Below are positions 1 to 44,030 of a DNA stretch of 44,030 bases, piece by piece. The notes beneath the pieces are model-generated. The model searched no databases. It saw nothing but the letters and a program-made list of their open reading frames with translations, and was not told where the DNA came from. How positions within the stretch are numbered: position 1 is the stretch's first letter; each line of letters opens with the position of its first letter. The stretch comes from a virus (Duplodnaviria > Caudoviricetes): positions 1-44,030 of IMG/VR virus record IMGVR_UViG_3300048579_000395; one strand, 5' to 3'. Made by a program: the position numbers and the translations under genes.

Positions 1-318
1 TCAGGTCGGCGTCGGCCTTGGCCTGATCGAGGAGGGCCTCGGCGGCCTTACGGCGCCGCCCGCGCGCAATCGGCGGGCCTCCTCGATCGCGGCGAGGACG
101 ATCGCCTTGCGGGCGCGCCGCTTGGCGGCGGCAAACGCCGTCTTGTTCTGCCCGCCGGCGCTCCTGCCATTGTCCACATAGGGCTTGCACCGGAAGGTTA
201 GAAAGAGCGGCGTCTCGCGCTCGTGAAGCTTGCCGCGCCATTTGACGTAGTCGCATAGCATCGCGGCGGCCGTCGGGTTCAAGGCGGCAGTGACGTCGAG
301 GCCGTTCTTGGTGCCGCG
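1..318 (-). pseudogene. 5'-truncated, frameshifted tyrosine integrase remnant
   Basis: Manual alignment to 3857-4175 (intact integrase) gives about 24 mismatches plus a 1-nt deletion near 58 over 318 nt; similarity stops abruptly at 318. Confidence 0.9.
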
Positions 319-340
319 GCCTGTCAGTTTCCTGTTAATG
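319..340 (+). repeat. Arm-type integrase binding repeat, copy 1 (GCCTGTCAGTTTCCTGTTAATG)
   Basis: 21/22 identical to 535-556; internal tandem CCTGT(C/T)A; the two copies flank the att core. Confidence 0.7.
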
Positions 341-424
341 ACATGGCGTTCGGATGCATTCGGCCGAGGATCTTCGAAATCTCCCAAAACCTTACAGAAA
401 TATCGATTTTTCGGGGCTTTGGGC

Positions 425-472
<48 letters not shown>

Positions 473-501
473 CGCGGATCAAGGGAGTGGTTAGGCCCGG
501 T

Positions 502-801
502 TTACGGGGCTTTCTGGCGTGCCGTTCGGTGGGCGCCTGTCAGTTTCCTGTCAATGCCGGGGCCGGTGGTCGGGTCCAGGAGGATGGTGGCGACGCGGGC
601 GTAATCGACCATGGCGGCCGAATAGGCGGCGCGGAGGTCGTCACTGGCGGTAGCGCCCGGACAGCCGAGCTGACCGAGCGCGCGGACGGCGGCGCGAAGC
701 CCGGAGGTGGGGGCCTGATTCGCCAACTGCGATCGTCCGGACAAAGTCGCGTCTGTCTGGGCCGGCGCACGGACGGGCTTCCTGGGGCGTTTGCGGGGCA
801 T
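502..801 (-). CDS. Hypothetical protein (doubtful; overlaps att arm)
   Basis: 99-aa ORF with AGGAAGG upstream, following the leftward operon. Confidence 0.35.
   Translation of the reverse strand: MPRKRPRKPVRAPAQTDATLSGRSQLANQAPTSGLRAAVRALGQLGCPGATASDDLRAAYSAAMVDYARVATILLDPTTGPGIDRKLTGAHRTARQKAP
535..556 (+). repeat. Arm-type integrase binding repeat, copy 2 (GCCTGTCAGTTTCCTGTCAATG)
   Basis: Direct repeat of 319-340. Confidence 0.7.
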
Positions 802-831
802 GGCGCCTTCCTGCGGGGGAGGTGTTCGGGT

Positions 832-1152
832 CTAGTCGCCGTTGCGGTCGGGGTCGTCGCGCCGGAAGGCCGGCGGAGCTTCGCGGCTGGGATTGAACAG
901 ATTGACCACCCGGGCGGGGCCAGGAAACGGCGTTGCCCGGGTGAGATTGGGGGTGGGGTCGGGTACGTGCCGGGCAATCACATATGACCCGTGCCGCAAA
1001 AGGATGCGCCGAGCGGGCCGCAGCCGCACGGCCGCCTCGAAGGCCCCGCGGGCAATCAAGGCATTGGTGGCCCGCGCCAGCACCTCGGCGATGGCGTTCT
1101 CGTCGTCCGTCCATTCCTCGACGGCGAAGGGGAGGTCGTCTCGGTCGCTCAT
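832..1152 (-). CDS. Hypothetical protein (MSDRDDLPFAVEEW...)
   Basis: ATG overlaps the stop of the upstream HTH gene (ATGA coupling); GAGG RBS. Confidence 0.7.
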   Translation of the reverse strand: MSDRDDLPFAVEEWTDDENAIAEVLARATNALIARGAFEAAVRLRPARRILLRHGSYVIARHVPDPTPNLTRATPFPGPARVVNLFNPSREAPPAFRRDDPDRNGD

Positions 1153-1418
1153 TTGCGCCTCGTGCGCTTGCCGAAGGTGGCGACGAATTCGGCGGCGATG
1201 ACCTCGGCCTCGGCGGCGGTGAGGTTGTGCTCGATCATGAGCGCGAGGGCGAGGGCGACCGCCGGCGGAATATCTAGCTCGCCGGCGATCCAACGTTGGA
1301 CCGTGCGAACGTCGACGCCGAAGAGGCGCCGGGCGGCGCCTCTCTGGGAAGCCTCAATCTTGTCGAGCGCCGCCGCCAGTTGCTCGGCGGTCAATCTCGG
1401 CAATTCGATGGGGGCCAT
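1149..1418 (-). CDS. Small XRE-type HTH regulator (Aca-like)
   Basis: SQRGAARRLFGVDVRTVQRWIAGE HTH followed by IPPAVALAL. Confidence 0.8.
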   Translation of the reverse strand: MAPIELPRLTAEQLAAALDKIEASQRGAARRLFGVDVRTVQRWIAGELDIPPAVALALALMIEHNLTAAEAEVIAAEFVATFGKRTRRK

Positions 1419-1419
1419 G

Positions 1420-1635
1420 TCAGGCGATCTCGCGGATGCGCCGGCGGTCGTCGGCTGAAAAATGGAACTGGTAGCTTTCGAGGGCGCGCTCGTCGGCGCC
1501 ATAGCGGAACAGTTGTACGATCAAGCAGCCTTCGGCGTCGAGCCGGATCGAGGTATTGTCGGCTTCGAGGAGCGTCTCGGCGGTCTCTTTGCCCCGGTGC
1601 TTGACGCGGACCACGCGCGAGGTGGTGTCGGTCAT
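1420..1635 (-). CDS. Hypothetical protein, 71 aa
   Basis: GAGGT RBS; tight spacing in operon. Confidence 0.7.
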   Translation of the reverse strand: MTDTTSRVVRVKHRGKETAETLLEADNTSIRLDAEGCLIVQLFRYGADERALESYQFHFSADDRRRIREIA

Positions 1636-1644
1636 GGCTGCACC

Positions 1645-2550
1645 TCAGTTGTCCCGGAGGAAATTTTCAATGTCGGCCCAACGTTCGGACGCCTGTACGA
1701 GGCTTTGCCGGCGGGCCTCCTCGGCGTCCTTTGCCTCGCGCCATGCGTCGAGATCGAGAATGCTCTCGATCGCCCGGGTAATGAGGGCGTCGATCACGGT
1801 CGGGTCGAGGGCGTCAAGCTCCCATGAGCTGTCACCGAACGCCGCGATATAGCCCTCTGCCCGGCTATCGGTATCTTTGGCCGGGTTCGGCGGCGGGTCG
1901 TATTCCTGCACCTGTTCCCAATTGAGGGCGAGTCGCCGGACCTCGACGTCGTGTCTCGCGAACATCGCCAAGCGGTCCGCATTGTCGCGGGTCATGTCGA
2001 TCCCGGACGGGTCGTGGTCGCCGAGGTGGAACACGATCGGACGGAAGCGCTCGCGACGTGCCTTCGCAAAGCGCTTGCCGGCGGCATATTGCTCCGACTG
2101 CGAGGTGTATCCGCGACAAGCGAAGTACGGCACGCGGAATCGATCGCACACGGGCTCGATGACGCCGAGGAGCGCATCCTTTTCGATCCAGATTTCCGGT
2201 CGGTATTTCTGATGCGACCAAAGGTCCTCGCGATAGGAGTTCGCGCACGCTTCCATGATGTCGGCCGGATCGTCCCACGTGGATACGCGGCGGACGTTGC
2301 GCGTGCGATCCTCAATCGCGGACCAGTCGACGAGGCCGGCGAGACGGGCATCGTTCACGATCGAGCCAAGGCGCTTGTACTCGGATTGCCGGTTGGGCAG
2401 GAGGTCGCGCGAGACGAACTGGTAATAGAGCTGTCGAAGCGTGAGGGTAAATCCCTGGCGTTGATATTCGTCGATGATCTGGTTGGCGTGTTCGATGATC
2501 GCCAAGCTTCCCTTGGTGAACTTGCGATCGATGAAGGCTTCGCGGGACAT
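1645..2550 (-). CDS. Spo11/Topo VI subunit A-like protein (winged helix plus Toprim)
   Basis: TLRQLYYQ winged-helix motif; Toprim motifs IWIEKDA, CRGY, GDHDPSGIDM; C-terminal WELDAL; GGAG RBS. Confidence 0.8.
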   Translation of the reverse strand: MSREAFIDRKFTKGSLAIIEHANQIIDEYQRQGFTLTLRQLYYQFVSRDLLPNRQSEYKRLGSIVNDARLAGLVDWSAIEDRTRNVRRVSTWDDPADIMEACANSYREDLWSHQKYRPEIWIEKDALLGVIEPVCDRFRVPYFACRGYTSQSEQYAAGKRFAKARRERFRPIVFHLGDHDPSGIDMTRDNADRLAMFARHDVEVRRLALNWEQVQEYDPPPNPAKDTDSRAEGYIAAFGDSSWELDALDPTVIDALITRAIESILDLDAWREAKDAEEARRQSLVQASERWADIENFLRDN

Positions 2551-2556
2551 GGTCGC

Positions 2557-2862
2557 TCACTCCTTCGCCGTCTCAAGATAGCCCGTAACCTCTTCGAAGC
2601 AGGTAGGCGGCTGGCCGGTGAATTCGTCGAGCGCCGATATCGCCTCATCGAGGGCGTCGATTGCGGCTTGCGCTTTCTCGCCGCGCTCGCCGTTCTGCGG
2701 ACCCTCCGGCATGCTGTCGAAAGACTCCTGTTCTTCGTCGCGGACCTCTTCGAGATCGGTCTTGATCTCCTCGGCCTCAGCGACGAGGCTTTCGATCTGT
2801 TCGTTGAGCTTGCTGATACGTTCGGCGACGGCATCGATCCGCTTGCGGCGTCCCTTGTTCAT
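2557..2862 (-). CDS. Acidic helical phage protein, 101 aa
   Basis: GAGGA RBS; basic N-terminus, about 27 D/E residues; first gene after promoter. Confidence 0.8.
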   Translation of the reverse strand: MNKGRRKRIDAVAERISKLNEQIESLVAEAEEIKTDLEEVRDEEQESFDSMPEGPQNGERGEKAQAAIDALDEAISALDEFTGQPPTCFEEVTGYLETAKE

Positions 2863-2906
2863 GTCCGCTTCCTCGTTGGCCGGGCACAATCGCCCATGCG
2901 GTTTCG

Positions 2907-2935
2907 ACTATACGGCTATTAGCCGTATACGGCAA
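2907..2935 (-). promoter_or_regulatory. Sigma70 promoter TTGCCG-N17-TATAGT with a perfect palindromic operator (2909-2929)
   Basis: TATACGGCTA-T-TAGCCGTATA covers the spacer and the -10 element. Confidence 0.75.
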
Positions 2936-3008
2936 GGCGCCGTAATTTGCGCCGAGCCGGAAAACCGGTGCACAATGACGCTGGTTTCGGGTTGGGGGTG
3001 GTCGGGCT

Positions 3009-3524
3009 ATGCGGCTGCAAACATCACGTCATACGGTCGCCGTCGCGGCCGTTCTCGCGGTACTCGCCGGCGCGCCGCCGGCGGCGGCGCAAGAGCGTAT
3101 CCAGACGTTCGGGCGATGGGTGCTCAAGACCGATGCGGACCGCTTCGGTGACGGTGCTACGGCGATTGCAATTGTCGCCAGGGTGGACGGCACCATGTTC
3201 GCAGCGCGGTGTATCACCGGCGATCTGTCACTCGCGGTTTCGACGGGGCGGCGCTCGTCGGAGATCAAGTCCGGCACGGCTTTCCAGGTCAAGTTTCGGG
3301 TCGACGAGCGGCCGGTGTTGGCGACCTATGCCATGGCCCTCAACGACTACATGATCGAGGTGGCGATCGAGCGCGAGATCATGGCTCAACTCGTCGACGC
3401 CAAAGAGGCGGCCTTGCGCTTCGAATCTCCGGCCGGGACCTCATGGGTGACGGTCTACGATGTGCGTGGCGGCCGAAAGCCGATCGAGCGCGTGCTCAAG
3501 GACTGTCCGGACAAGAAAAAGTAA
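3009..3524 (+). CDS. Secreted/periplasmic protein (moron-like)
   Basis: Sec signal peptide ending PPAAA|Q; oriented against neighbours; possible TTGCGC-N18-CACAAT promoter at 2947-2976. Confidence 0.75.
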   Translation: MRLQTSRHTVAVAAVLAVLAGAPPAAAQERIQTFGRWVLKTDADRFGDGATAIAIVARVDGTMFAARCITGDLSLAVSTGRRSSEIKSGTAFQVKFRVDERPVLATYAMALNDYMIEVAIEREIMAQLVDAKEAALRFESPAGTSWVTVYDVRGGRKPIERVLKDCPDKKK

Positions 3525-3537
3525 CGGCTCTATAGCC

Positions 3538-3563
3538 TTGCCGGCGTCGCCTCTTGCCGGCAA
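3538..3563. terminator. Hairpin between convergent genes
   Basis: TTGCCGGC-N10-GCCGGCAA; no clear U tract. Confidence 0.4.
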
Positions 3564-3644
3564 TCCGCCGCCAAATCTGTATTCGCCAAGTCTATCCGTG
3601 CGCCTGGCGGATCTCGAGCGAGCTCGCCGGCGCGTATTCGCGCC

Positions 3645-4946
3645 TCACGAAGACTTGCCTGGCTTGTATTCGCGCCCGATGCGCAAATCGTCGAGATCGG
3701 CGACGAGGCGGCGGCGGTGCTCCGGCATGTCGGCCGAGTAGCCGATCACCGAACGGATATCGAGCCATCCGCCTTGCTCCATGGCGGCGCGCGGATCGGC
3801 CCGCATCAGGCGGGTGGCGAGGAGGTGGCGGAACCAATGTTGGGTGACGCGGCCGATCAAGTCGGCATCAGACTTGGCCTGATCGAGGAGGGCCTCGGCG
3901 GCCTTGCGGCGCCCGGCCGCGCGCAAGCGGCGGGCCTCCTCGATCGCGGCGGCGACGATCGCCTTGCGGGCGCGCCGCTTGGCGGCGGCAAACGCCGTCT
4001 TGTTCTGGCCGCCGGCACTCTTGCCGTTGTCCACATAGGGCTTGCGCCGGAAGGTGAGAAACAACGGCGCCTCGCGCTCGTGAAGCTTGCCGCGCCATTT
4101 GACGTAGTCGCGCAAGATCGCGGCGGCGGTCGGGTTCAAGGCGGCGGTGACGTCGAGGCCGTTCTTGGTGCCGCGAAAAATGATCTGCTCGCGTCCGCGC
4201 GCGAGGATCAAGTCGCACACGCGGGCGCCATAGAGGATCGAGGACACGCGGGCGCCGGTCGACCATTCGACGGCGAGCTGTGCGCGGAGCGAAATATGGG
4301 CGCAATCGAACAGGGCCCGGATCAGGTCCGGCCGCAGGTCCTCGATCCGCCGCCGGGCGCGCCGATTGGGATTGCGGGCCGCCTTGTTGCGCTCGAACGT
4401 GGGCAGGGTGTCGAGGCCGTGGAACCGCTTGGCGAAGGCGAGGAAGCCGAGCGCGCCGGAGAGGAAGCGCTCGCGCGTCTCGGCCTTGTTGCCGGCCATG
4501 CGCCCGCCGTCGCCGTCGCTTCCGTCGATCCATTGGCGCCATTCGGTGGCGTCGATCTCGTTGAGGCGGCGCGGGCCGAAGTGGGCGACGATCTCGCGCA
4601 CGATGCGGATCGTCGAGGCGCCGAGCGGGCGGGCGCGCTTCGTGCCCAGATAAGCGGTCGCCGCTATGGCGACGGGGTCGCCTCGCCGGCGCTCGCCGCT
4701 CGCTTCGGCCTTGATGTCCGTGACGAGGTTTTCGAGGGCGATTTGGGCGTTGCGTTCGGACGTGGCCGCAACGGAAAGCTTAAGACTTTGTCGCAGGCGG
4801 ATTGCACGTCGGCCGGCGTAAATCGTGCCGTGGGCATGCCAGTAGCCATCGATTTCGACGAGGTGTGCTCCCCGACGAGGGCGCCGCCGGGCCGGCTTTC
4901 GCGCTCGATCGCCTCTTGCAACCTCGTCGCTGCCGCCTTGCTCCAT
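3645..4946 (-). CDS. int: Tyrosine recombinase (phage integrase); start uncertain
   Basis: Catalytic set R (TGARVSS), K (TKNG), HWFRH, W (GGW), Y (IGY). Confidence 0.9.
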   Translation of the reverse strand: MEQGGSDEVARGDRARKPARRRPRRGAHLVEIDGYWHAHGTIYAGRRAIRLRQSLKLSVAATSERNAQIALENLVTDIKAEASGERRRGDPVAIAATAYLGTKRARPLGASTIRIVREIVAHFGPRRLNEIDATEWRQWIDGSDGDGGRMAGNKAETRERFLSGALGFLAFAKRFHGLDTLPTFERNKAARNPNRRARRRIEDLRPDLIRALFDCAHISLRAQLAVEWSTGARVSSILYGARVCDLILARGREQIIFRGTKNGLDVTAALNPTAAAILRDYVKWRGKLHEREAPLFLTFRRKPYVDNGKSAGGQNKTAFAAAKRRARKAIVAAAIEEARRLRAAGRRKAAEALLDQAKSDADLIGRVTQHWFRHLLATRLMRADPRAAMEQGGWLDIRSVIGYSADMPEHRRRLVADLDDLRIGREYKPGKSS

Positions 4947-5095
4947 ATCCGCCGTTGCCCCCGGTAGACGTGAAAGTGAAAGCGCTGATCGTCGACGGGG
5001 CGCCGCGCATCGGCGGCAAGCCACCGATCGAGCGTGCGCGCGCCGACCCGCAGGAAGCGGCACACCTCGTCAAAGAGGAGGTCGCCATCGGCCAT
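4664..5095 (-). CDS. Excisionase-like HTH protein overlapping the int 5' end
   Basis: DEVCRFLRVGARTLDRW MerR/AlpA-like HTH, immediately upstream of int. Confidence 0.7.
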   Translation of the reverse strand: MADGDLLFDEVCRFLRVGARTLDRWLAADARRPVDDQRFHFHVYRGQRRIWSKAAATRLQEAIERESRPGGALVGEHTSSKSMATGMPTARFTPADVQSACDKVLSFPLRPRPNATPKSPSKTSSRTSRPKRAASAGEATPSP

Positions 5096-5096
5096 G

Positions 5097-5255
5097 TTAA
5101 TGGACCCTAGCGGGGAATGCTACGGGGGCGAATGCCGGGCCGGATAAGCTGTGCATGGCGCGCTCGGCCAGGACGCCGATCGCCGGCGCGCACGAGGTCG
5201 CGATCCAGGCGAGCGCGATCATGGTCAAAGCGATCCTGCGGGCGCGCTCGCTCAT
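5097..5255 (-). CDS. Small membrane protein
   Basis: Hydrophobic IALTMIALAWIA; ATGA overlap with upstream gene. Confidence 0.55.
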   Translation of the reverse strand: MSERARRIALTMIALAWIATSCAPAIGVLAERAMHSLSGPAFAPVAFPARVH

Positions 5256-5707
5256 GGCCGGCGCTCCGCACGGACGGGGGCGAACAGGTCGGCTTGTCCG
5301 GCGGGGGCGGGCGTCGCGACGAGGCCGCGGCGATGGGCGGCGACGCCGAGGCCGTGGGTCTGGGCGTCGTCCAGGAAGGCGAGGCCGGCGCGCGTGGTCG
5401 CGAACGCGTAGCGGTGCGACGCCACGAGGCTTTCGGCGGTGACCATCACGCCGGTGCCGCCGCGGGGCGTCTCGCGGGCGACGCACAGGATGACGAGGAA
5501 ACCATCGGCCGAGATCACCGCATCGCGATAGCCGGGCGCGCGCTCGGCATAGCGGATGGCGCACCGCATGGCGGCGCCGGCGGCGGCAATGGCCTTGGTG
5601 CGGGTGTTGCCGTCGGCGTGGTCGGCATAGCGCAGATAGTGGTGCGTCCTGGCCGCGTCCTCGATCGCGGCGACGAGTCCCGGCATGTCGTGGACGGTGG
5701 CGGTCAT
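5252..5707 (-). CDS. Hypothetical protein with near-C-terminal QADLF
   Basis: ATGA-coupled in the leftward early operon. Confidence 0.65.
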   Translation of the reverse strand: MTATVHDMPGLVAAIEDAARTHHYLRYADHADGNTRTKAIAAAGAAMRCAIRYAERAPGYRDAVISADGFLVILCVARETPRGGTGVMVTAESLVASHRYAFATTRAGLAFLDDAQTHGLGVAAHRRGLVATPAPAGQADLFAPVRAERRP

Positions 5708-5937
5708 GCCCGCCCCGCGGCGCTGCGGTGGTCGAAGGCGACGAAGGGGCCGCCGCCGTCGTCGGCACCGAGGAGGCGCAGCTCGACCGTGAAGCCGTTG
5801 CCGACCTCGGTCATGGCGGCGAACCAAGCGCGCGGATCGTCCGGCAACTTAAAGCTGCGGGCGATCAGAACGCGGCGGCCGGCGGCCGGCGTTGAGTAGA
5901 CGTCGAGGCAGAGGGTTGGGGCGATGTGAAGGGCCAT
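5704..5937 (-). CDS. Hypothetical protein, first gene of the leftward early operon
   Basis: 77-aa ORF directly after PL-like promoter. Confidence 0.65.
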   Translation of the reverse strand: MALHIAPTLCLDVYSTPAAGRRVLIARSFKLPDDPRAWFAAMTEVGNGFTVELRLLGADDGGGPFVAFDHRSAAGRA

Positions 5938-5961
5938 GCGTTCTTCACCACGTGGAACGCA

Positions 5962-5994
5962 TAGCACGTTACGCTAAACAAACTTGGTTCGCAA
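5962..5994 (-). promoter_or_regulatory. PL-like promoter TTGCGA-N17-TAACGT with operator TAGCACGTTACGCTA (5962-5976)
   Basis: 17-bp spacing; operator resembles the OR palindrome at 6856-6870. Confidence 0.6.
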
Positions 5995-6042
5995 GATTAG
6001 CGGATAACGGTGGTTCGCCGACCTGCTCGCCGAATATTGAGG

Positions 6043-6057
6043 GTTCGGAAGCGGTTC
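6043..6057. promoter_or_regulatory. Alphaproteobacterial LexA (SOS) box GTTC-N7-GTTC
   Basis: GTTCGGAAGCGGTTC at the cI stop, upstream of the leftward operon. Confidence 0.45.
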
Positions 6058-6814
6058 AATCCTCGCTATGCACAGCGTAGCGAACCCGGCCGACGAGCTC
6101 GACCGTCAACCCGGGAGGACCATCTAGAGGTAGCCACTCCTGGAATTCCGGGCTGGAGGACTCGTGCTTGAGGAAATAGCGGCCGTCCTCGTGACGGACC
6201 AAAAGCCGTACGCTTTCCTCGATCGTGCCGTCGGCGCGGGTGACCCTGACGTGATAGCGCTTGTTCTCCACGATCTCGTTCGGGCGGTTGGTGAGGCGGC
6301 TGATGACCACGACGGCGCCGGGCGGATAGCGCTGGTTCATGCCCTGTCCGCGGACTTCCCCGGCATAGAGCGAAAGGCCGAGAAGTTCTGGAACGTCCCG
6401 TATCAGGACGTCGAAACGTTCTTGTTCTTCAAGCATGGCGGTGTTCCCCCAAATGCCGGCTTGAAGCGCGCAAATGACTGTGACGCACCTCATGTCGGTA
6501 GCCGGTAGGGGAACAATTAACTCCGCCGGCGTGACCGATAGAACCGGGGCCAAGCGCGTCATCCAATCCTGGTTAAGAGCGATCTGCCCGACCGCGAGGC
6601 GCGCGATCGTGTTCTCGTGCACGGCCGGGCGGACGCGTTCGGCGATATCCGCATAGGTGAGGCCGCGGAGCGCGGACAGCTCGGCAATCCGGTTCGGGTA
6701 CTCGTCCCGAAGAAGCGTTTTCTTGCGACGGCGCGGCTTGGTGCTTTTCGGCATGGCTGGCGGGAACCGGTGGATCGGTTCGCCGCCATAGCCATCGGTG
6801 TGAAAAGCAACCAT
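6056..6814 (-). CDS. CI-like repressor (XRE HTH plus S24-like domain, catalytic residues degenerate); alternative start 6754
   Basis: HTH LTYADIAE...ENTIARLAVG; QAG cleavage-site region; EVRGQGMN, EESVRLL, LVGRVRY; divergent from cro. Confidence 0.85.
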   Translation of the reverse strand: MVAFHTDGYGGEPIHRFPPAMPKSTKPRRRKKTLLRDEYPNRIAELSALRGLTYADIAERVRPAVHENTIARLAVGQIALNQDWMTRLAPVLSVTPAELIVPLPATDMRCVTVICALQAGIWGNTAMLEEQERFDVLIRDVPELLGLSLYAGEVRGQGMNQRYPPGAVVVISRLTNRPNEIVENKRYHVRVTRADGTIEESVRLLVRHEDGRYFLKHESSSPEFQEWLPLDGPPGLTVELVGRVRYAVHSED

Positions 6815-6843
6815 TGCATACCGCGTTGATCGAAGCGAAGGGC

Positions 6844-6874
6844 TTGACGTTAGTCTAGCGAATCACGCTATACC
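6844..6874 (+). promoter_or_regulatory. PR-like promoter TTGACG-N17-GCTATACC with operator TAGCG-AATCA-CGCTA (6856-6870)
   Basis: Matches the alphaproteobacterial housekeeping promoter pattern; palindrome overlaps spacer and -10. Confidence 0.7.
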
Positions 6875-6880
6875 GATGCA

Positions 6881-7150
6881 ATGAGCATCAAGCCCGACAT
6901 GTGGCGTACCCGCGAAGCCCTATCACTAGGGGTTGTGGCCCGTCGCATCGGTATCACGGGCAGGAACCCGAACCGCACCCTGCAACGCTACGAGACCGGG
7001 GAAAGCCCGGCGCCGGTGGCGGTGATCGACGCTTACCGTGACCTCTCGGGGGGAGAGGTCACGGCCGAGGACTGGCTCGACGTCCGTCGCGCCTGGTTGA
7101 ACGCCCATTCCCCCGCGCTCCGCACGCCGAGGGGGGCGGGCGAGCGCTGA
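6881..7150 (+). CDS. Cro-like HTH protein
   Basis: LSLGVVARRIG...RTLQRYETGE; SGGEVTAEDW tail; divergent from cI. Confidence 0.8.
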   Translation: MSIKPDMWRTREALSLGVVARRIGITGRNPNRTLQRYETGESPAPVAVIDAYRDLSGGEVTAEDWLDVRRAWLNAHSPALRTPRGAGER

Positions 7151-7221
7151 TCCAAACACCCCGCGTTCTTGTGCGTTCGCCGCCTCGCGCGATCCCGCGA
7201 GGTCCGCCGGAGTGCGCCCGC

Positions 7222-7728
7222 ATGTCCGCCTCTGCCAAGCTCGCCGCCGTCCTGCAGGGCCTGCCCGTGCAGCGCCGCGCCGCCGTCAAGCGGGTGGTGA
7301 CCTGCACACAGGCGGCGCGCCTCGTCTCACGTGCCGCCAAGGGCCAGGACGTGCACGCCCTCGCTTATCTGCAAATGTGCGGCGCCCTCGCGATCGACGC
7401 TGTGACCGGCGAGGCGCTGCCGGCCTCGGCGCCGTTGCGCATCCCGACCGAAATCAACTGGCCGATTTTTGCTTTCGGCGTGCGCGGCGCCCGCATTCTC
7501 GCCGGCGACGCCAGCGTGCGCGACTTCGCGGCACAAGTCGGCGTGTCGCCGGCAACGGTGTCGCGCGCCGAGAACGGCAAAGAACTGTCGGCACAAGCCT
7601 ATCTCGCCCTCGTCGCCGCCATCGGGGTGCCGCCGCACTACTACGTGCAGGGCTTTCGCGATCAAGGGTTCGCCGCCGTGGCTTCATCGACCGTGGTTTC
7701 ACGGGAAACGCCTGCTGAAACACCTTGA
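7222..7728 (+). CDS. XRE-family regulator with a duplicated HTH
   Basis: SVRDFAAQVGVSPATVSRAENG; N-terminal half repeats the VSRA..G....AYL pattern; GGAG RBS. Confidence 0.8.
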   Translation: MSASAKLAAVLQGLPVQRRAAVKRVVTCTQAARLVSRAAKGQDVHALAYLQMCGALAIDAVTGEALPASAPLRIPTEINWPIFAFGVRGARILAGDASVRDFAAQVGVSPATVSRAENGKELSAQAYLALVAAIGVPPHYYVQGFRDQGFAAVASSTVVSRETPAETP

Positions 7729-7746
7729 AAACAAAGGGAGGGTTCA

Positions 7747-7983
7747 ATGTCCGAACGTGACATCAAGCTGATCGGCGCCCTCGCGATGGCGAGCGTGGCA
7801 CCGGCCGCCTCGCCCTCGGTGCGTGTCATCACCGACGCGGCCGGCGGCGTCGAGCGCTTCGTGCCGGTGCGCGGCCCTGTCCAGGACGAAACCGCCTCGT
7901 GTGCGCCGCTCGCTGCGGCCGGCATGGCTGCGATCGAGGGGCGCGCTGCGGTGCCGCTCGTTGACGACGAGGGCGTGTCATGA
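7747..7983 (+). CDS. Hypothetical protein
   Basis: GGGAGG RBS. Confidence 0.65.
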   Translation: MSERDIKLIGALAMASVAPAASPSVRVITDAAGGVERFVPVRGPVQDETASCAPLAAAGMAAIEGRAAVPLVDDEGVS

Positions 7984-8132
7984 ACCTCGCCGCTCTCGTG
8001 TTCGTCGCCGAGATCGTCGTCGCCATCGCGTTGATCTGGGCTGTGGTGTCGTGCGACGGCGCCGACTGCCGGCGTTTCCGGGCGCTGCGGCTGCGCCTGC
8101 GGGCGCACCTCCGTATCGGCGGTGCGCCATGA
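7980..8132 (+). CDS. Small membrane protein, 50 aa (not in ORF track)
   Basis: MNLAALVFVAEIVVAIALIWAVV...; ATGA overlaps at both ends. Confidence 0.55.
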   Translation: MNLAALVFVAEIVVAIALIWAVVSCDGADCRRFRALRLRLRAHLRIGGAP

Positions 8133-8620
8133 CGGCGGCGGTCGACGATGGCACTTACACGATCCGCGTCAGTCCCGCGGTATTCGACGAGCTCGCCGGA
8201 AAGCTTCACTCCGGCGCAGACGCGGCCGAGCGCTTCCCGTTCGGTATCCTCTTTAGGGATGTCTTGATCCGGCGTGATTGCGTCCCTCAGCTTTCATCAC
8301 GCGCCGTCCCCGCACCCCTGTCGAGGGTGCTCCTCGATCTCGCCACCCTCGCCGAGAAGGTCGTCGCGAAGCCTTATGTGGCGTTCGGCTTTCGGCCGCA
8401 GATCGAGGCGGTTGCCGCCGAGGTCCATGTCGCCATCGCTCGCCCGGCCGAGAGTGGCCGCCTGATCGGCGAGGAGGCGCGCGTCTTGGTGATGGCCCTC
8501 GACGCGCTCGCCCGCGGCGACCGGCGGGCGCCCTGGGACGCCATCGCGCTTCTGATCATTCCGCCGGTCAAAGCCAACGCCTACGCGGCGTTCGAAGCCG
8601 AGCAACACCCGACACCCTGA
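8129..8620 (+). CDS. Hypothetical protein
   Basis: ATGA-coupled start. Confidence 0.6.
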   Translation: MTAAVDDGTYTIRVSPAVFDELAGKLHSGADAAERFPFGILFRDVLIRRDCVPQLSSRAVPAPLSRVLLDLATLAEKVVAKPYVAFGFRPQIEAVAAEVHVAIARPAESGRLIGEEARVLVMALDALARGDRRAPWDAIALLIIPPVKANAYAAFEAEQHPTP

Positions 8621-8644
8621 CTTTTCAACGCACGGGAGGTGCAA

Positions 8645-9004
8645 ATGTCACTCGACGATCTGGTGTCCAACTACGCGGCGACGCAAGAGCGTCTCGCGAC
8701 CGTGATGCGGGACTTTTGTCCGGACCGCATCGAGACGACCCTTGGCGCCATGAAGGTGACGGCGCCGCGCGTCCTCGACGACACGCTCGCGACCTCGGCG
8801 CGCGCCTTCGCGGCGGCCGTCGTCGAGGACAGCCACGCCATCGCCCGGCAGGCGGTGGCGCTCGTCGCCGCCGAGGTAGACGCGGCGCGCGAGGCGCTGT
8901 TCGCCGAGCTGACCGCCGAACGCGATGGGCAACGCACCTCTGTCGTCGAATTCATGGCGGCGTCGCGTATCCAGCGCGCCGACCGCAATACGACGGGCCT
9001 GTAG
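8645..9004 (+). CDS. Hypothetical helical protein
   Basis: GGAGGT RBS. Confidence 0.7.
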   Translation: MSLDDLVSNYAATQERLATVMRDFCPDRIETTLGAMKVTAPRVLDDTLATSARAFAAAVVEDSHAIARQAVALVAAEVDAAREALFAELTAERDGQRTSVVEFMAASRIQRADRNTTGL

Positions 9005-9006
9005 CT

Positions 9007-9498
9007 ATGGCCGGCACTGTCAACAAGGCAATCCTGGTCGGCCATCTCGGCGCCGACCCGGACATCCGCGCGACGCAAGGCGGCAACAAGGTCGCGACCT
9101 TCTCGCTCGCGACCTCGGAAAGCTGGCGCGACAAGGCGACCGGCGAACGCAAGGAACACACGGACTGGCACCGTCTGGTCGTGTGGAACGAGGCCCTGGT
9201 CAAGGTCGCGGAGCAATATCTCAAGAAAGGCTCCAAGGTCTATGTCGAGGGTGTGATCCGCACCCGCAAGTATCAGGGCAACGACGGCGCCGATCGCTAC
9301 GTGACCGAGATCGTCCTCTCGGGTTTCAACGCCACCCTCACCATGCTCGACAAGCAGCCCGGCAACGCACCGCCGCCCGCCGGCGACGACGAGCGGCCGA
9401 CCTCTGCGCTCGGCGCGCCGCCGGCGGACAGCGATCGTTCGTCGCGCCGCCCCGTCGCGGGCAAGCGCGACGATATGGACGATGAAATTCCGTTCTGA
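9007..9498 (+). CDS. ssb: Single-stranded DNA-binding protein
   Basis: MAGTVNKAILVGHLGADP...YLKKGSKVYVEG...DDEIPF. Confidence 0.97.
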   Translation: MAGTVNKAILVGHLGADPDIRATQGGNKVATFSLATSESWRDKATGERKEHTDWHRLVVWNEALVKVAEQYLKKGSKVYVEGVIRTRKYQGNDGADRYVTEIVLSGFNATLTMLDKQPGNAPPPAGDDERPTSALGAPPADSDRSSRRPVAGKRDDMDDEIPF

Positions 9499-9517
9499 CC
9501 AACGAGGAGAAACCATC

Positions 9518-10189
9518 ATGGCAGCAAAGAAACATACGAGCTGGGATCGGCGACGCGTCAGGCGCCGCCCGGGCGAAACCTACGAGGCCGCGAAGGCGCG
9601 CACAGCCGAGCCGCTCGCGGCCATCGCGGCTTTTGTGCGCGAGCGAGTTGAACGCGTGCCGTACTCGGTCGTGGATGCCGATGACATGGCGGACGCTTAC
9701 CGTCAGTGGTGTGCGAACAATGATGTGCTCCACGTCAGGGGGGATCAGTTTGCGCGCGCCCTTCGGCGGCTCGACCTTACCGAGCGCACCGACGGTCCAG
9801 TGAAGAGCTACATCAACGTGCGCTTGCGTGAGGCCCCGGCTGCGGCGGCGCCATGCGATGCGCTACCGGCGGATGCTCGGCGGGTGGCTACCGAGGAGCG
9901 CGTGCGGAACCTCACCGAATGCCTGGATGGGCTCGCGCGCTATGCGGTGATGAGCGCCGAGCACCTGACCTTGGCGAGTGAGCTGGCCAGGGCTTCACGG
10001 TTCCCGGAGCATGCAATCAGGTTTGCGAAGTGGGCGGGGGATTTGTTATCCGAAGTCTCACACGCTCGCGCTCTGATACGCGGCCATCAGGCGACGCCGG
10101 ACCTTGCCAGCATTCCCGGCGCACGCCTGATGCGGGCCGCCGAGCCGCCGCGGCCCGCCGCCGTCGCGGATGAAGAAATCCCCTTCTGA
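9518..10189 (+). CDS. Protein with primase-C-terminal-like winged helix and SSB-like tail
   Basis: GAGGAG RBS; similarity to the C-terminus of 13450-16284; ends DEEIPF. Confidence 0.75.
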   Translation: MAAKKHTSWDRRRVRRRPGETYEAAKARTAEPLAAIAAFVRERVERVPYSVVDADDMADAYRQWCANNDVLHVRGDQFARALRRLDLTERTDGPVKSYINVRLREAPAAAAPCDALPADARRVATEERVRNLTECLDGLARYAVMSAEHLTLASELARASRFPEHAIRFAKWAGDLLSEVSHARALIRGHQATPDLASIPGARLMRAAEPPRPAAVADEEIPF

Positions 10190-10199
10190 GGTCTGCGCG

Positions 10200-10685
10200 G
10201 TGACGTTCTCCCCCATCATCAATCTCGCCGAGGCCGCGGCGGTGCTCGCGCCGCCCGACCTCGACGATATCTTGAGCCGCACGCCGTGGTGCCGGTTGAT
10301 GCTCTCCGAGCGTCACGACATCTGGTGTCTCGTCGATCGCCAGGACTGGCCGTGGATCGTCGAGACGACGTGGAATTACGGCTGGCACGCCAACACGCCA
10401 TGGAAGCACTACGCCAAGCGCAATGTCGGCCCCGAGCGGTCGACTATCTATCTCGCCCGCGAAATCCTGTTGCGCGCCGATCCGCGCACGCTTGCCGAGA
10501 CGTGCGCACTCCATGGCGACCATATCAACGGCCAGTCGCTCGATAACCGCCGTGTCAATCTGCGCTGGCTGACGCCGCGCGAAAACCGCTTGAACCGCAT
10601 CCCCCGCGACAAGGTGCCGACGCTCGACAAGATCGTGCGCGGGCTTGGCGCGACCACGCCGGAGTTGATCGAGGCGCCATTTTGA
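10200..10685 (+). CDS. HNH endonuclease
   Basis: DHINGQSLDNRRVNLRWLTPRENRLN. Confidence 0.85.
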   Translation: MTFSPIINLAEAAAVLAPPDLDDILSRTPWCRLMLSERHDIWCLVDRQDWPWIVETTWNYGWHANTPWKHYAKRNVGPERSTIYLAREILLRADPRTLAETCALHGDHINGQSLDNRRVNLRWLTPRENRLNRIPRDKVPTLDKIVRGLGATTPELIEAPF

Positions 10686-10695
10686 GGACCGTACT

Positions 10696-10908
10696 ATGGC
10701 AATGCGGCACGTCAGAGTCACGGACATGGGCCGTGATCAAGATGATAGCGAGCGCGGACGCATCCATTACGCGGGGGCGGGCATCACGGGTTCGCACACC
10801 TTGTGTGGGCACATGGCCCGCGTTCCGTGGACATGGGAAGACACCACCAAGCCGGTCAACTGCCGAGAGTGTCTCGGCATCCGTAATCATGTGCTCGGTC
10901 GCCAATAG
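10696..10908 (+). CDS. Small putative Zn-binding protein
   Basis: GAGGA RBS; H...LCG...CREC. Confidence 0.6.
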   Translation: MAMRHVRVTDMGRDQDDSERGRIHYAGAGITGSHTLCGHMARVPWTWEDTTKPVNCRECLGIRNHVLGRQ

Positions 10909-10925
10909 CAGAGCTTAGTGAGGAC

Positions 10926-11153
10926 ATGACAATGAGCACCTCAGAGATCCGCACCCTCGGCGATGCGCTGCCGCGCGAAATGGCGCGCGTCCGCGACGAG
11001 CTGATCCCGATCTATAGCGCGATCGGTCCAGTTGGAGGCTTCGCGCTGGCGATGATGCGTCACGACCTGGATCGTGCCGCGCGCGCCATGGCGTCCGGTG
11101 ATCTCGTCGAAATGATCGCCGTCTATGAAAGCCTGAAAGGCTACAAGGCATGA
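10926..11153 (+). CDS. Hypothetical protein
   Basis: GAGGA RBS; coupled to the MTase gene. Confidence 0.7.
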   Translation: MTMSTSEIRTLGDALPREMARVRDELIPIYSAIGPVGGFALAMMRHDLDRAARAMASGDLVEMIAVYESLKGYKA

Positions 11154-12094
11154 ATACGGCCCTGGCGCGCGGCGCCGGCGCCGTCATGGCGGCGCGCATC
11201 GAACCGGCGGACAGTCTCGATTTCTTCGCCACGCCCCCATGGGCGACGCGGTCACTGTTCGAATGCGTATTCCGGCCGGTCCTCAAGATCGACCGCGTCC
11301 ATATCGCCGCCGATCCGTGTTGCGGCGAAGGCCACATGGCGGCGGTCATCGCCGAATACGTCTCGGAACTGATGCCGGTGATTGCGTCGGACATCTGCGA
11401 TTACGGCTATGGCCGCAAGCGCCCGGCCAACTTTCTCGACGAGACGATGCCGCCGGTGATCGCCGACCCGGATTGGTACATCATCAATCCGCCGTTCAAG
11501 GACGCCGCTGCCTTCGTGTGCCTCGCGCTGCGGCGGGCACGGGTCGGCGTCGCGGCGTTGTGCCGGTCGCAATGGTTCGAAGGTGCCGAGCGCTATACGA
11601 GCCTGTTTCGCCCCTATCCGCCGACGCTGATTGCGCCGTTCGTCGAGCGCGTGCCCATGGTCAAGGGCCGCTATGATCCCGACGCGTCGACGGCGACCTC
11701 CTACACCTGGTTCGTGTGGCTCGCCGGCGAATGCGCAAGCCGCACCTCAGTGCATCTGATCCCGCCCGGTCAACGGCGCTTGTTGACGCGCGCCGACGAT
11801 CGCGAGCGGTTCGCCGCCTGGTCGCTTGCGCCGCCGACGCACCGATTACGCGAGAAAATCGAGGAGATCGCGCGCGCCCTGTGCACCGCTGCTGGCGAGG
11901 ACGCGGATGGCATCGTCAAGGTGCGGCGCTACTTCACCATGCCGTATCTCGTCGCCCGCGGTGCCGCGAGCGGCGACCGCAACGACATGATCGAGGTGCC
12001 GGCATGGCGTGCGCGCATCCGCGCCGCCGACGACGCGCACGCCCACGCTTTGACGGTCCAGGCCATCGGGAGGGCGCGCCGTGAGCCGACATAG
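11150..12094 (+). CDS. SAM-dependent DNA (adenine) methyltransferase-like protein
   Basis: FFATP, motif I DPCCGEG, catalytic NPPF. Confidence 0.85.
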   Translation: MNTALARGAGAVMAARIEPADSLDFFATPPWATRSLFECVFRPVLKIDRVHIAADPCCGEGHMAAVIAEYVSELMPVIASDICDYGYGRKRPANFLDETMPPVIADPDWYIINPPFKDAAAFVCLALRRARVGVAALCRSQWFEGAERYTSLFRPYPPTLIAPFVERVPMVKGRYDPDASTATSYTWFVWLAGECASRTSVHLIPPGQRRLLTRADDRERFAAWSLAPPTHRLREKIEEIARALCTAAGEDADGIVKVRRYFTMPYLVARGAASGDRNDMIEVPAWRARIRAADDAHAHALTVQAIGRARREPT

Positions 12095-12428
12095 AGGCAT
12101 GTTCGTGCCGCCCGGCGAGGTCGAAGCCCATCTCGCCTGCGGCTGGCAACTGTCCGCCGATGTCGCCCATGACGGCGCCGTGTTCCTGGTGCCGCTCGGG
12201 GCGCCGGTCACCGCCGACGCCGCAGGCGCGCCGGTGGTGCACCACTGCGCTGAAGGCGGCGCCGGCGAGCGGGGCGGACAGTGGGCCGTGGTGTGCGTGC
12301 GCCGCTGGCTGCGCCCGGATGGCGACGTCGCCATGGTGTCGCGGGCCATCGTGGGTTGGTTCCACACACAAGCCGATGCCATCGCGCAATGTCTGCGGCT
12401 CGATGGCACTACAGGGGGTGCATCATGA
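12081..12428 (+). CDS. Hypothetical protein
   Basis: GGGAGG RBS with GTG start; fills the gap between coupled genes. Confidence 0.5.
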   Translation: MSRHRGMFVPPGEVEAHLACGWQLSADVAHDGAVFLVPLGAPVTADAAGAPVVHHCAEGGAGERGGQWAVVCVRRWLRPDGDVAMVSRAIVGWFHTQADAIAQCLRLDGTTGGAS

Positions 12429-12811
12429 GCGAGCGTTTCGAGGGTACGCTTTCGCGTGGGGAATTGGACGTCATCCTGGAGCGGCGGCGGCAGGTGAATA
12501 GCGAGGGGTTTACGCCGGAGCACGACGACGAGCACGACGATAAGTCGCTAGAGGCGGCTGCGGCCTGTTTCGCCGTGCCGAACATGGCGACAAAGACCCT
12601 TAGGGGCGAGGTCAACGTGTCCGGCGGTCGTGGTGAGACACCTGTCTGGGAAAATCGCAAGTTCGTGGTGCCGAAGTTGTGGCCTGCGTCCTGGTCGCCG
12701 GAGTGGTGGAAGCCGACAGAGTATCGCCGCTGTCTCGTCATTGCGGCGGCGTTGCTCCTCGCCGCCATCGACCGCCTCGATCGTCTCGCCGATCGCGGGC
12801 CGGCATCATGA
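12425..12811 (+). CDS. Conserved phage protein (ERRRQ..EG.TPEHDD / WWKP / RR.LV.AAAL family)
   Basis: Motifs recalled from many temperate phages; function unknown. Confidence 0.75.
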   Translation: MSERFEGTLSRGELDVILERRRQVNSEGFTPEHDDEHDDKSLEAAAACFAVPNMATKTLRGEVNVSGGRGETPVWENRKFVVPKLWPASWSPEWWKPTEYRRCLVIAAALLLAAIDRLDRLADRGPAS

Positions 12812-13095
12812 CCACGCCGCTCCTCACCTTCCGGCGGTCGTCGCCCACGATGGCGCGCGAGGTGGCGCGGCTCGGCGAAGTGATCGTCGGCGAGATCATC
12901 CCGCTGCCGCCCGGCGTGCGGCCCGCCGTGTCCTGGCGGGTGTCGCTGCCGCGCCATCCGATCCAGGGCGGCGGCGCCGCTTCGTTCGAAGCCGGGCGGC
13001 GGCAAATCCAGACCGAAACGGGTGAATGGCTGCAGCGCGCCGGGCTCCTCGATCCCGGCGCCGAGCTGCGCATCAGTGTCGAGGCGCCATCGTGA
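12808..13095 (+). CDS. Hypothetical protein
   Basis: ATGA coupling. Confidence 0.6.
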   Translation: MTTPLLTFRRSSPTMAREVARLGEVIVGEIIPLPPGVRPAVSWRVSLPRHPIQGGGAASFEAGRRQIQTETGEWLQRAGLLDPGAELRISVEAPS

Positions 13096-13460
13096 GCGAG
13101 GCGGACGCAATGGGCACCGTGGTGGCGCGGCCGGATTGCGAGGCCGTCGAGATCGACGGCATCGTGCAATGCGAACGCTGCGGTGTCGGCTGGCGTGCCG
13201 GTGGCGAGCGCAAGGCCTGCTTTCCGATCGTGACCTATTCGGACATGTGGGCCGCGATCCTGCACGAACGGCTCCATTATGCCCGCTGGCAAAAGCTGCG
13301 CATCGCTGAGGGCCGCGACCTCACGCCCGATCAAGCCGACCGCATGGCGGCCCTCGCCGCAGCCATGCGCATGATCAGTCTCATTGCCGACAACACCGAC
13401 CTGCAGGACGAAATCGTCATTGCGGTGCGGGCGTTGCGGGGGGCCGCAAATGGCAAATGA
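13092..13460 (+). CDS. Hypothetical protein with four-Cys Zn ribbon
   Basis: C...CERC...C; GTGA overlap. Confidence 0.6.
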   Translation: MSEADAMGTVVARPDCEAVEIDGIVQCERCGVGWRAGGERKACFPIVTYSDMWAAILHERLHYARWQKLRIAEGRDLTPDQADRMAALAAAMRMISLIADNTDLQDEIVIAVRALRGAANGK

Positions 13461-16284
13461 ACTTCTCGACGCGGCGCTCGCCTATGCGGCACGCGGATGG
13501 CCGGTGTTTCCGTGCAATCCGAAGAACAAGCGCCCGCTTGTCGTCGGAGATCGCGACGGCCACGGCGAGCCGATCCCCAACACCGGCGGCGTCAAAAAAG
13601 CGTCGACGGACCCGGATACGATCCGGGAGTGGTGGACGAAATGGCCGAAAGCCATGATCGCCGTCGCGGTCGGGGTGCCGGTCGGTGCCTTCGTGGTCGA
13701 TTACGACGTCTGTACCGACGAGGAGACCGGCGAGGTCTTCACCATCGAGCGCCTGGTCGACGACGTCGCGCGCGAGATCGGCGAGCGGCTCGCCGACGAC
13801 ACCGTGACCATGCTCTCGCCCCGCGGCGGCCGGCATTCCTGGTACGCCCCGCCGGCGGGCGAGTATCCCAAGAACAGTGTTGGCGGCAATGCCGGCATCG
13901 TCGAGCATGTCGATATCCGCTCGACCGGTGGCTATGTGATCGTGCCGCCGTCTATGCGCGCCGATGGCCGGCGCTACCAGTGGGCACGGGCGCCTTTCGA
14001 GACGCTGATCGCCCCCGCGCCCGCGGCGTTGATGGACAGGCTCCTGCATCGCGGCAAGTGGCAAAAGGAAACAAGACTTGCGGCGCCGCAGGCGCCGCTC
14101 CGCTCGTCTTCCCCCCGCGCCGCGGGCGCCGGCGGTGCGGTTGAGGAGGCGGTGCGGAAATACGCGCTCGCGGCCCTCGACGACGAGTTGCGGATCGTCG
14201 CCGGCGCCGTACAGGGGACGCGCAACACCACCCTTAACACCTCGGCCTTGAAGCTCGGCCACCTCGTCGGCGCCGGCGCCCTGTCGGAAGGCGCGGTCAA
14301 GGCGGCGTTGATCGGCGTTGCCGAGGCGTGGCCCAATCTGCCGAAGTCCATCAAGACGATCGAATCCGGCCTCGCCAAGGGCCGGATCGAGCCGGCGAAC
14401 CTCGCCCATGTGCGCGAGGGTGCGGCCGAACGGGCATCGCGTCGCTCTTATTATGGGTCTCTGCCGCCGCCCCCCGCCCCCCCGGTGGTGGGGGGTCCCC
14501 GCGCGCCGATCGGCGGCGGCGGCGAGGCCTTCAATTCATCGCCGCCGCCAGACTTCGGGGCGGAATGGACCGGCGACGACGAGGACGGCGGCGCCGGCGA
14601 CGCCACGGAGGCAGTCGGCGAAAGCGAGCGCGACGAGGTTTCGCCCGCGGTCCTGCAGCGCTGCGCCGAGGAGCCGCAGAATGACACCGGCAACGGCCGC
14701 CGGCTGCTCGCCCATTTCGGCGACGACATGTTGCATGTGCGCGAGGTCGGCTGGTTCGTGTGGAACGGGACCCACTGGCAGAGCGAGGGCGGCGACGAGG
14801 CCGTGCTGCGCTTCGCCCAACGCACCGCCGAGCGCATCGCGCTCGAAGCCGACCACCTCGCCGCGTCGCCGCGCGAGGCCAAGGCGATCCAGGAGGGCGA
14901 GGCGGCGGCCGAGGAATTGACGCGCCTCGAAGCGCGCAAGTCCGAATGGAAGCCGGATGACAAGGCGCGCGCCGCGCAACTGATGCGCGCCAAGGAAATG
15001 GGTGAGGAGGCGCGCTCCGCCGTGATCGGCCGGCGGGTGGCGCGGCGCAAATACGCGATCTCGTCGGGCAACTCCGGCAAGCTCAACGGCATGATCGAAC
15101 AGGCGCTGCCGCACAATACGGTCGGGCCTGAGGCCCTCGACGAGGACGCGCTCAAGTTCAATTGCCGGAACGGCACGCTGGTGTTTTCGCGCCGGCGCGA
15201 TCCGGAGTGTTCGGACGTCTCGGGACATGTGGAATTGAAGCCGCATACGCGCTCCGATCTGATTTCGAAGCTCGCCCCGGTGGACTACGACCCGACGGCG
15301 AAGTGTCCGCGCTTCATGACCTTCATCGAGCGCTTTCAGCCGAGCGAGGAAATGCGGCTCTTCCTGCAGGTGTGGCTCGGCTACTGCATGACCGGCCTCA
15401 CCGGCGAGCAATCCCTCGTGTTCTTTCACGGCCTCGGCGCCAACGGCAAATCGACGCTGATCGAGGCAATCTGCCGCCTCCTCGGCAACTACGCCTTGAC
15501 GCTGTCGTTCGAAAGCCTCGCCGGTGAGACGGGGCGGCGCGGAGACCAGGCGACGCCGGACCTCGCTCGCCTGCCCGGCGCCCGCCTGGTGCGCGCCAGC
15601 GAGCCGGAGCGGGGCGTGCAGTTCAAGGAAGCGCTGCTGAAATCGCTCACCGGCGGCGAGCCCATGCTCGCCCGGCACCTGCATGCCCGGTTCTTCGAAT
15701 TCCGGCCGATCTTCAAGCTCGTCTTGAGCGGCAACCACAAGCCGGAGATCGGCGGCGTCGATCACGGCATCTGGCGACGCATGCGCCTGGTGCCGTGGAA
15801 CGTGACGCTTTCGAATGAGGAAATGCGCCCGCAGGAGGAGGTCCTCGGCGAGTTCAAAGAGGAGGGCGCCGGCATCCTCAATTGGCTCGTCGCCGGCGTC
15901 CTCCACTATCTCGAGCAAGGCCTCAAGGTGCCGCAAGAGATCGTCGACGCAACGGCAGAGTATCGCGAGGACATGGACCCGATCGGCGGTTTCGCCCGCG
16001 ATTGCGTCGAGCGTGTGCCCTATGTCGAGGGGCAGGAAGGCAAGCGCGCCACCGTGACGGCGCGCGAAATGTACGAGGCCTTTGTGGCGTGGTGCGAGGC
16101 CAACGCGGTGCGGCCGTGGAAGGAAAAGAGCTTTGGGCTGGCGATGCCGCAGAAAGGTTTCGCCAAAACCAATGACCGCGTGCGGCTCTATCTCGATGTG
16201 CGGCTCCATGACGTACCGAAACGCGAACGCCGCGGTGGCGACGACGTGCCGCCGCCGCCCGATGACCGGGAGTTTCCCGGATGA
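13450..16284 (+). CDS. Bifunctional Prim-Pol fused to a P4/D5-family SF3 helicase
   Basis: GWPVFPC, VVDYD, SPRGGRH, DIRSTGGYVIVPPS; Walker A GLGANGKST; KSLTGGE; GNHKP; C-terminal winged helix. Confidence 0.95.
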   Translation: MANELLDAALAYAARGWPVFPCNPKNKRPLVVGDRDGHGEPIPNTGGVKKASTDPDTIREWWTKWPKAMIAVAVGVPVGAFVVDYDVCTDEETGEVFTIERLVDDVAREIGERLADDTVTMLSPRGGRHSWYAPPAGEYPKNSVGGNAGIVEHVDIRSTGGYVIVPPSMRADGRRYQWARAPFETLIAPAPAALMDRLLHRGKWQKETRLAAPQAPLRSSSPRAAGAGGAVEEAVRKYALAALDDELRIVAGAVQGTRNTTLNTSALKLGHLVGAGALSEGAVKAALIGVAEAWPNLPKSIKTIESGLAKGRIEPANLAHVREGAAERASRRSYYGSLPPPPAPPVVGGPRAPIGGGGEAFNSSPPPDFGAEWTGDDEDGGAGDATEAVGESERDEVSPAVLQRCAEEPQNDTGNGRRLLAHFGDDMLHVREVGWFVWNGTHWQSEGGDEAVLRFAQRTAERIALEADHLAASPREAKAIQEGEAAAEELTRLEARKSEWKPDDKARAAQLMRAKEMGEEARSAVIGRRVARRKYAISSGNSGKLNGMIEQALPHNTVGPEALDEDALKFNCRNGTLVFSRRRDPECSDVSGHVELKPHTRSDLISKLAPVDYDPTAKCPRFMTFIERFQPSEEMRLFLQVWLGYCMTGLTGEQSLVFFHGLGANGKSTLIEAICRLLGNYALTLSFESLAGETGRRGDQATPDLARLPGARLVRASEPERGVQFKEALLKSLTGGEPMLARHLHARFFEFRPIFKLVLSGNHKPEIGGVDHGIWRRMRLVPWNVTLSNEEMRPQEEVLGEFKEEGAGILNWLVAGVLHYLEQGLKVPQEIVDATAEYREDMDPIGGFARDCVERVPYVEGQEGKRATVTAREMYEAFVAWCEANAVRPWKEKSFGLAMPQKGFAKTNDRVRLYLDVRLHDVPKRERRGGDDVPPPPDDREFPG

Positions 16285-16571
16285 CCGGCGGAAACCAGAC
16301 GCGTGACGGGGATCTGACGCGCACCGTCGTGTGCGACCGCGGCGCCGACATGGCGGCGCTCGACAGCCTGGGGCCGCGCACGCGGGCCGCCCTCAAGGCA
16401 TCCCGGTTCAACTGGTCGGCCGCCGCGCTCGTCGCGCTGTTGCGCCGCTGCGGCGCCGATCCGACCTCGCCGACTGGGGATCGGGTCGGCGAGAACATCG
16501 TCATTGCGGAGGACGCGCGCGCCGCGTGGCGCGCGCGTGTGGCTTATGGGCCACCGAGGGTGCGAGGGTAG
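16281..16571 (+). CDS. Hypothetical protein
   Basis: ATGA overlap with primase stop. Confidence 0.5.
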   Translation: MTGGNQTRDGDLTRTVVCDRGADMAALDSLGPRTRAALKASRFNWSAAALVALLRRCGADPTSPTGDRVGENIVIAEDARAAWRARVAYGPPRVRG

Positions 16572-16843
16572 CGCGAGGGTCGCTTATAACCCTCGCAAAC
16601 CGAATAGTCGTGTTGCGTGCGTGCGTTAAGCGTCGGCTTGCGAGGGTGCGAGGGTTGTTCGCGCGTACGCGTAAGGTGTTTGGGGTGCGGGGTGGGCTGG
16701 CCGGTTCTTCTCTCTGAAAAATTCTAAATATCTTCTCTACAACCCTCGCACCCTCGCAAGAGAGAAGGGAAGTAGAGGAGAGATAAAGAGAAAAGCCGGT
16801 TGCGATGGTTGCGATTGACCCTCGCGCGACCCTCGCACCCTCG
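16555..16843. repeat. Iteron array, probable replication origin
   Basis: 11 copies of CGAGGGT/ACCCTCG, mostly converging on the AT-rich stretch 16715-16740; directly downstream of primase. Confidence 0.8.
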
Positions 16844-16883
16844 CAAGCCTAAAGAGATCAACAATTCGGGCACGGGGCCTCTC

Positions 16884-17630
16884 ATGGACACGAAAAGACG
16901 GATCGACGTGGAATTGTTCCTGCAATGGGCATTCCCGGAACTGCTGAAAAAGGATGTCAGTGCGGGGGCCTCGTCGTGGCAATTGACGGAACGGATCGGA
17001 GGGCGCGACGACGGCTATGGGTCGGGCATGCCGGTCGGGGCCGGGGCGCCGCATCCGGATGCGCTCGTGGTCGATCAAGCCTTGCGAATGTTGCCGGAGT
17101 TCTTTCCGATCGATTGGGGCTATTACCGCGAGGCGATCCTCGCCGACCTGTGGAATTATCAGGCCGCGCGGGTCTACACCTCCTCGTTCACTTTCAACAT
17201 GCGCGCCAGCGTCATGACCCACGCCAAGATGAAGGCGCGGCCTGAGTGGTGGTGTCCGCCGGTGAAACGTCACAAGCGGATCGGCCTCAACGGAAAGCCG
17301 ATCGTGTTCGGGCACCGCGGCCATGGAAAGTACGACGAGGGTGCCCATTGCCCGTTCGATCTCGTGCCGTCGATCGACGAGGTCGCGCTCGCGCGGGCCG
17401 AATACATGGTGTGGCGCACCGGCCTCGATCTGGTGCACGAATCACTTAAAGGCTGGTCATTGCGCGACCATGTGGTGGTGGCGGCGGTCGCGCCCGTCGA
17501 GCCGTGGCTCGTCGACGAGGAGCCGGCGCCGGCGCGGGTGCTGCCAAGTCTGGAATGCTCTCAACGTGTTTCAGGAGACGACGTCAAGGCGACGTCAAGG
17601 CGCGCGCGCCGTGTCAGGGTCGCGGCTTGA
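16884..17630 (+). CDS. Hypothetical protein at the late-regulator position
   Basis: Last early gene, followed by TTGACA motifs and a terminator. Confidence 0.75.
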   Translation: MDTKRRIDVELFLQWAFPELLKKDVSAGASSWQLTERIGGRDDGYGSGMPVGAGAPHPDALVVDQALRMLPEFFPIDWGYYREAILADLWNYQAARVYTSSFTFNMRASVMTHAKMKARPEWWCPPVKRHKRIGLNGKPIVFGHRGHGKYDEGAHCPFDLVPSIDEVALARAEYMVWRTGLDLVHESLKGWSLRDHVVVAAVAPVEPWLVDEEPAPARVLPSLECSQRVSGDDVKATSRRARRVRVAA

Positions 17631-17682
17631 CATGGGCTAGGAATTTGACAACTCTCCGAACCGTCCCAAAAGGGATCGAAGG

Positions 17683-17711
17683 AAGCCCGGCGCCGATCGC
17701 GCCGGGCTTTC
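17683..17711 (+). terminator. Intrinsic terminator-like hairpin
   Basis: AAGCCCGGCGC-CGATC-GCGCCGGGCTT(TC). Confidence 0.7.
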
Positions 17712-18018
17712 GCGTTCGTGCTCTGCCGCTGGTGTTCGTGAAAGCTGGGATAGCGAGCACCTTCGCCACACGACAATGAAACGGCGTCCGGTGCCGTGGC
17801 GGTCTCAAATCCATTCCGTGCGGTGCGCGTTTAGCAGCGTAGTCGTCCGCGCACCTTGTGAGGGGCGGGCGCCGATGGGTTGCTGCCCTCCCGGCGTCCG
17901 CCTTGCCCTTCGGCCAAGTCAAAGACCGCGTCCCGGAACCGGCCGCGAGCCGGCAGGGCGCGCGGCGGCGCCGGCGGCTAGGCTCCCGTCCGGCGCGTCC
18001 ATTCGAGGTGGGGTTACC

Positions 18019-18216
18019 ATGGGCTGTCACTGCAAAGAGCGCACGCAAGCGATCGTCCGCGGCGCCTCGGCGCTTGCCCGCGGCGATCTGCGCACCGTCT
18101 CGACCTCGGCCGGCTATGTGGCCCGTACGGCGGTCCAGGATGCCCGTACGGGCGCCTTGCGGGCTGCCGCGGCGTCTCAACTCGCCCGGCTCAAGGGCAC
18201 GGTGGGGCGGCGCTGA
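18019..18216 (+). CDS. Small basic hypothetical protein (MGCHCKER...)
   Basis: GAGGTGGGG RBS; TGATG coupling to the next gene. Confidence 0.6.
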   Translation: MGCHCKERTQAIVRGASALARGDLRTVSTSAGYVARTAVQDARTGALRAAAASQLARLKGTVGRR

Positions 18217-18887
18217 TGGCGAGCCGGGCGGCTATCGATCGGGTGGTCGGCGACACCGTGACCGGTGTGAGCCGCCGGCGGCGTACATACGGGCAGGTGG
18301 TTGACCGCGAGGGAAATCAGATCGGCCGTGTCGCTGATCTCAAGCCCGGTGCCGCGGCGTTCGATATCCGCGTCGATACCCGCGAGATTGCCGAGTTGGC
18401 GGACCTGATCGAGGAGGCCGCCAGGCTGGTGCCGGCGGCGGTGGCCCGGGCGCTCAATCGCACCGTGACGGAAACCCGCACCGCCGTGGCGCGTGCGCTC
18501 GTCAAGCAGACGGGCGCCAAGTACGCCGTCGTGCGCAAGGCCTTGAGCACGACACCGGCGAGCGTTGGGCATCTGTCGGCGTCGATCATCGCCCGGGGTG
18601 GGTTCATGCCACTCAGTGCCTTCAAGCCGAAAAAGACGCGCAAGGGCGTGAGTGCCGCCCCGTGGGGGACGCGGCGCGTGTTTCCCGCCTCGTTCATGGT
18701 GAAGAAGTGGGGCGGCAACGTCTATGTCCGGATGGGTAAGCCGCGCTTCCCGATCCACAAGCTCTATGGCCCCGCGATCCCGCGCGAGCTTCCTCGCGAC
18801 CAAAGCGCCGCCACGTTCCACGCGGCCGTGCCCGTCGTCCTGGCCAAGCGCCTCGACCACGAACTCGGCCGCATCCTCACTAAATGA
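18216..18887 (+). CDS. Lambda gpZ-like minor tail/neck protein
   Basis: ARALNRT, PLSAFKP, R.GK.RFPI.KLYGPAIP motifs. Confidence 0.75.
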   Translation: MASRAAIDRVVGDTVTGVSRRRRTYGQVVDREGNQIGRVADLKPGAAAFDIRVDTREIAELADLIEEAARLVPAAVARALNRTVTETRTAVARALVKQTGAKYAVVRKALSTTPASVGHLSASIIARGGFMPLSAFKPKKTRKGVSAAPWGTRRVFPASFMVKKWGGNVYVRMGKPRFPIHKLYGPAIPRELPRDQSAATFHAAVPVVLAKRLDHELGRILTK

Positions 18888-18910
18888 CCGGCCGCCCGCC
18901 CTGAATTCCC

Positions 18911-19023
18911 GGGTCCTTCCCAGCCCCCCACCCCATGCGCCCGCGCGGCGGCCCGGGATATCGGTAGCTGCAGCTTCGTCAAGCTGACTTGACAGCCCTG
19001 ACACAAGCCTCCGGCTTGACAAG
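18911..19023 (+). other. Putative cos region (cosQ/cosN/cosB-like)
   Basis: GGGTCCT at 18911, GC dyad 18940-18957, TTGAC/GTCAA repeats before terS. Confidence 0.55.
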
Positions 19024-19035
19024 GATTTTCGCCCC

Positions 19036-19725
19036 ATGTCGGCGCAGTTCGATTTCGGCGAGGCCGCCGCTCCGGCGCCGCCTCTCGAAACCGTGTGGAT
19101 GACGACGGCCGAGATCGCGCGCCGTAAGGGCGTGAGCCGGCAGGCGGTGCATGAACGCGTGAAAGCGCTCGCCGCCGACGGCCGCCTCGAAGTCCGCGCC
19201 GGCAAGGGTCGCGAAAGACTGGTCAACCTTGTCGCCTACGACAAGGCGATCGGCGCCGTCGGCGATCCGGCCCGCGAAGCGGGGGCGGTGACCAAGGCCG
19301 AGGACGCTCGCGCGCTCGCCGGCGCGCCTGCGCGCGAGGGTGCGGGAGGTCTGCCGCTCGGCGTCGGGGGGGAGGGGGTGGTGTCCCCGGCCGATCCGAC
19401 CTTCCGTGACGCGCGTACGCAAGGCGCCGTCTACGACGCCGAATTGAAGCGCATCGCCATCGAGGAAAAGCTCGGCAAGCTCGTGCCGGTCGATGAGGTA
19501 GCCGCCGCCATGACCAAATGCGCCGAGGCGATCGTGCGGGCGTTCGATCGTCTGCCGGCGCGCGCCGACGAACTCGCCGGCATTGCGACCAAAGAGGGCG
19601 CGGTCGGCGTGCGCGGCGCCCTCAAGGGTGTGTGCCGCGAACTGCGCCAAGTGCTCGCCGACCAAATGAAGCTCCTTGCCGCCGGCACCGATGCCAGTGA
19701 CGAACAACCGGACATGCCGTCATGA
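19036..19725 (+). CDS. terS: Terminase small subunit (Nu1-like)
   Basis: N-terminal HTH (EIARRKGVSRQAV), GKLVPVDEV; precedes terL. Confidence 0.8.
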   Translation: MSAQFDFGEAAAPAPPLETVWMTTAEIARRKGVSRQAVHERVKALAADGRLEVRAGKGRERLVNLVAYDKAIGAVGDPAREAGAVTKAEDARALAGAPAREGAGGLPLGVGGEGVVSPADPTFRDARTQGAVYDAELKRIAIEEKLGKLVPVDEVAAAMTKCAEAIVRAFDRLPARADELAGIATKEGAVGVRGALKGVCRELRQVLADQMKLLAAGTDASDEQPDMPS

Positions 19726-21842
19726 TGGCGTTCAAGGCATCGGCTATCGCGATCGTCGCCGGCGCCCTGGCGGGCGTGTTCACGCCTCCCGACGCAATCA
19801 CGCCGTCGGCGTGGGCGGCCAAGAACCTGATTGTGCCCGATGGGCCGCGGGCGAACGAAAAGTGGGACCCGGAGCTTACGCCCTACGTCGTCGAGCCGCT
19901 CGATAAGCTCGGCCCGGACGATCCCGCCAACAAGGTGGTCGTCGTCAAGTGTGCGCAATCCGGCTTCACGACGCTGGGCATCGCCTTTATCGGGCACGCG
20001 ATCGACTGCGACCCGAACGGCGGCATGATGGTGGTGCAGCCGACCGATTCCGCGTTGACCGAATTCAACCGGGACAAGCTCGGCCCCGCGATCGAGAACA
20101 CCCCGGCGCTCAAGAAAAAGGTTCTGCCGCAGAAATCCCGCGCCGGCGAAGGCTCGACCGCCTATTCGAAGCGGTACGCCGGCGGATCGTTGACGATGGC
20201 GATTGCCTCGTCGACGGCGGACCTCCGCTCCAAGACCAAAAAGAAAATCTTCAAAGACGAGGCGAGCGAGTACCCGGCCGACCTCGACAATCAGGGTTCT
20301 CCGCACTCGATGATCGAGGCGCGATATGAATCCTTCCTCGCGTCCGGTGACTGGAAAGAACTCGACGTCTCGACGCCCACGATCAAGGGCGCCTGCTACA
20401 TTTCCGAGGAGTATGAGCGCGGCGATCAACGGCGCTGGCATGTCGTCTGCCCGGGCTGCGCATCAAAGCAGGTATTCAAGTTCTTCGGCGGACATTTCCA
20501 GTTCAACGAGACGTATCCGTACCAAGCTCATTACGTCATGCCGTGCTGCGGCTCGGTCGTCGAGGCGCACGAAAAATTCGCGCTGGTGCGCAATGCCGTG
20601 CGCGACGGCGGCGGATGGATCGCGACGGCGTCGGCGCCGGGCAAGTTCGCGTCGTATCATTTCGACGCGCTGTCATCGCCATTCGTGCCGTGGGACAAGA
20701 TCGCACAACGCTGGATCGAGGCGCAGAGCGACCCGGCCAAGCTGAAAGCGTTCTACAATCTCACGCTCGGCCAGCCCTACGACATGAAGGGCGACGCGCC
20801 CGATCATGTCCGGCTGATGGAACGCCGCGAGGCTGACCTTAAGCGTGGACATATTCCGCCGCGCGGATTGATGCTGGTCGGCGCCGCCGACGTGCAATTG
20901 CGCGGCATCTATTGGCAGGTAGTCGCCTATGCGCCGAACCGCGAGGCGTGGGTCGTCGACGCCGGCCTGATCGCCGGCGACACGACGGATGCCTATGGCG
21001 GCGCCTTCGCCGAGCTGGCGACGGTCTACAATCGCGAATATCACGATGCGTTCGGCGGTCGCCGGCGTGTCGACGGTTTTGCGGTCGATTCCGGCTTTCG
21101 CTCGCATGTGGTCTACGAATGGTGCCGCACGCGCCACCTGGCCTATGCGGTCAAGGGTGAGGACGGCTGGTCGCGGCCGGCGCTCGGCACGCCTAAGCTC
21201 GTCGATATCGACCTCGGCGGAAAGAAAATCTCGCAGGGCACGCGCCTGTGGGGCGTCGGCACATGGTCGCTCAAAGGGCATTTCTACGAGGATCTTCGCC
21301 GCGAGGGCCGCGCCGCCGGCCGCGAGGTCGATCCGGCCGGCTATTGGCATTTCGCCACGTGGCTCGATGACGTCTATTTTCGCCAGATCACGGCCGAGGC
21401 GCTCGTCGAAAAGCGCGTGCGTGGTCGTGTCACGAAGGCGTGGGAGCCACGCGGCAAAGAGGACAACCATTTTCTCGATTGTGCGATCTACTGCATGGCG
21501 CTCGCCGACCACCTCGGCTTGACGCGTATGACAGAGGACGAGTGGCGCGTGCTCGCCCGCGAGCGCGCCGGCTCGATCGAACAAGGCGACCTGTTCTCTC
21601 CGCGGCCCCTCGCGGTGCAAATCCAATCGGAGCCGCGCGGCGTCCCGGCGGTCGCGGAAGTGGCTCCGATGTCTCCGGCTGGTGCTGCGCGCCATGACGC
21701 TGCCCCGGAGACTGCGGCGGCGCCGGCGGGTTCGGGGGCTTCCCCGCCGGCGTCGCCGCTCGATCACTCGTCACCGAATGAAGGTGAAGAGGATGCACGG
21801 TCCGCGTGGGTTACTCCGCGGCCCGACTGGCTGCAACGGTAG
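19722..21842 (+). CDS. terL: Terminase large subunit, lambda gpA family
   Basis: TPY, KCAQSGFT, IFKDE, STPT, CPGC/CCG, ADVQ, VDSG, NHFLDC. Confidence 0.95.
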   Translation: MMAFKASAIAIVAGALAGVFTPPDAITPSAWAAKNLIVPDGPRANEKWDPELTPYVVEPLDKLGPDDPANKVVVVKCAQSGFTTLGIAFIGHAIDCDPNGGMMVVQPTDSALTEFNRDKLGPAIENTPALKKKVLPQKSRAGEGSTAYSKRYAGGSLTMAIASSTADLRSKTKKKIFKDEASEYPADLDNQGSPHSMIEARYESFLASGDWKELDVSTPTIKGACYISEEYERGDQRRWHVVCPGCASKQVFKFFGGHFQFNETYPYQAHYVMPCCGSVVEAHEKFALVRNAVRDGGGWIATASAPGKFASYHFDALSSPFVPWDKIAQRWIEAQSDPAKLKAFYNLTLGQPYDMKGDAPDHVRLMERREADLKRGHIPPRGLMLVGAADVQLRGIYWQVVAYAPNREAWVVDAGLIAGDTTDAYGGAFAELATVYNREYHDAFGGRRRVDGFAVDSGFRSHVVYEWCRTRHLAYAVKGEDGWSRPALGTPKLVDIDLGGKKISQGTRLWGVGTWSLKGHFYEDLRREGRAAGREVDPAGYWHFATWLDDVYFRQITAEALVEKRVRGRVTKAWEPRGKEDNHFLDCAIYCMALADHLGLTRMTEDEWRVLARERAGSIEQGDLFSPRPLAVQIQSEPRGVPAVAEVAPMSPAGAARHDAAPETAAAPAGSGASPPASPLDHSSPNEGEEDARSAWVTPRPDWLQR

Positions 21843-21853
21843 GGTGCTCCGCG

Positions 21854-22060
21854 ATGGCTTGGACGCAACGTAACGTCGATACGCTCAAGGCGGCGATTGC
21901 GACGGGTGCGCTCGAAGTGACCTTCGGTGCCGGCCCGGATCAGCGCACGGTCAAGTATCGCTCGCTCACCGACATGCGGGCGACACTCGACATGGTGTCG
22001 GCCGAGGCGGCGGGCGCGGCGCCCGATCGCGTGTCGTACATCGCGCATTCGCGCGAGTGA
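21854..22060 (+). CDS. gpW-like head-tail joining protein
   Basis: LKAAIATG...RTVKYRSL.DM between terL and portal. Confidence 0.85.
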   Translation: MAWTQRNVDTLKAAIATGALEVTFGAGPDQRTVKYRSLTDMRATLDMVSAEAAGAAPDRVSYIAHSRE

Positions 22061-23643
22061 TGGAAAGTCCGACGATGAACCTCCTCGACGAGGCCATTTC
22101 GTGGCTGTCGCCGCAAGCCGGCGCCCGCCGTGCCGCCGCGCGGTTGGCTTTGGCCGAATTCAGGCACTACGACGCCGCCACGGTCGGGCGCCGGACCGCC
22201 AATTGGCGGGCCACAAACGCCTCGGCCAACGAGACGACGCGCGGCACGCTCGCGCGCGTGCGGGCGCGGTCCCGCGACCACGTGCGCAACACGTGGTGGG
22301 GTGCGCGCGTCGTGACCGTCTTCAAGGCGCATGCGGTCGGCACCGGGATTACGCCCATCGTTCGAACCGGCAACAAAAAGCTCGACAAGAAAGCCCTGGC
22401 CGCGTGGCGCAAGTGGCGCCGGACGTGCGATGCCGAGGGGCAGCTCAATTTTGACGGGCTTGTCGCGCTGGCGACCGGGTGCATCGTTGAATCCGGTGAA
22501 GTATTGGGACGATTGAAGCCCGTTCGGCAGCGCGATCCCTCGCATGTCCCGATCGAGCTGCAGCTCCTGGAGCCGGATCACCTTGATACGAGCCGCGATG
22601 CACTCCGGCTTGACGGTGCGCCACGCATCGTTGATCAGGGGATCGAGTACGACGCCGAAGGCAAGCGGCTCGCCTACTGGATTTTGCCGGAACACCCCGG
22701 CGCCCGTGGGCTCATGATGCCGGGGGCTTCGATCCGTGTGCCGGCGGATGAGGTCCTGCACGCGTACCGCAAGGATCGTATCGGCCAGGGCCGCGGCGTG
22801 CCGTGGCTCGCGCCTGTCACGTTGAAAGGTCGCGATACCGCCGATCTCGAAGAGGCTGTCGTCATCAAGGGGCGGATCGAGGCCTGTCTCGCCGCCTTCA
22901 TCAAGACCAACAATTCCGGCACCACGCTCGCGAACCGGACGCAAACGGAGCGGACTGCGAACGGCTCGCGGCGGATCGAGACCCTGTCGCCCGGCATGGT
23001 GAAATACCTCGATCAAGGCGAGGACGTCACCACGGTACAGCCCTCCTCGTCGCTGGCTTTCGAATCCATCCTGATGATGCAATGGCTCGCGCTCGCCGCC
23101 GGTTCCGGCATCACCTATGACCAACTGACCGGAGATCTGCGGCGCGCTAACTTCGCCTCCCTGCGTGCCGGCAAGATCGAATTCCGCCGCATCGTCGAGC
23201 AATTCCAGTGGTTGACGCTTGTCGCCATGCTTCTCGATCCGTTGTGGGAAAAGTGGTGCGCCTACGCGCAAGATTTCGGCGTCCTGCCGCGACGTGCCGG
23301 CGGCTACCCGGTGGAATGGATCATGCCGGCCGTGGAGCCGATCGACCCACTCAAGGATATGCAGGCGGATATTGCCGCCGTGCGCTCCGGCCGCATGACC
23401 TATCCGCAGTTCTGCGCCTCCTGGGGGCTCGATCCGGAGGAACAGCTCGACGAGATCGAGACATGGGTGAAGGAACTCGATCGCCGCGGCATCACCTTGG
23501 AAACGGATGCGCGTGTACCACTCAAGGGCGGAGCCGCGGGCCGCGGCGCGGGCCAGGGCAAGGGCCAGGACAAGAGCCAAGACAAGAGCCAAGACACCGG
23601 AGACGAGGACAAGGCCGATGACGAAGCCGATCAAGACGCTTGA
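22060..23643 (+). CDS. Portal protein, lambda family
   Basis: RARSRD..RN, LQLLEPDHL, GQGRGVPW, TGDL..ANFASLRAG, IDPLKD. Confidence 0.95.
   Translation: MESPTMNLLDEAISWLSPQAGARRAAARLALAEFRHYDAATVGRRTANWRATNASANETTRGTLARVRARSRDHVRNTWWGARVVTVFKAHAVGTGITPIVRTGNKKLDKKALAAWRKWRRTCDAEGQLNFDGLVALATGCIVESGEVLGRLKPVRQRDPSHVPIELQLLEPDHLDTSRDALRLDGAPRIVDQGIEYDAEGKRLAYWILPEHPGARGLMMPGASIRVPADEVLHAYRKDRIGQGRGVPWLAPVTLKGRDTADLEEAVVIKGRIEACLAAFIKTNNSGTTLANRTQTERTANGSRRIETLSPGMVKYLDQGEDVTTVQPSSSLAFESILMMQWLALAAGSGITYDQLTGDLRRANFASLRAGKIEFRRIVEQFQWLTLVAMLLDPLWEKWCAYAQDFGVLPRRAGGYPVEWIMPAVEPIDPLKDMQADIAAVRSGRMTYPQFCASWGLDPEEQLDEIETWVKELDRRGITLETDARVPLKGGAAGRGAGQGKGQDKSQDKSQDTGDEDKADDEADQDA
23552..23596 (+). 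repeat. Imperfect 12-bp tandem repeat in the portal tail (GQGK GQDK SQDK SQDT)
   Basis: About four GCCA(G/A)G(G/A)CAAG(G/A) units. Confidence 0.7.
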
Positions 23644-24271
23644 AGTCCCGTCGGCGCTGCCGATGCAGACGCGGCTTGCGCCGGTCACGACGATCGACGC
23701 CGATACGCGCACGATCGAGGTGACCTTTACGACCGGCGCGGCGGTTCGGCGCGTGCGCTGGCTCGGCTGGGACACACGCATTCCGTTCGACGAGGTCTTG
23801 ACCGTCACCGATGCGGCGGTCGATCTGTCGCGGCTCCGCGCCGGCGCGCCCGCGCTCGATAGTCACTCCATGTGGTCGACGGCGGCGCAAGTTGGCGTCG
23901 TCGAGCGGGCGTGGCTCGACAAGGGCGAGGGTCGGGCGGCGATCCGCTTCCCGACGCAAGGCGTCGATCCGCCTTCGGATCGCATGTATGCGCTGGTGAG
24001 CGAAAAGATCATTCGCAACGTCTCGGTCGGCTACACCATCAACGAGGTGCGCGTCGAGGCGCCGCAGAAAGCCGGTGAGATCGAGCGCCGGATCGTCACA
24101 AGGTGGACGCCGTTTGAAATCTCGTTCGTCACCGTGGGGGCCGACGCCGGCGCACAGGTCCGCGCCGCCGATCTTGCGGTCTTCCCGCTGCACATGACGC
24201 GGGCGCCGGTGAGCGGCATCGCGCTGGCTGCCACCCGCATGCGCATGCGCGCCCTCGCGGCCGGCCTCTAG
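23618..24271 (+). CDS. HK97-type prohead protease
   Basis: LDSH, RNVSVGY, WTPFEISFVTVGAD. Confidence 0.9.
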   Translation: MTKPIKTLEVPSALPMQTRLAPVTTIDADTRTIEVTFTTGAAVRRVRWLGWDTRIPFDEVLTVTDAAVDLSRLRAGAPALDSHSMWSTAAQVGVVERAWLDKGEGRAAIRFPTQGVDPPSDRMYALVSEKIIRNVSVGYTINEVRVEAPQKAGEIERRIVTRWTPFEISFVTVGADAGAQVRAADLAVFPLHMTRAPVSGIALAATRMRMRALAAGL

Positions 24272-24475
24272 GGCCGCGATCACAGACCAGCCAAGTATTC
24301 GCGCCTGTCGAAACCTGTCCGGTGAGATCCACCAGGCCGGCGCGAATTCTTGCGAATACAGCCGTGGCAAGTGTTCGGCTTGCCGCGTGAGCCGTCGTTT
24401 CTAGAAATGCCGCCTGCGAATTCCGGAGCCGCAGGAGATCAGGCGCACCGCTCCGGTTCATCGAAAGGCATTGAC

Positions 24476-26143
24476 ATGAAATATGCCAAACTGGCGGCGT
24501 TGACCGTTGCGCTCGCGCTGGTCGCCGTCGCGATCTTGGTTCCGGATGCTCTCTTCGCCGGCGCGCACACGGACGTTCCGTCCGGCGTCGCGCCCGGAGC
24601 GGCCCTGGCGCAATTCGTGCTTGCGGTCGGGCTCGACGGGCTGCGCCAGCAGCGCTCCGCCCTGCAGGCAGAGGCGGCGGCTAAAATGGCCGAGGTCACG
24701 GACGGCATGTCGGCCGACGCGGTGCGGGCGATCGAGGAGGCGCACCGGTCGATCGTCGGCAATATCGCGATCGTCGACACCGCCATTGCGACCGAGGAGC
24801 GGCGGGCCGCGCCGCCTCCGGCGCCCCCGGTGTCGCCGCCGGCGCCGGCCGCCGATCTTGCCGCTGAGCGCACCCGGGTGAGCGAGATCATGGCGCTCGC
24901 CACCCGCCACGCCATGCCGGCCGACTTTGCGACCACGCACGTGACGGCCGGCACCTCGCTCGACACCGTGCGGGGCCTCGTGCTCGACGCCGTTGCCACC
25001 CGCTCGGCGCGGATTTCGCCGCGGGTGACGGTGGTGCAGGATGAGGGCGACACGCTTCGCGACGCCGTCTCGATGGCGATCCTGCATCGCGCCAATCCGG
25101 GCGCCGTCACCATCGAGGGGGACTCGCCCGCCCGCCAGTGGCGCGGTATGCGGCTCCTGGAAATGGGCCGGGCCTTCCATGAGGAGGTTACCGGGGAACG
25201 CCTGCGGGGCTTGTCGCCTCTGGCGTTGGCGACGCGGCTCCTCGGCCTCGAAACCGGCTTGCGTGGCGGCATGTCGACGTCGGATTTCCCGGCGATCCTC
25301 GCCAATGTCGTGGTCAAGCGGCTGCGTAACGCCTACGAGACGGCGCCGAGCAATTGGAAGCGGCTCGCCCGCCAGTCCAACTCGTCGGACTTCAAGGAAA
25401 AGGCGGTCACGCAACTGTCCAACCTGCCGACCTTCGTCAAGGTCAAGGAAGGGGGCGAGTATCAGTATGCGGCCCTCTCCGATGGGCAGGAAAAGTATGC
25501 GCTGGCCACCTATGGCCGCATCGTGCCGATCACGCGCCAGACGCTGATTAATGACGACATGGGCGCGTTCGATCGCTTGCCGACCCTGCTGGGTCGGGCG
25601 GCGGCCGAGACGGAAGCCGGCATCTTCTGGCAGATCGTGGTAGCGAATCCGGCCATGTCCGACGGCGTCGTCATCTTCCACGCCGACCACGGCAATCTCG
25701 CCGCCGCCGGCGCCGCCATCGCGGTGGATTCCCTCGGCGCCGGTCGGGCGGCCATGCGCAAGCAAAAAGGCTTCGCCAAAAAGGGTGCGGATGCCGAGCC
25801 GCTCAATGTGTCGCCCGCCTTCCTGATCGTGTCGCCCGACAAGGAAACACAGGCGCAACAGTTCCTAGCCACGATCGTTCCGGGCGAGGGCGGCAAGGTC
25901 AATCCGTTCGCAAACACTCTCACGCTGATGGCAGAGGCCCGCCTCTCCGGCAATGCTTGGTACCTGTGGGCTGATCCGGCGACGATCGACACCGTCGAAT
26001 ACGCGTATCTCGACGGCGAGGAGGGCCTTTATACGGAGCAACGCATCGGCTTCGAGGTCGACGGCCTGGAGGTCAAGGGGCGCCTCGACTTCGCCGCCAA
26101 GGCGATCGACTGGCGCGGCGTGTACAAGAACCCCGGCGCCTGA
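24476..26143 (+). CDS. Major capsid protein precursor (N-terminal hydrophobic segment, scaffold, capsid domain)
   Basis: GAAAGG RBS; AERTRVSEI scaffold; STSDFPAIL, TYGR, INDD, EYAYLDG, IDWRG. Confidence 0.9.
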   Translation: MKYAKLAALTVALALVAVAILVPDALFAGAHTDVPSGVAPGAALAQFVLAVGLDGLRQQRSALQAEAAAKMAEVTDGMSADAVRAIEEAHRSIVGNIAIVDTAIATEERRAAPPPAPPVSPPAPAADLAAERTRVSEIMALATRHAMPADFATTHVTAGTSLDTVRGLVLDAVATRSARISPRVTVVQDEGDTLRDAVSMAILHRANPGAVTIEGDSPARQWRGMRLLEMGRAFHEEVTGERLRGLSPLALATRLLGLETGLRGGMSTSDFPAILANVVVKRLRNAYETAPSNWKRLARQSNSSDFKEKAVTQLSNLPTFVKVKEGGEYQYAALSDGQEKYALATYGRIVPITRQTLINDDMGAFDRLPTLLGRAAAETEAGIFWQIVVANPAMSDGVVIFHADHGNLAAAGAAIAVDSLGAGRAAMRKQKGFAKKGADAEPLNVSPAFLIVSPDKETQAQQFLATIVPGEGGKVNPFANTLTLMAEARLSGNAWYLWADPATIDTVEYAYLDGEEGLYTEQRIGFEVDGLEVKGRLDFAAKAIDWRGVYKNPGA

Positions 26144-26234
26144 TCGGCGGCGCGATAGGCACAGTGAGGCGGCGGGCGAGCGATCGTCTGCCGTCTCTAA
26201 TTGGGGAAACCGCTTTCAGCAAAGGTCTAACATT

Positions 26235-26567
26235 ATGCAGAACAAGATCAGCAAGGGTGCCGTCCTCACGGTGCCGGCGCCGACCGGCGGCATCGCGTCC
26301 GGTGCCGCTGCGCTCGTCGGAAAGATTTTCGGCGTCGCCATCACGACGGAAATCGAGGGCGCCGACGTGGCCCTCGATACCGAAGGGGTGTACGAACTGC
26401 CGAAGGCGACCGGCGCCGCCTGGGCATTCGGCGACGCCCTGTATTGGGATGCGACGGCGAAGAAACTCACCGTGACCGCATCCGGCAACACCCGCGTCGC
26501 GGTCGCGGTCGCGGTCGCGGCGTCGGGCGATACGGTGGGGCTCGCCAAGATCAACTCCAATATCTGA
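26235..26567 (+). CDS. DUF2190-like capsid cement protein
   Basis: EGVYELPKA, GDALYWD; follows capsid gene. Confidence 0.85.
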   Translation: MQNKISKGAVLTVPAPTGGIASGAAALVGKIFGVAITTEIEGADVALDTEGVYELPKATGAAWAFGDALYWDATAKKLTVTASGNTRVAVAVAVAASGDTVGLAKINSNI

Positions 26568-26582
26568 CGCGGGACCGCGCGC

Positions 26583-26978
26583 ATGTCGTCGCCGTTCCAA
26601 GCCGCATTTGCCGCCGCCGCCGTGACCTGTGACGACGTCATGGCCGAACTGTTTCACTATCGGCCCATGACGCGCGGACGCGAGGTAAATGGGCGGCCGG
26701 CGGCGGATGCGGCACGGGCGGCGACGACTATTCTGGCCATCTATGGCGAGCCATCCGCTCGCGCCGGCAGCGGGCCGGTGCGCACCGTCGGCGTCGAGCC
26801 CGACCGCGGCGCGCACGTGAACGATCGGCCATTCATATCGATCCGGCTGGAGGTGCTGCCCTACGAGCCGTCCGTCGGCGATCATGTGCAGCGCGACGCG
26901 ACCGGGACCGAATTCCGGGTTGCGGAAATCTTGCGCGGCTTCGGCGTTGCGCGGCTCGATCTCAACAGGGTGGCTTGA
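26583..26978 (+). CDS. Head-tail joining protein (gpFII-like)
   Basis: Position; P..GD.V...FRV motif. Confidence 0.65.
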   Translation: MSSPFQAAFAAAAVTCDDVMAELFHYRPMTRGREVNGRPAADAARAATTILAIYGEPSARAGSGPVRTVGVEPDRGAHVNDRPFISIRLEVLPYEPSVGDHVQRDATGTEFRVAEILRGFGVARLDLNRVA

Positions 26979-26981
26979 CCC

Positions 26982-27764
26982 ATGTCTCTTTCGCGCACGG
27001 CGCTGCGCATCGCGACACTCGAAGCCTTGCGGCCGACCGCCGCGCTCGTGTCCGATGCCAATCCCTCCGGCGGCCCGTGGCCGACGCTGGCGCTTGCGCA
27101 TGTCTATGATTCGCGGATCGACGCCGTCGATGATCTCGCCGCCAATGAGCGGCGACCGGTGATCGCGATCTACACCGATGAGGACAACGGCGATCCGGGG
27201 CAAAAGCCCGGCGGGCCGCCCTACAAGCGCGTCGTCGATCTGGTGATCGAGCTGTCCGTCATCGCCCGCGGCGACTTCGGCGGCGAGTATGTCGCCGGCG
27301 TCGCCTATACGGACGCCGAGCTTGAGGCCGATCTCGATCTGATCGAGGCACAGTCGCGCTTTGCACTGCATTACGGCCCGACCGGGGCGATCTGGCGCAA
27401 GCTGACCGGCCGCAAGGTGATTGATATCCGCTCGCTGCCGCATCGCACCAGCGAGGAGGGGGACCGGCTCGCCATGCGCACCCTGCGGATCAAGATGGTG
27501 ATCCCGGACGATTGCTACGACCCGACGCCGACCGGCGACGAGACCGGCTATGCGCGCCTGCCCGAACCGCTGCGCGGCGTGGTCGCCGCCCTCGCCGCTA
27601 CGGCCTATGGCGCCAAACTGGCGCGCGGGCTCGCCGGGGCTGCGCCGGCGATGCCGGCCGCGGTGCCGCTCGATGCCGTCGCGCTCCGGCTCGACGTCGC
27701 CGATCCGCAAGGCCAGCCGGGCGGCGCCGTCGAGGCCGTCGCCGACAACCTGCAAGGGGACTGA
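26982..27764 (+). CDS. Tail completion/terminator-like protein
   Basis: VYDSRI, PVIAIYTD; position before sheath. Confidence 0.6.
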   Translation: MSLSRTALRIATLEALRPTAALVSDANPSGGPWPTLALAHVYDSRIDAVDDLAANERRPVIAIYTDEDNGDPGQKPGGPPYKRVVDLVIELSVIARGDFGGEYVAGVAYTDAELEADLDLIEAQSRFALHYGPTGAIWRKLTGRKVIDIRSLPHRTSEEGDRLAMRTLRIKMVIPDDCYDPTPTGDETGYARLPEPLRGVVAALAATAYGAKLARGLAGAAPAMPAAVPLDAVALRLDVADPQGQPGGAVEAVADNLQGD

Positions 27765-27767
27765 CCC

Positions 27768-28004
27768 ATGCCAAGCCTGTTCATTCGCCCGGCCGTCGAT
27801 CCCTCGACGGGCGAGCGCTATTTCGTGCGCGACCCGGTATCGGGTGCGCCGCTGTCGGCGGACGGCGAGAACAAGCCGGCGTCGACCTTCTGGTTGCGCC
27901 GCCTGCGGGATCGCGACGTCGAGAAATGCAGGCCGAAGCGGCCGCCGACCGGCGCCGCCGGCGAGGCCGCACCGGCGCCGGCGCTGCCGGCCGTCGAGCC
28001 TTGA
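27768..28004 (+). CDS. DUF2635 (Mu gp38-like) protein
   Basis: VRDP...FWLRRLRDRDV immediately before sheath. Confidence 0.85.
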   Translation: MPSLFIRPAVDPSTGERYFVRDPVSGAPLSADGENKPASTFWLRRLRDRDVEKCRPKRPPTGAAGEAAPAPALPAVEP

Positions 28005-28042
28005 AACCCGCGCCTTTCGCGCTCATGAGGAGGTGAACGACA

Positions 28043-29548
28043 ATGTCGGTCGGCTTCAATACGATCCCGAGCAATGTGCTCGTGCCGCTGTTCTATGCGG
28101 AGATCAATTCCGGCGGGACGCCCTACGTCAATTTCCCGCGCCTGCTGCTGGTGGGGCAGAAAGCCGACGCCGGCTCGGCGCCGGCCGGAATGCCGATCGG
28201 CCCGGTGCAATCCGAGGCCGAGGTGATCGCGCTGGCGGGCGCCGGCTCCATGCTGCAATACATGTATCGCATCGGGCGCCGCAACGCCCCGTTTCAGCCG
28301 ATCTGGCTGTTGCCGCTCGCCGATCCGGCCGGCGCCGCGGCGGCGGGCAAGATTTCGCTGGCCGCCAATCCCGGCGTCACCGGCGCCGGGATCGTGCGGA
28401 TCATGGGGCGGCGTGTCGTGATCCAGGTCAACGCCGCCGATACCAAGGCGACGGTGACGGCGGCCCTGGTCGCCGCCATCAACGCCATGGGGCTGCCGGT
28501 GACGGCTGCCGTCAATGGCACCAACACCTATGAATGCGATCTCACGGCCCGCCATGTGGGCGCCGCCGGCAACTCGATCGACGTCAAACTCGTCGTCGAC
28601 GAGGCCAACGCCCTGGTGCCGTCCAACGTGACCATCACGGCCATGGCGGGCGGCTCCGGAAATCCGGACCTCGCGCCTGCCCTCGCCAATCTCGGTGACG
28701 ACGAATACGACTGGATGGCTGGTCCCTATGTGGATGCCACATCGCTCAATGCGGTGCGGGATTTCCTCGACGGCTCGTCCGGCCGCTGGTCGCCGACGAA
28801 ACAGCTTTACGGCCACTACGTGACGGCGAATTTCGGTACCCTGTCGGGCAATGTCACGCTCGGCAATGGCCGTAACGATCCCCACGTCTCGATCATGGCG
28901 AGCCAAGCCTCGCCGACGCCGGTGTGGGAATGGGCGGCGGCGCTCGCCGCACAGGCCTGCGCCCACCTCGGCAATGCGCCGGAGCTATCGCGCCCGCTGC
29001 AGACCCTCGTCCTCGACGGCGTGTTGCCGCCCGACGATCGCTCTAAGTGGTGGGATATCGACGACCGCCAGGCGCTCTATGCCGACGGCATGTCCGGCTA
29101 CAAGGTGACGGTCGACGGCGCGGCGATGATCGACCGCGTCACCACGACCTATCAACAGACGAACGCCGGCGCGCCCGACGCCACCTTCCGGGACGTCGAG
29201 ACTATGGCGCAACTGATGTATGTGACGCGCTATTTCCGCTCGGCGATCCTCAATCGGCACGCCCGCCAGGCGCTCGCCGATGACAACCCGTTCAACGTCT
29301 CCAATGTGGCGACGCCGAAGTCGATCAAGGCCACCTTGATCCACGCCTATAACGACCTCGTCGCCCTCGGCGTCGCGGAGAAACAGGACCTGTTCGCCGA
29401 ATATGTGGTCGTCGAGCGCGATCAACTCGACGCCAACCGAGTCAACGCGGCGCTGCCCATCGACGTCGTCAATCAGTTGCGCGTGTTCGCGGCGAACATC
29501 ACCGCGTATCTGCAGTACAACACGCCGAGCGGCGCCGTCGCGGTCTGA
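28043..29548 (+). CDS. Tail sheath protein (Mu gpL-like)
   Basis: IPSN..VPLFYAE, PELSRPLQTL, IDRVTTTYQ, VNQLRVFA. Confidence 0.95.
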   Translation: MSVGFNTIPSNVLVPLFYAEINSGGTPYVNFPRLLLVGQKADAGSAPAGMPIGPVQSEAEVIALAGAGSMLQYMYRIGRRNAPFQPIWLLPLADPAGAAAAGKISLAANPGVTGAGIVRIMGRRVVIQVNAADTKATVTAALVAAINAMGLPVTAAVNGTNTYECDLTARHVGAAGNSIDVKLVVDEANALVPSNVTITAMAGGSGNPDLAPALANLGDDEYDWMAGPYVDATSLNAVRDFLDGSSGRWSPTKQLYGHYVTANFGTLSGNVTLGNGRNDPHVSIMASQASPTPVWEWAAALAAQACAHLGNAPELSRPLQTLVLDGVLPPDDRSKWWDIDDRQALYADGMSGYKVTVDGAAMIDRVTTTYQQTNAGAPDATFRDVETMAQLMYVTRYFRSAILNRHARQALADDNPFNVSNVATPKSIKATLIHAYNDLVALGVAEKQDLFAEYVVVERDQLDANRVNAALPIDVVNQLRVFAANITAYLQYNTPSGAVAV

Positions 29549-29616
29549 GGCTGCACGCGGTGCCGGTGTTCTCCGGCGCCGTCTCCCGTCAACCCATCAA
29601 CTGAAAGGGCCATCCG

Positions 29617-29997
29617 ATGGCGGATGATTGCTGTAATTCATTCGGCGGTCGTGTCTCGATCGCAATCGACGGCGCGCGCTACACGCCGAGCGAGGCCGAT
29701 ATCACAATCCAGCCGGCCAATCGCGAGGTCACCGCGCAAGCAAATCAGGACGGCTCGGCCGCCTTCATGTCCAAGCCGCGTCTGCCGAGTGCCGATATCA
29801 AGTTCCGGCACGGCTGCGGCATCGTGTGGAACGATCTTCTCCTTAAGTGCAAGCTCGATGTGACGATCGAGGAAGAGGACAACGGCCGCACCCACATGTA
29901 CACGGCCGCGCGCCTCACCGGCACGCCGGAGATCAACCTCTCCAACGGCGAGGTCACCGGCATGAAGATCGAGGGCGCCAACTACAAGGCCTTGTAG
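29617..29997 (+). CDS. Tail tube protein (Mu gpM-like)
   Basis: Follows sheath; 126 aa; NGRT...GE. Confidence 0.85.
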   Translation: MADDCCNSFGGRVSIAIDGARYTPSEADITIQPANREVTAQANQDGSAAFMSKPRLPSADIKFRHGCGIVWNDLLLKCKLDVTIEEEDNGRTHMYTAARLTGTPEINLSNGEVTGMKIEGANYKAL

Positions 29998-30017
29998 GCC
30001 AGAGGGGTGGAAAGATC

Positions 30018-30350
30018 ATGGCACGTCAAACACGCGTCCCGCTTCAAGAGCCGATCGATGGCCACGGCGGCAAGGTCACCGCCGTGGTGGTGCGCGAGCC
30101 GACCGCCGCCGAGTACTTCGCCATCGGGGAGCCGCAGGTGACCGCCCGCAATCCGGACGGCACGATCTATTCGATCGAGAACGACGCCTCGATTGACGCC
30201 TATATGGATCGCTGCATCGTCGAGCCGGACCCGCTCCTGGCGAAAAAGCAAATGGGGCTCGCCGACGGCATCGCGGTCAAGGCGGCGCTGCTCGGTTTTT
30301 TCCTCGCGGCGCGGGGCGGCGCGCCGAAAAAGACGGCGAAGGCTGGCTGA
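30018..30350 (+). CDS. Tail assembly chaperone; -1 frameshift extension to 30481
   Basis: L..PI...VVREPT...GFF; slippery T TTT TTC at 30296-30302. Confidence 0.85.
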   Translation: MARQTRVPLQEPIDGHGGKVTAVVVREPTAAEYFAIGEPQVTARNPDGTIYSIENDASIDAYMDRCIVEPDPLLAKKQMGLADGIAVKAALLGFFLAARGGAPKKTAKAG

Positions 30351-30487
30351 CCTCGCTCTGCGACCTCCTGGTGTTCGTGCTGCGCATCGTCGACGCCGAG
30401 GCGTGCGGACGTATGCCGCTGTCGGAAATTGAGTGGTGGGCCGTCCGGGCTCACAAGCTCGGCCTTCTCAAACGGAAATGATCGCCC

Positions 30488-32611
30488 ATGGCGCGCGTTC
30501 TCGAAGCCGAGGCACGGATTTCGGCGACCGATCGCACCGGCAATGTGTTCGGCCGCATCGCCGATAAAATCCGCGCCATCAACCGCGCCGGCGATGCGGT
30601 CAGCGGCTATTCCGGCCGGTTGGCCGCGATCGAGAGCAAGGCCGGAGCCGCCGGCCGCAAGCTGACGGCGGTCGGCCGTGGCATGACGGTCGGCGTCGGC
30701 CTGCCGGCCGCCATGGCGGGCCGCTCGATCCTGCACAGTCTGCATGACTTTGAGCTGGCGTCGAACAAGCTCAAGGCGTTCGGCGATCTCAACGACGAAC
30801 AACTCAAGTCGTCTCGCGAAACCGCGAAGCGCTACGGTCGTGACTATGCGTTCGGGCCGGAGGGTGTGATCAAAGGTATGGTCGAACAGATCAAGGCCGG
30901 GTTCGAGCCGCGCCACCTGGAGGCGATCCAGAAACCGATTCTCGACTTTGCCACGCTCGCCGAGATTGAAATTCCGAAGGCGTCCGAACTCTCGATCTTC
31001 GCCCTGGCGGGCTTCGGCAAGATGTACGACAAGACCGGCAAGATGCTCGATGCGAGCACGCTCAATCAGAATCTGCGCCAGCTCGTCGACCTGTTCGCCA
31101 TCCTCAACAAGGTCGCGCCCGGCTCGATTGAAGGGATTTCGGAGACATTCAAGTATTCCGCCGCGGCGGCGGCGCAACTGAAAGTGTCTCCCGAGCAATT
31201 GGGCGCCTTCACGGCGGTTCTGGCGCAAGCCGGCATCCTCGGCCCGGAGGCCGGCGTGGCGCTGCGCTCCATGATGGTGCGGTTCTTGAAGCCGACCCGG
31301 CCGGCGCTTGCCGCCGCCTCGGCGATCGGCATGAAGATCGACGACTATGTGATCAAGAACCCGGCGCTCTTGAAGCCGGAAAACATCCTCGGTGGCGTCG
31401 AGCAACAGACCGGCACGCTGTCGAAAAAGCAGCGCACCCGCTTCCTCGGCGACGTCGGCAAGCTCGGCGGCCTCGAAGGCGAAGGTTACGAAAAAGGCCT
31501 GATCGCCGCCATTCGCCGCATTGGCAAGGGCGACCTCAAGGACGCCGACACCGCCGGCGATCTCGCCACCCGGATCATGGGAACCGCGATCGAGAAAATC
31601 GATATCATGCGGTTCCTCAAGGATGCCGCCGGCAAGGCGCCGAACTTCGCCGCCTTCATGGCGCAGTTCATGGACCAGCGGCAGGCGGTGCGCCTCGCCA
31701 ATCTCGACAATGCCCGCGTGACCTACATGCTCACGCAAATGGAAGAGGAGTTGACCAAGGCGCGCGAGCGCGGCGGCTCGGTTTCGCGCGAGATGGCCGA
31801 CAAGATCAATTCCGGCCTGATCGACGCCGAGAACAAGTTACGCGGCTCGTATCAGAACCTCGTCCAGACGATCGGCGAGACCGGCATGACGGACGCGGCG
31901 ATCAAGACCATGGATGGTCTGGCGTCCGGCTTGAAGTCGATCGCGGAGCTCAATCCCAAGATACTGGAGTTTTCCACCTACGCGGCCGGCGCCGCGGTCG
32001 CGATCGGTCCTTTGGTCTGGTTCGTCGGCAAGCTGTCGTCGGCCGCCGGCGTGCTGTCCAAGCTGATCCTTGCCGTGGCGCCGGCCGCAGCCAATCCGGT
32101 CGTCGCCGGCGGCCTGTTGACTGCCGGCGCCATCGGAACGCTGCACGACGAAACCAAGCCGTATGAAGGCCTGACCAGCGGCGAACGTCTGCGGGGTCAA
32201 CGCGGCGGATCGCTGACCGATGCGCGGCGGCGCGCGTTCAATGCCGAGCGCGCGCGCCTCGGCCTTCCCGAGCTGCAGACACCGCCGCCGCCCGCGGCGG
32301 CGCCCGCCGCGCCGCCTATCGACCCGTCGGCTTGGGATCGTCCTGCCGCCGGTGGCCCGGCTTGGGACCCGTCCAATTGGGCCAAGGCTGTGCGTGACGG
32401 CCTCGCGGAGGCGCCGCCCGCAAAGGCCGAATTGACCGGCAATGCCGATGTCAACGTCAAGGTCGAAGTGGTGCCCTCGGCTGACTTCATGACGCGGATA
32501 CAGAGCATGATTTCGAACGCGATCACGAACGTGCGCGTCAACGGCGCGCCGCCGAGCGGTACGGCGGGATCGACCGGCAAGGCGATGCCGGAAGCGGGGC
32601 CGGCGCCATGA
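30488..32611 (+). CDS. Tail tape measure protein
   Basis: Ala-rich helical; ETFKY.A, AGVALRSMM core. Confidence 0.9.
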   Translation: MARVLEAEARISATDRTGNVFGRIADKIRAINRAGDAVSGYSGRLAAIESKAGAAGRKLTAVGRGMTVGVGLPAAMAGRSILHSLHDFELASNKLKAFGDLNDEQLKSSRETAKRYGRDYAFGPEGVIKGMVEQIKAGFEPRHLEAIQKPILDFATLAEIEIPKASELSIFALAGFGKMYDKTGKMLDASTLNQNLRQLVDLFAILNKVAPGSIEGISETFKYSAAAAAQLKVSPEQLGAFTAVLAQAGILGPEAGVALRSMMVRFLKPTRPALAAASAIGMKIDDYVIKNPALLKPENILGGVEQQTGTLSKKQRTRFLGDVGKLGGLEGEGYEKGLIAAIRRIGKGDLKDADTAGDLATRIMGTAIEKIDIMRFLKDAAGKAPNFAAFMAQFMDQRQAVRLANLDNARVTYMLTQMEEELTKARERGGSVSREMADKINSGLIDAENKLRGSYQNLVQTIGETGMTDAAIKTMDGLASGLKSIAELNPKILEFSTYAAGAAVAIGPLVWFVGKLSSAAGVLSKLILAVAPAAANPVVAGGLLTAGAIGTLHDETKPYEGLTSGERLRGQRGGSLTDARRRAFNAERARLGLPELQTPPPPAAAPAAPPIDPSAWDRPAAGGPAWDPSNWAKAVRDGLAEAPPAKAELTGNADVNVKVEVVPSADFMTRIQSMISNAITNVRVNGAPPSGTAGSTGKAMPEAGPAP

Positions 32612-33879
32612 CGGAATGTCGCGACTGGCTGACGTCCCTGTGGCCGGGCTCCTACAAGGGGGTGTCGTTCTGGTTCGAGAGCGACGACGAGAGCGGCGGG
32701 CGTGGGCTCGTCATCCATGAATTCCCGCACCGTGACGACCCGTTCGTCGAGGACCTCGGCGAGGCGCCGCGCTTCTTCGAAGGCGCGATCTATATCCATG
32801 GCGACGACGTCGACGCTCAAGCCGCGCGACTGACGGAAACCTTTGCCAGTAAGGGGCCGGGCTCGCTGGTGCTGCCGATCCGCGGTCCTGTGTCGGTCCA
32901 TTGCCAGGAATTCCGCCGCAGTCATCAGCGCGACAAGCTCGGTTATGTGGCCTACACGGCCAAATTCGTGCGTGCTGGCGCCGCCGGCTCATTAGTGTCG
33001 CTGCCCTATGCGGCGCGCCTGGTGACGGATGCGGCCGACCGTCTGGCGGCGGCGCTTGCGGGTCTGTTTCCGCGCCGCGTCGCAACGCTGGCGCAGCCGG
33101 ATTTCGTCGTCGCGGCCGCCGTCGAGGGTGTCCAGGCGGCGGCGGCGGCGCTCGATGTGGTGCGGCTGCAGAATGCGGTCGATCCGGCGACCTCGGCCAA
33201 GGTTCGCGAGGGTGTCACGGCGCTGGTCGCCTCGGCGCCTCTGTTGCTGTCGCGATCGGATACGCCCGGCGAGGCGAGCGACCTCCTTGCCGTGCTGCCG
33301 GAGATCGGCGCCGCGACCGGCGCCGAGGCACTGGCCGCGGGCCTGGTCGCGGCCGTGCGCCGGCTCGCCGACGCCATGCCGGCGCCGGCGGCGCAAGCCG
33401 CCATGGCCGACTACATCGGCGCCCACGATGTGGCGCGCGCTGACACCTATCTGGCGCCGACGGCCGCGCGCGCCGCTGAGAACGTCGCCGAGGTGGCGCG
33501 TCTCGCCCGTCTCGCCGGCCTCACGGCTTGGGCCGAGGCGCTGATGCGGCGCAACTATGCCAGCCGGCCGGACGGTGTGACGGCGCGGGGCGAGGCGGCC
33601 GAACGGTTCGAGGACGAAATGGCGGCCTGTTTCGGCGCCGCCGACGCGGCGCTCTATATCGCCATCGGGGCGTTGCGCGATGCCGTGGTCGACTATCTCA
33701 CGGCCTTGATCGTCGACCTCGCGCCGGTCGTGACGGTCGAATCCTCGGCCATCATGCCATCCCTGTGGTGGTCGTGGCGGCTCTACGCCACGCCGGCGCG
33801 GGCGGGTGAGCTGGTCGGGCGCAACGGGGTGCGGCACCCGTCATTCATGCCGCGCCGGTTCCAGGCGCTGGCGAGTTAG
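32608..33879 (+). CDS. Mu gpN-like DNA circularization protein
   Basis: SYKGVSF, GGR..VIHEFP.RD..FVEDLG; RLY...RN..RHPSFMP. Confidence 0.9.
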   Translation: MTECRDWLTSLWPGSYKGVSFWFESDDESGGRGLVIHEFPHRDDPFVEDLGEAPRFFEGAIYIHGDDVDAQAARLTETFASKGPGSLVLPIRGPVSVHCQEFRRSHQRDKLGYVAYTAKFVRAGAAGSLVSLPYAARLVTDAADRLAAALAGLFPRRVATLAQPDFVVAAAVEGVQAAAAALDVVRLQNAVDPATSAKVREGVTALVASAPLLLSRSDTPGEASDLLAVLPEIGAATGAEALAAGLVAAVRRLADAMPAPAAQAAMADYIGAHDVARADTYLAPTAARAAENVAEVARLARLAGLTAWAEALMRRNYASRPDGVTARGEAAERFEDEMAACFGAADAALYIAIGALRDAVVDYLTALIVDLAPVVTVESSAIMPSLWWSWRLYATPARAGELVGRNGVRHPSFMPRRFQALAS

Positions 33880-33891
33880 GGCTTAAGGCAC

Positions 33892-34947
33892 ATGGGCGAG
33901 GAATTCGTCACGGTCGTCGCCGGCGGTCGCCGATGGACCGCGTTCCGCCGCGTCATGGTCGACGCGGCCATCAACGAGGCGGCGCGCTCGTTCCGGATCG
34001 AGATCGCGGCCGAGGACTCGCCCGGCGACGCGGTCGCGGCCTTTTTCGCCGGCAAGCCGGTCGAAATCTATTTCGGCGGCGATCTCGTCCTGAGCGGTTA
34101 CGTCGATCGCTATCAACCGCGCATCGGCGAGCATTCGACCGCCGAGATTGCGGTATCGGGCCGCTCGAAAGGGCAAGACTTGATCGATTCCTCCGCCGAG
34201 CATGAGACCGGCCGGTTCCGCAACAAGACGCCTTTGGAGATCGGCCAGGAACTGGACCGCTCCGGCGTCGGCTTCACCACTGACCAGCAACTGGACAAGG
34301 TCGAAAAATACCAGATCACGCCGGGCGAGACCGTGTTTCGCTGCATCGAGAAGCTGTGCCGGGCGCAAGGCGTGACCCTGTCGGGCCAGCCCGACGGCTC
34401 GATCACGATTACCAAGGCGAGCAACAAGCGCCATGCCGGTGCCCTCGTCGAGGGCCGCAACATGAAGATCGGCGAGGCCGATCACAACTGGAGCGGCCGA
34501 CACTCCAAGGTGATCGTGCGCGGGCAACGCCCGTTCGGTCATGGCCCGGATGCGCTCGAAATCGAGGCGGTGGCGCGCGATGCGTCGGTCAAGCGCAACC
34601 GGCCCGTGATCGTGATCCAGGATGACGATACCGACAAGAAACGCGCCGGCAAGCGCGCCCGCGCCCGGCGCGACCGCGAGGCCGGCAACTCGTTGCGGGC
34701 CAACGCGACCACGCAAGGGTTTCGCGACGAGGCCGGGCAGATATGGACACCCGGCCTGCTGGTGTGGACGGAAAGCCCGTTCCTCGTGCTTGCTCAAGAC
34801 ATGGTGATCGAGAAGGTCACCTATTCGCAGGAGCGCGGCAAGGGCAGCGAAAGCGTGTTGACGCTCACCGATCCGCGCGCCCATGGCGGGCAGTCCAAGG
34901 GCGGCAAGTCCGGCGAAGGCTGGGCCACGGACGCGGGGGACGAATAG
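33892..34947 (+). CDS. Baseplate hub (Mu gp44/gpP-like)
   Basis: GYVD, GRSK..DLIDSS, PGETVF, LVEGRN. Confidence 0.9.
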   Translation: MGEEFVTVVAGGRRWTAFRRVMVDAAINEAARSFRIEIAAEDSPGDAVAAFFAGKPVEIYFGGDLVLSGYVDRYQPRIGEHSTAEIAVSGRSKGQDLIDSSAEHETGRFRNKTPLEIGQELDRSGVGFTTDQQLDKVEKYQITPGETVFRCIEKLCRAQGVTLSGQPDGSITITKASNKRHAGALVEGRNMKIGEADHNWSGRHSKVIVRGQRPFGHGPDALEIEAVARDASVKRNRPVIVIQDDDTDKKRAGKRARARRDREAGNSLRANATTQGFRDEAGQIWTPGLLVWTESPFLVLAQDMVIEKVTYSQERGKGSESVLTLTDPRAHGGQSKGGKSGEGWATDAGDE

Positions 34948-34949
34948 CC

Positions 34950-35438
34950 ATGTGGCTCTGGTTTCCGGAAGGACAAGAGGGCGTCGTCGCCCAACTGCGC
35001 CGTGGCACGCTGGTCAAGACCGACGATCGCGGCTCGCAACAGTTGCTCGACGTCACCGGGCTCAAATCCGAGGATCTGAAAGAGATCGTCCGTGTGCAAC
35101 CGCACGGCTTCACGTCCCATGCGCCGCAGAAATCCGAGGGGCTGTTTTTGTCCCTCGGCGGTCGCTCCGACCGCATCCTCGCACTCGGGTTTGAGCACAA
35201 GGACAAGCGCATCCGCAACCTGCCGGAAGGCGCGGCGGTGCTCTACGACGACAAGGGTAATGTGGTCTACGTCAAGGGCAGTGACGGCATCGCGGTGCAC
35301 GCCAAAGAGGGCAAGGTCACCGTCAAGCCCGGTGGCGGCAAGAACGTCTATCTGGGCGGCGACGGTACGGACGGTGCCTATGCGCGTGTCGTGACCGAGG
35401 AAGGCCCGTCCATCAACGTCTACGCCAAGGTCGGGTGA
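34950..35438 (+). CDS. Baseplate spike (Mu gp45-like)
   Basis: Q.HGFTSH.P, LGGRSD, GAAVLYD. Confidence 0.85.
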   Translation: MWLWFPEGQEGVVAQLRRGTLVKTDDRGSQQLLDVTGLKSEDLKEIVRVQPHGFTSHAPQKSEGLFLSLGGRSDRILALGFEHKDKRIRNLPEGAAVLYDDKGNVVYVKGSDGIAVHAKEGKVTVKPGGGKNVYLGGDGTDGAYARVVTEEGPSINVYAKVG

Positions 35439-35442
35439 ACCC

Positions 35443-35970
35443 ATGGCCGATGTCGTCATCCGCGCCGCCGAAGGCTGCGACGCCGATCCGTTCCTGTTGT
35501 GGAACTCGCGTTGGTCGCCCGGCCGCGGAGGCGCCGACTGGCAACTGTCCGCCGGCGGGCTTGCGTCCGACGCCGCGCTTGAAACAGCCATCACGCTGGC
35601 GCTGTTCACCGATCGGCGCGTGCCGGCGGACCACCCGCTGGCGTGGCTTGCCGACGGCGACCCGCGCGGTTGGTGGGGCGACGGCGTCGACGTGCGCGCC
35701 GATCTCTACGAGGCCGAGCTCGGCTCGCTCCTGTGGCTCCTGGAGCGGGCGCCGTTGACGTTCCGCACCTCCATGTCGCGATGGGCCGAGACCTTCGCAC
35801 GCGACGCCCTGGCGTCGCTCCTGACCCAACGGGCAGTCGTGCGGATCGAGGTGGCGGCGAGCGTCGACGAGATCGCCAGCCGGCTCGATCTCGCCGTGAG
35901 CCTGTTCGGGCGCGACGGCGCCAATGTCTACGATCGCAAATTCGAACTCGTCTGGGATCAAATCGGGTAA
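35443..35970 (+). CDS. Mu gp46-like baseplate protein
   Basis: LETAI.LALFTD, RGWWGD, GSLLWLL.R. Confidence 0.9.
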   Translation: MADVVIRAAEGCDADPFLLWNSRWSPGRGGADWQLSAGGLASDAALETAITLALFTDRRVPADHPLAWLADGDPRGWWGDGVDVRADLYEAELGSLLWLLERAPLTFRTSMSRWAETFARDALASLLTQRAVVRIEVAASVDEIASRLDLAVSLFGRDGANVYDRKFELVWDQIG

Positions 35971-35975
35971 CCGAC

Positions 35976-37109
35976 ATGTTCGCCATTCCGACGTTACGAG
36001 ACTTGACCGAGCGTTCTCGGCGTTCGTTCCGCGCAAACCTGCCCGGCTCTGACGCGTGGCTATGGCCGAACAACGTCTATGCCAGCGCCAAAGTACTTGC
36101 CGGCATGGTGTTCGAGGTGTTCGGCTTCGCCGATTACATCTATCGCCAACGCTTCGCAGGGCTGGCGGACAGCGAGAACCTCGATCTGCACGGGCAGGAA
36201 TTCGGCCTGGCGCGGCGGCCGGCGGCGCCGGCGCGGGGCTACGTCACCTTGACGGCGGCGGCCGGCGTGACGGTAGACGCCGGCGCGCGCTTCTCGCGCA
36301 CCGATGGGGTCGAATACGGTGCGACCGTTCCGGCCTATCTTCCCGCCGCCGGCACCCTCGACGTGGAAGTGGTCGCGGCGAGCGATGGCAAGACCACGAA
36401 TGCGGAAGGCGGCACGCCGTTGACGATCGTCTCCGGCGTCACGGTCACGTCCGGCGACGTCCTGGCCGTGGTCGCGTCCGACGGCATCGCCGCCGGCGCC
36501 GACGTCGAGCCGGACGGCGCCGAATGGACAACCGACCTCGGCACGTTCCGGGGCCGCATTCTGTTTCGCAAGCGCAATCCGCCCCATGGGGGCGCGCCGT
36601 CCGATTACGTCATGTGGGCCGCCGAGGTCTCGGGCGTGACGCGAGTGTTCGTCGAGCGGTTGTGGAACGGCGCCGGCACGGTGCGGGTGTTCGTCGTCAT
36701 GGATGAACTCTATGCGAACGGTATCCCGCCTGCCGGCGAGATCGACCGGGTCGCCGATCACGTGGCGCTCGTGCAGCCGGCGGCGGCAATCGTGACGTTT
36801 GCGGCGCCGATCCCGAAGGTGATCGACGTCCGGATTTCCGGCCTGTCGCCCGACACGATCGTGTTGCGCGAGGCCGTGCTCGCCGAGCTGCGGGCTGCGT
36901 TCCGGCGTCTGTCACGGGTCGCCGGGGCTGATCAACCGCGCGGCGGCATGCCGTATCTGGCAACGCCCGTCTCGTTCTCGCGCTCATGGGCTTGGCAGGC
37001 GGTCGCCAATGCGAGCGGCGAGGAGCGCCACGAGATCGTCGCGCCGCCGGCCGACGTCACGCTGTTGCCCGGCGAAATGCCGGTGCTCGGTACCGTGACG
37101 TTCGTCTAG
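35976..37109 (+). CDS. Baseplate J / Mu gp47-like protein
   Basis: LDLHG, PHGGA.SDY..WA, G.GTV.V. Confidence 0.92.
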   Translation: MFAIPTLRDLTERSRRSFRANLPGSDAWLWPNNVYASAKVLAGMVFEVFGFADYIYRQRFAGLADSENLDLHGQEFGLARRPAAPARGYVTLTAAAGVTVDAGARFSRTDGVEYGATVPAYLPAAGTLDVEVVAASDGKTTNAEGGTPLTIVSGVTVTSGDVLAVVASDGIAAGADVEPDGAEWTTDLGTFRGRILFRKRNPPHGGAPSDYVMWAAEVSGVTRVFVERLWNGAGTVRVFVVMDELYANGIPPAGEIDRVADHVALVQPAAAIVTFAAPIPKVIDVRISGLSPDTIVLREAVLAELRAAFRRLSRVAGADQPRGGMPYLATPVSFSRSWAWQAVANASGEERHEIVAPPADVTLLPGEMPVLGTVTFV

Positions 37110-37121
37110 AAGGATCAAAAC

Positions 37122-37832
37122 ATGTCCTGCCCGGCCGATCGTCCGGCGCCGCTGCGCTGTCCGGCGCTAGAGGAGTCGATCGACGCGACCGTGAAGCTCT
37201 TGCCGCGTGGTCGCGCGTGGCCCGTCAACGACGGCGGCTCGACCATGGCGCGCTTTCTCGCTTGGCTCGCCGTGCTGTCGTCGGCACCGGTGGTCGATAC
37301 GTGGCCGGTCGGGTTTGTCCAGGCGGGGTACTTCGCCGCCGTCGGCGCCGTGCGCAACTATCTCGAAACTCGCCTTTGCGCCCTGCGGCTGGAGTTCTGG
37401 TGCGCGACCCATTCCGAGACGCGCGATCTGTGGATGCTCGAATACGGGTTGCCAGACGATTGCGATCCTTTCCCTGACCTGTGCACCAAGGTGGCGGCGA
37501 CCGGCGGCGCCACATGCGACTACTTGAATTCCATCGTGTCGCGTATCGGCTGGCGTGTGGACTGCCTCAACATGCAGGAACAATGCGGCGCCAAGGTCGG
37601 CTGTTCGCGCGCCGGCACCGCGCGTGCGGGCTGGTCGCGCCGTGTCGGGCTGGTGCTGCGGGTTCACACGGGTGAACTGCCCTTGCCGACGCGTCGCTCG
37701 CTCTTGCCGCGCGTCGGCTGCTTCCGGGCTGGACGACGTCCCTCATGCGCCGTCGCGCCGAGCATCGCGCCGGTGCGGTGCCTCATGGATCGCATCGCGC
37801 CCGCGCATGCGGTGATCGAATACGTGACTTGA
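37122..37832 (+). CDS. Mu gp48/DUF2313-like baseplate protein
   Basis: LLPRGRAW, W..EYGLPD.C, PAH. Confidence 0.85.
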   Translation: MSCPADRPAPLRCPALEESIDATVKLLPRGRAWPVNDGGSTMARFLAWLAVLSSAPVVDTWPVGFVQAGYFAAVGAVRNYLETRLCALRLEFWCATHSETRDLWMLEYGLPDDCDPFPDLCTKVAATGGATCDYLNSIVSRIGWRVDCLNMQEQCGAKVGCSRAGTARAGWSRRVGLVLRVHTGELPLPTRRSLLPRVGCFRAGRRPSCAVAPSIAPVRCLMDRIAPAHAVIEYVT

Positions 37833-37866
37833 TCCGCCTCGTCGCGCTCAACATGGAGACAATTCG

Positions 37867-39168
37867 ATGACTGATATTCTCGGACCGGCATGCGACAACG
37901 CCGTGACGACGCGGCCGGTGCGCACCATCGTGCGCGAGGCCATCGATACGTGGTTCAAGGACTGCACCGAATCCGACGACGGCACGGCGCTGCCGGCGGA
38001 CTGGTTCAACGACATGTTGGCGCAGTTGCGTACCGCCTTCATCAACTCCGGCATCGTGAGGGACAATGCCGACGACATGTTGTGGCGCGCGATCCAGTCG
38101 GCCGGCTTGCGCTATGCGGTCGATTCGAGTGCGACGCCAAACTCGATCATTGCCGCCTTCACGCCACCGGTGACATCTCTGTACGGTGGCCTGCCGCTGG
38201 CGGTGAAGATCGCCAAGACGAACACCGGCGCGGTGATGCTGGCGGCGAACGATCAAGCCACCAAGGCGGTGAAGGCGCCTGATGGGTCTGATCTGATCGC
38301 CGGTGCGTGGCCTGCCGGGGCCGTCGGCCTGGTGATCTACGACGGCACTGTATATCAACTGCTCGGCGCGCCCATGAACGTGCTGACGGGTCCTCGCGTC
38401 TATTATGTGAACGGAGCGACCGGAAGCGACGCCAACAACGGCCTCACGGCAGGAACGGCGTTCGCGACCCTGCAGAAAGCGGCGGACACGATACGGCTCT
38501 ACAACCTCAATGGTTACAACGTCACGGTCAACGCGGCTAATTACGCCAGCTATGCGCCGGTCGTCTTGCCGCCGTTGAATGGATCAGGCTACGTGTCTTT
38601 CGTCGGCAATCCCGGGAGCCCGTCGAGTTGCGCCATCGTGGCCGCATCCGGGCCCGCCGTCCTCTCCGCAGGCCCTGGCTATTCGTTCAACGGCTTCAAG
38701 CTCAGTAGTGCGGCCGACAACGCCGTCACGGGTGCGCCTGGGTGCGGTGTGCAGGCGGTGTCAGGGATGTTCTCGATCTTCAATATTGAGTTCGGCGCCT
38801 GCGCCACCGCGCATATGTGGGTCGATCCGGACGCGATGCTGCGGATCGGCAAGCCGTCGGTGATCAAGCTGTCCGGTGGGGCGATGTACTGCATCGCCGC
38901 CCAACGCGGAGGCGTCGTCACGTACGACTCGACCGTCGGCAGCTCGGTGTCGGCGTCGCTGGTCATCTCCGCGCCAATCACGGTTACGGATTTCTATTAT
39001 GCAACCGAGCGGGCGGGAATCACCGTCAATTGGTCCAGCGTCACCAACAATTCGAACGTGACCGGACGTCGGTTCAACGTGTCGATGAACGCGACGCTCA
39101 ACGTTGCGGGGCAGACGGCGCCCGGAACTGTGGCCGGCATTCAGCCCACGGGCGGCCAAGTGCAATAA
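37867..39168 (+). CDS. Tail fibre/spike 1 (baseplate anchor plus beta-helix-like region)
   Basis: ADWFN anchor; NTGA; YYVNGATGSD.N.GLT...AFATLQKA. Confidence 0.8.
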   Translation: MTDILGPACDNAVTTRPVRTIVREAIDTWFKDCTESDDGTALPADWFNDMLAQLRTAFINSGIVRDNADDMLWRAIQSAGLRYAVDSSATPNSIIAAFTPPVTSLYGGLPLAVKIAKTNTGAVMLAANDQATKAVKAPDGSDLIAGAWPAGAVGLVIYDGTVYQLLGAPMNVLTGPRVYYVNGATGSDANNGLTAGTAFATLQKAADTIRLYNLNGYNVTVNAANYASYAPVVLPPLNGSGYVSFVGNPGSPSSCAIVAASGPAVLSAGPGYSFNGFKLSSAADNAVTGAPGCGVQAVSGMFSIFNIEFGACATAHMWVDPDAMLRIGKPSVIKLSGGAMYCIAAQRGGVVTYDSTVGSSVSASLVISAPITVTDFYYATERAGITVNWSSVTNNSNVTGRRFNVSMNATLNVAGQTAPGTVAGIQPTGGQVQ

Positions 39169-39201
39169 GTCAAATCGATCCTAAGCGAATGAGGGCGCAT
39201 C

Positions 39202-39708
39202 ATGCCGCGCGTCAACTTTTCAACCACGAACGACGCCGATTTCGTCCGCGCCTTCGTGCTCGCCGTCGGCTATCCGGCGTGGGATGCCGATACGGTCTAC
39301 GGGGCCGGCGACGTGCGCGATTACGGCGGCAAGGTCTGGACCGCTGCCGCGACCTCAAAGGGGGTAGCTCCCGGCTCCGACGGAACCAAATGGACGGCCA
39401 CCGCCCGGCCGACCTTCGATCTCACCGGCTCGGTGCTCGTCTATGCGATCCGCCGGCGTGCCGGCGACGCCGATGCCCTTGTCATGCTGCGCAGCGACGA
39501 GGCCGATCCGGACGCGAGCCGCCTCGTCGTCACCAGTGCGGCCGGCGGGGCGTTCACGTTGACCCTGTGCTTTCACTCGTCGCCGGTGCTGCGCAACGGC
39601 ATGGCGCCGGGCGACTACGTGCACGCGCTTGTGCGCATCCGCCCGGACGGATTGCGCGAGGAGCGATGGCGCGGCGTCATCACCCATGAGGCGGGGCCGG
39701 CACGATGA
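39202..39708 (+). CDS. Tail adaptor with CBM5/12-like insert
   Basis: PAWDADTVYGAGDVRDYGGKVWTA inserted before DLTG. Confidence 0.6.
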   Translation: MPRVNFSTTNDADFVRAFVLAVGYPAWDADTVYGAGDVRDYGGKVWTAAATSKGVAPGSDGTKWTATARPTFDLTGSVLVYAIRRRAGDADALVMLRSDEADPDASRLVVTSAAGGAFTLTLCFHSSPVLRNGMAPGDYVHALVRIRPDGLREERWRGVITHEAGPAR

Positions 39709-40751
39709 GCGGCGTCGAGGTGATCCAGGAGGCGGGCGCGGTCGTGGTCGTGGCGGCGCCGGACGATGTCGCCGTCGTCACGCTTCCGGAACAGGGGCCT
39801 CAGGGGCCGAAAGGCGCCGATGGCGGTACGGGGGCGGCCGGTCCGATAGGGCCGCCCGGCCCGACCGGCGGCCTTGGGCCGAGGGGGTATACGGGTGAGA
39901 CGGGGCCGGCGGCCTGGGCGACGCCGCCGGTTGCCTGGGCGAGCGGCCTCGTGTGCGTCGCGACGGCGCCGGCGACCGTCGTCACTTATGACGGCGAAAC
40001 CTTCGTGTGCAAGACGCCGCACACGGCGGGCGGTTCGTTCGATGCCGTCAAGTTCACGAAGGTCGCCGCCAAGGCGACGCTCGACGCACACACGCACACG
40101 CTGGCGCAGATCGTCGATGCCGGCACCGCCGCCGGCAAGAACGTCGGCACGTCGGCCGGCAACGTGGTCGAAGTGCAGACCGGCGGCAAGCTGCCGGCGC
40201 TCGACGGATCGCAGTTGACCGGCTTCGGTATGGTGCCTGTCGGGGCGACGATCTGGGTCAATGGGACCTCGGCGCCGGCGGGCTTCATCAAGGAAAACGG
40301 GGCCGAACTCTCGCGGGCGACCTATGCGGCGCTGTGGGCGTATGCACAGGCCTCCGGCCGCGTCGTAACGGAGGCGGCGTGGTCGGCGGGGGATTCGGGC
40401 GCTTTTTCGTCTGGCAACGGATCGACCACGTTCCGCATCCCGGACGGTCGCGGCGAATTCGTGCGTGGCCTCGACGATGGCCGCGGCGTCGATGCCTCGC
40501 GCGCGCTCGGTTCGCGGCAGGCGGATGCCATGCAGGGCCACCGCCACTATCGCAACACGGCCGGGAGTGCCGAGCGGCCGTATATAGAGGGTACCGGATA
40601 TACGGACGCTCTCGCGGGCTCGAATTCAGTGATTCTGGCAAACCAGATAGTGACCGGTTCGCCGGTCACGGACGGCGCCAACGGTACGCCGCGCACCGCC
40701 GCCGAGACGCGTCCGCGCAACGTCTCAAAACTCGCCTGCATCAAATATTGA
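39705..40751 (+). CDS. Tail fibre 2 (collagen repeat, CBM-like module, tail collar)
   Basis: 13 GXY triplets at 39795-39911; PVGA...NG..LSRATYAALW...TFRIPD.RGEF.RG; ETRPRN. Confidence 0.9.
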   Translation: MSGVEVIQEAGAVVVVAAPDDVAVVTLPEQGPQGPKGADGGTGAAGPIGPPGPTGGLGPRGYTGETGPAAWATPPVAWASGLVCVATAPATVVTYDGETFVCKTPHTAGGSFDAVKFTKVAAKATLDAHTHTLAQIVDAGTAAGKNVGTSAGNVVEVQTGGKLPALDGSQLTGFGMVPVGATIWVNGTSAPAGFIKENGAELSRATYAALWAYAQASGRVVTEAAWSAGDSGAFSSGNGSTTFRIPDGRGEFVRGLDDGRGVDASRALGSRQADAMQGHRHYRNTAGSAERPYIEGTGYTDALAGSNSVILANQIVTGSPVTDGANGTPRTAAETRPRNVSKLACIKY

Positions 40752-40762
40752 GGGTTACAGCC

Positions 40763-41386
40763 ATGGAGGTCTATTCCTTCGCCCCTACGACCGGAGAATA
40801 TGTCGGTACGCTCGCCGCTGATCCTGATCCGCTTGCCGAGGGGAAATGGCTCGTGCCGGCGTTCGCGACGTCGATAGCGCCGCCAGCCGCAGCGGCAGGC
40901 TTCGTGCGCGTGTTCTTAGGCGCCTGGTCGCTGATCGAAGATCACCGCGGCGAGACGTGGTGGCGCGGCCACGGAGATCCGGTGGTGATCGGCGAGATCG
41001 GTGCCGCCGCCGTCGCCGGCCTGAGTGAGGCGGAGCCGCCCGCGCCGGCGCCGACGCAAGCCGATCTGATCATTCATGCGGCCGTCGCCCGCTGGCGCAA
41101 GGAAACTGGCGGGATCACGATCGGCGGGTTGTCGATCGTCACCGATCGTGAAAGTCAAGCCATGGTCATCGGTGCGCATGCGTATGTCGTCGCCAATCCG
41201 GCGGCGGTCATCCAATGGAAAACGGCGGCTGGCTTTGTCGAGCTCGATGCTGCCCAGATCACGGCGCTGGCGCTCGCGGTCGGGTCGCACGTGCAGGCCT
41301 GTTTCGTCAAAGAGGCCGAAGTTGTCGGCACGATTGCCGAGTATGCGACCCTGGCCGAGATCGACGCGGCGTTTGCGGCGGTCTAG
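40763..41386 (+). CDS. Tail fibre assembly protein (Tfa plus DUF4376-like)
   Basis: TGEY, PA.AT...PP, W..IEDHRG; RW..ETGG, TDR.SQ, HVQACF. Confidence 0.85.
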   Translation: MEVYSFAPTTGEYVGTLAADPDPLAEGKWLVPAFATSIAPPAAAAGFVRVFLGAWSLIEDHRGETWWRGHGDPVVIGEIGAAAVAGLSEAEPPAPAPTQADLIIHAAVARWRKETGGITIGGLSIVTDRESQAMVIGAHAYVVANPAAVIQWKTAAGFVELDAAQITALALAVGSHVQACFVKEAEVVGTIAEYATLAEIDAAFAAV

Positions 41387-41421
41387 ACGGCATACTGATC
41401 ATCTTCGCACGGATTGTTTTT

Positions 41422-41450
41422 GGCGCCGTCCTCTTTGGGGCGGCGTTTTC
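41422..41450 (+). terminator. Intrinsic terminator after the tail operon
   Basis: GGCGCCGTCC...GGGCGGCGTT stem with G-U pairs, then T-rich run. Confidence 0.6.
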
Positions 41451-41482
41451 GTTTCGACGCACAGGCGAACAGGGGGACAGCG

Positions 41483-41716
41483 GTGTTCAAGCTACATGAC
41501 GATTGGGTGCGGATCGTGCGCTATGCGTGGTCGATCCGCCTGCTCGTGCTGCTGGCGCTGTTGAGCGGCTCCGAAGCCGCGATGCCGTTCGTCGTCGAGC
41601 GCTACGACGACGTGTTTCCCTGGCCGCATTGGGTCAATTACGTCGCGATCTTCGCCGTCACGATCGCAGCATTGGTCGCGCGTGTCGTGGCGCAGAAACG
41701 ATTTCAGGGGGTCTAA
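41483..41716 (+). CDS. Putative holin (two TM segments)
   Basis: W....AWSIR...ARVVAQ; directly upstream of lysozyme; GTG start. Confidence 0.7.
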   Translation: MFKLHDDWVRIVRYAWSIRLLVLLALLSGSEAAMPFVVERYDDVFPWPHWVNYVAIFAVTIAALVARVVAQKRFQGV

Positions 41717-41718
41717 CC

Positions 41719-42225
41719 ATGCTGCAGACCGTGAAGAAGCATCCCGGCAAGTCGGCGACGGCGGCGGCCGTCATGATGGCGGCGGCGGCCTTCATCACGC
41801 CGTGGGAAGGCGTCCGCCTCACCACCTACAAGGATATCGTCGGCGTCGACACGGTGTGCATCGGTGAGACCGACAAGGCGGCGGTCGCCGAAGGCAGGCG
41901 GCGCGCCTATATGCCGACCGAGTGCCGCGACATGCTGGTGCGGCGCCTGCCCGACTACGACACCGGCTTCATGCGGTGCGTCACGCGCGCCGACATTCCG
42001 GTGAGTGTGCATGTCGCCGGCATTTCGCTCGCCTACAATGTCGGCACCGGCGCCGTGTGCAAGTCGACCTTCGTGCGCCTGGTCAATGCCGGCGACTTCG
42101 CCGCCGCGTGCGACGCACTGCTGATGTTCAACCGGGCGGGCGGGCGCGTCGTCAAGGGGCTCGACAACCGCCGCCGCGCCGAGCGCGACTATTGCCTCGC
42201 GGGACTGCAGGGGCGCGGACCATGA
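41719..42225 (+). CDS. GH24 lysozyme, probable SAR endolysin
   Basis: Catalytic E-x8-D-x5-T (WEG..YKD.VGVDT), YNVG, GL.NRR.AE; Ala-rich N-terminus after KK. Confidence 0.92.
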   Translation: MLQTVKKHPGKSATAAAVMMAAAAFITPWEGVRLTTYKDIVGVDTVCIGETDKAAVAEGRRRAYMPTECRDMLVRRLPDYDTGFMRCVTRADIPVSVHVAGISLAYNVGTGAVCKSTFVRLVNAGDFAAACDALLMFNRAGGRVVKGLDNRRRAERDYCLAGLQGRGP

Positions 42226-42767
42226 TCGAGATCGCGCTTTCGGCCCTCGCCGCCAAGCTCGCGGCCCTCGGTCCGCTCGCCCTCGCCGGCGGTCCGCTCG
42301 GCGTTGCTATCGCCTGGGCCGGCGGCTTTGCGGGCAGCCGCGCCGTCAAGGTGGCGGCGATCGTCGCCGGCCTCGTCGTCGTGGTGGCGGTGACGGTCGG
42401 CCTCACGGTCCATGTCAAGAATCTGGAGCGGGACCGCGTCGCCTATCGGGCGCTGGTCGCCGAGGTCGACGCCCTCGCGCTCGCCTATGGGTGCCCGGCG
42501 CGCGTGGCGGCCGAACGCGCCTTGCCGGCCTGCCTCACGGCGCGCGACCGCGATGCCGAGCGCGCCAGGGCCGCCGAGCTGGCCCGCCAGCGGCGCGAAG
42601 GGGCGCAAGCGCAAACGGCACTCGATCGCGCCGACGCGGCAACGGATGCGGCCTCGGCGGCCGAGCAAGCCGCCATCCTTGAGGCGGCGCCGGCGGATGA
42701 CGGACCGGTGCCGCGCGTGCTCCTCGACGCCTGGTCGCGCAAGCGCAAGGAAAGGGGGCTCAAATGA
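42222..42767 (+). CDS. Putative i-spanin (Rz-like)
   Basis: N-terminal TM then coiled coil, after endolysin. Confidence 0.65.
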   Translation: MIEIALSALAAKLAALGPLALAGGPLGVAIAWAGGFAGSRAVKVAAIVAGLVVVVAVTVGLTVHVKNLERDRVAYRALVAEVDALALAYGCPARVAAERALPACLTARDRDAERARAAELARQRREGAQAQTALDRADAATDAASAAEQAAILEAAPADDGPVPRVLLDAWSRKRKERGLK

Positions 42768-43054
42768 GATCGCTGGTCGTCTCGCTTGCGGTGCTCGTCG
42801 CGGGATGCGCGAGCGTGCCGCCGGCGCCGGAGGTACCTGTCAGCGTGACGGTGCAGGGGCCGGCCTTCGCGAAAAGCCGGTTCGATTGCGGCGCTAAACC
42901 GGTGCCGCCCGATCCCGGCAAGGTCGACGGCCGCGGCGGATCGGCGGCGGCCTCTTACGAGGATCGAGCCGAGGTGTGGGGCCAGCGGTGCGCCAACAAG
43001 CTCAAGGCGGTCGGGGCCGAACTCGACGCGGCGGGACAGGTCGCCGGAAAGTAG
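42764..43054 (+). CDS. Putative o-spanin lipoprotein
   Basis: Lipobox LVAG|C; Pro-rich. Confidence 0.7.
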   Translation: MRSLVVSLAVLVAGCASVPPAPEVPVSVTVQGPAFAKSRFDCGAKPVPPDPGKVDGRGGSAAASYEDRAEVWGQRCANKLKAVGAELDAAGQVAGK

Positions 43055-43067
43055 AAAGGGGGCGGGG

Positions 43068-43514
43068 GTGGTGGACGGGGGGAGACAGGCGGCGCTGTCG
43101 ACGCGGGTCGACGGCATGGAAAAGTCGGTCGGTGAGCTGAAAGATGGGTTGATCGGGCTCGATACCAAGGTCGACCGCGGCTTCGCCGAATTCGGCCGCG
43201 AGCTGCGCGCCGCGGTGGCGACGCTCACGGCCCAATTGGGCCAGCAACAGAAACCGCAATGGGTCGTACTGATCTCGGCCGCCGGCCTGATCGTCACCGT
43301 GCTGGCGATGTTCGGACGGCAAGCGCTCGATCCCGTGCAAAGCGATCTCGTGCGCCTCAACGCCACGATCGGCGGCCTGGTCCCGCGCGAGGAATTCGTC
43401 ACCGTGCGCCGGCGCGTCGAGGAGCATGAAAGGCGCGTCTATGAGGAGCACCGCCGGGCGATCGAGCGCCTCGAAGCCGAAAACAACGCTTTGCGCGAGC
43501 GGGTGCCGCGGTGA
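43068..43514 (+). CDS. Coiled-coil single-TM membrane protein
   Basis: TM WVVLISAAGLIVTVLAMF flanked by heptad repeats. Confidence 0.7.
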   Translation: MVDGGRQAALSTRVDGMEKSVGELKDGLIGLDTKVDRGFAEFGRELRAAVATLTAQLGQQQKPQWVVLISAAGLIVTVLAMFGRQALDPVQSDLVRLNATIGGLVPREEFVTVRRRVEEHERRVYEEHRRAIERLEAENNALRERVPR

Positions 43515-43741
43515 ACCGGCATGGCGAGGCGGCCGAGCGGCGCGACGATCTCGACGCTGCGATCGAGGTTGCGGCCGGCGCCGATCATGGGGCGATCACG
43601 GGATGGCCCGGCCCGGCGACGCACGCGACGCCGTCGGCGCGCCGCATCGGCCATGTCCGCCGCGTCGTGATCGCCTTCCTGGCCGAGCTGCCGGACGAAT
43701 CCATGACCGTGCGCGAGCTGCGCGCGGAATTGGAGGACTGA
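43511..43741 (+). CDS. Hypothetical protein
   Basis: GTGA overlap; ends MTVRELRAELED. Confidence 0.6.
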   Translation: MNRHGEAAERRDDLDAAIEVAAGADHGAITGWPGPATHATPSARRIGHVRRVVIAFLAELPDESMTVRELRAELED

Positions 43742-43787
43742 CCGCACCCGGCGGTACCGGGCGATTGCCAACAGGAAGGACCAATCC

Positions 43788-44030
43788 ATGCCGGCCATGC
43801 GCGCCAAGATGCGCCTCAACCATATCGACAAGCGGAATGAAGGATACGAGACGCTGTATTTCAATCCGGTATCGGCCTCCAGGTATCCGCAGGATGGCAG
43901 CGACGAGGACAACACCTTCGCCAAGTTCTCGCCGTCCGGGATGCTTTCGCTCACGGTCGCCAATCCGGCGCTGATCGGCAGGTTCGCCGAGGGTGAGGTC
44001 TATTACCTGGATTTCACCAAGGCCGAGTGA
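43788..44030 (+). CDS. Conserved small phage protein (MRAKM...FAKFSPSG...YYLDFT)
   Basis: AGGAAGGA RBS; motif recalled from other phages. Confidence 0.75.
   Translation: MPAMRAKMRLNHIDKRNEGYETLYFNPVSASRYPQDGSDEDNTFAKFSPSGMLSLTVANPALIGRFAEGEVYYLDFTKAE

Follow-up and report, generated by a model that had tools for sequence, protein, structure and literature searches.

Which kind of system is encoded by the five coupled genes that lie between the integrase of this virus and its putative attachment site, and how is it controlled? The initial annotation had proposed an autoregulated operon resembling acr-aca operons and had regarded it as the best candidate in the window for an undescribed system. 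The window (the whole stretch of DNA analysed, 44,030 nucleotides) is the entire 44-kb virus record, with a GC content of 67%; it encodes an integrase, a cI-like repressor, a primase, a terminase, a portal, a contractile tail and an endolysin, and the phage is a temperate myovirus. The operon has the integrase on one side and the 3' half of a tRNA (425-472) on the other, in keeping with its earlier placement between att and integrase; tRNA calling on the window returned no whole tRNA. A 93% identical relative of the last gene, E, in Astrobacterium formosum (Hyphomicrobiales) suggests that the window phage has a host among the Hyphomicrobiales.

Features of the operon and its surroundings, by position in the window
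Feature	Position	Strand	Basis
tRNA 3' half, anticodon GGT (Thr), likely att core	425..472	-	read from sequence
Gene E, 106 aa, small unnamed family	832..1152	-	sequence relatives
Gene D, 89 aa, Aca1-like HTH, predicted autorepressor; fourth of five coupled genes	1149..1418	-	family profile, operator co-occurrence
Gene C, 71 aa, no family	1420..1635	-	profile databases, Atlas
Gene B, 301 aa, Mini-A (stand-alone Topo VI-A/Spo11-like), phrog_6247, catalytic motifs intact	1645..2550	-	PHROGs, alignment, model
Gene A, 101 aa, acidic antiparallel coiled-coil hairpin, phrog_4068	2557..2862	-	PHROGs and structure prediction
Predicted 5'-UTR hairpin (lower stem 2 bp, upper stem 5 bp), with 16 nt between its end and the first start codon	2879..2899	-	fold and comparison
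Predicted sigma70-type promoter TTGCCG-17-TATAGT, start predicted near 2900	2907..2935	-	promoter scan
Perfect 21-bp palindrome (10-1-10), core 17-bp operator 2911-2927, covering the spacer and the start of the -10 box	2909..2929		palindrome search
Upstream operator TACGGC-N5-GCCGTA, overlapping the -35 box	2928..2944		exact match; tandem position shared with related promoters

All five open reading frames are real frames (101, 301, 71, 89 and 106 aa), and the gaps between them, 6, 9, 1 and -4 nt, bear out their description as tightly coupled. Gene A, previously noted as acidic, has a pI of 4.3 and matches a PHROGs family (E 9e-25) found in 155 phage records, 116 of these Microbacterium phages. 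It is confidently modelled as an elongated acidic hairpin of helices in which the conserved residues surround the turn, and a structure search with this model yielded only generic coiled coils (best Z 10.7); PADLOC likewise gave only coiled-coil noise, the JetC matches being short coiled-coil stretches. Neither gene C nor gene E has a named family in Pfam, PHROGs, NCBIfam, PADLOC or the Atlas. The predicted fold of gene C bears a faint likeness to DUF3276, under the Atlas bar, which hints at nucleic-acid binding. Loci of gene E were not confirmed in the viral or metagenome scans, and 0 of the 400 genomes that were scored had one. A relative at 46% identity (L238, 3474-3701), missing from the gene list of its record, is an isolated gene amid phage capsid genes in the record of an alphaproteobacterial plasmid. 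PDB sequence searches with A, B or D singly were uninformative.

Control of the operon begins with the DNA upstream of gene A. Within positions 1-6000 the predicted promoter is the sole match to the scan, agreeing with the consensus at 9 of 12 bases. The location originally assigned to the promoter (2935-2907, minus strand) stands. Shuffled sequences give 0.7 +/- 0.9 such matches, and the word 'strong' is therefore not supported by the scan alone, which does no better than chance. The same -35/-10 register is common to 17 other promoter rows. The perfect palindrome said to cover the spacer and the -10 box is present and, within 3 mismatches, unique in the window (0 expected from 100 shuffles); only two perfect palindromes in the window have arms of 10 bp separated by at most 2 nt, and it is the AT-rich one of these. 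Two 17-bp operators of the form TACGGC-N5-GCCGTA abut in tandem, the search pattern for the second having been derived from the two window sites themselves. None of the 12 best window sites of an operator matrix falls in the cI-cro gap, which agrees, in a comparison made through that gap only, with the earlier statement that the operator differs from the CI operators.

The second operator is an addition to the initial description, as is a hairpin just after the predicted start site, which recurs nearly letter for letter in 5 of the 17 other promoters. Among these six sequences 42 of 42 alignment cells are paired (100%), with one one-sided change and no compensatory, two-sided change; its fold energy is no more stable than that of shuffles, and an Rfam search gave no match. 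We treat the hairpin as a lead.

The protein predicted to read the palindromes is that of gene D. Searched alone, it retrieved no Aca from the PDB at E up to 10, nor any match among annotated phages. At a cut-off of E 0.001 its relatives number 243, and a family profile of 84 sequences placed Aca1 first in the PDB (E 1.5e-5), ahead of Aca2, HigA-2 and Aca10 (7XI5) at 6-8e-4; the likeness to Aca1 noted initially for this protein is seen at the level of the family. The family also scores close to HigA/MqsA-type antitoxin HTHs, which are related in fold and share autorepression at palindromes, whereas D has no detected toxin partner and its neighbours vary. In alignment R38, Q41 and R42 of D fall on R44, R47 and Y48 of Aca1, the residues that, according to PMC8633003, read G5, G4 and C6 of the Aca1 operator. 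The GGCAC half-site and the R44, R47, Y48 and R59 contacts that mark the Aca1 family were not recovered for D, which has no equivalent of R59.

Evidence that D and the operators belong together comes from other phages. One member of the D family matched Bradyrhizobium phage ppBeUSDA76-2, in which the HTH gene follows a 94-aa gene and tandem TAGGGC operators stand in the same register as in the window. The promoter-operator DNA shared by these two phages, and DNA only, served as a scan pattern, with a D relative defined as a score of 40 bits or more. Such relatives occur at 9 of the 18 loci found in metagenomes and at 6 of the 56 found in viral sequences (15/74). The six viral positives include the seed phage and two duplicates, the nine metagenome positives include two duplicates, and several positives are closely related to the Bradyrhizobium prophage. 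Among viral loci with a GC content of 55% or more the proportion is 6 of 8. The 231 control loci, covering 1.67 Mb, contained none, their best score being 21 bits. In 11 of the 15 positives the HTH gene lies downstream on the same strand; in 4 it is upstream and divergent. In each of the nine metagenome positives, 4-6 of the 6 bases agree in the right arm of the downstream operator, an arm that the metagenome pattern did not contain, and the five metagenome loci with fewer than 4 such bases have no HTH (0/5). Because operator and HTH co-occur in other phages and the control loci have no D relative, the proposed aca-like autoregulation, to which the top rank of Aca1 also points, appears well supported. 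In the reverse direction, HTH loci found by protein in 401 genomes had an operator within 1.5 kb in 0 of 6 cases, and the link is therefore limited to a subset of the HTH family.

A finer correspondence concerns specificity. The 14 HTHs listed all have Arg at the position of Aca1 R47 and G in the operator, and every operator-positive locus carries this G form; gene D has Gln, with C. Across 72 half-sites only 4 have C, all of them from the window. The pairing of Gln with C, a single case, that of the window itself, would agree with the contact made by Aca1.

That the palindromes are instead read by some other host or phage protein, with D a mere passenger, strikes us as very improbable. Complete operators without a D relative in the available DNA do occur (L243/L258, L298, L300, L302), and an unrelated phage (L199, 2995-3023, and L209) has the same inner palindrome, placed identically with respect to its -35 and -10 boxes, ahead of a gene for 155 aa; the nearest 3 kb contain no D relative. 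Several of the D-less loci are, however, short contigs, the contrast of 15/74 with 0/231 speaks against a passenger role, and in the window the residue and the base have changed together.

Other arrangements were seen in the same scans. One locus (L264) has three operator-promoter copies (231-265, 1807 and 2992-3025) and a single HTH gene, with TGT-like and DUF3560 genes downstream; a TGT-like gene that is similar by eye ends the operon of L258. The three copies echo the multi-operon control by Aca proteins that is described in PMC13551039. Divergent promoter pairs with several operators and the HTH on the opposite arm are found at L304 and L309/L310. Just upstream of the operators in L252, L264, L278, L295-L299, L302 and L305 there is a motif resembling TGTAACAWTTCGTGA, absent from the window, which may bind a host factor.

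How closely, then, does this operon resemble known acr-aca operons? It has the distal small HTH gene, an inverted repeat within the core promoter and an operator that is conserved with its regulator (in the subset above). With acrIF1-aca1 of Pseudomonas phage JBD30 (PMC8633003, PMC13551039) it shares an aligned recognition helix in which R44 is kept as R38, a 21-bp odd palindrome directly after the -35 box (the -35 and -10 boxes being placed by us on the probe of PMC9410881), a second operator upstream and a hairpin just past the start site. It differs in its family half-site, TA(C/G)GGC as against TAGGCAC, in operators that abut at a 17-bp pitch, in lacking equivalents of Y48 and R59 and any known acr gene, and in its probably alphaproteobacterial hosts. 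The acrIC7-acrIC6-aca10 operon (PMC9410881) also has a perfect 10-1-10 palindrome across its core promoter, with 13 of 21 operator bases identical to those of the window by our count, but its core bases differ, Aca10 is a weaker match to the D family (E 8e-4) and it has a single bound site and acr cargo.

The operon would work like an acr-aca operon yet departs from that class in two features: we do not file it there because it lacks known acr cargo and lacks the contacts and half-site of Aca1. The regulatory kind is already known; according to PMC9410906, Aca1-10 follow the promoter-repression logic proposed here and aca-like genes often occur without acr genes. What the window adds is a regulator-operator family that resembles Aca1, appears to be undescribed and probably belongs to alphaproteobacterial phages. 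No published description of the pair was found in a search of openly available text; the literature on Aca-like HTHs in Alphaproteobacteria yielded nothing related, none was found on ppBeUSDA76, and the operator-junction motif is absent from the supplement text of PMC9410906 and PMC13551039.

The largest gene of the operon, B, which had been called Spo11/TopoVI-A-like, belongs to the published Mini-A family. It matches its PHROGs family at E 8e-114, with matches in 84 phage records, including NP1 at 47% identity. In PMC7671362 (Takahashi et al.), NP1 is a reference source of Mini-A, and the family, a subfamily of type IIB topoisomerases, is defined by a length near 300 residues, RxxYY, E...DxDxxG and xWELDAL; the function and partner of Mini-A are left there as open questions. 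Gene B conforms in length, motifs and viral location, in this case a prophage, and no Bergerat-fold B subunit was present among the neighbouring genes scanned. In an alignment of 17 sequences R39 and Y43 of the 5Y-CAP motif (RQLYY), E123, D178, D180 and G183 of the Toprim domain and the whole T2BI box (SWELDAL, 242-248) are invariant, while the tyrosine before the catalytic one varies. The predicted structure matches Topo VI-A best (1d3y, E 5.7e-5; whole-chain TM low, 0.32-0.38). What sets gene B apart from the subfamily is its place in an Aca-like repressed operon beside att; a D relative was found at 0 of 96 other Mini-A loci. Mini-A is predicted to cut DNA by means of its conserved tyrosine and metal site, and such an activity would be a plausible reason for the tight shut-off of the operon.

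The five genes were not found together elsewhere. Of 86 loci with A, 3 have B within about 4 kb, and of 96 loci with B, 2 have A at such a distance; some of these are duplicates, A is always upstream on the same strand, and C, E and a strong D were present at none. As a rule Mini-A and gene A are found apart and unaccompanied by D, and the neighbours of A and B fall into 1100 clusters among 1328 ORFs in rough gene calls. Scanning for the exact palindrome gave 0 viral loci, and for its inner core 49, none with relatives of A-E. The idea of an undescribed five-gene system, for which a survey of gene neighbourhoods had been suggested, accordingly does not survive: no locus holds the cassette, the cargo varies and the Spo11-like gene was already published as Mini-A.

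What recurs is the regulator, and the small genes listed under related promoters change between loci. Among proteins of related operons (41 searched in Pfam, 44 in PHROGs) named matches were to DUF3560, a TGT-like family (phrog_887), HTH families and a serine recombinase, and the DUF3560 protein also matched a primase-labelled family. Searches of 15 of the proteins in PADLOC and of 30 in NCBIfam contributed nothing beyond weak matches. Modification of phage DNA by TGT-like genes protects it from restriction, and regions that are transferred early typically carry DUF3560. According to PMC6965323, DUF3560 is common on plasmids and is targeted by spacers. Searches of Pfam, PHROGs, NCBIfam and PADLOC revealed no known Acr, anti-restriction or defence gene in the window operon, and none of the 41-44 related-operon proteins matched a known Acr or Ard in Pfam or PHROGs (or, for subsets, PADLOC and NCBIfam). 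Because neither the operon nor the cargo of its relatives includes a known Acr, an anti-defence function is something we infer from architecture.

Two further readings of the cargo must be weighed. D may repress the operon while the cargo gives ordinary early help to the phage, Mini-A easing or resolving topology in replication or recombination, without a counter-defence role. Relatives of Mini-A do lie among early and replication genes in Pam3, RHph_TM26, JWF and LWP01, and gene A, at 41 loci, has for the most part neighbours that are unknown or serve replication or regulation, with one DUF932, one DUF2786 and no known Acr or Ard in the 150 of 263 searched against Pfam. We nevertheless consider this unlikely: small cargo genes are exchanged one by one under a single regulator, and the operon sits next to att, outside the replication module, which suits conflict genes better.

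The second reading makes the operon a prophage defence or toxin-antitoxin-like module, Mini-A being a JetD-like nuclease effector that is silent in the lysogen and freed when a HigA/MqsA-like D is lost on superinfection. After Topo VI-A, the model of gene B matches a Corynebacterium glutamicum nuclease (8b7f, E 3e-4), which we take to be MksG/JetD, and JetD itself (7til, E 0.02); HigA-2 is among the PDB matches of the D family, and an att-proximal position is typical of morons. In PADLOC, however, B, C and E have no match, no JetD model of Wadjet (JetABCD), a system in which JetD accompanies the SMC ATPase JetC and kleisin/kite subunits, recognizes gene B, and the sole hits of A are the coiled-coil noise described above. 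Mini-A and A are common in lytic phages, and D persists while its cargo is swapped, unlike one half of a toxin-antitoxin pair. This reading is therefore decidedly improbable.

The explanation that we favour, and hold to be probable, is a self-repressed five-gene operon with a predicted burst at entry, whose cargo likely acts on the host early in infection. On entry of naked phage DNA, host RNA polymerase would transcribe A-B-C-D-E from the unrepressed promoter, independently of cI. Dimers of D would then, with high probability, bind both 17-bp operators, over the -35 box and over the spacer and -10 box, and block transcription; because the same palindromes adjoin D relatives in other phages, brief expression followed by self shut-off is likely. 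Aca1 binds a hairpin in this 5'-UTR position (PMC13551039), and D might also, though this is rather less likely than not, bind the hairpin and damp translation of gene A, as for Aca1 and Aca2. By analogy with acr-aca operons, the exchangeable cargo could serve counter-defence or host takeover, a prospect that we rate a little short of even.

A bolder proposal, which we advance as doubtful, is that D founds a new Aca-type family marking exchangeable anti-defence cassettes in alphaproteobacterial phages, recognizable by the tandem TA(C/G)GGC operator, a one-residue recognition switch and the UTR hairpin, and that Mini-A is a counter-defence or host-DNA-cutting enzyme, expressed in a burst and then silenced, rather than a replication helper. 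If true, such a role would give the Mini-A family its first function. Association with aca genes has been the chief route to new anti-CRISPR and other anti-defence proteins, and the literature on Aca that we found centres on other hosts; a regulator-operator pair that can be located by a short DNA pattern provides a list of candidate cargo in probably alphaproteobacterial phages, and Mini-A is now placed in a context that predicts short, early expression.

Several features flank the operon. On its upstream side a 171-aa gene (3009-3524, plus strand), with a signal-peptide-like start and a weak match to phrog_1848, is oriented divergently at a distance of 64 nt from the upstream operator, which could influence it. 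On the other side, 30 nt after gene E, lies a basic 99-aa ORF (502-801, minus strand) with a good ribosome site and no family, whose exact sequence is absent from the protein collection. Positions 1-318, beyond the att core, are 92% identical to an internal part of the window's own integrase gene (3857-4175) and may be what is left of a related element at this tRNA. Direct repeats at 319-347 and 535-563, about 100 bp either side of the tRNA 3' half, are like integrase arm sites; with both present, the region resembles attP more than a plain prophage junction.
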